Assembly (NCBI GenBank): GCA_963836755.1
Contig: CAWIKF010000002.1
Coordinates: 2,112,001-2,176,000, forward strand
Length of the DNA: 64,000 nt
From: an uncultured Verrucomicrobiae bacterium
GTDB taxonomy: Bacteria; Verrucomicrobiota; Verrucomicrobiia; Chthoniobacterales; Chthoniobacteraceae
Reading direction: 5' to 3'
Each line of letters opens with the position of its first letter. Within the stretch, counting starts at the first letter, position 1. The notes below the pieces were generated by a model. The model was not told where the DNA came from and did no database searches. It worked only from the letters and a program-made list of their open reading frames with translations. The translations under genes and the position numbers were made by a program. Of the stretch, positions 1-64,000 are shown piece after piece.

Positions 1-1440
1 GGCGTCAATTTCTTCCTGCAATTTGCGCGACTTGTCGATTTCGGCCTTCTCGCTTTGCCATTGCGCCTTGAGCTGCGAGCTTTGTTCTTTCAAATCCGCC
101 AGCTCTTTTTCGAGTTTCGCGAGACGCTCCTTGCTTGCGGCGTCTTTTTCTTTTTTCAAAGCCTGCCGCTCCATTTCGAGCTGCATCACTTCGCGCTCGA
201 TCACGTCAATCTCCGTCGGCATCGAGTCGAGCTCGATCTTCAAACGCGACGCCGCCTCGTCCATCAAATCGACCGCTTTGTCGGGCAAAAATCGGTCGCT
301 GATGTAGCGATGCGAGAGCACCGCGGCCGCGACGAGCGCCGCGTCCTGAATGCGCACGCCATGATGCACCTCGTAACGCTCTTTTAAACCGCGTAAAATC
401 GCGATCGTATCCTCGACGCTCGGCTCGCCCACTTGCACCGGCTGGAAACGCCGCTCGAGCGCAGCGTCTTTCTCGATGTATTTCCGATATTCATCGAGCG
501 TGGTCGCGCCGATCGTGCGCAGTTCGCCGCGCGCCAGTTGCGGCTTGAGCATGTTGCTCGCATCGACCGCGCCTTCGCTCGCGCCCGCGCCGACGATGGT
601 GTGCAGCTCGTCGATGAACAAAATCACCTCGCCCTCGCTGTCGGTGACTTCTTTCAAAAACGCCTTCAGCCTATCCTCGAATTCTCCGCGAAATTTTGCG
701 CCAGCGAGCATTGAGCCGATGTCCATCGCGACGAGCCGCTTGTTCTTCAAACTCTCCGGCACGTCACCGGAAACGATCCGCCGCGCGAGCCCTTCCACGA
801 TCGCAGTTTTGCCGACACCCGGCTCGCCGATCAGCACCGGATTATTTTTCGTGCGGCGCGAGAGCACCTGCATCACGCGCCGGATTTCGCCGTCGCGCCC
901 GATCACCGGATCGATCTTTCCCTTGCGCGCCGCCGCGGTGAGATCGCGGCCATATTTTTCGAGCGTCTGATATTTTCCCTCGGGATTTTGGTCGGTCACG
1001 CGCTGAGATCCGCGCACCTGCTGGAGCGCCTGCAACAAGCGCGCATGAGTCACGCTCGAGTCACTTAAAAGTTTCGCCGCATCCGTTTTTGACTCACACA
1101 GCGCCAGCAAATAATGCTCCGCGCTCAGATACTCGTCCTTCAGTTTCGCCATCTCTTTTTCCGCCGCGTCGAGCACCGCACGCAACTCGTTTCCGATGAA
1201 AATCTGCGTGCTGCCTTGAACCTTCGCGCGTCGCTGCAAAACCTCGCGCAGCCGATCTTCGAGCGCGGGAATCGAGACGCCGATTTTTTCCAAAAGCGGG
1301 CGCGTTACGCCATCGCTCTGCGCGAGCAATGCCATCAAAAAATGCTCGTTCGTCAGCTCCTGCTGCGAAAATTCCTCCGCAACGTTTTGCGCCTCTTGCA
1401 GCGCCTCCTGCATTTTCTGAGTAAATTTTTCCGGCCGCAT
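1..1440 (-). CDS. clpB: ATP-dependent chaperone ClpB (5' part; runs off the window)
   Basis: Not in the ORF track. Manual minus-strand translation from ATG at 1440 gives [18 protein letters not shown]..., [43 protein letters not shown] (Walker A), LFIDELH and DAALERRFQ. Confidence 0.95.
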
Positions 1441-1511
1441 CGTTGTAGAAGATGATTCGCGAGAACGGCGCGAACAAGCCGGAAGCGACGGGGAAAAAGC
1501 GGCGCGGGCTT

Positions 1512-2813
1512 TTAAAAATTCAGCATAAACCGCGCGCCAATGACTGTCGCATTGGCCGTCTCCGCAGTCGCGCCGGGATTGATGACGTATTGCAGATCCG
1601 GCTGAAAAGTCAGCCAGTCCGCGAGCGTGATTTGATACGTCGCCTCAATGACGGTCTCGTGATGCGACGCAACGGCTGCACCGAAATCGTCTCGCGCTTC
1701 ATCGCTGATGTGCGTGTAGCTGCAAGCGAGTCCGCAGACGTCCTTGTCGCGGCCCGGCAGCAAGCCTTTGTAGCTCAACCCACCCTCGATGTAGCTTGTC
1801 ACCAGCGCGCGATCGTCCGGCCCCGCCACGCCAAAACGTGTGAAAACATTCAGCCCTTGATCGCTGGCTGCCGCTGGATTTTTTTCATCTTTTTGACAGC
1901 AGCATTTCTCGCGATAGATCGCCTGATCGGCGATAAAGTAAACGCCATAAATGCCGCGTTCCGCGCGACCGCTTTGGTCGAGATTTTCCGATTTTCCAGT
2001 ATCGCAAAATCCGCCGAGCTTGAACGTCCCCGGCAGCCCGACCGCATCCGCGCCTGCATGGGTTTTGTAAGCGGCTTCGACGAGGATGTGCGCGCCGTCG
2101 TCGCCATTGAACGCGAACCGGCCGCCATGTTTGTTGTTGCCGTCCTGCGTGCCGATGTCGCCATCGTAAATTCCCGCGCGCAGAAGGAACGACTCGGCCG
2201 GCGTCCATTCAAGCCGGACAGCGGGCGCGGACGATGGGTAGCCCGGCGTGTCGAAATTCAAGCTCACGACCGGCTGCTGGCCGAAGCAACTGTTGAAAAA
2301 AAGCGCGCCGCTGTCGCAAACCAAAAACTCGGTGTCGGCCGCAAGCTCGCCGAGACGAATGGAAAATTTGTCGCCGAAAAACTTTTGCTCGAACCACGCT
2401 TCATCGAGCCGCACCGAATCGTAGGCGTCGATGTTGCTGACAACGTTTAAATCATGAACATACTTTTGCGTGATGCTCGCGCCGTGCGGATAAAGTGCGT
2501 TCGCAAACAAAGTAGCGCCGTGCCAGCCGCAGATTTTTTCGAGATTGAACTCGATGCCCGCCTTCAGCAAAGCATCGTAAATCGCGCCGCGGCGATAACC
2601 GCCAGAGACGTTTCCGAGGACTTCGCTCGTGTAATTGAACTCGATCTTCACGCCGGGAAAAGGCTGCGTATATTGTTTCATCCGATCGAAAAGCGCGGGG
2701 TTCGCCGGCTGCTGCGCGGCGCTGGCCGATTGCGCGGATGCGCTGGAAGTGAAAAGCGAAATGCAAAGCGCCCCTGCGAGCGGCGCGACACAAGCCGCGA
2801 AGCTTTGTTTCAT
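1512..2813 (-). CDS. OprB-family (carbohydrate-selective-like) porin
   Basis: Signal peptide, [28 protein letters not shown] and a C-terminal Phe, as in OprB porins. Confidence 0.85.
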
Positions 2814-2826
2814 TCCGGCTGCGGGA

Positions 2827-3417
2827 TTAAGCGCAGAGCATGTAAACGCCGCAGCACGCGATCGCTCCGCCAGCGGCGCGCACTAAATTCGGCATCGTGA
2901 TTCTCCGCGAAAACATCCCGAGACCGATGCCAAACAAGTGCAAGCAAGCTGTTGCCGCAATGAAACCGGCGCTGTAAGCAACGCCGGACGCAGTGTCGGA
3001 CATTTCCGCTCCGTGCGCGTGGCCGTGGCAAATGGCAAATCCGGCCACGATGAAAACGCTTGCGACCAATGGCAACCGGACTGCGGCCGCGATCAGCACG
3101 CCGAGGGTCAGCACCGAAAGCATGATCCCTTGTTCTGCAAAAGGAAGTGCGACGCCTGCCATGCCGAGCGCGCCGCCCACCGCCATGACGGTCACGAAAG
3201 TCAGCGGCACGAGCCAAAGCGCGCGGCCTCCTTTTTGCGCAGCCCACAAACCGACGGCGATCATCGCGCAGATGTGATCGAGACCGGTGATCGGATGCTG
3301 CACGCCGTGGAAAAATCCGCTCGTCGGCCCGACGCCGACGTGCGCGTGCGCTAGCGAAGGCGCGAGCAAGGCGAGAGCCAGGAGCGGAAGCGTTTTGACG
3401 AGCGGATTTGTTTTCAT
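2827..3417 (-). CDS. HupE/UreJ-family Ni/Co transporter
   Basis: AHAH signal cleavage followed by HPITGLDH..AM.AVGLW and FAICHGHAHGAE. Start set to ATG 3417 (MKTNP). Confidence 0.9.
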   Translation of the reverse strand: MKTNPLVKTLPLLALALLAPSLAHAHVGVGPTSGFFHGVQHPITGLDHICAMIAVGLWAAQKGGRALWLVPLTFVTVMAVGGALGMAGVALPFAEQGIMLSVLTLGVLIAAAVRLPLVASVFIVAGFAICHGHAHGAEMSDTASGVAYSAGFIAATACLHLFGIGLGMFSRRITMPNLVRAAGGAIACCGVYMLCA

Positions 3418-3586
3418 AGTTACAGTGCTATTCGGATTGCAAAAAAAACCACGTGTGGCGGAGCTGCGGAATCGCGTGGCTCGTGCGAGCACAAATCCGC
3501 TGCGAAATTTCGTCAAGGAAATTCAGGGCGGGAGTGGGCATTACTCGCTCTTGAAAAGAGCGGTGCCTTTGCCGTAGAAAAACAGG

Positions 3587-4024
3587 ATGAACGTGCCAGA
3601 CCTGCGCAGCCCTCACGATAAAGTCGGCGGGATTTTTTACTTCGGGCGAATGCTCGACAAAATCCGCCTTCACGCGCGCGAAAAACTTCCGGAGGATTAT
3701 CAGAAAAATCTCGGCCGCGGCTTTGATGAACGGTGTGTTAACTTTCTGTGGATCGAGTATCCGGCGCTCGTCGAGCAGGTGAAACGCAATGACGCGAGCG
3801 ATGAGGAAATCCTCGAGTGGTGCTTCGCGCAAGGCCGCAAGCTGAGCGACGAGGAGATTGAGATCTGGAATGATTTCATGCGCAAGCGCGGCTGGAACGA
3901 TGAGGTCTCGGCGATCCTCGAGCGGCGTAAAAAAGAAGGCGGTTTCGCGGAACGCGATGATGTCGAGACGATGTTTGATTTCATCGACCTCGACGAAGGG
4001 CGCGATCCGCGCGAGCGCGCCTAG
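3587..4024 (+). CDS. DUF5069-like hypothetical protein
   Basis: LRSP..KVGG..YFGRMLDKIRL and a C-terminal FDFIDLDEGR pattern; SD-like AGGA next to the start. Confidence 0.75.
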   Translation: MNVPDLRSPHDKVGGIFYFGRMLDKIRLHAREKLPEDYQKNLGRGFDERCVNFLWIEYPALVEQVKRNDASDEEILEWCFAQGRKLSDEEIEIWNDFMRKRGWNDEVSAILERRKKEGGFAERDDVETMFDFIDLDEGRDPRERA

Positions 4025-4596
4025 CCGCCGACTGCCGAGGCGGGCGCGACGGGAACCGCCGGCATGAACGGCTGATTGACGATCCGGACTTGCGCGCCGA
4101 CGCCGACAATGTCGAAAAGTTGAATCACGTCGTGCGAGCGCATGCGGATGCAGCCGAAGCTCGCCGGCTGGCCAATTTTTGCTTCTTCCGTCGTGCCGTG
4201 AATGTAAATGCAGCGGCCGAATGCATTCCGATTTTGCGCTTCCAAGCCGCGCAGCCAGAGGATTCGCGAGACGATCGGGTCGCGGCCCGGTGCGTCTGGC
4301 GCGACGATTTCGCCGGTCGCGTGACGGCTCGTGAATTTCATCCCGCTCGGCTCGCCGCCGCCGATTTTGCGCGCGATTTCCATCTCGCCGAGCGGCGTGC
4401 CGCGACTGCCGGGCGTATCGCTCAGACAATATTTCGAGGTCGAAATCGGGAACTCCGCGATCGGCTGATCTTTTTGATAAACGATCATCCGCTGCTCCGG
4501 CACGCTGATGACGATGCGGTGAACTTTGTCTCGCGTGGCGCACGATGAAAGCAGTAGCGCGGCGAGAAGTGGCAGGCAAAGTTTGCGCGCGTGCAT
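4021..4596 (-). CDS. L,D-transpeptidase (YkuD family) lipoprotein
   Basis: Lipobox LLSSC and catalytic motif IYIHGT...ASFGCIRM. Confidence 0.9.
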   Translation of the reverse strand: MHARKLCLPLLAALLLSSCATRDKVHRIVISVPEQRMIVYQKDQPIAEFPISTSKYCLSDTPGSRGTPLGEMEIARKIGGGEPSGMKFTSRHATGEIVAPDAPGRDPIVSRILWLRGLEAQNRNAFGRCIYIHGTTEEAKIGQPASFGCIRMRSHDVIQLFDIVGVGAQVRIVNQPFMPAVPVAPASAVGG

Positions 4597-4627
4597 CCGT
4601 GCCGGGAAAATAATCGGAACCTCATCA

Positions 4628-5101
4628 ATGGCAATTCACACTTTTAGAAAAGCGCAGTTGATCCGCGCGACGCTCGATGACTGCTGGCGCTTTTTTTCCG
4701 ACCCGCGAAACCTCGCACGCATCACGCCGCCGACGCTCGATTTCCGCGTGCTATCCGATTTGCCGCAGAGCATCCGCGCGGGGCTGCTCATCGAATATCG
4801 CGTGCGGCCGCTGCTCGGCGTGCCGGTGCGCTGGCTCACGGAAATCACGCACGTCGATGCGCCGCACTACTTCGTCGATGACCAGCGCGCGGGGCCATAT
4901 CGGATATGGCATCACGAACATTTTTTCGCCGAACAACCGGGCGGCCTCGTGGAAATCCGCGACCTCGTGACTTACGCGTTGCCGTTTGGCCCGTTTGGAA
5001 ATCTCGCGCACCTGCCGATCGTGCTGCCGCAGTTGCGGAAAATTTTTGCCTATCGCGAAAAGGCCGTCGTCGAGATTTTCGGCAAAGTCACGGCAGCGTA
5101 A
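4628..5101 (+). CDS. SRPBCC-family protein
   Basis: FFSDPRNLARITPP, W.TEIT, FVDDQRAGPY..WHHEH. Start set to ATG 4628. Confidence 0.85.
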   Translation: MAIHTFRKAQLIRATLDDCWRFFSDPRNLARITPPTLDFRVLSDLPQSIRAGLLIEYRVRPLLGVPVRWLTEITHVDAPHYFVDDQRAGPYRIWHHEHFFAEQPGGLVEIRDLVTYALPFGPFGNLAHLPIVLPQLRKIFAYREKAVVEIFGKVTAA

Positions 5102-5993
5102 AAGTCTCGCCGACTTCGCGCCAGCCGATCCGCTCCGGCTCGTTCGCAAGCGCGGCTGTGAACCGCGCGATCGGCTCTGCCCTTGGTTCCGCGCTGAGCT
5201 TGAATGTCTGGTGATGGATCGGCAGCAAAACTTTTGCGCCAGCCTGGTTCGCCATCGTGACCGCCTGCTCGGGCGAGCAGTGGCTGCGAATCCACGGATT
5301 GTAAGCGCCGATCGGCACTGCGATCGCGTCGATGCCGCCGGGCCGCGCGACGTGCGAGAAATCGGTGAATGCCGTGTCGCCGGCGATGCAGATGCGGCGG
5401 CCGTTGCGCTCAAGCAGGTAGCCGTTGTAGCCGCGATGATCGTCGCGCCGCATGCGCGCGCCCCAATGCGCCACGCGAAAAGCCTGCACGCGCACACTTC
5501 CGTGCGGGGTTTCGATTTCGCACGCCTCGTCCCAATGAAGCTCGCGCACCGCCGTGAAGTTTGCGCCGGCCAGCAAATCCGCCGTCGCCTTTGCCGTCAC
5601 CGCTTGCGCGCCGCGCGCGACTTTTTTCAAAGTCCATTGATCGAGATGATCCATGTGCGCGTGCGTGAGCAGCACGAGATCGATCGGCGGCAAATCCTCC
5701 ACGCCGAGCGCGGGCGCGATGTAGCGTTTCGGGCCGATGGTGAATGGGCCGAGCTTGAGGCCGATGCGCGGACCGAGCGCGGGATCGGTGAGAACTTTGA
5801 CGCCGAAGAAATTGATGAGCAGCGTCGAATGCCCGAGCCACGCGAGCGTCGCCGCATCGTCCGGCCATCGCGCCGGATCGGGCCGGTGCGGGGCGGGCAG
5901 GATCGGGCGCGAACGCTGCGCGAAAAGTTGCTTTGCAAAACGAAAATCGCGCGGGCTGAAGTGCCGCAGCCACTCCCAGCGCGGCCAATTCAT
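5088..5993 (-). CDS. MBL-fold metallo-hydrolase (RomA/NAPE-PLD-like)
   Basis: WLGHST, THAHMDHLD, AGDT, PIGAY and PIHH motifs. Confidence 0.88.
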   Translation of the reverse strand: MNWPRWEWLRHFSPRDFRFAKQLFAQRSRPILPAPHRPDPARWPDDAATLAWLGHSTLLINFFGVKVLTDPALGPRIGLKLGPFTIGPKRYIAPALGVEDLPPIDLVLLTHAHMDHLDQWTLKKVARGAQAVTAKATADLLAGANFTAVRELHWDEACEIETPHGSVRVQAFRVAHWGARMRRDDHRGYNGYLLERNGRRICIAGDTAFTDFSHVARPGGIDAIAVPIGAYNPWIRSHCSPEQAVTMANQAGAKVLLPIHHQTFKLSAEPRAEPIARFTAALANEPERIGWREVGETFTLP

Positions 5994-6421
5994 CTGCGGC
6001 GGAACTTTTTCATGTCGCGCTCAAAATCCGACCGAGCACCTTCGAGCAGCGTCTTCAGTTCCTCCACGGTAATGTAAGAAGCGCCGAACGCGCTGACGGT
6101 CTGCTGCTCGAGATGATCGGACGTGGCGACCGTCAAATCATGCTGCGACGCGTATGCTGACGCCATCCGCTCGATGAGGTCGTCCGCTGTTTTGTTAGAG
6201 CCTGCATAGAAAACCTGAATCCCTCCTGGTTCGGTAGTTTCCGACCATTTTACGCCTTTGCCGTCAAAAACAACTGCGACGTGTGTGCCAGTCGAATCCT
6301 GATATTCCGTGAGCAATTTCGTCACCGCCTCCCGCGCCAGCGCCTGCCGCTGCGCGTGGAGCTTCCGCATTTCCGGCCACGCAAAAATGACGCTGTGTCC
6401 ATCGACGATCAGAATGCGCAT
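5990..6421 (-). CDS. NYN/PIN-domain RNase (YacP/Rae1-like)
   Basis: LIVDGHS, VVFDG, TADDLIE and VATSD acidic motifs. Confidence 0.85.
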   Translation of the reverse strand: MRILIVDGHSVIFAWPEMRKLHAQRQALAREAVTKLLTEYQDSTGTHVAVVFDGKGVKWSETTEPGGIQVFYAGSNKTADDLIERMASAYASQHDLTVATSDHLEQQTVSAFGASYITVEELKTLLEGARSDFERDMKKFRRR

Positions 6422-6424
6422 GCG

Positions 6425-6616
6425 CTAGCTCATTTCGGCCGAGGCGTTGATCGCGAAGATCTCGCCCGGCTCGCACTCTATATATAATGAGATCGGCCGG
6501 CAGCAGACGGCGCAATCCTCGACCATCGCGTGACTGCCTTGCGAGCTGTCGATCATTGTCGAAAAAGTCTCGCCGCAATGCGGACATTCGATCGCGCTTT
6601 CGATGAGCAGCGACAT
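6425..6616 (-). CDS. CPXCG-motif cysteine-rich small protein
   Basis: CPHCGE...EDCAVCCRP. Confidence 0.85.
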   Translation of the reverse strand: MSLLIESAIECPHCGETFSTMIDSSQGSHAMVEDCAVCCRPISLYIECEPGEIFAINASAEMS

Positions 6617-6967
6617 CTAGGTTGCCGGCAGCGGCAGGCGCGGCGCGTCGCTCCACAAATCCTCGAGCGAGTAGAAGCCGCGTTTGCTCTCGTGAAAAAT
6701 GTGGACGAGCACGTCGGAGTAATCGAGGACGATCCACTGGCTCATCGGATAGCCATCGACGGCGTGGGCGCGGACGCCGTGATCCTCGCGCAGCCGCTCC
6801 TGGATTTCATTGGCGATCGCCTTGAGATGCGGCTCGGAAGTTCCAGCGCAGATCACGAAAAAATCAGTGAAGCTCGAGATGCCGCGCAGGTCGAGCGCGA
6901 CCGGCTTTTCCGCCTTTTTATCGCCGGCGTATTGCACGCAGAGGCTGGCTAGCTTTTCGGCTGTTAT
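6617..6967 (-). CDS. rsfS: Ribosome silencing factor RsfS (start uncertain: ATA at 6967 or GTG at 6937)
   Basis: DKKAE, DFFVIC, WIVLDYSDVLVHIF and RGFYSLEDLW; canonical position downstream of nadD. Confidence 0.92.
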   Translation of the reverse strand: MTAEKLASLCVQYAGDKKAEKPVALDLRGISSFTDFFVICAGTSEPHLKAIANEIQERLREDHGVRAHAVDGYPMSQWIVLDYSDVLVHIFHESKRGFYSLEDLWSDAPRLPLPAT

Positions 6968-7530
6968 AACTCGGGTTCCCGGTAAAGTTTTTCGCGTTCG
7001 ATGATGGCCAGCACTTTGTCCGGAACCAGATAGCGGATTGAAGCGCCTTCCGCAACCCGGCGTCGAATCTCCGTGGCGGAAATGTCGAGCCGCCGCCGAA
7101 GCGTCACAAACGGATGCGGCGTTTTTTCATCCGTGCGATTGAGCACGACGAACTGCACGAGCCGTTGCAACTCATCCACGCGCCGCCACGTGTGCAGCTC
7201 CGGCACATTGTCCTCACCGATCAAATAAAACAGCTCCGCGTCCGGCTCGCGCTCCTTCATTTGTAAAACAGTGTCGATCGCATAGCTCACGCCGCCGCGC
7301 GCGATCTCGCTTTCATCCAGCGTGAAAAGTGGCTCGTCCTCGATGGCGGCGGCGACCATCTCGCGGCGCACGGATGCAGGCGCAGAGCGGCTTTGCGGCT
7401 TGTGCGGCGAGAGCGTGTTTGGGATGAAAATCACGCGCGATAGCTCGAGATATTCCATCGCGTCGCGCGCGAGCACGAGATGGCCGAGATGAATCGGATC
7501 AAAAGTTCCGCCGTAAAGACCGATTCGCAT
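6964..7530 (-). CDS. nadD: Nicotinate-nucleotide adenylyltransferase
   Basis: MRIGLYGGTFDPIHLGH, LIGEDN, ISATEIR. Start at ATG 7530 with upstream GGAG. Confidence 0.95.
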   Translation of the reverse strand: MRIGLYGGTFDPIHLGHLVLARDAMEYLELSRVIFIPNTLSPHKPQSRSAPASVRREMVAAAIEDEPLFTLDESEIARGGVSYAIDTVLQMKEREPDAELFYLIGEDNVPELHTWRRVDELQRLVQFVVLNRTDEKTPHPFVTLRRRLDISATEIRRRVAEGASIRYLVPDKVLAIIEREKLYREPEL

Positions 7531-7541
7531 CGCGGCTCCTT

Positions 7542-8726
7542 TCAATACAGCAGGAACGGCGACCGCTCCGCCTCGAATCGGCTGAGGGTCGCATTCCAGC
7601 TCCCGACGATGCGCGGCACCGGCGTCCGGTTTTCGATCTCCGTCTGGATCGACGCGCTGCCGTAGCTCTTGAAAAAAAGATTCAGTTTGTCCCCGCGCGA
7701 GCGGATGAAAAGATCGGGGCTCGCGCCGGCGTTGAGTTGCTGCAGCAGATAAATGCCGAGCGCCGTGAGGTTCGTCCCATTGTGCGGCTCGATGTGCAGC
7801 CGCACGCCCTGGAAGCCCTGCGCGTATGGCGTAAAAGTTACCCCCGGCGTGTGCAGCTCCTCCATCGCCCGCGTCACGCGCGCCGCGCTCGCGAACTTCG
7901 TCGCCGCGATCTCGAATGGCGTCGCGCCGCCGACTCCGGTCTCGAAGCCCGCCAGCTCGCCGATCATCCCCGTCACCACATAATAAGCAGGCGAGCTCGC
8001 GTAGGGAATATTCGGCGAGGGCTTCACCCATCGCAGCCCCGTATCCTCCCACGTCATCTGCCGGCTCCAGCCGCGCATCCCGACCACCGTCAAATGGCAG
8101 CGCGGCTGCACCCAGCCGAGAGCGTTCGCCATTTTCGCCAGCTCGCCGCACGTCATCCCATGCACATACGGCACCGGCAATTGCCCGATGAAAGAAATCC
8201 AGCGCGCCTCCATCGGCGGCCCTTCCACGCGAATGCCGCCCAGCGGATTCGGCCGGTCGAGCACCACGAAGTCGATCCCCTTTTCCCCGCACGCCTCCAT
8301 GCACTTCGCCATCGTGCTGATGTAGGTGTAACTGCGGCAGCCGATATCCTGCATATCGTAAACGAGTGTATCGATGCCGTTCAACATTTGCGGCGTCGGC
8401 TTGCGCGTCGGTCCGTAGAGCGAATGCGCGGTCAGCCCCGTCACCGGATCGCGCCGCGACGCCACATACCGCCCCGCGCCTTCGGTCCCATCGAGTCCAT
8501 GCTCCGGCGTGAAAAGCGCCACGAGTTTGCAGATGTGCGTGCGGCTGAGAAGCAGCCGCGTGCGCGTGCCGTGGGAATCGACGCCCGTCTGGTTCGTGAC
8601 CAGTCCCACGCGCCGCCCGGCCAGCACCGCGAAGTCGCTCCGTTCCAGCTCATCGATCCCGAGCGACACCGCCGCGCGCGCGGAGATCGCGAGGAGAAGA
8701 TAGATGAAAAGAAAGCGAACCTGCAT
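7542..8726 (-). CDS. DUF1343 / NamZ-like exo-beta-N-acetylmuramidase
   Basis: VGLVTNQTG, PEHG, SLYG, DMQDIGCRSYTYI, LDRPNPLGG, HGMTCGELA, PSPN. Confidence 0.88.
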   Translation of the reverse strand: MQVRFLFIYLLLAISARAAVSLGIDELERSDFAVLAGRRVGLVTNQTGVDSHGTRTRLLLSRTHICKLVALFTPEHGLDGTEGAGRYVASRRDPVTGLTAHSLYGPTRKPTPQMLNGIDTLVYDMQDIGCRSYTYISTMAKCMEACGEKGIDFVVLDRPNPLGGIRVEGPPMEARWISFIGQLPVPYVHGMTCGELAKMANALGWVQPRCHLTVVGMRGWSRQMTWEDTGLRWVKPSPNIPYASSPAYYVVTGMIGELAGFETGVGGATPFEIAATKFASAARVTRAMEELHTPGVTFTPYAQGFQGVRLHIEPHNGTNLTALGIYLLQQLNAGASPDLFIRSRGDKLNLFFKSYGSASIQTEIENRTPVPRIVGSWNATLSRFEAERSPFLLY

Positions 8727-8873
8727 TCAGCACGAAGAGATGATCAAGGCCGCCATCATAGACTTTCGCGCCATTCGGTCAATTTCCACCGCGCGCAAAG
8801 AAAACCTTCCCGCAGCGCACTAAAGATTACCGGCTTATACAGAGGCTGCATGCCGTCAAAAACCAAAAGACAT

Positions 8874-9920
<1,047 letters not shown>

Positions 9921-10054
9921 TCATCGCCGCTGCGCAACGCGTTCCTTGTGGCATTGCATGAATGATTTGCGCGATCTCTTCGACTCGCGATCGGACATGA
10001 AATCGGAACGCCCACGACGCGATCTTCCAAACTGCGGGAACGAAAGACGGTCAC

Positions 10055-10335
10055 GATTTTTCCTCCGCGAGCTGCATTGCGGGCTCATCGTCGTTCGCGC
10101 CGGCGGCGCGAGGCGCGATTAGTGCGCGGGCGGGCAAGAAATTGCTCCGGGAGCTGTGTTGCGAGCTCGCCGCATCTCGCGCGGCCGGATGGAGATCTGA
10201 TTTTCGCTCATCGCGGCTCGCGCTGCCGGCGCGGGGTGCGATGAGCCCGCAGCGCGGGAAGATTTTGCTCCGCGGCTGGTCTCGGGGGCTCATCAGCCCG
10301 GGCGCTGTCGGCGCGAGCGGCGATGAGCCCGCAAT
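10055..10335. repeat. Degenerate 41-nt-period array bounded by a 33-bp inverted repeat
   Basis: GCTC(A/G) motif at 10083, 10165, 10206 and 10288; CGAT(G/T)AG at 10116, 10239 and 10321. All spacings are multiples of 41. Arms 10076-10108 and 10303-10335 are reverse-complementary at 29/33 positions. Confidence 0.8.
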
Positions 10336-10377
10336 CTCCCATCCGGCATTCACGATCTCTTCGCGCTCGCGCAGCGC

Positions 10378-11082
10378 ATGGACGACGGCCTGCGGCTCCA
10401 CGCGCGCTGGCTGAAAATTTTTGACGAAAAGGATGTGGCGCGGTTTCAGGAAAAATTTGGCGCGGCGAAAACGGCGGAGTCCGATTACGCGGTGGCGCGC
10501 TCGCGGCAGTGCGATGCCGCGCGGCGGCAGGAGACGGCGGATGCGGCGCAGACCGAATGGCTCGGGAAGGCGCGGCTCATTTTCATCCTGCGCAAAGGCG
10601 CGCGCTGGTCGGAGGCGTGGGCCGAGACCGGTTTCACGCATCGCTCGACGAGCGTGCCGAAACGCGGCGTCGCGCGGACGGCGCTTTGCGGCGCGGTAGT
10701 GCAATTTTTTACGCGGCGCGCGGATTACGAATATGCGTTTGCAAATGTGACGGCGGAGGCCGGCGCGGCGATTCATGCGGAAATGCTGGCCGCCTCGCAC
10801 GCGTCGCTCACGGCGCAGGCCGAGGCGCGGGCGCAACGGCAGGCGCGCGATGCGGCTGAGCGCGAGCTGCGCCGGGCGATGCGCCTGGTGCGTGTTTTCC
10901 TCGCCTTTACATTCACGACGGACGATGTGCGCTGGGCGAGCTTCGGCTTGAACCAACCGACGAGCACCCGCAGCGCCCTGGAGCCGCGCAGCGTTTCCGC
11001 CCCTTCCCTCGCGGAAGTGATCGCTCTGCCGCCGCGCACGGAGATCGCGGCGGAGTTCGCGCCCACGCAAGCGGTGGCGTGA
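10378..11082 (+). CDS. Hypothetical Ala-rich helical protein (5' end possibly disrupted)
   Basis: 234-aa ORF with a C-terminal DVRWASFGLNQP motif. The frame is open from 10327 (ARNLPSGIHDLFALAQRM). Confidence 0.55.
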   Translation: MDDGLRLHARWLKIFDEKDVARFQEKFGAAKTAESDYAVARSRQCDAARRQETADAAQTEWLGKARLIFILRKGARWSEAWAETGFTHRSTSVPKRGVARTALCGAVVQFFTRRADYEYAFANVTAEAGAAIHAEMLAASHASLTAQAEARAQRQARDAAERELRRAMRLVRVFLAFTFTTDDVRWASFGLNQPTSTRSALEPRSVSAPSLAEVIALPPRTEIAAEFAPTQAVA

Positions 11083-11191
11083 TCACGAAAAATCACCGTT
11101 ACTAAAGTGGCGGCGACCGAGCGCGCGGCCGATGAAACTTTGACTCCACGCGCGCTGTTGATTTTTAATTCGCAGCGCGATTAACTCCGCG

Positions 11192-12280
11192 ATGCCCATC
11201 GGCCAACTCCTCCTCATCGGCGTCCCCGGCCCGGAACTCGATGCGGCCACGGCCGAAACCTTCCGCGCGATCCAGCCCGGCGGCTTCATTTTATTCGGCC
11301 GCAACATCGTCTCGCCCGCGCAACTGCGGAAGCTCATCGACGACCTGCGCGGCTTAAGTGAAATCGAGCCGATCATCACGATCGACCAGGAAGGCGGACG
11401 CGTCTCGCGATTGAAATTGATCGGCCAGGAGCCGCCGAATGCGCAGCAACTGCGTGTTAAAAATGATTTAACACTCATCGAACGCCACGGGCACATCACC
11501 GGCCGGCTGCTCCGGCTCTTCGGCTTCAATCTCGACCTCTGCCCGGTGCTCGACATCTCCTTTGACGACGATGCGGACAATTCCCTCCGCGGCCGCTGCT
11601 GGGGAGGCGATGTCGCGCAGGTCGTGCGCAACGCCAGCGCATTCAATCGCGCGCTCCGCGAGGAAAAGATCGCGAGCTGCGGCAAACATTTTCCCGGCTA
11701 CTCCGCCGCCGCGATCGATGCGCACCACGAGCTGCCGCTCATCACCCGCACACGCGCGGAGCTCGATGCGCACGAGCTCGCAGTCTTTAAACACTTTGTC
11801 GACAAAGTGGACAGCATGATGATCTGCCACGCGCAATATCCGCATCTCGATCCCGCATTTCCCGCATCGCTTTCCCACCGCATCATCACGGAAATCCTGC
11901 GCGGCGAGTTTGGCTACGACGGCCTGGTGATGACCGACGATCTCGACATGGGCGCGATCCTGAACCATTACGATCTCGCCGAAATGCTGCACCTCGCCAT
12001 CGCCGCCGGCAACGATCTCGCGATGATCTGCCATCGGATCGAATGCGCGCGCGATGCGCTGTCGATTTTGAAAACATTACCCACCGCGCAGCTCGACCGC
12101 GCGCTCGCGAGCGTGGCGAAATTCAAGGCGCGCATGACGCCGCCCGATCCATTTTCCGTGGAGGAATTTCGCCGTCGCGATGCTGAGGTGTGGGACCTGC
12201 GCGTCGCCACGCTCGGCGCGGACGCCGCCGCGCAGCGCAGCCCCGAGGATGGCAAGCGCTCGCCGGTGGAGATGTATTGA
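11192..12280 (+). CDS. nagZ: GH3 beta-N-acetylhexosaminidase (NagZ-like)
   Basis: GGFILFGRN, IDQEGGRVSRL, PVLD, KHFPG...DAH, TDDLDMGA. Confidence 0.85.
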   Translation: MPIGQLLLIGVPGPELDAATAETFRAIQPGGFILFGRNIVSPAQLRKLIDDLRGLSEIEPIITIDQEGGRVSRLKLIGQEPPNAQQLRVKNDLTLIERHGHITGRLLRLFGFNLDLCPVLDISFDDDADNSLRGRCWGGDVAQVVRNASAFNRALREEKIASCGKHFPGYSAAAIDAHHELPLITRTRAELDAHELAVFKHFVDKVDSMMICHAQYPHLDPAFPASLSHRIITEILRGEFGYDGLVMTDDLDMGAILNHYDLAEMLHLAIAAGNDLAMICHRIECARDALSILKTLPTAQLDRALASVAKFKARMTPPDPFSVEEFRRRDAEVWDLRVATLGADAAAQRSPEDGKRSPVEMY

Positions 12281-12296
12281 ACGCGGCGCGTGACTG

Positions 12297-12509
12297 ATGA
12301 AAGCGATCGTCTGCCGCCTCGCTGCATCTTTGCTCAGCGCGGTAAACTCGCGAGGCGCAGATTCGACGCCTTACGGGAACTTCGCTGTTTGGAACGCTAC
12401 CTCTCCGGACAAGCGATACTTTGCAGCCGCGAGACGGATGCCTCAGCCTGACGTGATTTGGAAGGAAGAATTCGACGGATTCCAGTTCGCAAAGCCGATT
12501 CGCCGCTAA
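12297..12509 (+). CDS. Small hypothetical ORF or gene remnant
   Basis: 70-aa ORF with a signal-like N-terminus filling the nagZ-mqnC gap; no recognisable motif. Confidence 0.25.
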   Translation: MKAIVCRLAASLLSAVNSRGADSTPYGNFAVWNATSPDKRYFAAARRMPQPDVIWKEEFDGFQFAKPIRR

Positions 12510-12584
12510 AGATCGGAATCACATCGCAATTTCGGCGCAGCGAGGAAGTGGACAGCGGCAGCGGCGCATGTAAAATCTTGCGAA

Positions 12585-13676
12585 ATGGTCGCTCCGCTTT
12601 TGGATCAAACAGTTGCCGACAAAGTTCTCGCGGGCGAGCGGATCTCGCGGGACGAGGCGCGCGAGCTTTACCACGCACCGCTCAATGAGCTCGGCGCGCT
12701 GGCCGATTTCCGCCGCCGCGAGGCGACACGCGCGCGTCACGGCGGGCGCGGCGAGGAGATCGCGACTTACATCGTCGATCGCAACATTAATTACACCAAC
12801 GTCTGCAACGTCTATTGCAAGTTTTGCGCGTTTTACCGCACGGAAAAAGATGACGACCATTACGTGCTCACACGCGACGAACTCGACGTAAAACTCGACG
12901 AGCTGAGCGCCGTGGGCGGCGTGCAGATTTTAATGCAGGGCGGTCATCATCCGAAGCTCGGGCTCGACTGGTATCTCGATCTGCTCGCGCACATCCGCGA
13001 AAAATATCCGCACATCAACATCCACGGATTCAGCCCGCCGGAGTTCAACCACTTCGCGCAGGTGTTTAACATGCCGTTGCGCGAGGTGATCGCAAAATTC
13101 AAGGAAGCCGGCCTCGGCTCGATCCCCGGCGGCGGCGGCGAAATCCTCGTGGATCGTGTGCGGCAGCGCATTTCGCCGCTGAAATGCATGAGCGATCAAT
13201 GGCTCGAAGTGATGCGCATCGCGCACGAGCTCGGGCTGAACTCGAGCGCGACGATGATGTTCGGCCACGTGGAAAACATCGGCGACCGGCTGGAGCATTT
13301 GCAAAGGCTGCGCGACTTGCAGGATGAGACCGGCGGCTTCACGGCGTTCATCTGCTGGACGTTTCAACCTGACAACACTGTGTTGAAAGCGACGCCGGTC
13401 GGCTCGATGGAATATCTGCGGATGCAGGCGCTCTCGCGCATCTTTTTGGACAACTTTGAAAACGTGCAAAGCTCGTGGGTCACGCAGGGTCCGAAGATCG
13501 GGCAGATCGCGCTGAAGTATGGCGCGAATGATTTCGGCAGCGTGATGATGGAAGAAAATGTCGTCAGCAGCGCCGGCACTTCGTTCCGCTTGTGCGCGGA
13601 GGAAATCGAATCGCTCATCCGCGGGGCCGGCTACGAGCCGCATCGGCGCGACAACTGGTATCGCCTGCTCTCGTGA
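12585..13676 (+). CDS. mqnC: Cyclic dehypoxanthinyl futalosine synthase (radical SAM)
   Basis: DRNINYTNVCNVYCKFCAF, QGGHHP, SIPGGGGEIL, ATMMFGH, GANDFGSVMMEENVVS. Confidence 0.9.
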   Translation: MVAPLLDQTVADKVLAGERISRDEARELYHAPLNELGALADFRRREATRARHGGRGEEIATYIVDRNINYTNVCNVYCKFCAFYRTEKDDDHYVLTRDELDVKLDELSAVGGVQILMQGGHHPKLGLDWYLDLLAHIREKYPHINIHGFSPPEFNHFAQVFNMPLREVIAKFKEAGLGSIPGGGGEILVDRVRQRISPLKCMSDQWLEVMRIAHELGLNSSATMMFGHVENIGDRLEHLQRLRDLQDETGGFTAFICWTFQPDNTVLKATPVGSMEYLRMQALSRIFLDNFENVQSSWVTQGPKIGQIALKYGANDFGSVMMEENVVSSAGTSFRLCAEEIESLIRGAGYEPHRRDNWYRLLS

Positions 13677-13738
13677 GCGCACGCGCGAAAAGAATGCGTG
13701 ATTTTCCGCCGTTGTCCGCTAGCTTTTTGCGTCCACCC

Positions 13739-14413
13739 ATGAAGAAATCCGCCTTTACGCTCATCGAACTCCTCGTCGTCATCGCCATCATCGCGATCCT
13801 CGCCGGCATCGCGCTTCCCGTGTTTTCAAAAGTGCAGGAAAAGGCGCACGCGACGCAGGATGCCAGCAACATTCGCCAGCTCGGGCTCGGGGTCATCGGT
13901 TACATGAATGACAACACCGACACGTATCCGGCGCTCGCCGGTCCGTGGACGAAGAAGTTAAACCCGACCTACGTCCCCGGCTGGAAAGTTTTTCTCTCCC
14001 CTTTCGACAAGCGCACCTCGAACGAGAACGGCGATGGGACAACGCCCGTTAGCTACGACATGAACGCGAATCTCACGACGAAGGCGGGCGGCAGCGGCGG
14101 GCCGGCATCGAGCAGCGATGTCGTGAACCCTTCCTCGTGCATCCTGATGGCGCCGAATATCAATGACCCGGTCAACATCAACAGCGCCGCAGTCGGCTGG
14201 AAAGGGACTGCGCTCAATCCGGGTCAGCCAAGCGTGCTGAGCATGTCCAGCAACGGCTCGGGCGCGACCGGCGGCACGCACGCGGGCGGCAGACATATCA
14301 ATGTCCTTTTCGCCGATGCGCACGTGGCGGACATGCTGATGAGCGATTTCCATTCGACGCTTCCAAACTCCGACACGACCAGCTCGATCACGGACGTGCG
14401 GTGGAATAAATAG
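13739..14413 (+). CDS. Prepilin-type N-methylation / H-X9-DG-like domain protein
   Basis: MKKSAFTLIELLVVIAIIAILAG..LPVF and C-terminal H-AGGRHINVLF-ADAH. Confidence 0.9.
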   Translation: MKKSAFTLIELLVVIAIIAILAGIALPVFSKVQEKAHATQDASNIRQLGLGVIGYMNDNTDTYPALAGPWTKKLNPTYVPGWKVFLSPFDKRTSNENGDGTTPVSYDMNANLTTKAGGSGGPASSSDVVNPSSCILMAPNINDPVNINSAAVGWKGTALNPGQPSVLSMSSNGSGATGGTHAGGRHINVLFADAHVADMLMSDFHSTLPNSDTTSSITDVRWNK

Positions 14414-14416
14414 GCG

Positions 14417-15478
14417 GTGCTCACCGTCGACGTCGCGCTCGCGGCGCAGCCTTATCGCGTCACGATCGGCGCGGGCCTGCTCGATTCTCTCGGCGATGCG
14501 CTGACGGAATCAAAGTTGCCCGGGCGCTGCGCGATCATCACGGATGAGAACGTCGAAAAACTTTACGCGGCGCGCGTCACAACTGCGCTGAAAGCCGCGG
14601 ATCCTTTGCTCATCAGCGTTCCCGCCGGTGAGCGATCAAAGTCGCTCGCGCAAGCAGAGACGATTTGCGACCGGATGATCGAGGCGGGATTCGATCGCGG
14701 ATCATTCGTCGTCGCGCTCGGCGGCGGCGTGGTTGGCGATCTCGCGGGATTCGTCGCGGCGATTTATTTTCGTGGAATCCCGTGCGTGCAGGTGCCGACA
14801 ACAATCGTCGCACAAGTAGATAGTGCCATCGGCGGCAAGTCCGGCGTCAATGCGCGCGGCGGCAAAAATTTGATCGGCGCATTCCATCAGCCGCGTGCCG
14901 TTTTTGCCGATGTCGAGACACTGCGGACGCTGCCGCAACGGGAGTTTAACGAAGGTTTTGCGGAAGTGATCAAGCACGCGATTATTCGCGATGCGCAAAT
15001 GTTTAACGAGCTGGGAAACTTTGACCGCGAAAATCTCGCGCCGCTCATCGCGCGCAATGTGCGGATAAAGTCAGACATCGTCGCGGCCGACGAGCGCGAG
15101 ACGACGGGCGAGCGCGCGCTGTTGAACTTTGGCCACACCGTCGGACACGCGATTGAAAACGCCGCCGGCTACGGCCGCTTCCTGCACGGCGAAGCAATCG
15201 CGATCGGCATCGCCGCCGCCGCGGACTTGTCCGTCCGCCACGCCAATCTCTCGCCTGACGATCAAGCGCGCATCCTCGCGCGGCTCAAGCAATTCGAACT
15301 GCCCACGCATTTGCCGCATGACATCAGCACCGACGCGATCATGTCCGCGCTGCGCACTGACAAAAAGTTTGCCGCGGGCCACATCCGCTTTGTCCTCACG
15401 TCCGGCATCGGCTCCGCTTTCGTCTCGAGCGACATCACGCTCGGCGAGATCCGCGACGCGATCGCGCGGCTGCGGTAA
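14417..15478 (+). CDS. aroB: 3-dehydroquinate synthase
   Basis: GE.SKS, GGGVVGDLAGF, PTT..AQVDSAIGGK, KNLIGAFHQP, LNFGHTVGHAIE, HGEAIA. Confidence 0.96.
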   Translation: MLTVDVALAAQPYRVTIGAGLLDSLGDALTESKLPGRCAIITDENVEKLYAARVTTALKAADPLLISVPAGERSKSLAQAETICDRMIEAGFDRGSFVVALGGGVVGDLAGFVAAIYFRGIPCVQVPTTIVAQVDSAIGGKSGVNARGGKNLIGAFHQPRAVFADVETLRTLPQREFNEGFAEVIKHAIIRDAQMFNELGNFDRENLAPLIARNVRIKSDIVAADERETTGERALLNFGHTVGHAIENAAGYGRFLHGEAIAIGIAAAADLSVRHANLSPDDQARILARLKQFELPTHLPHDISTDAIMSALRTDKKFAAGHIRFVLTSGIGSAFVSSDITLGEIRDAIARLR

Positions 15479-15517
15479 AGCCGATTGACTCGCCTTCGCC
15501 TTCCATTATCGTCAGCG

Positions 15518-15606
15518 AAATGCGGGGGCGCCGTTTGGCTGAGACTTCGGTGAGTGCCGAAGAACCCCTTGAACCTGATGCGGGTCATGCCGCCGAAGGG
15601 AGCAAG
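15518..15606 (+). ncRNA. TPP (THI-box) riboswitch aptamer
   Basis: GGGG..CC...GGCTGAGA...ACCC.TTGAACCTGAT.CGGGT.ATGCC..CG.AGGGA consensus directly upstream of thiC. TTGACT -35-like hexamer at 15485. Confidence 0.95.
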
Positions 15607-15610
15607 GTCC

Positions 15611-15640
15611 AGCCACGCACTCGCGTGGCTTTTTCTTTTT
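15611..15640 (+). terminator. Intrinsic terminator (TPP riboswitch expression platform)
   Basis: AGCCACGC-actc-GCGTGGCT hairpin followed by a T-tract, between the aptamer and the thiC start. Confidence 0.85.
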
Positions 15641-15648
15641 AGGACATT

Positions 15649-17615
<1,967 letters not shown>

Positions 17616-17660
17616 GGCGGTATGCCTCGACGTGACTCCGGCTCGTTGTAATTAAACTCT

Positions 17661-20477
17661 ATGGCGAAACTCCGAGTGCTCGCTAGCGGATCAACTCCAT
17701 CTGCGCGCTCGCAGAAGCGGGGAAAGCTTTTTGAAAGCTTGATGACGGACGTGTTCAGGCGTTTCGGCTACACCTTCAATGGGACGGCGAGCACTAATTA
17801 CTCCGGGATGGAGATAGATATTGATGGCATTCACACAGCTACCAACTTGCCACTTTATGCGGAGTGCAAATGTTACGAGTCAGAAGTTGACTCTCCCAAA
17901 CTACAGGCATTCTTCGGAAAGTATGTTGCTCTTTGGATGAAGGACAATCGGGCACATGGGATTTTTGTCGCGATCCCAGGCATCAATCCCCACGCGAAGG
18001 GATTTTATCGCGACAACTGCGAGGCGAATCCAAAGCTAACGCTTCGGCTTTACCAAGAAGACGAGGTGCTCCAAGCATTAATTGATTCCGGCAAATTATC
18101 CCACCCTTCAACGGTCCCCAAATGCATCCCGCTCGACGTGGGATCGGCGGGCGAACAGTTGACGTTATCAACCGAACTAGGGATTTTCGTGGTTCAATTC
18201 ATTATCCCCACTGGTAGCGCTATCGCCTCACACTTTGCACTATTTGACGCGCGCGGTCAGTTTCTGACGGACCGCGGCTCTATCGAGACCCTAATCGACC
18301 TAGAGCCGGAATTGAAAGCGTTCGAATTCGTATCGCTTGGACCAGAACCACTGATAACTCCCGCCCGAAGCGCGGAAGTGCCTGAAACAATTGTTGAAGT
18401 CAAAGGTAGCTCGTCGTGCTTCGAGTTTCAGTTTCCAGCCTCTCCCGAACATTTCGTGGGCCGCACGAATTTGCGAGGCGAGGTTAAAGACTTCGTTGCT
18501 GACGTTGTGGCCCGGCGAACCGCTGCGAGAGGATTACTTTTTGAAGCCAATTCAGGCTGGGGCAAGAGTTCCGCAGTCCTTTCTTGCGCAGAACATCTTC
18601 GTGGAGTTGGGCATTACTCGGTTGCGATCGACTCTCGCTCGGCGTCGTCCTCTCAATTCATTCTGCGGGTTGTCCAGCACACTGTTCAGGCCCTTCTGGT
18701 TCAGGGCATTTCTCTCAATGGCGCTGACAGCCAGATTTCCGGATTCGATAGTGCGGCGGAAATCCTAGTTAAAATAGGCCAAGAGCTTGCACGACGCGGA
18801 AAGCTACTTGTGATCTTTTTAGATCAATTCGAGAATTTGTTCTTCTTACCCGACGCCTTCAAGCGGATAAGGGACCTTTTCCTTAAGGTAAGCAATGCGG
18901 AGACTAATGTAGTGTTTGGTTTCTGTTGGAAGACAGACCTCGTTGGACTGACTAACGAATTTCCATATCAGCTCCGCGATTCGATTAGGACAGTTAGTCG
19001 GGTCGTTCAGTTGGAAAAGTTCACAGAAGCGGAAACAAGCGAACTTCTGAACAAGCTAAGTGCGGAAATCGGTGCGCCCTTACGAAAAGACCTTCGTTTT
19101 TTCCTTTCCGAGTTTTCACAGGGCTACCCTTGGCTGCTGAAAAAGCTCTGCGCTCATGTAAAATCACAGCGAGAAGCAGGGACGCCACAGATCGCAATCG
19201 CGAATGGACTCCTAAATGTGGAGCAACTGTTTCAAGAAGACTTGAACGGCCTTTCCCTTCAACAGGAAGAAGCTCTTCGCCGAATCGCTAAGCTGGCTCC
19301 GATAGCTATAGCGGATTTGGGTGACGAACTAAGCCCCACCGTCCTTCATAGCTTGATTGATCGGCGTTTGGTCGTGCGTATCGGAACAAAGTTGGACATC
19401 TATTGGGACATCTTCCGTGACTTTCTCAATACGGGTCGAGTTCCAGCTCAAGAGCAATACATCCCTCGACTTGGGACGCGAAGTGTATATCGGGCCTGTA
19501 AGATTTTGGCGGACGCGGGCAAAGCCATCTCAGTTCAAGAACTAGCTACGCGCGCGAAGGTAAGCTCTCAATCGTTCTACAACGTTGCGCACGAGTTTCG
19601 CATGCTTGGCCTTGCTACGATATCCGGCGAACTGGTGTCGTTAAATCCTGCTCTAGCTGCGGCGGCGGATTTTCAGGCAGCATTTCGCGCTTACCTCAGC
19701 GACAAGCTGAAGCGGAATCGTTTAGTTCTGTTGATGCTCGATAAGTTGACTGTCGAGCCTGACTTAAGTGTAGAGCAGATCGGACAGTTTCTCATGAGTA
19801 GCTGCCCATATATTTCGGCATCGGCGTCGAGTTGGGAGGATTACTCGGATATCTTTTGCGACTGGCTGGACGCCGGTGATTTGGCCATTCACGACCGTCG
19901 TGGGAAGAGACTTCGGCGTTATCAACCAGGCACTGAAATCCGGGAGCGACATTTTTCCCGTCTTACCCGGCGAGGGGGAACCAGCGTGCTTCAAGTTCAC
20001 TACGGCCCGGTGGCGGCCGTGGCAAAAGCCCTCGCGCAGATTCTTCATGGTGGAAAATTCGCTTGGCCTCAGATGGGGCCGAGCACCCGACAAAAAGCCC
20101 TGCTTGTCCTCGAGGATTTTGGCTATATCACCCGAAAATCGGGATCTATTACTGTGCTATTGACGCTGAAGCCTTTTGGGCAGCCGGATTTTGATGTCCC
20201 AAAAGCTTTGGGAGATGCCGCGTTAAAGATTGCGTCATTCCGCGAGTTTATAGGCATTCTTTCCAATGACACTGGGAAAAAGAAAAGTCACTTAGAGTTA
20301 GGACGCTTGTTGATGGTGGGTATGAATTCTGAATGGAGCGATGGCACCGCTCAGACAACGTCCAAAATTCTGATGGACTGGGCGCGGCATACAGGTCTTG
20401 CGCGAGGACCTTACGCTAAGTTCGTCCAAAGAAGTGCAAGCGAAGCGGGTTTTACAGCGCAGGCACCACTTTTGTGA
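17661..20477 (+). CDS. Mrr-like restriction endonuclease - STAND/AAA+ NTPase - winged-helix protein (putative defence)
   Basis: N-terminal GKLFE...EIDI...AECK PD-(D/E)XK motif; FVGR, Walker A ANSGWGKSS, Walker B IFLDQFE, GYP motif. Visibly more AT-rich than flanking genes. Confidence 0.8.
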   Translation: MAKLRVLASGSTPSARSQKRGKLFESLMTDVFRRFGYTFNGTASTNYSGMEIDIDGIHTATNLPLYAECKCYESEVDSPKLQAFFGKYVALWMKDNRAHGIFVAIPGINPHAKGFYRDNCEANPKLTLRLYQEDEVLQALIDSGKLSHPSTVPKCIPLDVGSAGEQLTLSTELGIFVVQFIIPTGSAIASHFALFDARGQFLTDRGSIETLIDLEPELKAFEFVSLGPEPLITPARSAEVPETIVEVKGSSSCFEFQFPASPEHFVGRTNLRGEVKDFVADVVARRTAARGLLFEANSGWGKSSAVLSCAEHLRGVGHYSVAIDSRSASSSQFILRVVQHTVQALLVQGISLNGADSQISGFDSAAEILVKIGQELARRGKLLVIFLDQFENLFFLPDAFKRIRDLFLKVSNAETNVVFGFCWKTDLVGLTNEFPYQLRDSIRTVSRVVQLEKFTEAETSELLNKLSAEIGAPLRKDLRFFLSEFSQGYPWLLKKLCAHVKSQREAGTPQIAIANGLLNVEQLFQEDLNGLSLQQEEALRRIAKLAPIAIADLGDELSPTVLHSLIDRRLVVRIGTKLDIYWDIFRDFLNTGRVPAQEQYIPRLGTRSVYRACKILADAGKAISVQELATRAKVSSQSFYNVAHEFRMLGLATISGELVSLNPALAAAADFQAAFRAYLSDKLKRNRLVLLMLDKLTVEPDLSVEQIGQFLMSSCPYISASASSWEDYSDIFCDWLDAGDLAIHDRRGKRLRRYQPGTEIRERHFSRLTRRGGTSVLQVHYGPVAAVAKALAQILHGGKFAWPQMGPSTRQKALLVLEDFGYITRKSGSITVLLTLKPFGQPDFDVPKALGDAALKIASFREFIGILSNDTGKKKSHLELGRLLMVGMNSEWSDGTAQTTSKILMDWARHTGLARGPYAKFVQRSASEAGFTAQAPLL

Positions 20478-20508
20478 ATTGCATGCCGCTCTTATTAAGA
20501 AATTGAAC

Positions 20509-21009
20509 ATGAGCACGGACCTCATCCACCCTGCCGTCCGCATCGGGCATGTGCATTTGAAGGTGGCGGACTTGGAGCGGGCGCTTTCGTTTTACCGCGA
20601 TGTGCTCGGGTTTGAAGTGACGCAGCGGATGGGAAAGCAGGCGGCGTTTCTTTCGGCGGGCGGGTATCATCATCACATCGGGCTCAATACCTGGGAGAGC
20701 GCGGGTGGGCGGGCGCCGGCGCCGGGGACGACGGGGCTGTATCACCTGGCGATTTTGTATCCGACGCGGGCGGAGCTGGGCGATGCGTTGCGGCGGCTGA
20801 TGAAGGCGGGCATTCCGCTCGAAGGCGCGTCGGATCACGGCGTGAGCGAGGCGCTTTATCTGCGCGACCCGGATGGCAATGGCGTGGAGCTGTATTGGGA
20901 TCGGCCCATGGAGGAATGGCCGCGCACGCCGGAGGGCGAGCTGGCGATGTTCACGAAGCCGCTCGACGTGGAGTCGCTTTTACTGCTCGTTCCCGAAGCG
21001 CTACGCTAA
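20509..21009 (+). CDS. VOC/glyoxalase-family protein (catechol 2,3-dioxygenase-like)
   Basis: IGHVHLKVADL, AGGYHHHIGLNTW, GLYHLA, DHGVSEALYLRDPDGNGVELY. Confidence 0.92.
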   Translation: MSTDLIHPAVRIGHVHLKVADLERALSFYRDVLGFEVTQRMGKQAAFLSAGGYHHHIGLNTWESAGGRAPAPGTTGLYHLAILYPTRAELGDALRRLMKAGIPLEGASDHGVSEALYLRDPDGNGVELYWDRPMEEWPRTPEGELAMFTKPLDVESLLLLVPEALR

Positions 21010-21029
21010 CTTTCGCAACTGGAGGGAAA
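20986..21029. repeat. Imperfect hairpin repeat, copy 1
   Basis: Shares GCGCTACGCTAACTTT (20998-21013) and flanking TCGTTCC / GGAAA with the copy at 21593-21634. Confidence 0.75.
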
Positions 21030-21049
21030 CAACCAAGATGCGGGTTTCG

Positions 21050-21535
21050 TCACCCGCGGCGGGCGGCCTCGATCTTGGCGACGTCGATTTTGCCCATCTC
21101 CATCATCGCGGCGAAGACGCGCTTCGCCTCCTCGCCGCCCGCGGCCACCGCCTCGGTCAGGACGCGCGGGGTGATCTGCCACGAAAGGCCCCAGCGGTCC
21201 TGGCACCAGCCGCACTCGCTGGCCTCGCCGCCGTTGGCGATGATCGCGTTCCAGTAGCGGTCGGTTTCCTCCTGGGTGTCGGTCGCGATCTGGAAGGAGA
21301 AGGCACAGCTGTGTTTAAACTGCGGCCCGCCATTGAGGCCGACGCAGGGGATGCCGCAGACTGTGAACTCGACGACGAGGATGTCGCCAGCCTTGCCCGA
21401 TGGATAGTCGGTGGGCGCGTGGTGGACCGCCGTCACTTCGCTGTCCGGAAACGTGGCCGCATAGAAGCGCGCGGCTTCGAGGGCATCCTTGTCAAACCAC
21501 AGGCAAACGGTGTTTTTGGAACTGGTCTTTTGCAT
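21050..21535 (-). CDS. PhnB-like VOC protein (3-demethylubiquinone-9 3-methyltransferase-like family)
   Basis: CLWFD..ALEAA.FY, LNGGPQF, QEETDRYW, CGWCQDRWGLSWQITP. Confidence 0.9.
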   Translation of the reverse strand: MQKTSSKNTVCLWFDKDALEAARFYAATFPDSEVTAVHHAPTDYPSGKAGDILVVEFTVCGIPCVGLNGGPQFKHSCAFSFQIATDTQEETDRYWNAIIANGGEASECGWCQDRWGLSWQITPRVLTEAVAAGGEEAKRVFAAMMEMGKIDVAKIEAARRG

Positions 21536-21592
21536 CGAGTGAATCTGGTCGGGTCCGGTTCGGCAGAGAAGCCTAAAGACGTCTTTTATTTT

Positions 21593-21634
21593 TCGTTCCG
21601 AACGCGCTACGCTAACTTTTGGAACGAGAGGAAA
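21593..21634. repeat. Imperfect hairpin repeat, copy 2
   Basis: TCGTTCC...GGAACGA stem enclosing GCGCTACGCTAACTTT (21604-21619). Confidence 0.75.
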
Positions 21635-21635
21635 T

Positions 21636-22704
21636 TTAGTCGGGATTCTGCTCCGCTTTCAGCGTCGCCATATCGATGACGAAGCGGTATTTGACCTCGC
21701 CTTTCACCACGCGCTCCCACGCTTCATTGATGTCTTGAATGGCGGTCATCTCGACCTCGGGCAGGACGCCGTGCTCGGCACAAAAGTCGAGCATTTCCTG
21801 CGTCTCGCGAATGCCGCCGATGGCGGAGCCGGCGAGCGAACGGCGTTGCATGATGAGCGGGAAAACCTGCGGCGACGGATGCGGCGTGGCCGGCGCGCCG
21901 ACGAGGACCATGGTGCCGTCGAGCTTGAGGAGATTGATGTAGGGATCGAGATTGTGCGCCGCGGCGACGGTATTGACGATGAGGTCGAGCTGGCCGGCGT
22001 AGCGTTTCATTTCCTCGGCGTTTTTCGAAATGATGACGTCGTCGGCGCCGAGCTCTTTGCCGTCGGCGACTTTGTCGGGCGAGGTGGTGAAGAGGATGAC
22101 TTTCGCGCCCATGGCGTGCGCGAGTTTCACGCCCATGTGGCCGAGACCGCCGAGGCCGACGATGCCGACGGTTTTGCCGGGGCCGGCATTCCAATGGCGC
22201 AGCGGCGAATAAAGCGTGATGCCTGCGCAAAGCAGCGGGCCGGCTTTGGAAAGGTCCATGCCTTTGGGCACGCGCAAGACATAGTTTTCATCCACGACGA
22301 TGACGGTGGAGTAGCCGCCCTGCGTCGGCCGGCCGGTTTGCTTCTCGACGCCCATGTAGGTGCCCTGCATTCCCTCGATGCAGTAGTTCTCGAGATCGGC
22401 CTCGCAGTTCGCGCAATGGCGGCAGCTATCGACGATGCAACCAACGCCGACAAAGTCGCCGGCTTTGTGTTTGGTCACGTTTTTCCCGACCTTGACCACC
22501 TGGCCGATGATCTCGTGGCCGACGACCTGCGGATAAGTCAGCGGCATCCATTCGCCGCGCGCGTAGTGCAGATCGGAATGGCAGACGCCGCAATAATAAG
22601 ATGTCGATCTGCACGTCGTCGTCGCCGACATCGCGGCGCTGGAAGTCCCAGGATTTGAGCGGAGTTTTGGCGTCAAAGGCGGCGTAGGAATGGGCGTCGA
22701 TCAT
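21636..22704 (-). pseudogene. Zn-dependent NAD(P)H alcohol/aldehyde dehydrogenase (YahK/CAD-like) with a +1 frameshift near 22596
   Basis: MIDAHSYAA...DVQIDIL lies in one frame; YCGVCHSDLH, GHEIIG, CRHCANC and GLGGLGH lie in another. The minus strand reads ATCTTATTATTGC where ATCTTATATTGC would fuse them. Confidence 0.9.
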
Positions 22705-22827
22705 AATGGGATGTGGAGTTGAGTGAGTGAGTTGAATGGTTCGCTGCGGGCGCTCTTTTTGCGCGTCTTCGTTCTTAAGTTTTACGGTAGGCTGTCCTTT
22801 GATGAAAGATACGATGGAGCGCGACTT

Positions 22828-23631
22828 TTACGTCAGCCGCCTCCGCTGTGGTGCGTGCGAAGTCTGCGCTGACACGCGCGAGACGCGGACTTCGGGGCGA
22901 TAGGTGATGCGCACGAGCAAATCCCCTCGTCCGCCTCTTGGCTTCGGCATTCCTTCGCCGACAATGCGAATGATTTCACCGCGCCCAACACCGGACGGAA
23001 TCTGCACGCGGAGCGGCGCTCCGGCGGGACTGGCGATCATTTCCGTTCCGCCCGCGGCAGCGCGACTCGAGCTGATGCGCAGATCGCAGCGCAGATCGGA
23101 GCCGCGGACTTTGAAACGAAAACCGGGCATGGGTCGCAGGCGCACATTGACGAACCCGCCGGCAAAGACGCCGGTGCGCGGAAGCCTAAAACGGGCGTTC
23201 GGCGCGGTGCCGGGAGGGATGTGCAGCGGATAGGTCTCGGGGCCGTCGGGGTTGGCGGGATCATTGACGCGCACTTCCAGCGATGTGCCACGGAGAAAAT
23301 CTTCGAGGCGAAGACGAACATCTTGCGCGATGTTTCGCTCGATCTTTCCGCCGCGAATGGGGGCTGATGCTTTACCGTTTCCCGTTTCGGAGTCGTAAGC
23401 GCGCCGGCGCGCGGGATCAATCAAGACTTCGTAGGCGGCGTTGAGTTCGCGGGTTCGCTCGTCGGCACTGGGCGAATCCGGATTTACATCGGGATGGTGA
23501 CGCTTTGCGAGCAGCCGGTAGGCGCCGCGAATCTGCGCGGCAGTGCAGGATCGGTCGAGGCCAAGCGTGGCGTAATGATCGGGTTCCAGTTGCAATCGTT
23601 TACAAAAAATGTGGCGCAATCCTATCACCAT
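22828..23631 (-). CDS. J-domain protein with DnaJ C-terminal domain (CbpA-like; start uncertain)
   Basis: DHYATLGL, HPD motif, LNAAYEVL.DP..R..YD, GEGMP...GRGDL. No Zn-finger region. Confidence 0.88.
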   Translation of the reverse strand: MVIGLRHIFCKRLQLEPDHYATLGLDRSCTAAQIRGAYRLLAKRHHPDVNPDSPSADERTRELNAAYEVLIDPARRRAYDSETGNGKASAPIRGGKIERNIAQDVRLRLEDFLRGTSLEVRVNDPANPDGPETYPLHIPPGTAPNARFRLPRTGVFAGGFVNVRLRPMPGFRFKVRGSDLRCDLRISSSRAAAGGTEMIASPAGAPLRVQIPSGVGRGEIIRIVGEGMPKPRGGRGDLLVRITYRPEVRVSRVSAQTSHAPQRRRLT

Positions 23632-23708
23632 GCGCTTAGTCCGTTAAACTGTTTACTGGTTTATCTTTCGCCGGTTCGGTGGGAAGCTAAAGGAATAGCT
23701 CGTATCGC

Positions 23709-25241
23709 ATGAAGAAGGACAACGGAAATCCCACGAAAGAACTCTACCAGCAGTTGCGCATGCTCACGTGCGACGAGCTATGGGACAAGGAGGTGACGCG
23801 GTTTAATCGTGCAGCTCCGCGCGAGCGACTGGAAAGAGTGGCCGTCGTGCGTGCGGTAGGTGTGGTCTTCTCGGAATCCGGGACTGAGATTCATAAAAAC
23901 AACGCGCGAAGCTGGCTGCGTGGACTGCTCAATGATCCTGCTGAAAAAATACGACGCTATGCGATCGCGGCCTTACCGAAGATCGGCGCGGGAGTGAACG
24001 AAGAAGCGGAACTTTTATCCCTGCTGGAAACAGCGAAAGTAGATCGCGAGAAGAAGTTTCTAGGTCATGCCCTGGAAAAAATCGGCGGCAGGAGGACCTT
24101 GGAAGTGATCGAGAAAAGTGGACTGGACTTGCAAACTCGTCAGAAGGTTAGAGCCAGTGTCGCACGACATGAGAGTCCTAGCGCGATCCGCATGGCTGCT
24201 GTGGTTGCGAATTACAAAGGACTGCGCATACACCTCCGCGGTCGTGATGGGTTGGAGAGCATCGTGGCTGATGAGGTAAAAGAATCGCCATCGGCGCGGA
24301 AGAAATTCCACGTCGAGCACGTCGGCCGTGGACTAGTAGCCATTACTCCAGCAGCTCCTTTTACACTCGCCGATATCTATCAGCTTCGCTGCTTTGGAAC
24401 CGTCAGCTTCGTTCTAGGTGTGGCAAATAAGTCTCACGAGATGGAAGCTCTCGCTTCGCTCATTACTTCACCACTCTCGCGGCGACTCTTTGAGACCTTT
24501 ACGGAAGGTTCCATTCGCTACCGCCTCGACTTTGTCGCCAAAGGTCATCAAAGAGGCGCGGTGCGGCAGATCGCCAATCGCATTTTTGCCTTATGCCCGG
24601 AGATACTGAATGACGCACGCAACGCTCCGTGGACGATCGCCATTTATGCTGCGGAACAAGGCGGCACGGTGGAGTTAAGTCCCAGGCTAGTTCCCGATCC
24701 GCGTCTCTACTTCCGGCGGCAGGATGTTCCCGCCGCATCGCACCCTCCCCTCGCCGCCTGCATAGCCCGTGTGGCGAGGCAGATGGCTGATGAGATAGTT
24801 TGGGACCCGTTCTGCGGCTCGGGGCTGGAGCTCATCGAGCGGGCGCTGCTTGGCGGAGTTCGCAGCCTTTACGGCACAGACCTAAGCGCCGATGCCATCG
24901 CGACTGCGAGGAACAATCTGGCCGCGGCAAAGCTCGCTCCTATGGAAACAAAGTTTACCTGCGGCGACTTCCGCGACTTTGCTGAGACGTTGAGCCCTAG
25001 CAGCGTCAGCCTCGTGATCACCAATCCGCCGATGGGAAAGCGTGTTCCGATTCCCGACCTGCGCGGCTTGATCGCGGACTTGTTCACCGTGTCGGCGAGA
25101 GTATTGAAACCGGGCGGCCGCCTCGTGTTTGCCAATCCATTTCGGATGGAAAGCCCTTCCCGCTCCTTGAAGCTCCAGTTCCGGCAAAGGGTGGATTTCG
25201 GTGGCTTCGATTGCTGGCTGGAGAAGTATCTGAAGACTTAG
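23709..25241 (+). CDS. HEAT-repeat plus class I SAM-dependent amino-methyltransferase (RlmL/Trm14-like C-terminus)
   Basis: LLNDPAEKIRRYAIAALPKIG (HEAT-like), DPFCGSG.ELIE (motif I), ITNPPMG (motif IV), LKPGG. Confidence 0.75.
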   Translation: MKKDNGNPTKELYQQLRMLTCDELWDKEVTRFNRAAPRERLERVAVVRAVGVVFSESGTEIHKNNARSWLRGLLNDPAEKIRRYAIAALPKIGAGVNEEAELLSLLETAKVDREKKFLGHALEKIGGRRTLEVIEKSGLDLQTRQKVRASVARHESPSAIRMAAVVANYKGLRIHLRGRDGLESIVADEVKESPSARKKFHVEHVGRGLVAITPAAPFTLADIYQLRCFGTVSFVLGVANKSHEMEALASLITSPLSRRLFETFTEGSIRYRLDFVAKGHQRGAVRQIANRIFALCPEILNDARNAPWTIAIYAAEQGGTVELSPRLVPDPRLYFRRQDVPAASHPPLAACIARVARQMADEIVWDPFCGSGLELIERALLGGVRSLYGTDLSADAIATARNNLAAAKLAPMETKFTCGDFRDFAETLSPSSVSLVITNPPMGKRVPIPDLRGLIADLFTVSARVLKPGGRLVFANPFRMESPSRSLKLQFRQRVDFGGFDCWLEKYLKT

Positions 25242-25719
25242 CGAAAGACCCGCGATCTTCACCGTTGACATGAGCTGGCGCGTTTCAAAAACTGCGCAGA
25301 CCTATGGCACGAACTACGTTTCGCGAGCGGCGGCTGCGGAGTAATCGGCACGCTTCGCAACAATGAGCACGCTTGCCGATGAGTTTGTAGTATGGGTGAT
25401 GGCGGAGGAGCGGACGCAGGAAATTCCCCGGCTGGACCGAGGACGACGAGAAGGCATGAGGGAAGGATTCGGAAACGAAAACGCCATAGTTCCGACAAGG
25501 CCGCGCACGTAGCTTTGTAACATTTGGGTGACAATGCCATTCGCTTTTGCCGTCTCGCCCGGAAGCGTGTAACATCGTCGGCATATCGAGCCAAAACCAT
25601 CCAATGCCACTTGGACGCCGGTCGATCTGCGCACGCTGATCGGTCACACCCTCTCCGTCCCGGCGAACTGCCCGCTGGAGCAAGTCCACCAGCAGTTCGG
25701 AACGCACAATCGGAAATTC

Positions 25720-26892
25720 ATGGCCGTGCTCGATGGCGATGAAGTGCTAGGCGTGTGCTCGCGGCACGAGATCGGCATGCGGCTCGGCGCGCGCTATGGC
25801 TTCGCACTTTTCTCCCGCAAACCGGTGCGCAACTTTCTCTCCTCCTCGCCTCTCCTCGTGCAGGAGGATCAGGCGATCACCAGCGTCCTCGAAACGGTCT
25901 CGTCGCGCTCGGATGAAAGTTTTTACGACGATGTGCTGTTGCTCGATGCGAACGGGAAATTTCTCGGCCTGATCTTTGTCCACGCGCTCGTCCGGCTGCA
26001 GACGCAATTCCTCAGCGACAACATCGGCTTGCTCGAGGAGCAAAAGCGGGTGATCGATGAAAAGAATCGGCAGATGGAGGAAGATCTCGCCATGGCCCGC
26101 GAGATGCAGCTCGCGATGCTGCCGCGCGGGCAACTTTGCTTTCCCGCCGGTGCCGATGCCAGCGACCCCTTGATCCGATTCGCGCGGATCTACGTGCCGA
26201 CGCAAAAGGTCGGAGGCGACTTTGTCCACGTCGTGCAGCTGGGCGACGAATGCGTCGGCGTATTCATCGCCGATGTCATGGGTCATGGCGTTCGCGCCGC
26301 GCTCGTCACTGCGATGCTGCGCGCATTCGTCGAGGAGACTGGCTCCCGCGGCACCGAGCCCGGCCAATTACTCACGCAGCTCAATCGCGACCTTACCGCC
26401 ATCCTTCGCGAAGCCGGCGACCTCACCTTTGCCACCGCCTTTTATCTCATCGTCGACAGCCGCGCCGGGATGTTGCGCTACGCATGCGCGGGACATCCGT
26501 GCCCGGCCCGACTCAACCGGCGTCTCGGCACGGTCGAAATGCTCCACTGCCCGCGCACGATCGCGGGTCCCGGCTTGTGCGTCTTTCCCAATGCCGTCTA
26601 CGGCACGAGCCAAAGCAGCATCGAGGACGACGATGTCATCCTGCTCTACACCGACGGCGTCACCGAGGCGAGTAACTCCGACGACGAACTTTTCGGCATC
26701 GAACGCCTTCAGCAGGCTTTGCAAAAACATGCCATGCTCGAAGTGACCGCACTCGCCGAAGCCGTTTATAGCGAAGTCGAGCATTTCGCCGCCGACGCCC
26801 CCTTCGCCGACGACATCTGCCTCGCAGCGCTGAATGTCAGCCTTTGCGACTCGCCTCATGGGCTAGTGAAGGTGGGCCAGCAGCACGAGTAG
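25720..26892 (+). CDS. CBS-pair plus SpoIIE/PP2C-type phosphatase (true start probably near 25611)
   Basis: CBS-like N-terminus and coiled linker, then VGGDF, ADVMGHG, AGHP, LYTDGVTE, DDI. The frame is open upstream to 25573. Confidence 0.88.
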   Translation: MAVLDGDEVLGVCSRHEIGMRLGARYGFALFSRKPVRNFLSSSPLLVQEDQAITSVLETVSSRSDESFYDDVLLLDANGKFLGLIFVHALVRLQTQFLSDNIGLLEEQKRVIDEKNRQMEEDLAMAREMQLAMLPRGQLCFPAGADASDPLIRFARIYVPTQKVGGDFVHVVQLGDECVGVFIADVMGHGVRAALVTAMLRAFVEETGSRGTEPGQLLTQLNRDLTAILREAGDLTFATAFYLIVDSRAGMLRYACAGHPCPARLNRRLGTVEMLHCPRTIAGPGLCVFPNAVYGTSQSSIEDDDVILLYTDGVTEASNSDDELFGIERLQQALQKHAMLEVTALAEAVYSEVEHFAADAPFADDICLAALNVSLCDSPHGLVKVGQQHE

Positions 26893-26901
26893 AAGACTGC
26901 A

Positions 26902-26986
26902 GCTAAAAGCTTGCTGGAGCCAACCGAGAAAAGGCGGCGAGCTTTGTGCCGAGGCGTGGCTCATGGGCGAGGCTGGACTTTTAGAG
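26902..26986 (+). repeat. Degenerate attC-like imperfect palindrome
   Basis: Outer CTAAAAG/CTTTTAG arms and inner GAGCCAAC/GTGGCTC arms with one extrahelical base. The canonical AAC/GTT core is absent. Confidence 0.35.
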
Positions 26987-27010
26987 TCCTAAGACCTTAA
27001 GCGATGGCAT

Positions 27011-27220
27011 TTGATTACTAGAAACACAGTTTTCATTCTAGGTGCCGGAGCTAGAGGAGCTGTGGGATATCCGTTGAGCAAGACGCTGCACGATGACCTT
27101 ATTACCCACATTTCTAATCGTTGGATTTTCCAAGGAGTCAGCGAGATTGACCTCAGTTTGGCAGAAGAGGAGTATCCGAGGCTCAGTAGTGGGCGTAGCC
27201 GGCATCACCGACTGGAGTGA
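27011..27220 (+). pseudogene. Truncated SIR2-like protein N-terminus
   Basis: TVFILGAGA...GYP..L matches the sirtuin-like GAGxS..xG.P start. Only 69 aa; AT-rich. Confidence 0.6.
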
Positions 27221-27304
27221 CAGCGGGAGTTTGATGGTGGTGTAGCAGTCGCGGCAGCAAATCCGACCATCCGGCGAAGCGATGGCGTGCGAAATATTGG
27301 CGAC

Positions 27305-27646
27305 ATGGGATTGGTGAAACGCAAAACTCGCAAGGCGATCAAGAAGCAGGTCGGCAAAGTCATCAAGAAGCAGGGGCCGCAAATCGCGGCGGCGCTGGCG
27401 GCTTCGGTCTTGTCCAGTCTGGCGACGATGCTTTCGGCCGATTCGGAGACTGGCAAAAAGGCGAAGAAGAAGCTCACGAACACGGGCGCGGCGACTGGCG
27501 ATGCGGTTCATCTGCTCGGCAATGCTTTGTCGAAAATCCCGGCGGTGCAAAAGACGGTGGATGTCGTAGCCGAGACGGTCGGCGTTTCTAAAAAAAAGAA
27601 CCGCCCTGGCAAGGGTCGCGCGAAGGCGAACGGCGCGGAACAATAG
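27305..27646 (+). CDS. Lys/Ala-rich hypothetical protein
   Basis: Open frame with host-like codon use and basic termini. Confidence 0.6.
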   Translation: MGLVKRKTRKAIKKQVGKVIKKQGPQIAAALAASVLSSLATMLSADSETGKKAKKKLTNTGAATGDAVHLLGNALSKIPAVQKTVDVVAETVGVSKKKNRPGKGRAKANGAEQ

Positions 27647-27660
27647 GGCATGAACTGGCT

Positions 27661-28008
27661 GTGTCGATTCACGATTGGCTGCGGCACCCGAAGGATGCGG
27701 CGCTCTCCGCGGGCGCGCGGTTTTACTGCAATCACAAACTGCGGGAGATGGGCGAGATGACGGAATTTTCAATTGATACAAAGAATCACTCAGTGCGACT
27801 GCGTCTGGATTTGCTCGGCGAACCCCAGCCGATCGAGGTGCAAGTCGCGAAGTTTTCGCTCAAGACAAAAGGCGGCGAGACGCGGATCGTGGTGGAGGAA
27901 GCGTCGGCGTCGCGCGAATGGATGAACGTGGCGCTGCGTGAGTTCGTGGTCGGGAAATCGTTCCCGGTGCCGCCGCAAGCGGCAACGTTGCTGAAGGTGC
28001 TCGTGTAG
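27661..28008 (+). CDS. Hypothetical protein
   Basis: 115-aa ORF 14 nt after the previous stop, with protein-like composition. Confidence 0.7.
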   Translation: MSIHDWLRHPKDAALSAGARFYCNHKLREMGEMTEFSIDTKNHSVRLRLDLLGEPQPIEVQVAKFSLKTKGGETRIVVEEASASREWMNVALREFVVGKSFPVPPQAATLLKVLV

Positions 28009-28144
28009 GTGTCGCGCGCGGCTGATGGGCTGGCGCAACTTTTACTCCGACGGGAAGACGAGAGCTATGCGCTGAGGCTCGACATCGCGCTCAACTTCCA
28101 CAAGGATGCGCACGCCGTTAAGCATTTTTCCAAAGGAGAATATC

Positions 28145-29311
28145 ATGAGCTCAGTCCGCGTATTAGTTGGCACGAAGAAAGGGGCGTTCGTCCTCACATC
28201 CGATGGGACGCGCAGCGATTGGAAAGTGACCGGGCCGCACTTCGCCGGCTGGGAGATTTACCATCTCAAGGGCTCGCCGGTCGATCCGGAGATCATCTAC
28301 GCGTCGCAGTCGAGCGGCTGGTTCGGCCAGGTGATTCAGCGCTCGGTCGATGGCGGGAAAACGTGGAATCCGCCGGGCAGCCGACCGGAGGATTTGGTCG
28401 GGCCGGGCGGCATGCCCAACGGCGCGAGCAACCTTTTCAACTACGAAGGCGGGACCGGCACGCACAAATGGTATGACGGGACGCAGCACCCGTGGGAATT
28501 TAAGCGCGTCTGGCATCTCGAGCCCTCGCACGACGACCCGAATACCGTCTTCGCCGGCGTGGAGGATGCCGCGCTTTTCAAGACGACCGATGGCGGCAAA
28601 AGCTGGAACGAACTCCCGGCCCTGCGCGGCACGAAGGGAAGCCTCTGGCAGCCGGGCGCGGGCGGGATGGCGGTGCACACGATCTTGCTCGATCAAAAGA
28701 ATCCGCAGCGCATTTACGTCGCGATCTCGGCGGCGGGCGCGTTTCGCTCCGATGACGCCGGCGCGACATGGAAGCCGATTAACCGCGGGCTGAAGTCGCC
28801 TTACGAACTTCCCGATCCCGATGCGGAAGTCGGCCATTGCGTCCATCGCATCGCGCTGCATCCGTCGCGGCCCGATGTCCTTTTCATGCAGAAGCATTGG
28901 GACGTGTTGCGCACCGACGATTCCGGCGAGCAATGGACCGAAGTCAGCGGCGATCTGCCGAGCGACTTCGGTTTCCCCATCGATGTCCACGCGCACGAGC
29001 CCGAGACGATCTATGTGGTGCCGATCAAGAGCGACTCCGAGCATTTCCCGCCCGAGGGCAAGCTGCGCGTCTATCGCAGCCGGACCGGCGGCAACGAATG
29101 GGAGCCGCTGACGAAAGGTCTGCCGCAAGAGCATTGCTACGTGAATGTCCTGCGCGACGCCATGGCTGTCGATTCGCTCGATGACTGCGGGATTTATTTC
29201 GGCACGACCGGCGGCCAGGTCTACTGCTCGCCCAATGGCGGCGACACATGGGCGCCGATCGTGCGCGATTTGCCGCCGGTCTATTCCGTGGAAGTGCAGA
29301 CGCTGCGGTGA
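28145..29311 (+). CDS. BNR/Asp-box beta-propeller (sialidase-like/VPS10-like) protein
   Basis: Repeated S/T-x-D-x-G-x-T/S-W boxes ([40 protein letters not shown]). SD AAGGAG before ATG 28145. Confidence 0.9.
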
Positions 29312-29386
29312 AGTAGTAGGAGTGCTTGGTAAGTAGTGCTTGGTAAACACTGACACTTACTACTAAGCACTAGGCACTAAGCACTA
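29312..29386. repeat. Inverted heptamer microrepeats (AGTGCTT / AAGCACT)
   Basis: AGTGCTTGGTAA twice, then AAGCACT-AGGCACT-AAGCACT; can fold into a hairpin. Confidence 0.75.
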
Positions 29387-29388
29387 AA

Positions 29389-29691
29389 ATGCCTTCCATC
29401 CGCATCATCATCCCCTACCACCTGCGCAATCTCGCGCACGTCGACTCTGAAGTGCGGCTCGAAATCGCACCGCCGGTCGCCATCGGCAAAGTCCTCGATG
29501 CACTGGAGGAAAAGTTTCCGGTCCTTCGCGGCACGATTCGCGATCACGTCACGCGGCAGCGCCGACCTTTCATCCGCTTCTTCGCCTGCCAGGAAGATTT
29601 TTCGCTCCACTCGCCCGACGCGGAATTGCCCGCGGCTGTAGTCAATGGCGAGGAGCCATTGATGATCGTCGGTGCGATGGCCGGCGGGTGA
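29389..29691 (+). CDS. MoaD/ThiS-family ubiquitin-like protein
   Basis: Beta-grasp pattern, [10 protein letters not shown] and C-terminal AMAGG. Confidence 0.9.
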
Positions 29692-29694
29692 GCC

Positions 29695-32600
29695 CTACTG
29701 CTGGGTGTTAAGCTTGGCGGCAACTGATTCGTCCACGTGGACCTCGAAGCGATCGAGGTGGAGTTTGTCGGGCCTGCTGCCGTAGAGATCGAAGACTACG
29801 AGATCATTGTCGCCTTCTTTCAACCAGCACTCCGGCATGTAAAGCGGGTAGTTTTGCGGCGAACGCGATTCGCCGAGGTTGTGGCCATTGAGCCAGACGT
29901 GCCCGGCCTTCAATCCATCGGTGAGCAGACCGATCGTCTCGCGCATGCCGGCTGGTTGATGGTAGTCAAAAGTGCATTTCCAAAAGATAGGTCCTGAAGG
30001 CGCCGAGCCCGACTGCCACGGCTGATGCGCGAGAAAGTCGCTCCAATTCGTCACCTTCCCGATGATGCCAGTTTCTTCCAAGTCATCGAGGCCGCCATGG
30101 AAGTGCCAGGTCGCATGCGCCAGTGGTGAGTTATGCCAGAGGCTTAAGCCAAGCTGCCCGGTGTCACCGCCAAGCCGGCTTCGGATCAGGACAAGGACCG
30201 TGTTCTTGCCGGGGATGAGGAGCTTCGATGCGTCGACGGTTTGGTCCGCCAGCAACTGGCCGTTGAGATAAACGATGACCTTGGGAGGCTGAGGCTCTCG
30301 TTGCCCCTTCACCGCCGGCGGCGGATCGAAGCGGGGCGATTCGATCATCGAGTCGACTTGCGCCGACGTGACGTTGAAGGCGCCGCGATACAAAGAGTCG
30401 CCGCGCGCAATGGTGAGCGCGAGCGCGGATGGATTGACCGCAGTCCACGCGGAATCGTCGTAGTCGGGTTTGGCGACCTCAGCGACGTCGCCCTTGGTGG
30501 CCTGCTCCCATTTTTTCCAAATGACATCGAGCCGCGTCGCAGCCGAATCGGTGGAGACTCCGCCCCACAATCCGCGCGCCGTCCGCATGCCATCGAGGTC
30601 ATAGAAGAGGGTCTTCGATCGTGGAGACGACTTGACGAGAATGGCCAAAGAGTTGTCGCCCGGCTGCGCGTCGGGAAAGGTGAGCGAGCCGGACTCGCCG
30701 TAGTTCAGCGTGGTCGTCGTGCCGGCTTTGCCGTTGAGGTATGGGATAAAAGTTCCGGACTGGCCGCCGAAGTGCAACGAAACCGGCCCGGCCTTGTCCG
30801 CATGCAGCGTGGCGCGATACCAGCCATAACGGTTCTGAAAGCTGTCGTAAGTTTCCATCGGATGCGGGCCGGTCGAGGAAAGCCACGTGTCGGTTTTCAG
30901 CTTCGCATCCCGCTCCGGCGCGGCATCGCGCCAAGTCCAGCTTCCAAGCGCGGGAAGATCGGGAACCTTGGCGGCCGCCTGCGCCACTTCCGATTTTCCC
31001 GAGGCCGCGTAGATCGTCGCTTTTCCACCCTCCGGTGGAAACTCCATTTGGCCATCTTCGCGCACGAACGATGGGCCGATGATGATCTTTCCCTGCGTGA
31101 GCCACGTGCGGTTCGTCATCTCCGTGTTCATGACAAGGAGCACGGTATGCCGGCCGTCGCTCGCAGGGAGGTCGATTTCTGATACGGAGTCGCCCGCGGG
31201 ATAGGTGAAATCAAACTGAGTCCGCGGCATCCGCTCGGCGTTCAGGAAGCGCAGCGTGACCTCGCCGGTGTCGCCGGCCGGGCCGTAGCAAATCCAGTAG
31301 TCGGTCTTGCCGATCGTCTGACGCGCCATGACGTTGGTGCAGATCGATTCAAACGACGCGTTCTCCGTCCATGGCACGCTGAGCAAAATCGTCCGCGGCT
31401 CACCGGTGCCGATGTGGAAGCTCCCCTTGTGCGGCAACGTCAACCCACCCACCGTCACATGTGTCTCCAGCGGAATGTTCGGATCGGCAGCAGGCGCGCC
31501 CTTGCGCTGGAAATTATCCACCATGATGAAACTGCCTTGCGTAGGATTGGTGCGCGCGGTCACGCGCAGCGCGGGCTGGTCGCAAATCGCGAGCGTCGGA
31601 TCATTGTGGCTGCCGGTTAAAAGCGGCGTGAAAGTTTGCGCGAAATACGCCGCGCGCCGGGCGGGAAAATAAAGATTGTGCAACTGTCCTGCCTCACCGA
31701 CCGGCGCGGAATAATCATACGAGACGCCGGGCGATTCGCCGTCGCCGGAGTAGCCGAAATTCGTCCCGCCGTGCCCCATGTAGTAATTGTAGCCTGCGCC
31801 GCCGAACGCGATGATCTTCCAGGTGCCGTGGATCTTTCCATCGAGCGCGCCCTTCGAGAGATCGCCATTGGTCCAGGTCGCAGTCGGTCTGCCGACGTAG
31901 CCGGTCCAGAACTCGGTGCTATACCAAGGCGACGGAGTGATCGCAAAGGGCGCCTCATCCGACGCCGTGGGATCGGAGCGGTGACGCAGACCGGAGTTAA
32001 AGGTGGGCACCTCGATGCCATTGTGAGCGGCCTGTTCGTCGAGATGTTTCAGATAAGGATCGATCACCTGCGTGCCCCAGCCGTTGGGATGCTCGTTTTC
32101 AAGCTGAACCATGAACACGCTTCCACCGCGATTGATCTGATGCCTCGCCACGATCTGCTCGACCTTATCCAAATGCGGATCGGAGTAGGCAATGGAAGGG
32201 CCGAGTTCGCGATCGATCATGCCAGGCTTCACGGTGAGCCACGCGGGATAGCCGCCCAACTCCCACTCGCCGCACGAGTAAGGTCCCACGCGCACCACGG
32301 CAACCATGCCCATCTCCTCGAGCAGTGAAAGCCACGCATCGAGATCGAGATTGTCGTTAAAGTTCCATTGCCCTTCCTTTGGCTCCGTCGCATTCCAGAA
32401 GACATAGGTCTGCACGCAATTGAAGCCCATCATCTTGAAGCGCCAAATCCGGTCGCGCCACAACTCGCGAGGCACCCGCGCGTAATGAATGGAGCCCGAC
32501 CGGATGAAGATCGGTTTGCCGTTGATGACAAAGTAGCCGTCCTTCCAATGCACCGCTTTTTCCGCAGCCGGCATCGGCGGGAAAATTTCGTCCCTTTTCC

Positions 32601-32733
32601 CGAGATCAGCTTGTGGCGCAGCTTCGGCAGCGGCGTCGGCGCGAGCGATCAACACGGCCGCGACAGCGATGAAAAGCAACACAAAGCGGCAGAACCACCG
32701 GAGGGATTGACGCATCTTTTTGAAACTGTCCAT
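29695..32733 (-). CDS. GH35 beta-galactosidase with C-terminal beta-sandwich domains (secreted; start uncertain)
   Basis: SGSIHYARVP..LW.DR, QTYVFWN, RVGPY.CGEWE.GGYP.W, QLENE, TEFW, NYYM.HGGTNFG, SYDY.AP; signal peptide. Confidence 0.9.
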   Translation of the reverse strand: MDSFKKMRQSLRWFCRFVLLFIAVAAVLIARADAAAEAAPQADLGKRDEIFPPMPAAEKAVHWKDGYFVINGKPIFIRSGSIHYARVPRELWRDRIWRFKMMGFNCVQTYVFWNATEPKEGQWNFNDNLDLDAWLSLLEEMGMVAVVRVGPYSCGEWELGGYPAWLTVKPGMIDRELGPSIAYSDPHLDKVEQIVARHQINRGGSVFMVQLENEHPNGWGTQVIDPYLKHLDEQAAHNGIEVPTFNSGLRHRSDPTASDEAPFAITPSPWYSTEFWTGYVGRPTATWTNGDLSKGALDGKIHGTWKIIAFGGAGYNYYMGHGGTNFGYSGDGESPGVSYDYSAPVGEAGQLHNLYFPARRAAYFAQTFTPLLTGSHNDPTLAICDQPALRVTARTNPTQGSFIMVDNFQRKGAPAADPNIPLETHVTVGGLTLPHKGSFHIGTGEPRTILLSVPWTENASFESICTNVMARQTIGKTDYWICYGPAGDTGEVTLRFLNAERMPRTQFDFTYPAGDSVSEIDLPASDGRHTVLLVMNTEMTNRTWLTQGKIIIGPSFVREDGQMEFPPEGGKATIYAASGKSEVAQAAAKVPDLPALGSWTWRDAAPERDAKLKTDTWLSSTGPHPMETYDSFQNRYGWYRATLHADKAGPVSLHFGGQSGTFIPYLNGKAGTTTTLNYGESGSLTFPDAQPGDNSLAILVKSSPRSKTLFYDLDGMRTARGLWGGVSTDSAATRLDVIWKKWEQATKGDVAEVAKPDYDDSAWTAVNPSALALTIARGDSLYRGAFNVTSAQVDSMIESPRFDPPPAVKGQREPQPPKVIVYLNGQLLADQTVDASKLLIPGKNTVLVLIRSRLGGDTGQLGLSLWHNSPLAHATWHFHGGLDDLEETGIIGKVTNWSDFLAHQPWQSGSAPSGPIFWKCTFDYHQPAGMRETIGLLTDGLKAGHVWLNGHNLGESRSPQNYPLYMPECWLKEGDNDLVVFDLYGSRPDKLHLDRFEVHVDESVAAKLNTQQ

Positions 32734-32778
32734 CTCCTCGATGGCGGTCAAGGCACGAACCTTCTCCCAACGAACGCG

Positions 32779-33099
32779 CTACGCCGGGGGCGCTTCGGTG
32801 TCGAGGCGGAGCAGCATCGGGCCGATGTCCACCGTGCGCGCCGCGATGTCGAGGGTGTCGGCGGGGATGCGGTAAAGGTTGCCAAATCCGCGCGTGACAA
32901 TGCCGGCCTCTCGCAGCTGGGCGATGTGCTTCGAGAGGACGTTTGCCGGGCGACCGATGCGGCGGGAGAGTTCGGCGACGGGAAGGGGCTCGCCTTTGCT
33001 GAGTTCGACGAGGATGCGCCAGCGGTTGATGTCGCCGATGGCTGAGAGGATATCGTCGAGGGAAGCTGGGGTGGGCATGGGTTTGGGGAGTGGCGGCAT
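32779..33099 (-). CDS. ArsR-like winged-helix regulator
   Basis: IGDINRWRIL.EL, VAELSRRIG, LSKHIAQLREAGIV. Confidence 0.8.
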   Translation of the reverse strand: MPPLPKPMPTPASLDDILSAIGDINRWRILVELSKGEPLPVAELSRRIGRPANVLSKHIAQLREAGIVTRGFGNLYRIPADTLDIAARTVDIGPMLLRLDTEAPPA

Positions 33100-33146
33100 C
33101 TTCGGCGTGGGATGAGGAGATTACAAGGCTGCGCTCAGCCTTTTTG

Positions 33147-33377
33147 TTCCCGCGTTGCTCAATTGTATTCCTGCACCGCTCAATTTGTTTCCGGGAACGC
33201 GCCGTCCATTTCCTGCACCGCTCCATTCCATTCCTGCGCTGGGAAGGCATTTTCCTCCATTCGCACATTTCTTTCCTGCACTGCTCCATTTGGATCCTGC
33301 ACCGCTCGATTCCTTTCCTGCGTCGCGCATTTTCTTTCCTGTAGATGCGTATTTTTCTCCCGTAGATGGGGATTTTT
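33147..33377. repeat. Eleven degenerate tandem 21-nt units
   Basis: Units start (T/A/C)TCC at 33147, 33168, 33189, 33210, 33231, 33252, 33273, 33294, 33315, 33336 and 33357; core TCCTGCACCGCTC. Confidence 0.85.
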
Positions 33378-33423
33378 CCGTTGCATGGGAGCAAAGTTTA
33401 CCGGCACGCCGGTCCAGCGGCGG

Positions 33424-33615
33424 TCACTTTTCCTTTTTCGACTTTGCGGCGCTCTGTTTTTTCGCCGCTTTCATGTTGTCCACCAAGTTCGGATACGGTC
33501 GCCCTGCCCGCTTCGCGGCTGCTTTGGCTTTCGCTTTGCTTTTCGGCGTGAGTTTCGTGTGGCTGCTCTTCTTTGGCGCCGGTTTATCCCAAGGTTCCTT
33601 CTTTTTCGCGGGCAT
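33424..33615 (-). CDS. Small basic conserved hypothetical protein
   Basis: 63 aa, Lys-rich, containing AKRAGRPYPNLVDNM. Confidence 0.75.
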   Translation of the reverse strand: MPAKKKEPWDKPAPKKSSHTKLTPKSKAKAKAAAKRAGRPYPNLVDNMKAAKKQSAAKSKKEK

Positions 33616-33713
33616 GCTGGGAATTCGTATGTCGCGCGACCCGAGGACGGACAGACCTTTCGCGCGAAAACTGCATGCTTCTCCCGCGCACGCGCGGATG
33701 CTTTGGAAAAAAG

Positions 33714-34466
33714 TTACCGCAGCCCGCCGCCAACGAACAGCGATTCGCCCGTGATCCACGACGAGTCGGCCGATGCGAGGAACACCGCCGCCGTCGCAAT
33801 GTCGCGCGGCTGGCCGATGCGCCCCAGCGGCGTCTGCGCCTCGATCTGCCGGCGGAACTCGCCTTCCGTGAACCCCGTCGCTGCCGTTCCTTCGGTTTCG
33901 ACCATGCTCGGGTTGATGGAATTGACGCGAATCTGCCGCGCGCCCAATTCTTTCGACAAAACTTTCGTCACCGCATCGACGGACGCCTTTGTCGCGGAGT
34001 AAACCGCCGATCCCGGCGGGGTGAAACTACTCACTGCCGAGCTGATATTGATGACGCTCCCGCCTTCCGTGCCGAAATGTTTCGCGGCTTGCTGCGTCAC
34101 GAGCAAAAGCCCGAGCACGTTCAGGTCAAAATGTTTGTGGAAATGCTCCTCGGTGATTTGCTCCAGGGGCATGAACTCGTAGATGCCCGCGTTGTTCACC
34201 AGCACGTCGATCCGCCCGAAGACCTTTTTCGTTTCGGCAAAAAGCCGCTCGATGTCCGCGCGCTTCGCCATGTCCCCCTGCACGGCCACGGCTTTGCCGC
34301 CGTCCGCCGTGATCTCGCCGACTACTTTTTCGGCGCCGGCTTTGCTCGATGCGTAGTTGACGACGACCGCCGCGCCCTCCGCTGCGAGTTCTTTGGCAAT
34401 GGCTGCGCCGATCCCCTTCGAAGCGCCGGTGACGACTGCGACTTTTCCCGCGAGTTTTTGTGACAT
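33714..34466 (-). CDS. Short-chain dehydrogenase/reductase
   Basis: TGASKGIG, NNAG, NISS, YSATK. Confidence 0.95.
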   Translation of the reverse strand: MSQKLAGKVAVVTGASKGIGAAIAKELAAEGAAVVVNYASSKAGAEKVVGEITADGGKAVAVQGDMAKRADIERLFAETKKVFGRIDVLVNNAGIYEFMPLEQITEEHFHKHFDLNVLGLLLVTQQAAKHFGTEGGSVINISSAVSSFTPPGSAVYSATKASVDAVTKVLSKELGARQIRVNSINPSMVETEGTAATGFTEGEFRRQIEAQTPLGRIGQPRDIATAAVFLASADSSWITGESLFVGGGLR

Positions 34467-34524
34467 GCGGCGGAGTTGCGCAGTTTCCCGCGCACGCGGC
34501 AAGGTTAATCAAGATGCCGCCGGC

Positions 34525-34992
34525 TCAATGGCCATGATGCCAATGGTGCCAGTCATGGTGACCGTGGTAGGAGCCGCCGATGAAGATCGGCGGATAAAGT
34601 CCGGCGCCGATGTAAGGACCATACGGATACCACGGGCCATCATAATAAGGCTGCGGCGCGTAGAGCTCCGGCGTGCGCAGCAGGTAATCGATGACTGACG
34701 GATCGACGCCCGCGTGCCGCAATTCCACCACATCCTGCGAGCGGAGCCGATAAACCGCGTAGGTCGAGCGCAGGTAGTCGATGATGAAGCCTGGCGGGAT
34801 TCGCCGGCGTGAAAGTTCCATGATGTCCGGCAGCGAGAGCGGCTCGCCGTAAGTCATCGCGTCATAAATCGGCCGCGGGACGCCGTGCTGACCGAGCATC
34901 GCGCGGTCGCCCGGCGCGAGCTCATTGGCGCAGCCGGCGAAAAGCAGAGCCGCCGTGGCGGCGAGCAACGCGCAGAAAGGAAAGCGTTTCAT
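34525..34992 (-). CDS. Hypothetical lipoprotein with His-rich tail
   Basis: MKRFPFCALLAATAALLFAGC lipobox; ends YHGHHDWHHWHHGH. Confidence 0.75.
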   Translation of the reverse strand: MKRFPFCALLAATAALLFAGCANELAPGDRAMLGQHGVPRPIYDAMTYGEPLSLPDIMELSRRRIPPGFIIDYLRSTYAVYRLRSQDVVELRHAGVDPSVIDYLLRTPELYAPQPYYDGPWYPYGPYIGAGLYPPIFIGGSYHGHHDWHHWHHGH

Positions 34993-35167
34993 CACATGGA
35001 TATCGCCTGCGCATCGGGATTGGGACGTCCGATCCTTCAACCGCGCAATCGGTCGGCAACGGAGCGCGTCGCGCAACGATGCTCGCGCTTTTTTCACCGC
35101 GAAAGGACTTTCCGATTGCGCGAATGCCGCAAAAGTTTTTCGCTGTCGTCAGTTGTCTTCGAAACGA

Positions 35168-37984
35168 ATGCAGGCCGCGCTGAAACTTTACCGCTTTGTC
35201 GAGGACGCATGGCAGGATGGCCTGCGATCCTGGTGTGAAGCGGCTTCGCGGGCCGCGCTCGATGGCGCGCAATGCTGGCTCGCCGTCGCCGGTCGCGGCC
35301 AGGCGCGGTGGATTCGCCAGCGCGCACTCGCGGAAGGGCTGACACTTTTCGGAATCAAATTTCTCGATCCCGCCGCGCTGCGTCGCGAACTGTGCGCACT
35401 GCTCGGCGTCGAGTCAGTCGCGCTCGGCCGCGAGACGCAGGAGCTTTTACTCAAGATCGCCGCCGGCCCCGCATCGCGCCTCGCAACAAACGCCGACGCG
35501 TGTCTGCGCGCGCTGGAAGATCTCGCCGCCGCGGGCTGGAACGAAGACGCGCTCGACCTGCCGCCGAAGATCGCGCGCGAAATTTTTCGTCTGCTGAAAA
35601 GTTCGCGCGCATGGACGCCGGAGCTCGACCGATGCTTGCTGGAACGGGCGAGCGAGCAGCCGCTCTGGAGTTGCGTTGCCGGCTGGGACGCCGCGCATTT
35701 TCCTGAAACCAATCTCCTCACCGCCCTCGCGCGCAGCAGCACGCGCTGCGAATTTTTTCTCAGCCAGCCGCGCGGCGCCAGCGAAAGTCTGCAACGAAGC
35801 TGGATTGCAGATGTCGAGCGTTTGTTAAACACTTCGCACACCGTCTGCAAGGCGAGCGATTTTGTTTCTCCACACGAATCGCTGGTCGAGCGGCTCGGCG
35901 GCGTCGATCTGATGCCGGAAAAGTCCGCGCCAGTTTCGCTCCTCGTCGGCCGCGAGGGATGGGATCAAATTCGGCTCGTGCGCGACGACGTGCTCGCGTG
36001 GCTGGCGCGCGCGACGGATGCCGAACGGCTCGCGCTCATCGTCCCGCGCCGCTCCGCGACCTCCATTGCACTCGTGCGCGAGGTCGTTGCCGCCAATATC
36101 GAGCTACTCGACGACACTGCGGAAAAAGTGGAGCCGCCGCTCGACATCCTGATTCAAGCCGCCGTCGCGCGATATCACTTGAGCGGCTGCGACATCGAGC
36201 CACTGCTCGGTTTGATCAAGCTGCTGAACGAAAAATCAGCTGGCGCGTGGGACTGGCTCGATCCAGCAAAAGCGCAACGCTCGTTGGACAAAGCGTTTTC
36301 GACGCTGCAAAGCCGCAACGCTCATCTGCTCGCGTGTGGTTTTGAAGAATCGGCAAACCGCGAATGGCAGCAGATCACAACTTTGATCGCAGAGCTCGGA
36401 AAGTGGGAAGGCGACGTTGACTGGAGTGGAGCGGAAAACAAGTGGCTCGCATCGCTCGCGCCGCTGGGCATCTCGATCGAGCTGCTCGAGCCGGTTTGGT
36501 CGCAGACCGCGGAGTTGCTCGACGGCAGGAAAATCAGCGCGAGACTTTTCCTCGAGTATGTCGCCGCGCTGCTCGCCCCGCGGAACTCGCAGCGCCCGGC
36601 CGAGGCTTCCGCCCCGCATGCACGCGTGCTCGTGACGACGCTCGCGAACGCGCTGCATCAAACATGGGACCGGCTCGTTTTTCTCGACAGCAATGAAGGC
36701 GTCTGGCCCGTGAGGCCGGAAGAAACGCCGTTTCTCGATGACGCTGCGCGCACCGCGCTGAATCAGCACCGCGGGGAGCGTGCGCATCTGCTGACGAGCG
36801 GCGACCAATCGGCTCTCGATCAGGCGCATTTTCTCGACCTGATCGAGCACTGCGGCGGCGGGATTGTTTTTGCAGCCAACGCGCGCGAATCGGGAGACGC
36901 CGCGCGCGAGGCCTATCCGAATGAGTGGCTGATTCGCTGTCTCATCGAACGCCACGGCTCCGCGAAACAAGCGATCGCGGAGTGGAATCGCGCCATCGAA
37001 CTTTGCACGGACGACGCGAAACTTTTACCCGCAGACGAGCGGGCGCATTTGGAAAAAGTTCACGCGAGCCGCATGAACGCCGCGTTGCCGTTCGACCACT
37101 ATTTGTTTAACTTTGGAAAATCGAAATTCGTCGTGCGATCCTGGTCCGCCGGTAAACTCGATGAAGCGCTCACCTGCCCTGCCACCTTCGCGCTGCGGGA
37201 AATTTTCGATGCCGAATCCATGCGCGAAGCCGCGTGGACTCGCGGAGAAAGCCTGGTCATCGGCACTCGGGCGCATACGTGGCTCGCTCGCGCGCTTGAC
37301 GGGAGCGACGACTTTAAACCGCTGCCACGCGGCGATTTTTTTGCGCCGCTGGCGGCGCAGGTCGCCGCCGCCACGCAACATCTGCGCGAGTGCTATGAGA
37401 GCCAGAATCTGCAGCTACCGATTTGGTGGGAAAGCTGTCTGCGCAAGGCCGCGTGGGTCGCGCGACGCTGTTTGCTTGCAGTGACTGCGATCAATCACGG
37501 AGGCTTTTATGCGATGGAGAAAAAACTCCGACATGAGGTGAAAACCGCCGCGGGCGATTTGCGTTTGAGCGGCCGCTTCGATCTCGTCCTGAGTGACCAA
37601 CCGTCGTTGGAAAATGCGCGCGTCAACATTCTCGATTTCAAAACGGGCAAAACTGCCGCGCCAACTTTTGCGACACTTGCGAAAGGCGCAGGCTTTCAAT
37701 TTGCCGCCTACTTTTTAATGGCGCGCGATGCGGGCGCCGCGAGCGCATCGGTCGGCGTGATTCGGCACGACATGACGACGCTCGACGCTTTCACAGACGC
37801 GGATGAAATGGCGCTGCGCGAGGCAATGGAGCCGTTGGCGAGGCTTCAGCGCGATTTGAATTTTGGGCGGCGGGGTCCGCTGGTTGAAAAATGGGCAGTG
37901 TGCGAAAAGTTGCCGATGGCCACGCTCGCGATTCCGCGCGAGGTGCTGGAAAAAAAGGCCGAGGCTGGCCTGCCGGCGGATTAG
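35168..37984 (+). CDS. AddB/RecB-like protein with C-terminal PD-(D/E)XK nuclease
   Basis: NEGVWP, SAGKL...CP..F, G...H, E..L, SGRFDL and ILDFKTG nuclease motifs. No Walker A seen. Confidence 0.75.
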
Positions 37985-39537
37985 CTACCGGTCTTCAATT
38001 CTACGATATCGTGCCCACCGCTTTCGCGTTGGCCCGCAGGCGTGACGCGGGCGAATCGCGCGCGCGACCTGATCTCATCGAGGGTCAACGCGCCCAGATA
38101 GCCCATCCCAGCTTGAATGCCGCCCACTAGCTGAGTGACAACATTGTCCAGCGAAGCGGAAACTTCTTTTAACGCTTCGATTCCCTCCGCGGCGACCTTG
38201 CGCGTGGCGTCGCGCGCATGTCCGTAGCGCGCAGCGCTGCCGGCTTTCATCGCGGCTTCGCTGCCCATGCCGCGATATTGTTTATAATGTTTGCCGTTGA
38301 TCTCGAGGATTTGCCCGGGCGCTTCCGGACACCCGGCGAGCAATCCCCCGCAGATCACTGCGTGCGAAAGCGTGAGCGCCTTCACGATGTCTCCCGATTT
38401 CGTGATGCCGCCATCCGCAATGATTCGGACGCCGCATTTTTCGGCAGCTCGCGACGCGACGTAAAGTGCAGTGAGCTGCGGAATGCCGACGCCGGCGACG
38501 ATTCGCGTGGTGCAGATCGAGCCGGGACCCTGGCCAACTTTGACGACATTCGCGCCGGCCTCGGCGAGAAATTCCACCGCCGCCGCGCTCGTCACGTTCC
38601 CCGCGATGATCGGCAACTGCGGAAAAAGTTCCCGAATCAGCCGCACCGTTTCGCCAACGCCCTGGCTGTGCGCATGCGCGGTGGAGACGGCGACGACATC
38701 GATGCCGCGATCCACCAGCGCGCCGACATGCGCCGCGATCCTTTGTTTATCGAGTTCGCCCGTCGAATTCCGCGTGGCGGAAACAGCGGCGCCGCACAGC
38801 AGCCGGAATTTCGAATCGCGCGCCGGTTTGACCTGCGAGGCGCGTTCCTGCGTAATCTGCTCGATGTCGCTCATCGTGAAAAGTCCGCGCAAGCGGTCCT
38901 CGTCATCGACGACGAGCAATTTGTGAATGCCGACGTGGTCGGTGAAAAATTTGTCAGCGCGCGCGATCGGATCGCTGGCGATTTCGTTTTGCCGGATCGT
39001 GTGAAGCTGCGCGCGCGGCGTCATCGCTTCGCTGACTTTTCGCGTCGCGTAACGTTCTTTGACAACGTGACCAGGCAGCAAACCGACGAGGCGATCGCTT
39101 TCATCGACGACCGGAAACGTGCTGAAGGAAAAGCGCCGCTGCTCGATGATCGCTAAAACGTCACCGATGAGCTGACCGGGCTCAGCCTTGATCGGGTCTT
39201 GGATGAGGCCGTGAATGTTGTTTTTTACGCGGCTGACTTCGCTGAGCTGCTGGCGCTCGGCCATGTTGTAGTGGATGAGGCCGAGACCGCCGTTGAGCGC
39301 CATCGCGATCGCCATGCTCGATTCCGTGACGGTGTCCATGTCGGCGGAAATGATCGGCATTTGCAGAACGAGACCTTCCGCGAGCCGCGTCTCCAGCCGC
39401 GTGTTGCGCGGGAGAATTTCCGAATAAAGCGTCGCGAGCGTGACGTCGTCGTAGGTCAGCGCGGTATCTGCATGGCTGCGAAAAAATTCATCGGCGGGCT
39501 TGTAAAAAGTTGCGTCGATCGCGGAATCGGAAGCCAT
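37981..39537 (-). CDS. guaB: IMP dehydrogenase (with CBS subdomain)
   Basis: [44 protein letters not shown]. Confidence 0.92.
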
Positions 39538-39607
39538 GTCGGATTTTGCGGGAATGCTACGCGGCTGACAAGAGGCAAGCTGCGCGGGCATTCTTTGGCG
39601 TCAAAAA

Positions 39608-39847
39608 TCAGAGCGCGCTCGGACGAAATCGTTCGTTGAGACTGCCGCAACGCGGGCAGCGCGGGAGCGGCGTGGCGGTGGGATCTTCAAACTCGAACGA
39701 GCAGATCGTGCAGCGAAGCCGATGCCGCAGCGCGCGCCGTGCAAAGCGCGCGCGCCGCCAATTCCAGCGCAGCCAGACAAAAAACACTGTGTTAAAAAAC
39801 AGCGCGAGATAGATGAAGATGAGCGTCGAAAGCGAAACGCGGATCAT
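39608..39847 (-). CDS. Small membrane-anchored Zn-ribbon protein
   Basis: N-terminal TM helix, then CTIC...CPRCGSLN. ATG overlaps the upstream stop. Confidence 0.75.
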   Translation of the reverse strand: MIRVSLSTLIFIYLALFFNTVFFVWLRWNWRRARFARRALRHRLRCTICSFEFEDPTATPLPRCPRCGSLNERFRPSAL

Positions 39848-40587
39848 TTTTTTGGCGGCACTTTTTCTAAGACCGACGCACCCCAAGAAAACGTGGCCAT
39901 GCTCCACGTCAGTGGCTCATCGACGTGCGCGAACTCCATCTGGCAAAGCGCTTTCTCGGCTTGCTCATCCACTAATTTGTCGCCCGAGCTGCTCTGTAGA
40001 AAAACGTAGCGCACCTGACCTCGATCCGAGACGCCGACGAGAAAGCGCGCTGCTTGCAATTCCGCGGCGTGTGAATGAATCGCGAACGCCGGAGATTTTG
40101 TCACCACGCGATGCTCGAGATTGTCGGAAAAATCGATCGCGGTTTGCTGACGAACGGGCGCGCTCGTTGCAGCCGACGGCCGCGGCAACGCGCTTTCGAT
40201 CATCGCGAGCGGCGGCAGCGCCGGCGGGTAGCTGAAGTTCGCCTTCGGCTCGGGCGCTAACTTTGGCTGCGCGCGGATTTCCGCGAAGGAAGGATGATAC
40301 GGGACGTCGAGAAGATTTTCGGGCGCGACCTCGGGAGCCATCGCGGCGCTGGCCGGATCCTCCGCCGCGATCCAGCGCAGCAGCGCTTCGTTTTCCGGCG
40401 TCGTGGCAGCAAGCAGGCTGACTTGCGCGGGCGGCGGCGCGACATGAACGGACGGCGGATAGCCGATTTGAAAAATGTAAAAAGTCAGCGCGTGAAGAAA
40501 CAGCGAGAGCGCGATGAACCCAGGCAGCGCAAGCTCAACGTGGCGCGAGTCCGGCCACGAAAACGTCAGCTCGTCCGGAGCGTTCAC
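39844..40587 (-). CDS. TonB-like energy transducer
   Basis: TM helix with SLFLH motif, Pro-rich linker and a C-terminal VSDRGQV...SSGD..VD fold; follows exbD. Confidence 0.65.
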   Translation of the reverse strand: MNAPDELTFSWPDSRHVELALPGFIALSLFLHALTFYIFQIGYPPSVHVAPPPAQVSLLAATTPENEALLRWIAAEDPASAAMAPEVAPENLLDVPYHPSFAEIRAQPKLAPEPKANFSYPPALPPLAMIESALPRPSAATSAPVRQQTAIDFSDNLEHRVVTKSPAFAIHSHAAELQAARFLVGVSDRGQVRYVFLQSSSGDKLVDEQAEKALCQMEFAHVDEPLTWSMATFSWGASVLEKVPPKK

Positions 40588-40988
40588 GGCCGGGGCGGCG
40601 TGGCGGCGAGGACGACCGCGTAGCCTGCTTCGAGCGCCTGGTTCGTGACGTTCACGATCAGGTCGTAAGGCGTGGCGCGATCGGCGCGGACGATGATGGT
40701 GCGGTCCTTTGCGTGGAGCGCCTTCAAAGTTTTCGCCAGCTCATCGGGACGAAATTTTTGATCATGAAAATAAAGCGCGGGCTCCGGCCCGGGGACGATG
40801 CTGACGATCTGCGCGTTGCGCTGCGGCGCGAGTGTGAAGCTGGAAAACGGCAGCGTGACAGCGACGCCCGATTGTAAAACGAAGCGTGAGCTGAGCGCAA
40901 AAAAGATGACGACGAGAAAAAGGACGTTCACGAAAGGCGCGAGCGTGAAGAGCGCCGGATTGTGCTGCACCGTGCGGGCGAGCTTCAT
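40584..40988 (-). CDS. exbD: ExbD/TolR-family protein
   Basis: LAPFVNVLFLVVIFF, VTLP, IIVRADRATPY. Confidence 0.85.
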   Translation of the reverse strand: MKLARTVQHNPALFTLAPFVNVLFLVVIFFALSSRFVLQSGVAVTLPFSSFTLAPQRNAQIVSIVPGPEPALYFHDQKFRPDELAKTLKALHAKDRTIIVRADRATPYDLIVNVTNQALEAGYAVVLAATPPRP

Positions 40989-40991
40989 TCG

Positions 40992-41654
40992 CTATTCCGC
41001 GGCGCGGCGATGCGATGTGCCGAACTCGATGATCTCAGCGCCCGCGTCGCGTTTTTCGGTGATGAGGCGGACGATTTCAATGCCGCCGCGCTCGATGTCG
41101 TGCATGAGGGAATTGACGCGCGCGGAAAGATAGCTGTATGCGACAGAACTCGGAATTGCAACGACGAGGCCAGCCGCCGTCGTCAGCAAACTTTCATAAA
41201 TTCCGCTCGAAATATCGGTCGAGCTCGCGAGTCCGCTGTGGCTCGAGATCGTGACGAATGCCTCTATCAATCCGGTCACCGTGCCGAGCAGTCCGACGAG
41301 CGGCGTGACGAATGAAATCGTCGCGAGGATGTTCAAATTGCGCTCGAGATTTGGCACTTCGAGCTGGCCGGTTTCCTGCACGATTTCCTTGAGCTCCGCG
41401 CGCGGCGCGTTGTGGCGGATGATTGCTGCGTGGATCACACGGGCGACCGGGCCCGGCGTGCCAGCGCATTCGTGGAGCGCCTCGGCGAAGTTCCGACGCT
41501 GGATTAAATTCGAGAGTCCTCGCAAAAATTCGCCGACGCGGATCGTCGCGCGATGGAAATACGTGAGCCGCTCCGCGAATACTGCGACGGAAATGATGCT
41601 GCACAATAAAATGAGCCACATGAGCGGACCGCCCTTTTGCATGAAATCGAGCAT
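40992..41654 (-). CDS. exbB: MotA/TolQ/ExbB proton-channel protein
   Basis: GGPLMW, PLVGLLGTVTGLI.AF, GI.ESL.TTAAGL.VAIP. Confidence 0.9.
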   Translation of the reverse strand: MLDFMQKGGPLMWLILLCSIISVAVFAERLTYFHRATIRVGEFLRGLSNLIQRRNFAEALHECAGTPGPVARVIHAAIIRHNAPRAELKEIVQETGQLEVPNLERNLNILATISFVTPLVGLLGTVTGLIEAFVTISSHSGLASSTDISSGIYESLLTTAAGLVVAIPSSVAYSYLSARVNSLMHDIERGGIEIVRLITEKRDAGAEIIEFGTSHRRAAE

Positions 41655-41747
41655 CCTCGGTTTATAGGGCAACGCCCCGCTCAGCGCAAGGCGCCGCGCG
41701 TTTACAAACGTTGCTCGCGTTCCGTTGTGGACACGCGAGCCCTAGAT

Positions 41748-42536
41748 CTATTTGACGGGGTCGGCTATATCGAAGCCGCCAAAGTGAAACGGATGGCGCG
41801 GCGGCAGATTTTGGAAAATTTCATCCAGCGGGATCCAGACTTTGGCGTTTTCATCGTCAGCGTGCAGCTTGGCGCCGATGCGTGCGGGGAGCGCGGAAAT
41901 GAAATCGGTGAGCGAAATTTCAACATGACCGCTATCGAGATGAGGCTCGATCCATGCGAGCGGCAGACTCACTCGCGCATGCTCATCGGGCATTTCGGAA
42001 TTGCCAAGCACCTCGCTCGGCATGAGTCGAAATATGGCGCCAAGGTTCAAAGAAATGTTTTTCGGCAGCGACTCATCGGGCTTCGTCGCGGGCGTTGGCA
42101 GCGCGGCCGTTGGCGGCGCGGGTTCGTGACCATTCGCTTTAGTTTGAATTGGCTGCGAACCTTGCTGTGAAGCCGCTTCCGAGACATGAGCGCGCTGCGG
42201 CAACGGGTGCACTTCGATCTGCTCGACCAGTTTTTGCAGCGGAAGTGGAACCTCGATATTTTCCGCGAGATCGAGCTCGTCTCGGAAAATATCGGGACAA
42301 AGTTTCGTGATTTGCGAAAGCGAAACGGCGACGCGGCCGCGCTCGATTTCCTTGCAAAGTTCTTCCATCGGAAAATGGATTTCGCGACTCGAATCATGCG
42401 CGCCCGGCTTTAAAAATCGCGGGGGAATTCGCGGAAGAATGTCGCCGAGACGCAACGTGATTTCAGGCTGGGAGGAACCAGTGCCGGGCTCTCCCGACTC
42501 GCTGTGGCCATTCATTTTCGTCGAGTTTAACTCCAT
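41748..42536 (-). CDS. Hypothetical protein with a duplicated ~85-aa domain
   Basis: ITLRLGDILPRIP...GRVAVSLSQI...VPLPLQKL versus ISLNLGAIFRLMP...GHVEISLTDF...VWIPLDEI. Confidence 0.7.
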   Translation of the reverse strand: MELNSTKMNGHSESGEPGTGSSQPEITLRLGDILPRIPPRFLKPGAHDSSREIHFPMEELCKEIERGRVAVSLSQITKLCPDIFRDELDLAENIEVPLPLQKLVEQIEVHPLPQRAHVSEAASQQGSQPIQTKANGHEPAPPTAALPTPATKPDESLPKNISLNLGAIFRLMPSEVLGNSEMPDEHARVSLPLAWIEPHLDSGHVEISLTDFISALPARIGAKLHADDENAKVWIPLDEIFQNLPPRHPFHFGGFDIADPVK

Positions 42537-42554
42537 AAACTAAAAGCGCCAGTG

Positions 42555-44264
42555 CTAGTGGTCTTCGGCAGTCACGCGGCAGATTTCCTCCAGCGTCGTC
42601 ACGCCTTCTCGTGCTTTGTCGATGCCGACCATGCGCAGCGTGCGCATCCCTTCGGCGATTGCCTGATTTTTGATCACGGCGGCCGAAGCGCGCTTGATGA
42701 TGAGACGCCGGATCGCTTCGCTGACCGTTAACACTTCGAGAATGGCGACGCGACCGAGATAGCCGCGGCGCTTGCAGCGGTCGCAGCCCGCGCCGCGGAA
42801 AAAGACGGTGTCCGATGGATCGAGCCCCATTTTTTCCAGCATCTCCGCCTCGGGTTGAAACTCTTCGCGGCAGTTCGGGCAGACGCGCCGCACGAGCCGC
42901 TGCGCGCATGTCAGCAGGATCGAGGTAGAAATCAAAAACGGCTCGATACCCATGTCGTCGAGACGCGTGATGGCGCCCGCGGCGTCGTTTGTGTGCAAAG
43001 TCGAGAGCACCTGGTGGCCGGTGAGCGCGGCCTTCACCGCGATGTCCGCCGTTTCGTTGTCGCGAATTTCACCGATCATCACGATGTCCGGATCCTGGCG
43101 CAAAATCGAGCGAAGCGCGCCGGCGAAATCGAGGCCGATGTCGCTCTTGACCGCGACCTGGTTCACGCCCGCGAGCTGATATTCGATCGGGTCTTCGACG
43201 GTGACAATGTTGTAGTCCGGGTTGTTTAACTCCTGAAGCACAGTGTAAAGCGTCGTGGTTTTGCCCGAGCCTGTGGGGCCGGTCACCAGAATCATCCCGT
43301 GCGGTGCGTCGATCGCGCGCTTGAATTGCGTCAAAGTTGACTCATCCATGCCGAGCTGTTCAATCGAGCCGGAGAGCGCGCTTTTATCTAAAAGACGGAT
43401 GACGATTTTCTCGCCGTGCACTGTCGGCAGCACGGAAATACGCAAGTCCACTTCCTTGCCCGAAACGCGAATGCGGAATCGGCCGTCCTGCGGGAGTCGC
43501 CGCTCCGCGATGTCCAGTCCGGCCAAAATTTTGATGCGCGACGCGATCGGGAGCTGCAGCGATTTCGGCGGCGAGCTGGCCTCGATGAGCGCGCCGTCCA
43601 CACGGTAACGCAGCTTCAGCGATTTCTCGAACGGCTCGATGTGGATGTCGCTTGCCTTCTCTTTCAAAGCCTGCACGAGGATCAGATTGACGATCTTGAT
43701 GACGGGCGCGTCCTCGCTTTGATGCGCGAGGCGGTCGAGATCGATGTCCTCGCGTTTTTGCTGAACGATCTCGGTGTCGGTGGTCGCCGTCGCGGCTTCC
43801 TTCAACATGGTTTCCATCGCCTGACCGGCGGAATTGACACCGCTGAGCGCTTCCATCACCGAGCGCTCGGTCGTGATCATCGGCACGATCTCGAGCTTCG
43901 TGCGCTGACGCAGATCGTCGAGCGCGAGCACGTTGAGCGGATCGGCCATCGCTACGAAAAGTTTGCTGCCGAGTCGGCAGATCGGCGCGAGTTTATAAGC
44001 GCGCGCCATTTCCTTCGGCACGAGATCGAGCACTTCTTCCGGCACGCGAACTTTGGATAAATTGATCGGCGCAGTATCGAGGCAGCGGCCCATGGAAATC
44101 ACCATGTCCTGCTCGGTGACGAAGTTGCGGTCCGTTAACAGTTTGAGTAAACGGCCGCCCTGCTTTTTCTGGATCTCCATCACTTCCTCGAGCTGCGCGG
44201 GCAGCAGCAGGCCGTCCTCGATCAGGACATCTGCGATGCGTTCTCCGAAAGATTTAATGCTCAT
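42555..44264 (-). CDS. pilB: PilB/GspE-type assembly ATPase
   Basis: ASDIHIEP, RLPQDGR, GPTGSGKTT, TVEDPIE, LRQDPD..MIGEIRD, TGH..LSTLHTN, CPNC/CDRC. Confidence 0.9.
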   Translation of the reverse strand: MSIKSFGERIADVLIEDGLLLPAQLEEVMEIQKKQGGRLLKLLTDRNFVTEQDMVISMGRCLDTAPINLSKVRVPEEVLDLVPKEMARAYKLAPICRLGSKLFVAMADPLNVLALDDLRQRTKLEIVPMITTERSVMEALSGVNSAGQAMETMLKEAATATTDTEIVQQKREDIDLDRLAHQSEDAPVIKIVNLILVQALKEKASDIHIEPFEKSLKLRYRVDGALIEASSPPKSLQLPIASRIKILAGLDIAERRLPQDGRFRIRVSGKEVDLRISVLPTVHGEKIVIRLLDKSALSGSIEQLGMDESTLTQFKRAIDAPHGMILVTGPTGSGKTTTLYTVLQELNNPDYNIVTVEDPIEYQLAGVNQVAVKSDIGLDFAGALRSILRQDPDIVMIGEIRDNETADIAVKAALTGHQVLSTLHTNDAAGAITRLDDMGIEPFLISTSILLTCAQRLVRRVCPNCREEFQPEAEMLEKMGLDPSDTVFFRGAGCDRCKRRGYLGRVAILEVLTVSEAIRRLIIKRASAAVIKNQAIAEGMRTLRMVGIDKAREGVTTLEEICRVTAEDH

Positions 44265-44281
44265 AAAAAAAGTCCGGCAGA

Positions 44282-45226
44282 TCAGTCACGCGAATCGAGC
44301 CGATACGTATCGCGCAAAACTTTCGCGATCGCGCCCGGCGCCGCCACGTGCCATTGAATGTTGTAGTCGAGCAGCTGCTGGACCGCTTCCTTGCCTTGCG
44401 CGTCAAACGGATTTGCCATCGCCACCATCATCGTCCGGCTCACGAGATCGAACGGCACGATCAGTCGCCCAAGCGTCAAAGTTTCTGGCAAAGTCTTCAC
44501 GATCTGCCGGTCGACGTCGTAGCAATCGAGCGGGATGAAAGCGAACTTCGATCTGTCTAAAATTCCGCAAAGCAGCGGCTCAAGTTGCACGACATCCATG
44601 CGGCTGATTTCGTCGATGAGCGACGCCGCCAGCGCCTGCCCGCCGGTGCTCTTGTTGATCTTGTTCACTCGCTCCAACGCCGCCATCACCACATCTTCCG
44701 GCGCGAGCTTGTGCTGGATTAAAAATTTCGCCAGCGGCTCATTGCCATCGCTCTCGAGCTTGATCTGCACGCCGCTCACGTCCGACTTCACCGTCGAGTT
44801 CGTCGTGATCAAAGTCGGGTCATCCGCAACCACCGAATTGAAATCCACCGAGATCGCCGATGCCGCCGTTTCGCCAGTCGATGGCGCCGGACCTTGCAGC
44901 TTCAATTCCACTTCGCCCAACATTGCCACCACATCCGCGGCCTCCGGATCCTTCTGCAGAATTCCCTCATACTCGAGCAGCGCCGAAGCGTATTGGCCGA
45001 GCGAATAATACGTGTCCGCGAGCTGCCGCGTGATATTCAGCGCATCTTTCTGGCGTCCCACTTTCCAATACGCCTCCTTCAAAATATCCATCGAGCCAGT
45101 GTCCTGCTTGTTCGCTTGCAGGATCACCTCGAACATCTGGATTGTCTGGAGAATCTGCTCGAGATCCTCGTTGGAAACGGATGGCGCGATGGTCATTTTA
45201 GTCTCCACTTCCTTAGCTAAAACCAT
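44282..45226 (-). CDS. TPR plus GspE/PilB N-terminal (MshEN-like) domain protein
   Basis: N-terminal TPR-like helices (LADTYYSLGQYASALLEYE); C-terminal IVPFD...MMVAMANPFD resembles the PilB N-domain. Confidence 0.7.
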   Translation of the reverse strand: MVLAKEVETKMTIAPSVSNEDLEQILQTIQMFEVILQANKQDTGSMDILKEAYWKVGRQKDALNITRQLADTYYSLGQYASALLEYEGILQKDPEAADVVAMLGEVELKLQGPAPSTGETAASAISVDFNSVVADDPTLITTNSTVKSDVSGVQIKLESDGNEPLAKFLIQHKLAPEDVVMAALERVNKINKSTGGQALAASLIDEISRMDVVQLEPLLCGILDRSKFAFIPLDCYDVDRQIVKTLPETLTLGRLIVPFDLVSRTMMVAMANPFDAQGKEAVQQLLDYNIQWHVAAPGAIAKVLRDTYRLDSRD

Positions 45227-45331
45227 GCCTCGCTCACCTTTCTCGACATATTTGAGAAAATTCCCCGGCTCACTCCTCCTCTCAAAAGCTTAAAACATGC
45301 GACGCATGCTCAAAATCAACTCAGCGCGAAT

Positions 45332-47278
45332 TCAAGATTCCGGCAGCAACTTGTAAATCCACATTTGGTTCTGCGGCAGGGCCGCGAGCAATTCCAGTCC
45401 CTGCACGGCTGGATCGGCAAGCAGCCGGCCGAAGACGAAGTAACGGATGCCCGCCGCGCGCAACGCCGGGTTTGCCGGATGAACAACGACGACGTGTGCT
45501 GGAAAACCGAGATAACGGACGTCAAAGACAGTGCGGTCACGCGGCATGAAAAAGCAGGAAAAGGCGTAACGGTTGTAGATCGCTGCGCAGCGGCCGGCGG
45601 GATCGAGCCTGCGGTAAAATGCGAGGTCAGGGACAACTTTGACGCCAGTGACAACGCCCGCGCCCATCGCCATCAGAAACTCAGAAAAAACATTGTTTTC
45701 ATAGACCGCCCATTTTCCGTTGGGATCGCTGCGAATGATCTTTTCGACGGCGGCGGCGGGCGTGGCCTGAAGCAAAGGCGCAAGGCCAGTCATGACAGGA
45801 TTGATGAATGCGGTGTCGGCTGCGAGGAAGGCGACGAAGCCAATTTGAAAAAAACGCGCGGGCAAATTCAAAAAAGCGATGAGGAGAGCGAGGTTGATCG
45901 CGAGCAGGAGGACGATGCGCGACTGGGTGAGGAATTTCGGATTGGCGGGTGCGGAGGCGCTTAGATAAAGGAACACGAGGCTGCCGAGGAGTGCGATGAG
46001 AATGAGGAGTGTGCGGGCTTTGAGCGCCGAGAGTTCTTTTTTTAAGAGCGGAAAAGTGATGGTGACGAAGAGGATTCCAGCAACGCCAATCCCGAGGAGC
46101 ATCCGCACTTCAGTGCAAAAACCGAGCAGCGTGGCGCTGCAAAACCACGGCGGCAGCGGGCAAAGCGCGTAGAGTTGAAAAAGCGCGATGAGCGCGAGCA
46201 GGGCAAGTGCGACAGCGTGACGGCGTGGCGCGGCGAAGAGGGCGCGCGCGGTGATGAGGCAGGCGGGAATCCAGAGCGGGAGAAAGTTTGCGGCTTCGTT
46301 GGCCTGGCCGAAGCGGTCGGGAAAGCGGGTCTCGGAGTTGAAGAAGTCAATCAGACCGGAAAAAAGTTGCGTCCACGCGAGCCCGCCGCCGTTTGTGCGC
46401 CGCTGGCCGGGATAGCTGGTGGCGGCGATGATTTCGAAGGTCTGGCGGCATTCAATGAGGAAAGGAATGAGGAGCGCGGCGATGACGAGCAGCGCTGCGC
46501 CGAGCCACGCCGCGCCGAGCAAAGTGTCGCGCCGGGAGCCGGAGCGGTGCTGGATGAAAAACGCGCCGAAGATGCCGAGGCCGAGATAGAGGAGCGGGAT
46601 TTGAAACGGCGGATAAAGGCAGAGGATGAAGTCGAGTGCAGCAACGATGAAAACGGCGATCGCACCTGCGCGCACCGTCCAGCGCGCAGTGCGGACGATT
46701 TTTACGGCGGCAACGAGCGCGAGCGCCCAGCACGCGAGCATCTCCGGCAACATCGGCGGACACGAAAACCACCATTGCACATAGTGCGAAAAAAAGAGCC
46801 AGAGACTGCCGAAAAGGCTGAGCGAGAAGCTGCCGGTGAGCATTCGCAGCAAAAGAAAAATCGCAGCGATCAAGCCGAAGATTTTCGCGTTCCAATACCA
46901 GGCGTAGCCGCGCTCGACGTCGAAGATGAAAAAACCCCAGAGCTGCGGGCGAAAGCACATCGTGTAGTCGCGCACTGGGAGGTTGTAAATCAGCGGCGTG
47001 CGACCAGCGCCGAGCGAACTGTTTTCAGCAGGAAAGTCGAGTCGCGCCTGCGAGAGGAGCGCTGGCGTCCAGACTTCCCACTCGTCAGAGCGGACGTCCT
47101 TCGGCGTAGAAAGAAGGAGGCCGCCGGACGGGCCGCTATCTTTCAAATAACTTTTCCAAATGAAGACCGACGAGCCGTTAAGACGAAACACGACGCCCGC
47201 GAAAAAGAGCGCGGCGCACACGAGCAGAAACCATTTGTCCCGGGAAAGTCCGCAGGCCGCGAACCACTGATTCACCAT
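45332..47278 (-). CDS. Polytopic membrane protein, probable GT-C-fold glycosyltransferase
   Basis: Many TM segments with periplasmic RSDEW..WTP and YPPFQIP, T.YPGQR motifs. Confidence 0.6.
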   Translation of the reverse strand: MVNQWFAACGLSRDKWFLLVCAALFFAGVVFRLNGSSVFIWKSYLKDSGPSGGLLLSTPKDVRSDEWEVWTPALLSQARLDFPAENSSLGAGRTPLIYNLPVRDYTMCFRPQLWGFFIFDVERGYAWYWNAKIFGLIAAIFLLLRMLTGSFSLSLFGSLWLFFSHYVQWWFSCPPMLPEMLACWALALVAAVKIVRTARWTVRAGAIAVFIVAALDFILCLYPPFQIPLLYLGLGIFGAFFIQHRSGSRRDTLLGAAWLGAALLVIAALLIPFLIECRQTFEIIAATSYPGQRRTNGGGLAWTQLFSGLIDFFNSETRFPDRFGQANEAANFLPLWIPACLITARALFAAPRRHAVALALLALIALFQLYALCPLPPWFCSATLLGFCTEVRMLLGIGVAGILFVTITFPLLKKELSALKARTLLILIALLGSLVFLYLSASAPANPKFLTQSRIVLLLAINLALLIAFLNLPARFFQIGFVAFLAADTAFINPVMTGLAPLLQATPAAAVEKIIRSDPNGKWAVYENNVFSEFLMAMGAGVVTGVKVVPDLAFYRRLDPAGRCAAIYNRYAFSCFFMPRDRTVFDVRYLGFPAHVVVVHPANPALRAAGIRYFVFGRLLADPAVQGLELLAALPQNQMWIYKLLPES

Positions 47279-47319
47279 CAGCCTTCCATCTTTTGCGCGA
47301 CGGAGAGAACCTCCGGCCT

Positions 47320-47802
47320 TTAAAACGGAATGTCGTCTTCGGCAGCGTCCAGGTCGGGATCGACCGCTGTTTTGGGTGGAGACTTTGGCGCGCTTTTTTG
47401 GAAACTTTTTCCACCGCCACCACCGCTGCCTTCGTCACTGAAGCCACCGCCGCTGCCGCCACCACCATCGCGCGAGCCGAGGAATTGCATCCCCTCGGCG
47501 ACGACTCGGAGTTTGCTCCGCTTCGCGCCGGATTGCTTGTCATCCCACGTATCGAGCTGGAGCCGACCTTCGATGAAAACCGGCCGGCCTTTTTTCAAAT
47601 ATTCGCCCGCGATTTCAGCCTGCCGACCCCAAAGCGTGACGTCGACGAAAGTGACTTCCTCGCGCTTCTCGCCATTTTCAGCGGTGAAGTTGCGGTTGAT
47701 GGCCATGCCAATCTCGCACACGGCCGTCCCCTTGGGCGTGTAGCGGATTTCGGGGTCTCGCGTGAGGTTCCCCATCAACATGACTTTGTTTAGATTAGCC
47801 AT
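47320..47802 (-). CDS. ssb: Single-stranded DNA-binding protein
   Basis: NKVMLMGNLTRDPE and C-terminal DDIPF. Confidence 0.97.
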   Translation of the reverse strand: MANLNKVMLMGNLTRDPEIRYTPKGTAVCEIGMAINRNFTAENGEKREEVTFVDVTLWGRQAEIAGEYLKKGRPVFIEGRLQLDTWDDKQSGAKRSKLRVVAEGMQFLGSRDGGGGSGGGFSDEGSGGGGGKSFQKSAPKSPPKTAVDPDLDAAEDDIPF

Positions 47803-47811
47803 GCGGCGAGC

Positions 47812-48162
47812 CTAGTGAGCCTGCGCTTTCTTCGCATTCTTTTCTTTCGCCGGCTTCTCCTTGCGCGGTTTTGTGCGGATCAATTTCTGGTAGTGCTGGC
47901 GGTAAACTTCAGCATCGAGTTTGAATTTTGCGCGCAGTTTATCGATGAGCTGCGGCTCGGCCTCGAAGATGAAATTGACGTAAAAGCCCGAGTCGAGCGG
48001 TCCGGCAACGTATGTAAACCGTCGTTTATCCATCCGTTGAACCTGCTGGATCTTGGCGCCTTCTTTTTTGAACTCACCCTCGAGGCGTTCGATGATGTCG
48101 TTGGCGCTCTCTTCGGTGCCTTTGGTGTTGAGGACGAGAAGTCCTTCGTAGCGATTGGTCAT
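47812..48162 (-). CDS. rpsF: 30S ribosomal protein S6
   Basis: RYEGLLVL..., G.Y..F; canonical position upstream of ssb. Confidence 0.9.
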   Translation of the reverse strand: MTNRYEGLLVLNTKGTEESANDIIERLEGEFKKEGAKIQQVQRMDKRRFTYVAGPLDSGFYVNFIFEAEPQLIDKLRAKFKLDAEVYRQHYQKLIRTKPRKEKPAKEKNAKKAQAH

Positions 48163-48178
48163 TTGTCGGTTGTGTTAT

Positions 48179-48748
48179 TTAGTTAAAACGATTGCGTGCG
48201 GCGTCGATTCCATGCTGCTGCGCAAAGTCGATCGCATCGGCCGCGCGTGCGAGACTTTCCTCGAGCGTCTCCGTTTCCTCGCCGCTGAAACGGCCGAGCA
48301 CGTGATGGACGAGCGTGCGCCCTTCCGCCGCGCCGATGCCGACGCGAAGGCGAGGAACTTCCTCGGTGCCGAGATGATCGAGGATCGATTGCAGGCCATT
48401 GTGCCCGCCGGCAGAACCGCCGGGACGAAGGCGCAACTTTCCGAGCGGCAGCGCGACGTCGTCGAGAACGATGAGCGTTTCGCGCGGCCCGATTTTGTAA
48501 AAGCGGCTCAGTTCCGCGACGGGCTGGCCGCTCTGATTCATGTAGCTAAGCGGCTTGCAGAGCGTCACGCCCGCGCGCGCGGCGATGTCCGCGTCCCATT
48601 TGGACTCGTGGCGAAATGGAATTGCGGCGCGCTGTGCGAGGCGGTCGAGAATCATGAAGCCGACGTTGTGGCGCGTCTGCCCATACTCGCGGCCCGGATT
48701 TCCGAGACCGACGATGAGGCGAAAGAGCGGCGCTGTTTCTGCATCCAC
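48179..48748 (-). CDS. pth: Peptidyl-tRNA hydrolase
   Basis: LIVGLGNPG..Y..TRHNVGF, KPLSYMNQSG, GGHNGL. Confidence 0.96.
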   Translation of the reverse strand: MDAETAPLFRLIVGLGNPGREYGQTRHNVGFMILDRLAQRAAIPFRHESKWDADIAARAGVTLCKPLSYMNQSGQPVAELSRFYKIGPRETLIVLDDVALPLGKLRLRPGGSAGGHNGLQSILDHLGTEEVPRLRVGIGAAEGRTLVHHVLGRFSGEETETLEESLARAADAIDFAQQHGIDAARNRFN

Positions 48749-48787
48749 ACGGCGTTAAAGTTTGTTGTCGCGGCCGGAAAGGCGCGC

Positions 48788-49459
48788 CTACTTTTTCTCC
48801 TTTTCGTCGGCAGCCGGTTCTTCCTTTTTCTCCTTGATGACTTCCGGTTGGGCAGGAGTCTCGGAAGCCGCGGCGGGCTCTTCCTCGACCTTCGGCTCCG
48901 CACAGAGGAAAACCGTCAGATCCGCATCGTCGAGCGCGACGACGCCATCCGGAAGCTGGATGTGCTTCACGTGAATCGAGTCGCCGATGTTCAGCCCTGA
49001 GACATTGATCCGGATGATTTCCGGCAAATCGCCGGGCAAGCATTCGATCTCGAGCGAGCGCAGACTTTGCTCGAGAATGCCGCCAAAGTTTTTGACGCCG
49101 CTCGCCTCGCCCGTCGGCTCGATCGGGATTGAGGCCGTCAGCTTTTCGTTCATATTCACCGCGTGAAAATCGACGTGCAGCACATCGCCACTGAGCGGCG
49201 CGTGCTGGACTTCCTGGATCAATGCCATGCGTGTCGCCTTTGAGCCTGCGTTGTCGATTTCGAGTTCCACCAGAAAGTTTTCACCGACTGCGTGGCTGAG
49301 CAGCGCTTTGATGTCGCGAGCGGCGACCTGCAACGGCTGCGCCTCGGTTTTACCGCCATAGATCACGGCGGGGACGATCCCTTTTTTCTTGAGGTGATTG
49401 ACCGCGGAGCGGCCGACGCCAGGACGAACCTGCGCGCTGAGTTTAACTTGTTTTGCCAT
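48788..49459 (-). CDS. rplY: 50S ribosomal protein L25/Ctc
   Basis: VPAVIYG, QHAP...LHVDF, GVKNFGG, GDSIHV. Confidence 0.95.
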   Translation of the reverse strand: MAKQVKLSAQVRPGVGRSAVNHLKKKGIVPAVIYGGKTEAQPLQVAARDIKALLSHAVGENFLVELEIDNAGSKATRMALIQEVQHAPLSGDVLHVDFHAVNMNEKLTASIPIEPTGEASGVKNFGGILEQSLRSLEIECLPGDLPEIIRINVSGLNIGDSIHVKHIQLPDGVVALDDADLTVFLCAEPKVEEEPAAASETPAQPEVIKEKKEEPAADEKEKK

Positions 49460-49489
49460 ATATATTAGGTGGCCGGATTTTGCCGGCCG

Positions 49490-50449
49490 TCATTTCGAAC
49501 CGTTGATCTCGAACAGCGAGCTCACCGATTCATCGTTGTGGATGCGCTTGATTCCTTCGCCGAGCAACTCCGCAATGCAGAGCACATGCATGCGGCACAT
49601 GTCGCTCGAGCGGACGGGGACGCTGTTCGTCGTCACCAGTTCTTCAATTTCTGAACCTTTCAGCCGTTCGATCGCCAAGTCCGACAGCACCGCGTGCGAG
49701 ACGCCGGCGTAGATTTTGAGCGCGCCATGTTGTTTAAGGATGTTTGCCGCGCTTGTCAAGGTGCCCGCCGTTTCCGTGAGGTCATCGACAATAACGACAT
49801 TTTTGTTTTCGACCTCGCCGATGATGTAAAGCGACTTCGTTTCCGTGGCGCTGTCGCGGCGTTTCGCGACGATCGCGAGCGGCGCGGCGAGCGCCTGTGA
49901 ATATGCCGCCGCCATTTTCAAACCGCCGACATCGGGCGAGACGACCACGAGATCCTGAATGTTTTTCGAGCGCCAATATTTGATCAGCACCGGCAGCGCG
50001 TAAAGATGATCGACCGGGATGTCGAAAAATCCCGCGACCTGCTGCGCGTGCAGATCGACCGTGAGCACGCGATTCACGCCCGCAGCGACGAGGAGATTCG
50101 CGATCAACTTTGCCGTGATCGGCACCCGCGGCTGATCCTTTCGATCCTGGCGCGCGTAGCCAAAAAAAGGAATCACCGCCGTGATCCGCGACGCACTCGC
50201 GCGCCGCGCCGCGTCGGTCAAAATCAGCAGCTCCATCAAATTCTGGTTCGACGGCGGACACGTCGGCTGCACGATGAAAACGTCGCGACCGCGCACGTTC
50301 TCGTTGATTTTTACAAAAGTTTCACCGTCCGGAAAGGAGCTCACCGTCGCGTCGCCGAGCGGCACGCCGACGAATTTCGCGATCTGCTCAGCGAGCGCGG
50401 GATGCGCGGAGCCAGAGAAAATTTTCAATTCTGAATAGGAACGGTGCAT
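49490..50449 (-). CDS. prs: Ribose-phosphate pyrophosphokinase
   Basis: FPDGE, YARQDRK, DLHA.Q..GFF, VVSPDVGG, VDD..ETAGT. Confidence 0.97.
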   Translation of the reverse strand: MHRSYSELKIFSGSAHPALAEQIAKFVGVPLGDATVSSFPDGETFVKINENVRGRDVFIVQPTCPPSNQNLMELLILTDAARRASASRITAVIPFFGYARQDRKDQPRVPITAKLIANLLVAAGVNRVLTVDLHAQQVAGFFDIPVDHLYALPVLIKYWRSKNIQDLVVVSPDVGGLKMAAAYSQALAAPLAIVAKRRDSATETKSLYIIGEVENKNVVIVDDLTETAGTLTSAANILKQHGALKIYAGVSHAVLSDLAIERLKGSEIEELVTTNSVPVRSSDMCRMHVLCIAELLGEGIKRIHNDESVSSLFEINGSK

Positions 50450-50578
50450 CGTGCCGCGCGAAACGGGAGGGCGACTTTAGTGCGCTCGGGTCGGATATCA
50501 ACCGCAAAAGCGCGACGTTCGCATGCGCCCCCATTTACGCTCGACTTCACGCGCGGCGAAGCGGATGAAATTTTGCTG

Positions 50579-51007
50579 ATGAACACGAAACGTCTCCTGC
50601 TCGCAATCGCCACTGTCTTCGCCGGCGCCTGGCTGACGGATTTTTTGATTCATGGCGTTTTGCTGCGCGGCGATTACCTGGCGTCGCAAAACTTGTGGCG
50701 CTCCGATGTGGAAATGCAGGCGCATTGCGGGTGGATTTTTGCCGGCGAAATTCTCGCGGCTGCCATGTTCGTGTTGATTTATGCCAAAGGCTTCGCCGCG
50801 CAAAATTGCCTTCGGTGCGCGTGCATCTACGGAGCGTGCATGGGCGTTTTTAATCAAGCGGCTTCGCTCATCAGCTACGCCGTGGAGCCGCTGCCGGGAC
50901 TGCTCGTGGCGAAATGGTTTTGCTGCGGAGTCGCGCAGGCAGTGCTGATGGGCGCGGTGGTTTTTTTCGTTTACAAACCGAATCCGGCAATCGAGCCCGA
51001 ACGCTGA
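50579..51007 (+). CDS. Hypothetical 4-TM membrane protein
   Basis: Four hydrophobic segments and DFLIHGVLL..DY...LWR. Start at ATG 50579. Confidence 0.75.
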   Translation: MNTKRLLLAIATVFAGAWLTDFLIHGVLLRGDYLASQNLWRSDVEMQAHCGWIFAGEILAAAMFVLIYAKGFAAQNCLRCACIYGACMGVFNQAASLISYAVEPLPGLLVAKWFCCGVAQAVLMGAVVFFVYKPNPAIEPER

Positions 51008-51152
51008 CGCGTCCCGGGAAGCATTTACTCGAGGGCGATCCCTGCTTCATCAAGTAGCGGCGAACGGACGCAAAGAGAATCTGCGAGGCGCTTCGCGCGC
51101 AGCGATTTTTGTGACTTCGCAGCGCGATTTTTCGGCGTATATTTCGCGCATC

Positions 51153-54100
51153 ATGGCCGCCGATTCCTTCGTTCACCTGCATCTGCACACGGAATATTCG
51201 ATGCTGGACGGAGCGAATCGAATTTCCGAAGTGATGCAAAAAGCGAAGGAATTCGGCATGCCCGCGATCGCGATGACCGACCATGGAAACCTTTACGGCG
51301 CGATCGAATTTTACCAAGAGGCGCACGCGGCGGGCATCAAGCCAATCATCGGCTGCGAAGTCTACATGGCGCCGGGTAAACACACCGATAAACAAGCGAA
51401 CAGCGCGCGCGATGCTGCTTTTCACCTCACGCTGCTCGCGGAAAATCAAACCGGCTATCGCAATCTCGTGAAGCTCGTCTCCGCCGCGCATCTCGACGGA
51501 ATGTATTACAAGCCGCGCATCGACAAGGAACTGCTCGCCGCGCACGCGAGCGGGCTCATCGGGCTGAGCGGCTGCTTGAAAGGCGAGATCAACTCCGCGA
51601 TCCAGCAGGACCAGATGCAAAAAGCGAAGGAGCACGTGGCGGCGTATCGGGACATTCTCGGCCGCGAGAGTTTTTTCATGGAACTGCACGATCACGGAAT
51701 CGAGGCGCAACGGAAGTGCAACAGCGTGTTGCCACAGCTTGCGCGGGAATTCGGCATCGGCCTTGTCGCGGCAAATGACGTGCATTTTTTGGATCGCTCA
51801 CGGCACGAGTCACACGACGTGATGATCTGCATCGGCACTGGCGCGAATGTCGCCGACGAGCGACGGATGCGTTACGTGCCGGAACTTTATTTCAAGTCGT
51901 CCGCTGAGATGCGCGAGCTGTTTCGAGATCACGCGGTCGCTTGCGACAACACGCTATTGATAGCGGAACGGTGCAATCTCACGCTCGAGTTCGGCGTGCC
52001 GAAATATCCAAACTACACGCCGCCCGAGGGCACGACGCAAAACGGATTTCTGCGAAAGCTTTGCGCGGATGGCGCGCGAGCGAAATTTGGCGCGAAGGCT
52101 GATGATCAGCTGATTCAGGAGCGATTGGAAACGGAGCTTGGCGTGCTGGAAAAGCAGGGCTTCGTGAATTATTTCCTCATCGTCTGGGACTTCATTCATT
52201 GGGCGAAACAGCAGGGAATTCCTGTCGGGCCGGGTCGCGGCTCGGCCGCCGGATCGATGGTCGCATACGTCATCGGCATCACGGATGTCGATCCGTTGAA
52301 GTATAAACTTTTGTTTGAACGTTTTTTAAATCCAGAGCGTGTCAGCCCGCCGGATATCGACGTCGATTTTTGCCAGAATCGGCGCGGCGAAGTGATTGAA
52401 TATGTCCGGAAAAAGTATGGCGAGCGTGCAGTCGCACAGATCGTCACCTTTGGCTCGCTCGGTGCAAAATCGGTCGTGCGCGATGTCGGGCGCGTGATGG
52501 GTTTGAGCTACGGCGACGCGGATCGGATCGCGAAAATGATTCCAAACGACCTGAACATCACGCTCAACGGCCGCGACGAAAAGGACAAGGAAACCGGCGC
52601 AACGAAGCACGTCGCCGGGGCGATTGACAAGAATCCCGATTTGAAAAAAGCCGTCGAGACCGAGCCGCAAACTGCCGAGCTGTGGAAGCACGCGACCGTG
52701 CTCGAAGGCCTCTCGCGCAACACCGGCGTCCACGCCGCGGGCATCGTCATCAGCGACCGCGACTTGTCGGAATACATCCCTCTCTCGCGCGGAAGCGACG
52801 GCGGAATCGTGAGCCAATATGCTATGGGACCGCTCGGCGATCTCGGGATGTTGAAAATGGATTTCCTCGGCCTCAAAACCTTGACGGTCATCCGCGACGC
52901 CGAGGGATTGATCCGCGCGCGGCAACCGGATTTTGACATCGACAAAATCCCCCTCGACGATCCGCGTGTTTATGAACTGTTAAACAAAGCGGAGGTTATC
53001 GGCTTGTTCCAGCTTGACGGTGGGATGGCCGCCTGGTGCCGACAATTCGACTTCAAAACCATCGACGACATCATCGCGCTCAACGCGCTTTATCGGCCGG
53101 GCCCGATGGAGTTGATCGCAGATTATGTGAAGCGGAAAAAGGGTCAGACGAAGATCAAATATGCGCACCCACTTTTGGCCGAGATCTGCGCGGACACTTA
53201 CGGCCTCATGATTTACCAGGAGCAGGTCATGGCCGCGGCGCGCGTGCTCGCCGGCTACACGCTTGGCGGAGCGGATTTGCTGCGACGCGCGATGGGCAAA
53301 AAGGACAAGGAAAAAATGGCAAAGGAGCGCGCGAAATTCATCGCCGGCTGTGCGGAGCTGAACAAAATCGAAGCGAAAAAAGCGAACGAGATTTTTGATT
53401 TGCTCGAAAAGTTTGCCGGCTACGGATTCAACAAAAGCCACAGCGTTGCCTACGGCTGGATCAGCTATCAGACGGCGTTCATGAAAGCGAATTTTCCCGT
53501 GGAATTCATGGCGGCGGTGCTATCGAATGAAATTTCCAACACGGACAAAATCGCGATTTTCGTCGGAGAGTGCAAACGGATGGGGATTGAAATTTTGCCG
53601 CCGGACGTGAACCGGAGCTCGCTGAAATTCACGCCGGAAGCGGACGGAAAAGCGGCCATTCGCTATGGGCTCGCGGCAATTAAAAACGTGGGAGAAGCCG
53701 CGATGGAAAATGCGATTGAGGAGCGAACTGCAAATGATGAGTTCAGGTCGCTCGACGATTTTTGCTCGCGGCTCGACTCGCGGAAGATCAACAAAAAAGT
53801 TCTCGAATCGCTGGTGAAATGCGGCGCATTTGACTGGACTGGCGAAGATCGCGCGCAGCTTTTTGTCGAGATCGACGCTGCGCTCGCTGCGTCCACATCA
53901 GCGCATCGCGACCGCGCCTCGGGGCAATTTTCGATGTTCGGCGATTTCGCGCAAACGCCCACTGCGCCAAGGCGTCCGGCCATTCCCGCGCCGCGCTGGC
54001 CTGAGGCCGAAAAGCTGGCCTTTGAAAAAGAATTGCTCGGCTTTTACGTCACCGGTCACCCGCTCGATGAATACCGCGATGTGCTCGAAGGGGGAAAATT

Positions 54101-54629
54101 TTGCGCAATGAATGCGCTCGCGGGGCTGGATGACAAGGCGACTGTGCGGGTTGCCGGTGCGCTGACGAGCGTGGACAAAAAGTTCACTAAAAAGGACGGG
54201 AAGCCATTTGCGATCGCCGCGATCGAGGATTTCACGGGGGCTGCGGAAGTGATGATCTGGAACGACGCCTTCGCGAAATGCGCCACGCATCTCGAGCCGG
54301 GGCGCGTGGTCGCGATCACTGCGCGACTCGACAAGCGTGAAGACGCTCCGCGGTTGGTCGCTGCGGAAATCACGCCGCTCAAACCGGCCGCGCCGACGGC
54401 CGATGACGGACCACTGATCGTAACTTTAACGCGCGACGGGACGACGGAAGGTGATTTGCTGAATTTGAAAAGCACGATCGAGCAGTTCCCGGGCTCGCGT
54501 CGGCTGGAGCTGCGCTTCGTCAACGGCAGCGGCCTGAAGCTGCGGATGCAGTTGGGCTCGCAGTTCGGGGTGGATCCGTCGCCGGAGCTGCGGAGCCGGC
54601 TTTCCCCCTGGCTGAAACAAGGCCGCTAG
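51153..54629 (+). CDS. dnaE: DNA polymerase III alpha subunit
   Basis: FVHLHLHTEYSMLDG, GPGRGSAAGS, PPDIDVDF, KMDFLGL, YGFNKSH, EKELLGFY. Confidence 0.98.
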   Translation: MAADSFVHLHLHTEYSMLDGANRISEVMQKAKEFGMPAIAMTDHGNLYGAIEFYQEAHAAGIKPIIGCEVYMAPGKHTDKQANSARDAAFHLTLLAENQTGYRNLVKLVSAAHLDGMYYKPRIDKELLAAHASGLIGLSGCLKGEINSAIQQDQMQKAKEHVAAYRDILGRESFFMELHDHGIEAQRKCNSVLPQLAREFGIGLVAANDVHFLDRSRHESHDVMICIGTGANVADERRMRYVPELYFKSSAEMRELFRDHAVACDNTLLIAERCNLTLEFGVPKYPNYTPPEGTTQNGFLRKLCADGARAKFGAKADDQLIQERLETELGVLEKQGFVNYFLIVWDFIHWAKQQGIPVGPGRGSAAGSMVAYVIGITDVDPLKYKLLFERFLNPERVSPPDIDVDFCQNRRGEVIEYVRKKYGERAVAQIVTFGSLGAKSVVRDVGRVMGLSYGDADRIAKMIPNDLNITLNGRDEKDKETGATKHVAGAIDKNPDLKKAVETEPQTAELWKHATVLEGLSRNTGVHAAGIVISDRDLSEYIPLSRGSDGGIVSQYAMGPLGDLGMLKMDFLGLKTLTVIRDAEGLIRARQPDFDIDKIPLDDPRVYELLNKAEVIGLFQLDGGMAAWCRQFDFKTIDDIIALNALYRPGPMELIADYVKRKKGQTKIKYAHPLLAEICADTYGLMIYQEQVMAAARVLAGYTLGGADLLRRAMGKKDKEKMAKERAKFIAGCAELNKIEAKKANEIFDLLEKFAGYGFNKSHSVAYGWISYQTAFMKANFPVEFMAAVLSNEISNTDKIAIFVGECKRMGIEILPPDVNRSSLKFTPEADGKAAIRYGLAAIKNVGEAAMENAIEERTANDEFRSLDDFCSRLDSRKINKKVLESLVKCGAFDWTGEDRAQLFVEIDAALAASTSAHRDRASGQFSMFGDFAQTPTAPRRPAIPAPRWPEAEKLAFEKELLGFYVTGHPLDEYRDVLEGGKFCAMNALAGLDDKATVRVAGALTSVDKKFTKKDGKPFAIAAIEDFTGAAEVMIWNDAFAKCATHLEPGRVVAITARLDKREDAPRLVAAEITPLKPAAPTADDGPLIVTLTRDGTTEGDLLNLKSTIEQFPGSRRLELRFVNGSGLKLRMQLGSQFGVDPSPELRSRLSPWLKQGR

Positions 54630-54645
54630 CTCTCGGATTTCGCAC

Positions 54646-54681
54646 AAAAAAAAGCGCCGGAGTCGGTGAAGACTCCGGCGC
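54646..54681 (-). terminator. Intrinsic terminator between convergent dnaE and OMP genes
   Basis: GCGCCGGAGTC-ggtgaa-GACTCCGGCGC with an A8 run on the left, giving a U-tract on the minus strand. Confidence 0.9.
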
Positions 54682-54703
54682 CATGACTGATTGTTCGCTT
54701 TGT

Positions 54704-55303
54704 TTAGAACACCCAGCGGATGCCCGCGCGGGTCATGAAGTTATTCTGGGTGTCATGGTCATGACGGTCGCCAAAATAATTCCAGCGTTCATCGGCAAAG
54801 ATGCCGAGCTTGTTCGGGATGATGCGGTATTCGAGGCCGGCACCAACGTGCGCCAACGCCCAATTTTCGCCGTCCATCGAAGCGCCGCCGCCGACGTAGA
54901 GGTAAGGCGCGAGGCACAGTTTGTCGATCGGGTAGCGGAAGATCACGCTGCCGGTCGCGTTGTGGAAAGCTTTGCTTTCCGACCCGTGGCCCGCAGACGC
55001 GTTTGGTTTCGCTTCGAGCCAGTAGCCCTCCGCACCGAGACCGAAGTAACGGTGGAAGAAATAGTTGACTCCGATGCCGCCGCCCCAGCCGTGATCACGG
55101 ATGGAACCTGCGTGGTTTGGGCCTTCGCCAACGACATAAGCGCCGAAGACGTCCGCCTGGATTTCTGTGTCCGAGAAGCATGAGGGCTGCTCGACGTTTT
55201 TATATTCTTTGTAGCTCTTCCCTGCTGAATACGTTGCCGTTCCAGCGAAGCCTGTCGCTGCGAGGGCAGCACAAGCAAGGAATCCGAATATTGCTTTTTT
55301 CAT
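54704..55303 (-). CDS. Outer-membrane beta-barrel protein
   Basis: Signal peptide, amphipathic strands (GGGIGVNYFF, PYLYVGGG, GAGLEYR) and C-terminal Phe. Confidence 0.85.
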   Translation of the reverse strand: MKKAIFGFLACAALAATGFAGTATYSAGKSYKEYKNVEQPSCFSDTEIQADVFGAYVVGEGPNHAGSIRDHGWGGGIGVNYFFHRYFGLGAEGYWLEAKPNASAGHGSESKAFHNATGSVIFRYPIDKLCLAPYLYVGGGASMDGENWALAHVGAGLEYRIIPNKLGIFADERWNYFGDRHDHDTQNNFMTRAGIRWVF

Positions 55304-55454
55304 TTAGTTTACTCCTTTGGTTTGTTTGTTTTTTGCGGCCCTTTTGAAAGCCGCGCAACGATTGGTAGGAGGGATGATTAAGCATGTAAAGGAAAATTTC
55401 TGCACTTTTCGCAGCTCAGGAAATGGCTGATACGGCACTTTTCGCGAATAAATA

Positions 55455-55483
55455 TTGACGCGTCGACACCGCTCTCCTACTAT
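55455..55483 (+). promoter_or_regulatory. Sigma70-type promoter
   Basis: TTGACG-17 nt-TACTAT, ending 8 nt before the SAM riboswitch. Confidence 0.7.
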
Positions 55484-55491
55484 CCCGGCAC

Positions 55492-55625
55492 TTCTTATCG
55501 AGAGTGACTGAGGGACTGGCCCAATGAAGTCACGGCAACCGCTCGCGAGCAATCGCGAGGACCAGGTGCCAAATCCAGCTCGGTGATCGTTTTGAAAAAA
55601 ACGGACGCCGGGAAAAGATGAGAGG
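55492..55625 (+). ncRNA. SAM-I (S-box) riboswitch
   Basis: CTTATCGAGAG...GAGGGACTGGCCC.ATGA...GGCAACC...GGTGCCAAATCC...AAGATGAG consensus. Confidence 0.95.
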
Positions 55626-55684
55626 AGTTTGCGTCGTTTCGCACCCTTCTTTTGTCCGCGGCACTCTCGGCCGGGAGCTGACTT

Positions 55685-56950
55685 ATGGACAAAATTTCGA
55701 ACCCTTGCTTCACGCACCTGAAGTGCCGCGAATGCGCCCGCGCCTATCCGAAGGAAGCCGTGCACGTCTGCGACTTCGACTTCGGCCCGCTCGAAGCCGC
55801 TTATGATTACGACGCGATCCGGCCCCTCCTCACACGCGCCGCCATCGAATCCCGTCCGCAATCCATGTGGCGCTACCGCGAGCTCCTGCCCATCGATGGC
55901 GAGCCGACCGTCGGCGTCAAAGTTGGCTTCACACCATTAATAAAAGCCGATCGCCTCGCAAAGGCCCTCGGCGTCCGCGAGCTCTACGTTAAAAACGACA
56001 CCGTCAACTACCCCACCCTCTCCTTCAAGGACCGCGTCGTCAGCGTCGCCCTCAGCCGCGCCCGCGAGATGGGCTTCAAAGTCGTCGCCTGCGCCTCCAC
56101 CGGCAACCTCGCAAACTCCGTCGCCGCCAACGCCGCCAGCGCCGGCCTCACCAGCTACGTCCTCATCCCCGCCGACCTCGAGCAGGGCAAAGTCCTCGGC
56201 TCCCTCGTCTACGGCACAAACGTCATCGGCATCCACGGCCCCTACGACCAGGTCAACCGCCTTTGCTCCGAGATCGCCGGCAAATACGGATGGGGCTTCG
56301 TCAACGTCAACCTCCGCCCCTACTACGCCGAAGGCTCGAAATCCATGGGCTTCGAGATCGCCGAGCAACTTGGCTGGCGTCTCCCGCAGCACACCGTCGT
56401 CCCCATGGCCAGCGGTTCGCTTTTGACAAAAATCTGCAAAGCCTACAGCGAATTCGTCACCCTCGGCCTCGTCGAAAAAACCGCCACCGCCATGCATGGC
56501 GCGCAGGCCACCGGCTGCTCGCCCATCGCCACCGCATTTAAAAAAGAGACCGATATCGTCAAGCCCGTCCCGAAGCCCGACACCATCGTCAAATCCCTCG
56601 CCATCGGCACGCCCGCCGACGGCTACTACGCCATCCACGCCATGCGCGAGACCGGCGGCAGCGCCGAGGATTGCACCGACGAGGAAGTCGTCGCCGGCAT
56701 CCGCCTCCTCGCCGAGACCGAAGGCATCTTCGCCGAAACCGCTGGCGGCGTCACCACCGCCTGCGCCCGCAAACTTATCGACACCGGAAAAATCCCGCGC
56801 GACGAAAGCATCGTCCTCTGCATCACCGGCCACGGCCTCAAAACCCAGGAAGCCATCATCGGCAAATGCGGCGAACCGCGCCTCATCAAACCGAGCCTCC
56901 GCGAATTCGACGCCCTCATCGGCGGCGAACTCGAAGCCGTCCAATCATAA
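55685..56950 (+). CDS. Threonine-synthase-like PLP enzyme (possible O-phosphohomoserine sulfhydrylase)
   Basis: N-terminal CREC, WRYRELLP, PTLSFKDR (PLP lysine), ASTGNL, ITGHGLK. Confidence 0.88.
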   Translation: MDKISNPCFTHLKCRECARAYPKEAVHVCDFDFGPLEAAYDYDAIRPLLTRAAIESRPQSMWRYRELLPIDGEPTVGVKVGFTPLIKADRLAKALGVRELYVKNDTVNYPTLSFKDRVVSVALSRAREMGFKVVACASTGNLANSVAANAASAGLTSYVLIPADLEQGKVLGSLVYGTNVIGIHGPYDQVNRLCSEIAGKYGWGFVNVNLRPYYAEGSKSMGFEIAEQLGWRLPQHTVVPMASGSLLTKICKAYSEFVTLGLVEKTATAMHGAQATGCSPIATAFKKETDIVKPVPKPDTIVKSLAIGTPADGYYAIHAMRETGGSAEDCTDEEVVAGIRLLAETEGIFAETAGGVTTACARKLIDTGKIPRDESIVLCITGHGLKTQEAIIGKCGEPRLIKPSLREFDALIGGELEAVQS

Positions 56951-56963
56951 ACCAAAAACAAAC

Positions 56964-57236
56964 ATGCCAAACATCCGCATCCCAACTCCGCTCCGCAAAC
57001 TCACCGGCGAAAAGGAAGTCGTTCCAGCCACCGGCACTAACATTGAGGAAATCCTCGCGAATCTCGACGAATCGTATCCCGGTTTGAAGGAACGCATCTG
57101 CGACGAAGCGGGCAACATCCGCCGCTTCGTCAACATTTTCCTCAACGACGAAGACATCCGCTTCCTCGACGAAAAAGCGACCGCGGTCAAAGAGACCGAC
57201 GAGATCAGCATCGTCCCCGCCATCGCCGGCGGCTAG
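56964..57236 (+). CDS. MoaD/ThiS/CysO-like sulfur carrier protein
   Basis: MPNIRIPTPLR...RRFVNIFLNDEDIRFL...SIVPAIAGG; 13 nt after the thrC-like gene. Confidence 0.92.
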   Translation: MPNIRIPTPLRKLTGEKEVVPATGTNIEEILANLDESYPGLKERICDEAGNIRRFVNIFLNDEDIRFLDEKATAVKETDEISIVPAIAGG

Positions 57237-57381
57237 GCTGCGCGCTCAAAGCGCAAAGGCGTCAAAACTTTTCTCGCGTCTCAAATCCGGGGTGCGGGGG
57301 CGCGCTTGACCGACGCCTCGCAGCTCCGATTTTCGCGGAAATTTCTCGGCGATTCATCCGGTCCTGACGCAAGCGGCGAAA

Positions 57382-57717
57382 CTGGCGTTTTTCGCACATA
57401 ACTTCCTCGTCGGCGCGATCATCGTGCTCCTCGTCTTTTTGTTCGCCTGGAAGTCGTCCCGCTGTTGAGTGTGAACCAGGTCATCGGCATCGTGGGAATG
57501 CCTCTTCTCGGCGCCGATGTTTTATGCGGGCAATCAACTCCGCGTCGCGGCGGGGCCAGTGGTCGCGTTTCTCGATACGCTGGCGGCGTTGGCGATATTG
57601 TTCATCTTCCGCGCGGGCCGGCGCAGAATCCGGGTGCGACGGGACCGCGAAAATTCTGACGGCAAATTTCGGGAGCGGGGAAATTTTCCGCGCTGTCTGG
57701 TTTCCCGGGAGCGCTGA
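57382..57717 (+). pseudogene. Possible decayed membrane-protein gene
   Basis: Two hydrophobic stretches (LAFFAHNFLVGAIIVLLVFLFAW; VVAFLDTLAALAILFIF) in one frame, separated by stop codons. Confidence 0.3.
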
Positions 57718-57800
57718 TGAAGTGGGGCGCGCGGGACTTTTCGCGCGGGAGCAATGTCCGCTATTCTTTTTTTTCCAGATTCGGATAAAGGTGTGCGCTC

Positions 57801-59618
57801 ATGGATTTGCTCGATGAAATGCAGACGCGGATCGTGCCGGGCGACGGCGCGATGGGGACGGTGCTGATTGAGGAAAATGTGCCGCTGGAGCGCTGTTTCG
57901 AGGAGCTGTGCGTGAGCCGGCCGGAGCTGATCTGCGGGATTCACGAGCGCTACATCGCGGCGGGCGCGCGGGTGATCGAGACAAACACTTTCGGCGCAAA
58001 TGCGGTGCGGCTGGAGAAGTATGGATTCGAAAAGCGCGTCAATGAAATCAACTGGTCGGCCGCGCAGCTCGCGAAGCAGACGGCGCGCGGGAAAGATGTT
58101 TATATTGCCGGCAGCGTCGGGCCGCTCGGCATCACGGCGGATCAGGCGCGCGAACGCGGGATCGACCGCGAGGCGGTGTTCCGCGAGCAGATTGGTGCGC
58201 TGCTCGATGGCGGGGTGCAGCTGATTTTTCTCGAGACCTTCAGCGACCTGGAGGAAATCGCGCTCGCGCTGCATGTAAAACAATCGCTGCATCATTGTCC
58301 GGCGATTTGCTCGATGGCGTGCAACGAGGAAGGGCGGTTGCCGTCGGGAGTTTTGCTCGCGGAGGCGTTCGAGAAATTGAAGGCGCTGGATGCGGACGTG
58401 GTCGGCGCGAATTGCCTGAACGGGCCGCAGGCGATGCTGCGTCTTTTCGAAAAAATTCCGCTCGATGGCTCACTGCTCTCCGCTTTCCCCAATGCCGGAT
58501 ATCCGAAATATCACGACGGGCGGTATCTCTATTACACGACGCCGGAATATTTCGCGCAATCGGCGCGCGGGCTCGCGGATCAAGGGGCAAGGCTGATCGG
58601 CGGCTGTTGCGGGATCGGTCCGGAGCACATCGCGATGATGGTGGAGGCGTTGCGCGATCTGCGTCCGATCACCGCGAAAATCGTGCGCGTTACCGAGCCG
58701 GCGCCAAAGCCGGTGGCGACGCCGAGGAAAGCGGAAACGAGCATTCTCGACCTGCTCGCGCAGAAAAAAACGGTGATTGTGACCGAGCTCGATCCACCGA
58801 AAACGCTCGACCTTGAAAAATATTTCGCAGGCGCAAAGGCGCTGACGGAGGCGGGGTCGGATGCGATCACGCTCGCCGATAATTCGCTCGCGATTTTGCG
58901 CGTGAGCAACCTCGCCATCGGCGCAATGTTGAAGCAGCAAAGCATTACTCCCCTGCTCCACCTGAGCTGCCGCGATCGAAATTTGCTCGGCCTGCAAAGT
59001 GAGCTGATGGGGACGGCGGCGCTCGGCATTCGCCACGTCCTGCCGCTGACTGGCGACCCGGCAAAAGTCGGCGATCATCCCGGCGCGGCGTCGGTGTATG
59101 ACGTGAGCTCGATCGAGTTGATCAAGATCACGGCGCGCCTGAACGAGGGGTTCAACTACATCGGCAACTCGATCAAGATTCCGACTCAGTTCGTCATCGG
59201 CTGCACTTTTAACCCGAATGCGAAAAACATGGACGCGCAAGTTTCGCGGCTCGAGCGGAAGATTGCGGCGGGCGCGCAATACGTGATGACGCAACCGGTG
59301 TTTGACGCCGCGCTCGCCATTGAAATGCACAGGCGCACGCAGCATCTTGATGTGCCGATTTTCACCGGAGTCTGGCCGCTGTTAAACGGACGGCAAGCAG
59401 AGTTTTTACACAATGAAGTGCCCGGGATTGTAATTCCCGAACCCATTCGCGCGCGGATGTCCGGCCGCGAAGGGGCGGACGGGCGCAAGGAAGGCGTGGA
59501 GATTGCGAAGGAAGTTTGCCGCGCGGTGCTCGATTGTTTTCCCGGTGTCTATTTGATCACGCCGTTTTTAAATTTTGAAACGACCGCGGAACTCGCCCAC
59601 TTTGTCCGCAGTAGATAA
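57801..59618 (+). CDS. yitJ: Bifunctional homocysteine S-methyltransferase / methylenetetrahydrofolate reductase (YitJ-type)
   Basis: DGAMGT, ETNTFGAN, GANC, PNAG and GGCCG, followed by an MTHFR domain (ELDPP, HLSCRDRN, TGDP, MTQPVFD). Confidence 0.92.
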   Translation: MDLLDEMQTRIVPGDGAMGTVLIEENVPLERCFEELCVSRPELICGIHERYIAAGARVIETNTFGANAVRLEKYGFEKRVNEINWSAAQLAKQTARGKDVYIAGSVGPLGITADQARERGIDREAVFREQIGALLDGGVQLIFLETFSDLEEIALALHVKQSLHHCPAICSMACNEEGRLPSGVLLAEAFEKLKALDADVVGANCLNGPQAMLRLFEKIPLDGSLLSAFPNAGYPKYHDGRYLYYTTPEYFAQSARGLADQGARLIGGCCGIGPEHIAMMVEALRDLRPITAKIVRVTEPAPKPVATPRKAETSILDLLAQKKTVIVTELDPPKTLDLEKYFAGAKALTEAGSDAITLADNSLAILRVSNLAIGAMLKQQSITPLLHLSCRDRNLLGLQSELMGTAALGIRHVLPLTGDPAKVGDHPGAASVYDVSSIELIKITARLNEGFNYIGNSIKIPTQFVIGCTFNPNAKNMDAQVSRLERKIAAGAQYVMTQPVFDAALAIEMHRRTQHLDVPIFTGVWPLLNGRQAEFLHNEVPGIVIPEPIRARMSGREGADGRKEGVEIAKEVCRAVLDCFPGVYLITPFLNFETTAELAHFVRSR

Positions 59619-60380
59619 ATGTCAAAAGTTTCCCGCGCCCTCGCCATCCAGATTTGCGGCCTGATTTTCACCGCGCTCGTCCTCGCATTCCTCGCGCATC
59701 ACTACGATCTCGTGCATGTGATCGAGCGGATGCAGCGGAGGATCGGGCAGATGGAATGGTGGGGCGCCGTGCTTTATCCGCTGCTGCTGGCCGTCTGCAA
59801 TTTGTTGCTGTTGCCGGGCGGTGTGCTCGCGATCGGCAGCGGACTTTTCTTCGGGCTATGGTGGGGATTTTTCCTCGTGCTGGTCGGGAACGTGGCAGGC
59901 GCCGCGGCTGCGTTTTGGATCAGCCGCGCATTGGGCCGTCAATGGGTGGAGCGAAAAATTTTCCGCCATCGCAAGTGGATGCTGCTAGACGCGGCGATTG
60001 CGCGCGAGGGGTGGAAGATCATTTTCCTGAGCCAGGTGCATCCGCTTTTCCCGACGAGCTTCATCAATTATTTCTACGGCGTGACGCGCATTCGCTTTTC
60101 GACGTGCATGCTTTGGGTCGCGCTCGGGCAGTTGCCGGGGCTGTTTCTCTACGCGTATCTCGGGACGCTCGCGCAGCTTGGGATCAAACTTTTCCGACAC
60201 CAGACGCATCCGCACATGCACGAATATGTGATCTGGATCTCAGGCTTGCTGCTGACGCTCGTGGTCACGACGGCGCTGGGCCGAATCGCGCTGCGGCTTT
60301 TGGCGGAAATCGAAGCGAAGGTTGAGACTGCGCCGCGGCGAAAGCCGGAGACGCGGCAGCTGGAGAGGGCGAGCTTTTAG
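59619..60380 (+). CDS. TVP38/TMEM64 (DedA-superfamily) membrane protein
   Basis: LLLPG...GSGLFFGLWWG, P.FP...NY..G.T.I, G.LPG. Confidence 0.88.
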   Translation: MSKVSRALAIQICGLIFTALVLAFLAHHYDLVHVIERMQRRIGQMEWWGAVLYPLLLAVCNLLLLPGGVLAIGSGLFFGLWWGFFLVLVGNVAGAAAAFWISRALGRQWVERKIFRHRKWMLLDAAIAREGWKIIFLSQVHPLFPTSFINYFYGVTRIRFSTCMLWVALGQLPGLFLYAYLGTLAQLGIKLFRHQTHPHMHEYVIWISGLLLTLVVTTALGRIALRLLAEIEAKVETAPRRKPETRQLERASF

Positions 60381-60391
60381 CCCGCGCGGAA

Positions 60392-60655
60392 TCAGGCGAT
60401 CGCGCTGAGCTGCTTGTTGAGCTTGCTCTTGTGGCGGTTGGCCTTGTTGCGATGGATGCGGCCAGTCTTGACGGCGCGGTCGAGCGCGGAGCTCAGTTTT
60501 TGGATTGCGGCTTTCGCCTCGTCCTTTTTCTTTGCGGCAAATTCGGCGCGGGTGGATTTCAAGGTCGACTTGATCGCGGTGAGAGCGCGCTTGTTTTGCA
60601 GTGTGCGGCCGACAGTTTGACGGGCACGTTTGGCGGCGGATTTGGTGTTGGCCAT
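60392..60655 (-). CDS. rpsT: 30S ribosomal protein S20
   Basis: MANTKSAAKRARQ...LDRAVKTGRIHRNKANRHKSKL. Confidence 0.96.
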   Translation of the reverse strand: MANTKSAAKRARQTVGRTLQNKRALTAIKSTLKSTRAEFAAKKKDEAKAAIQKLSSALDRAVKTGRIHRNKANRHKSKLNKQLSAIA

Positions 60656-60773
60656 AAATGGTTTTGAGGGCGTGAAAAATAACCGCCGCGCCCCGGATGT
60701 CAATGCCGCAAAACTGCCGCTCATTTCGCTTGGCAATCGCGCGGGCGGTTCATACTTTCCCTGCCTCCCACGC

Positions 60774-63125
60774 ATGAAAAAGCTGCTCGCCGTTCTCCTC
60801 TCGCTGCTCCTCGGCGCGCAATTTGCCCGTGCGCAGCTGGCGAGTTTCGGCGACGTGCCGATCGAGATCAATGCCAATACCACGCAATTCGTCGGCGGCA
60901 TCGCGATCGCCCAAGGCCATGTGATCATCCAATACGGCTCGATCACGATTTACTGCGACTACGGGCAATACAATCCGGATACGCACGACGTGCTGGTGCG
61001 TGGCAATGTCCGGATTTATCGCAACCCGGAAGCAAGCGGAAACATCGGTGCGGATAAAACTAAAAAAACTTCTTCCAACTCCCTTGCCACCTCGGGCGGC
61101 GGACAGCTCTTCATTGGTGAGCGCGCGGTTTATAACCTCGAAACGAAGCAACTGCGCGGAGCCGATTTTCGCGGCGACTCCTACCCGTTCCGCTTTGCGG
61201 CCGACACCTTGAGCTCCACCGGCCCGAACGCTTTCACGGCAAAGGATGCGATCTTTACCACGAGTGATTCGTCGCAGCCAGACTATTACATCAAGGCGAA
61301 GTCGGTTCGCATTTATCCAAAGAACCGCATCATTTTTACGGGCGCGACCTTGTATGTCGGCAAGACTCCGGTCTTCTGGTTTCCATACCTCTTTCAATCC
61401 CTCGAGCATGATACGAGCTTTTCGCTGACGCCCGGCTATCTAAGCCAATGGGGCGCGTTTCTTCTTGGCCAGTATTCCTTCCCGATCGCGCAAGATTGGG
61501 AAGGCAAAATCCGACTCGATCTACGCTCCACACGTGGCGTCGCAGTTGGATTTGAGTCTCGCTATAAGATAGGTGGGGAGCAGCGTAACTGGGGCCGATT
61601 CCGCAGCTACTACGCGCAGGATGCCGCTCCTTACACCAATCACACCGCACTGGGTCGCGAAGACGTCAATCATGAACGTTACCGCGTGAGCTTGCAGCAG
61701 AAGCTCTACATCACCGACGACGTTTACGCGAACGTCAACATCAACAAGCTGAGCGACGCATTTATCCTCCAGGACTTTTTGCGCAATGAGTTCCGGCTCG
61801 ATCCGCAGCCCGACAATGTCATCTCCTTGACGAAGTGGGATAACGACTACACCGCAACTTTGATCGGCCGCAAACAGCTCAACAACTTTTTTGACGCAAC
61901 GGAGCGGCTTCCAGAATTCGCGCTCGATATCAAGCGGCAGGCGCTCTTTGACTCGCCCATTTTCTACCAAGGCGAAAGTGGCATCGCCAATCTGCGCCGC
62001 AACTTTTCAAAGTTCTCCGGCGAACCCGATTATCGCACTGTGCGGCTGGATACGTTTCACGAAATTCTCTACCCGACCGTGCTCGGCGGATGGCTGTCTT
62101 TCATTCCTCGCATCGGCATTCGCGGCACCTATTACACGGAGACGGGACATCTCGAAAACGAAGTGGTGGAAACGACTGTCGAGACGATTCTTCCAAACTC
62201 CGAACAGCGGAAAATCAAAGGCGCGGATACTGAAAATCAGTTGCACCGAAGCGGCTCCGCATTTCGCGGAATCATTGAAGGCGGCTTTGAAAGCTCCTTC
62301 AAATTTTCACGCGAGTGGAACGACTTGCAATCGCGCACGTGGGGACTCGATGGCTTGCGCCACATCGTGAAGCCTTACATGGATGTTTCGCTGCTCAAGA
62401 CAAGCTTGCGGCCCGACAATATTTTGCAGTTCGATCGCTTTCAGCACTCGACGCAGTTGCCAGTTTTTGACTTTCCGCAGTTCACAGCCGTGGACGCCAT
62501 TGATAACTGGGCGATCGTCCGGCTGGGCGTGCACAACAACTTCCAAACGAGGCGCGACAACAACACCTACAACTGGTTCACCATTGATAGCTTCGTCGAT
62601 GTCAACGTCGTGCGCCCGAACTTCCCCGACTCCGGCCTCCGTGAAGGAACTATTTCAAACCTTTACAATAACTTTCACTGGGCGCCGCTGCCTTGGGTAA
62701 ATCTCCAGATCGACTCGCAAGTGCCCACGCATCCGAAAGGTTTTACCGAAGTAAATTCGACGCTGAGTTTTCTCGTGAACTCAAACTTGCGGCTCGACGT
62801 CGGGCATCGCTACATCAACAATAACCCTTTCTTCGACAATAGCAGCCTGATCAGCTTGGGCGGCTACTATCGCATCAATGACAACTGGGGCCTGAGCATC
62901 CGCGAGCGCTATGAGGCGTCCGATCACACGCTCGAATCGCAGACCTATGAAGTCAGCCGCGATCTTAGCAGTTGGGTCGCAGGGCTCGGACTCGTCGTCG
63001 AGAACAATGGCACCAACCTAAACTTTGGCGTCATTCTTACCTTTACCTTGAAAGATTTGCCTTCCATTACTGCTCCGGTCAACTTTGATCCCGAAGGTCT
63101 GATAGGGTCGACCATCAGCAGATAA
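60774..63125 (+). CDS. lptD: LPS-assembly protein LptD
   Basis: Signal peptide, OstA-like N-domain (IEINA..A.GHV.I.Y), P.FWFPY, ERLPE and a long beta-barrel. Confidence 0.82.
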   Translation: MKKLLAVLLSLLLGAQFARAQLASFGDVPIEINANTTQFVGGIAIAQGHVIIQYGSITIYCDYGQYNPDTHDVLVRGNVRIYRNPEASGNIGADKTKKTSSNSLATSGGGQLFIGERAVYNLETKQLRGADFRGDSYPFRFAADTLSSTGPNAFTAKDAIFTTSDSSQPDYYIKAKSVRIYPKNRIIFTGATLYVGKTPVFWFPYLFQSLEHDTSFSLTPGYLSQWGAFLLGQYSFPIAQDWEGKIRLDLRSTRGVAVGFESRYKIGGEQRNWGRFRSYYAQDAAPYTNHTALGREDVNHERYRVSLQQKLYITDDVYANVNINKLSDAFILQDFLRNEFRLDPQPDNVISLTKWDNDYTATLIGRKQLNNFFDATERLPEFALDIKRQALFDSPIFYQGESGIANLRRNFSKFSGEPDYRTVRLDTFHEILYPTVLGGWLSFIPRIGIRGTYYTETGHLENEVVETTVETILPNSEQRKIKGADTENQLHRSGSAFRGIIEGGFESSFKFSREWNDLQSRTWGLDGLRHIVKPYMDVSLLKTSLRPDNILQFDRFQHSTQLPVFDFPQFTAVDAIDNWAIVRLGVHNNFQTRRDNNTYNWFTIDSFVDVNVVRPNFPDSGLREGTISNLYNNFHWAPLPWVNLQIDSQVPTHPKGFTEVNSTLSFLVNSNLRLDVGHRYINNNPFFDNSSLISLGGYYRINDNWGLSIRERYEASDHTLESQTYEVSRDLSSWVAGLGLVVENNGTNLNFGVILTFTLKDLPSITAPVNFDPEGLIGSTISR

Positions 63126-63140
63126 CCTTTCTTAAAAATT

Positions 63141-64000
63141 ATGAACCTATGCATCATTGGCTCTGGATATGTCGGGCTCGTCAGCGGCGCTTGCTTCGCC
63201 GAGGTCGGGCATAACGTCATCTGCGTCGACAACGACCAGCGAAAAGTGGACGCTTTGCAGGCTGGTCGCATTCCTATTTATGAGCCAGGGCTCGAGGACC
63301 TCGTTCACCGCAACGTCGCTGCGAATCGCTTGCACTTCACCCGCAGCACCGAAGAAGGCGTCGATAAATCCGACGTCATCTTTATCGCCGTGCCGACTCC
63401 GCCACAGCCAGACGGCAGCGTTGATTTGAGTTACATCGAAAAGGTCGCGCGTGAGATCGCCGACGTGCTGAAGGGCTACCGCGTCATCGTGGATAAGAGC
63501 ACGGTGCCGGTGAAAACAGGCCAAAAGGTTGCGGAAACCATCAAGCGCTACAACAAGGCAGGCGCGGAATTCGACGTGGTGAGCAATCCGGAGTTCCTGC
63601 GCGAAGGTTGCGCGGTCGCCGACCTGATGGCGCCGGATCGGATCGTGATCGGCGGCAACAATGACCGCGCACTGGCGCTGATGAAAAAGGTTTACGAGCC
63701 ATTCAATGCGCCGATTTTGGTTACGGACATCAACAGCGCAGAGCTGATCAAGCACGCCGCAAACTCGTTCCTCGCGCTGAAGATTTCCTACATCAACGCG
63801 GTCTCCGCCATTTGCGAAGCCAGTGGCGCTGATGTGGAAAAAGTAGCGGATGGCATTGGGATGGATCGCCGGATCGGCCGCAACTTTTTGAATGCCGGAC
63901 TTGGTTACGGCGGCTCCTGTTTTCCAAAAGACATCGCAGCCTTTATTGCTATCAGCGAGGATCTTGGCGTTCCTTTTACGCTTTTAAAGGAAGTCCAAAG
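63141..64000 (+). CDS. ugd: UDP-glucose/GDP-mannose 6-dehydrogenase (runs off the window)
   Basis: Not in the ORF track. Manual translation gives MNLCIIGSGYVGLV, IAVPTP, KSTVPV, SNPEFLREG and GYGGSCFPKD. Confidence 0.93.
   Translation, partial: MNLCIIGSGYVGLVSGACFAEVGHNVICVDNDQRKVDALQAGRIPIYEPGLEDLVHRNVAANRLHFTRSTEEGVDKSDVIFIAVPTPPQPDGSVDLSYIEKVAREIADVLKGYRVIVDKSTVPVKTGQKVAETIKRYNKAGAEFDVVSNPEFLREGCAVADLMAPDRIVIGGNNDRALALMKKVYEPFNAPILVTDINSAELIKHAANSFLALKISYINAVSAICEASGADVEKVADGIGMDRRIGRNFLNAGLGYGGSCFPKDIAAFIAISEDLGVPFTLLKEVQ

Follow-up and report, generated by a model that had tools for sequence, protein, structure and literature searches.

A nuclease-STAND NTPase gene with a duplicated winged-helix tail as a candidate one-gene defence system

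The gene and its slot downstream of thiC

Within the window, by which we mean the whole 64,000-nt stretch of DNA analysed, translation gives an intact ORF with an ATG start, lying between thiC and a glyoxalase-family gene. The features of the locus are as follows.

15514-15618, + strand: TPP riboswitch, upstream of the gene and on the same strand
15649-17615, + strand: thiC, upstream and on the same strand, with a +1 frameshift near 16110
17474-17614, + strand: 3' end of thiC, the left border of a variable slot
17661-20477, + strand: the whole gene, 938 aa, encoding an Mrr-like nuclease, a beta domain, a STAND NTPase and a duplicated two-winged-helix module
20509-21009, + strand: glyoxalase-family gene, the right border of the slot

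An earlier note on this DNA had described the gene as compositionally foreign, as starting 45 nt after thiC, and as having no DNA-methyltransferase gene adjacent to it. All three descriptions are borne out: the GC content is 0.47-0.54 in the gene and 0.58-0.66 on either side, the gap from the thiC stop (17615) to the ORF start is 45 nt, and Pfam identifies the flanking genes as thiC and the glyoxalase-family gene. No promoter or terminator signal at the gene borders rose above that of shuffled sequences.

In relatives, displaced copies of the ∼140-bp thiC 3' piece precede defence or toxin-antitoxin (TA) cassettes, and one further copy lies elsewhere in the genome of the query; the same glyoxalase-family neighbour follows different cargo in G002, a genome of the same genus. 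The cargo of the thiC slot consists of CBASS, R-M, NsnA-like, PDC-M07 or TA-type genes (the latter being Phd and nucleotidyltransferase/HEPN) in 7 of the 25 relatives compared, and recognised defence cargo occupies just 3 of 20 unselected thiC slots. A literature search for thiC as an integration site found nothing among the matches listed.

Nuclease, beta domain and NTPase

The encoded protein divides into six segments, listed with the basis of each assignment.

17661-18095, + strand: Mrr-like PD-(D/E)xK nuclease, residues 1-145, predicted catalytic residues E25/D53/E68/K70 (Pfam Mrr_cat and fold match)
18123-18326, + strand: small acidic beta-sheet domain, residues ∼155-222 (model)
18390-18464, + strand: FE(Y/F)QFPASP..FVGR linker, residues 244-268, directly N-terminal of the NTPase (conservation)
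18465-19448, + strand: STAND NTPase module, residues 269-596, with NBD, GxP helical domain and STAND winged helix (Pfam nSTAND1 and folds)
19452-19931, + strand: first two-winged-helix module, residues 598-757, with a FokI/BpuJI/BspD6I/BrxA-type recognition fold (VIA-align, PF09821)
19983-20405, + strand: second, diverged two-HTH module, residues ∼775-915 (hhalign, model, conservation)

The translation contains the N-terminal nuclease motif (E25...D53...E68-C-K70) and all of the central NTPase motifs that the earlier note had read there, namely FVGR (265-268), ANSGWGKSS (296-304), DQFE (388-391) and GYPWLL (488-493). Pfam Mrr_cat matches residues 21-118 (E 8.9e-8), and the nuclease fold matches that of AF1548 (1y88; Z 11.1, rmsd 2.7, 109 aligned). 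Among 174 full-length relatives, D53 and E68 are each retained in 173 and K70 in 170. The acidic beta domain that follows, with a median net charge of -5 among relatives, gave no usable Atlas match, and the whole-model fold search was dominated by the NTPase. The linker at 244-268 is the best-conserved segment of the protein (mean pairwise identity 0.75 versus 0.33-0.59 elsewhere) and is a candidate regulatory latch.

The NTPase has a Walker A motif of the form AxSGxGKS, in which the first Gly is replaced by Ala as it is in 141 of the 174 full-length relatives, and a Walker B motif DQFE; residues G301, K302, D388 and E391 are unchanged in all 174. The nSTAND1 match spans residues 261-470 (E 2.3e-6) and, at 27.9 bits, lies just above the cut-off of 27.1. 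In the fold search, which places STAND level with ORC/Cdc6/BrxC, the best matches were BrxC (Z 15.1), ORC2 and PAB2304 (Z 14.2) and Avs3 (Z 13.4). Judged from motifs and model, the module has the predicted P-loop NBD with Walker A and B, GxP domain and WHD of a STAND NTPase of the nSTAND1 clade.

A duplicated winged-helix module in the sensor position

The AlphaFold2 model renders the ∼320-aa tail as four helix-turn-helix/winged-helix (wH) units (pLDDT 93), and the models of the query protein contain no TPR or WD40 array, as the earlier note had anticipated. The HTH-like segment that it picked out, ISVQELATRAKVS, is at residues 623-635, and its two similar C-terminal blocks (724-741 and 892-913) lie within a genuine internal duplication, the two halves of the tail aligning over 138 columns with an hhalign probability of 97% (E 2e-11, pairwise). 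A basic RRGG linker precedes the second module. PF09821 was detected in 49 of 66 relatives.

The C-terminal model was compared by VIA-align with 48,161 chains, which effectively tested the first wH pair alone. The best match was Nt.BspD6I (Z 9.9, rmsd 3.6, 154 aligned), followed by BrxA (Z 8.8, rmsd 4.0, 150 aligned) and FokI (Z 8.6, rmsd 3.8, 153 aligned); the BpuJI binding domain (Z 8.0, rmsd 3.8, 152 aligned) and 3bhw (Z 8.0) are also in the top five, and SspB scored Z 6.6. Values of Z 8-10 are close to what helical domains reach through a common arrangement. The tail profile searched against the PDB gave just weak SmtB/MntR/MarR matches. The 25 Pfam families listed, out of 55, include no SRA, PUA or DpnI-type wH modification-reader domain, and the listed Pfam matches of the query itself include no SRA, PUA/EVE/YTH or DpnI-type wH reader.

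Across 173 relatives, all wH units but the second are net positive in 77-79% of cases, and the second is net basic in 49%; the corresponding figure for the nuclease, beta domain and STAND-WHD is 1-10%. Polar or basic residues of the recognition helices are kept at N641 (97%), T724 (95%), T896 (94%), K902 (88%) and R909 (87%). At two positions that are Arg in 77-79% of relatives, the query itself has His644 and Asp730.

With Foldseek, the tail ranked the wH arrays of UFL1 and SelB first, and SECIS RNA is named in the entry titles; such arrays bind protein or RNA. These matches would suit Avs-like abortive infection, in which a phage protein that mimics DNA or binds it is captured by the tail, the STAND module oligomerises, and the nuclease degrades host and phage DNA non-specifically. 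Also favouring this reading are the effector-STAND-sensor order, as in Avs and bNACHT proteins, the position of Avs3 and Avs4 at the top of the whole-model Foldseek matches (TM low, at ∼0.2), the Mrr-like effector of bNACHT25 (available text of 10.1101/2022.07.19.500537), and the quicker divergence of the tail, with pairwise identities of 0.33-0.38 as against 0.46-0.59 in the STAND core. Yet no TPR, WD40 or FGS sensor is present, the tail is basic and matches DNA-recognition folds, and no effector swap to TIR, SIR2 or protease occurs in any of 60 untruncated long representatives. We consider this the leading rival reading, possible but unlikely.

Distribution and neighbourhoods

The family is widespread, with 677 clusters at 50% identity, members in both bacteria and archaea, and orthologues in cultured Streptomyces, Arthrobacter and Pseudomonas. 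We found no tblastn match in 50,697 phage records, and no blastn match in E. coli to the DNA of an Acinetobacter homologue, a DNA-level search that distant relatives could escape. Of the 62 long representatives retrieved with the tail profile, 60 have the nuclease and the other 2 are N-terminally truncated. Gene GC is below that of the flanks in 52 of 71 loci.

Defence or TA genes account for 38 of 285 near neighbours versus 7 of 148 far ones (∼threefold, Fisher p 0.005; neighbours were classified by hand and the loci are not independent). At 34 of 57 loci, none of the genes up to three positions away is a recognised defence or TA gene, and no conserved partner gene was found outside the Desulfobacterales lineage.

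A non-defence DNA-processing enzyme (for repair, replication restart or mobile-element competition) carried by mobile DNA would account for the many loci within integrative or conjugative elements (RepSA, integrases, relaxase), and the NTPase fold does tie with ORC/Cdc6. In one Desulfobacterales family, moreover, the gene is near-core (47 of 52 genomes), has a shared downstream neighbour, and has GC near that of its flanks; this near-core status fits a non-defence role too, and the retention fits an enzyme of little cost to the host. Elsewhere, however, presence is patchy, at 1 of 201 genomes in the host's order and 3 of 151 in the Desulfobacterales order, all 3 from that same family; copies are broken at 6 of 80 loci, defence neighbours are enriched, and the slot is shared with known defence systems. 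We therefore give a non-defence role little credence.

Relation to host methylation

Methyltransferases of mixed types lie within three genes at 5 of 57 loci, and 5 of 57 loci adjoin or lie inside R-M loci. The gene thus has no cognate methyltransferase, as is true of type IV enzymes, and lacks the linked one of type II(S) R-M systems. A conventional type IV enzyme acting on host-type methylation (Dam-like m6A or m5C) could explain the Mrr_cat domain, a weak PADLOC mREase_IV match covering the nuclease alone (E 4e-4), and the loci beside or inside R-M systems. The near-universal carrier family is also poor in C5 (4 of 52 genomes) and D12 (3 of 52) methylases as against 42 and 36 of 151 genomes in the Desulfobacterales order comparison, and D12 methylases are absent from the host genome. 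But this depletion reflects a single contrast between lineages, extends to both classes alike and is incomplete. Among 50 independent carriers, C5 methyltransferases occur in 26 and D12/Dam-family enzymes in 16, including strong Dam-family matches in the intact carriers L005, L025, L036 and L048; C5 methyltransferases are also present in the host. Methylase exclusion as a general rule, seen in the one family and absent in the 50 independent carriers, was rejected. Because Dam-like and C5 methylases are common in carriers, there is no support for restriction of ordinary methylated DNA, an idea prompted by the Mrr-like domain; dependence on a narrow sequence context is conceivable. We judge the type IV reading improbable.

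Comparison with known systems

The query has no match to a known system in NCBIfam, nor by sequence in the PDB below E 0.5. PADLOC 2.0 (2023; without newer Avs types) gave no Avs profile match for the query and 28 relatives, just short nuclease or HTH matches and no known system, and a literature search found no description of this architecture. The largest survey, that of Lee et al., clustered just sensors of at least 400 aa according to its available text, so that the ∼320-aa tail falls below the cut-off; the supplementary files covered gave 0 matches, and the family may figure in the main tables as a clade.

Avs3, Avs4, Avs7 and bNACHT25 likewise combine an N-terminal nuclease, a STAND NTPase and a C-terminal sensor in a single gene. 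The query shares with Avs an N-terminal effector on a STAND core, and Avs4 carries an Mrr-like effector. Avs sensors, however, are of TPR, WD40 or FGS type and Avs effectors are swapped, whereas the query has four winged helices and its family keeps one effector. The evidence supports a defence-associated family of stand-alone nuclease-STAND genes distinct from TPR-bearing Avs. To this extent the earlier note stands, including a tail shaped like a DNA-recognition module.

BREX BrxA with BrxB/BrxC, and SspB with SspC, have in common with the query a two-wH module and a BrxC/ORC-like ATPase, a likeness at fold level (6-16% identity). The available texts of PMC12839542 and PMC10853773 describe BrxA/SspB-like modules and BrxC/ORC-like ATPases co-occurring in multi-gene systems, and the former gives BrxA as homologous to SspB and to the FokI/BpuJI DNA-binding domains. 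Unlike these systems, the query fuses the parts with a nuclease in one chain, duplicates the module, and has neither a methyltransferase nor PglZ, BrxL or sulfur-modification genes nearby. The type IIS enzymes FokI, BpuJI and Nt.BspD6I join the same recognition fold to a separate PD-(D/E)xK domain; in the query the order is reversed, the NTPase lies between, there are two modules, and the cognate methyltransferase is missing. Type IV enzymes (Mrr) are alike in Mrr_cat, in having no cognate methylase, and in that some lie beside R-M loci, but the query has a STAND switch and co-occurs with Dam-family and C5 methylases. Its wH modules resemble FokI and BrxA, not DpnI (the Pfam matches listed include none of DpnI type), DpnI/HhiV4I-like enzymes being wH-fusion m6A-dependent nucleases (available text of PMC11037411).

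The FokI/BpuJI/BspD6I-type fold and the BrxA-like and BrxC-like parts might also indicate a sequence-specific ATP-dependent restriction enzyme with an unlinked methyltransferase, or a BREX/Ssp add-on acting in trans. We regard this as very improbable: there is no conserved methylase, pglZ/pglX or ssp/dnd gene among the scanned neighbours, pglZ, brxC and a modification enzyme (PglX or PAPS reductase) are absent beside the gene and from 433 scanned neighbours, a subset of the genes at 57 loci, and the gene moves alone across phyla, where such an enzyme would presumably be lethal without its cognate methylase.

Proposed mechanism and implications

The domain anatomy and intact motifs predicted from sequence, the duplicated recognition module of the model, the fixed architecture, the lack of a partner, and the defence and mobile context are the features to be explained. 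We favour, at a probability of roughly one half, a one-gene candidate defence nuclease, probably directed against phages or plasmids, that is ATP-gated and responds to a foreign trait of DNA. In the resting state, the STAND module would restrain the nuclease, possibly via the linker at 244-268. The two wH pairs would recognise something in incoming DNA that is absent from the host: most plausibly a base modification of phage type (carrying about half of the weight of this reading), next a structure such as DNA ends or replication intermediates (about one third), and last a rare or paired sequence. Bound DNA would then promote nucleotide exchange and oligomerisation, by analogy with other STAND/ORC-type ATPases, and the clustered Mrr-like domains would cleave DNA, chiefly the bound molecule. 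A methyltransferase would be unneeded because host DNA, as proposed, is without the trigger.

More specifically, and at less than even odds, we tentatively picture an NLR-like receptor with a DNA ligand, in which a BREX/FokI-type module would act through a STAND switch on a nuclease within one chain, providing methylase-free, ATP-gated restriction of a conserved non-self DNA mark or structure, near-core in a family of sulfate reducers. The characterised bacterial STAND receptors compared here sense proteins, mostly by TPR-like sensors. If a DNA reader truly occupies the sensor position, NLR-like immunity would be extended to DNA triggers. The protein would also provide a one-gene model for the cooperation of BrxA/SspB-like modules with ORC-type ATPases, which in BREX is still unresolved according to the available text of PMC13326643.

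Domain architecture of the protein

The gene lies between thiC, which has a TPP riboswitch above it, and a glyoxalase-family gene, and is present in one copy in the host genome. Its features, from the translation and a whole-protein model (pLDDT 84, pTM 0.69), are:
17661–20477, + strand: intact open reading frame, 938 aa, starting 45 nt past the thiC stop codon
residues 1–145: nuclease
residues ~155–222: beta domain
up to residue ~596: STAND NBD, helical domain and WHD, followed by the C-terminal tail

All motifs quoted in the earlier note are found in the translation, the frame is intact and starts after thiC where the note placed it, and its description of the gene as compositionally foreign holds (GC 0.47–0.54 versus 0.58–0.66 in the flanks). 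Pfam places Mrr_cat at residues 21–118 (E 8.9e-8) and nSTAND1 at residues 261–470 (E 2.3e-6, barely over the curated cut-off). The nuclease matches the fold of AF1548 (Z 11.1), and the NTPase those of BrxC (15.1), ORC2 and PAB2304 (14.2), and Avs3 (13.4); the linker at residues 244–268 is the most conserved segment (pairwise identity 0.75).

Modelled alone, the tail forms four HTH/winged-helix units, A to D (pLDDT 93). Its halves are homologous (hhalign 97% over 138 columns), with A pairing with C (92%) and B with D (94%) and the four cross-pairs at 33% or below; the two similar C-terminal blocks remarked on previously therefore mark a duplicated two-winged-helix module. Among 48,161 chains, the best match of the first module is Nt.BspD6I (Z 9.9, rmsd 3.6, 154 aligned), followed by BrxA (8.8), FokI (8.6), the BpuJI binding domain (8.0) and 3bhw (8.0); single MarR-type winged helices score at most 7.1, and SspB 6.6. 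These individual Z scores are only moderate, and the shared family membership of the top matches weighs more: four of the top five are BspD6I/BrxA/FokI/BpuJI-type proteins, grouped as one structural family by PMC12839542, and PMC10853773 likewise connects FokI with SspB. Foldseek on the tail ranked UFL1 and SelB first, with the highest query TM-score going to BspD6I (0.34). A net basic charge marks units A, C and D in 77–79% of relatives, and polar or basic residues persist on their recognition helices; unit B has no net basic charge in relatives overall. The query carries His644 and Asp730 at positions where most relatives have Arg.

A widespread family with a fixed architecture

One search returned 420 homologues, of which the best 120 are 44–60% identical and nearly all full-length; searching with the C-terminal 322 positions as a profile yielded 677 clusters (50% identity). 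The effector was not swapped in any long member (≥780 aa) among the best 150 profile matches: of these 62 proteins, 60 keep the same N-terminal nuclease and the other two begin inside or after it. Catalytic residues are nearly invariant among 174 full-length proteins (D53 in 173, E68 in 173, K70 in 170), and G301, K302, D388 and E391 of the NTPase are present in all 174. One relative, P0243, has an extra N-terminal extension of ~90 aa before the nuclease, which we take to resemble an effector-associated (EAD) adaptor domain.

Relatives are encoded at 230 places in GTDB genomes, and the 80 loci fetched come from Acidobacteriota, Chloroflexota, Desulfobacterales, Actinomycetota, Pseudomonadota, cyanobacteria and archaea. 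A descriptive FastTree tree (64 rows, after exclusion of 24 redundant, broken or partial loci) has two main clades, with unnamed proteins and then Acidobacteriota nearest to the query. The family matches 15 records in a plasmid collection and none among phage records. The gene is broken in 6 of the 80 loci, and its GC is below that of its flanks in 52 of 71 compared.

All-against-all clustering of ORFs from the 80 loci gave no common partner gene, Desulfobacterales excepted. Genes classed by hand as defence or toxin–antitoxin (TA; E 1e-7 or better) make up 38 of 285 proteins within three genes per side (57 loci, leaving out 21 redundant Desulfobacterales and two neighbourless loci) versus 7 of the 148 genes scanned beyond 6 kb (51 loci). 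The Fisher p is 0.005 (0.013 if a doubtful far gene is included), the loci not being independent. At least one such neighbour occurs in 23 of the 57 loci and none in 34. About 16 loci carry integrases, relaxases, transposases or pSAM2-type RepSA. Actinomycete homologues in L050, L059, L066, L071, L073, L074 and L080 adjoin GntR-UTRA and/or NUDIX genes, and L073 and L080 also carry pSAM2-type RepSA; these homologues are probably cargo of actinomycete elements, presumably integrative conjugative ones. In L026 (8107–16091), the homologue sits within a type III R-M locus, mod on one side and res on the other.

The slot after thiC

No DNA match to the gene was found in 40 relatives, and of 201 genomes of the order searched with a protein profile, the host's alone contained it. 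In G002, of the same genus, a different gene lies between the same thiC and glyoxalase genes, and other relatives carry CBASS (G018), methylase-restriction pairs (G024, G006), an NsnA/PD-T4-2-like gene (G028), PDC-M07 (G005) or nucleotidyltransferase/HEPN genes (G027, G001). Recognised defence/TA-type cargo thus fills the slot in 7 of 25 fetched relatives, five of them picked for repeats or close kinship, and in 3 of the 20 unselected. The final ~140 bp of thiC also turn up as displaced copies ahead of further defence/TA cassettes, in several relatives and once in the host genome; the copies all start within ~50 bp of a single point, and most of them within 20. Because its cargo varies and such copies precede these cassettes, we regard the slot as a defence hotspot, which supports, without proving, a defence role for the query gene.

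Copies of the thiC 3′ piece (17474–17614) occur in L093 (6417–6557), L095, L096, L097 (five, one very short), L098 (three), L099 and L100, each having an almost fixed 5′ boundary and a small defence or TA cassette within tens of bases downstream; the scanned cassette genes included no integrase. The arrangement resembles tandem accretion at a thiC site of the att type. L093 (G000:C2:1284000–1298000) lies in a low-GC host island of ~50 kb where phage/ICE-like genes also occur. The region contains a 3′ piece of thiC, a pair of NsnA/GmrSD-like and RiboL-PSP-HEPN genes, 80 bp from the start of the glyoxalase gene, and an R-M gene of type ISP; it amounts to a whole thiC–glyoxalase slot of another strain, ~840 kb away from thiC. 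Lower-GC genes straight after thiC in L094 (478–2019, − strand), L104 (5009–5941), L120 (802–2811) and L121 (3755–5644) have no PADLOC match and are candidate further defence genes.

Near 16110, a G run in the host thiC (15649–17615) is one base longer than in relatives' contigs, giving a +1 frameshift that is probably a sequencing error. Since no terminator-like site was found between thiC and the nuclease gene, the riboswitch transcript may read through into it.

Proposed trigger and gating

Were the enzyme to cut Dam- or Dcm-type methylated DNA, its carriers would be expected to lack those methylases. In one Desulfobacterales family (that of G041, including L040 and L037), the gene is near-core (47 of 52 genomes; the order sample has it in 3 of 151, each belonging to this family), and methylases are about fourfold scarcer than in the order (C5 4/52 versus 42/151; D12 3/52 versus 36/151), which favours restriction of host-type methylated DNA; the scarcity is that of a single lineage and affects both classes alike. 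Against it, among the other carriers (50 of 57 loci, each from a different genome, with two Desulfobacterales and the small contigs set aside) 26 encode C5 and 16 D12 methylases, counted by family rather than by specificity, including strong Dam-family matches in intact carriers. The host has C5 methylases and no D12. Ordinary methyl-directed restriction, which the Mrr-like nuclease would suggest, is thus unsupported, and we consider it improbable. Retention in 47 of 52 genomes argues for a low cost to the host; it also leaves room for a role outside defence, to which we give a similarly small chance.

Of the 57 loci, 5 have a DNA methyltransferase gene no more than three genes away (three type IIG-like, one type III, one type I-like). 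BREX/Ssp and type IIS enzymes share parts with the query, but their modification genes are absent here; a classical enzyme protected in trans seems very improbable. A sequence-reading fold and an obligate DNase can coexist without a methylase only if, we infer, the trigger is missing from host DNA or the nuclease is kept under a gate. The STAND module would be that gate. According to published accounts, ligand binding to Avs7 promotes ADP release, ATP binding and tetramerisation, enabling DNA cleavage, and ATP controls self-association and DNA binding by BrxC. On these precedents we favour a DNA-triggered, ATP-gated nuclease (probability about 0.5), for which a phage-type DNA modification would be the likeliest trigger; by analogy, an oligomerisation step would follow.

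Avs proteins have the same layout around a STAND protein, but the query lacks their TPR-sensor feature and PADLOC has no system matching it over its length, so that it stands apart from the TPR-bearing Avs, in line with the earlier proposal. Abortive infection triggered by a sensed protein is the less likely reading, though a real contender. We found no description of the nuclease-STAND-(FokI/BrxA-like)x2 architecture in the non-paywalled literature searched, nor of the family in the accessible parts of 10.1101/2022.07.19.500537, PMC8195603, 10.1101/2025.09.30.679545 and 10.64898/2026.10.19.760177. Lee et al. (10.64898/2026.01.04.697583; PMC13581612) clustered sensors of at least 400 aa, and their large supplementary tables may include the query clade. 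The query is genuine and complete, and belongs to a widespread family, so far uncharacterised, in which this architecture is fixed; a defence role, summed over the defence readings, is very likely, and DNA sensing is plausible.
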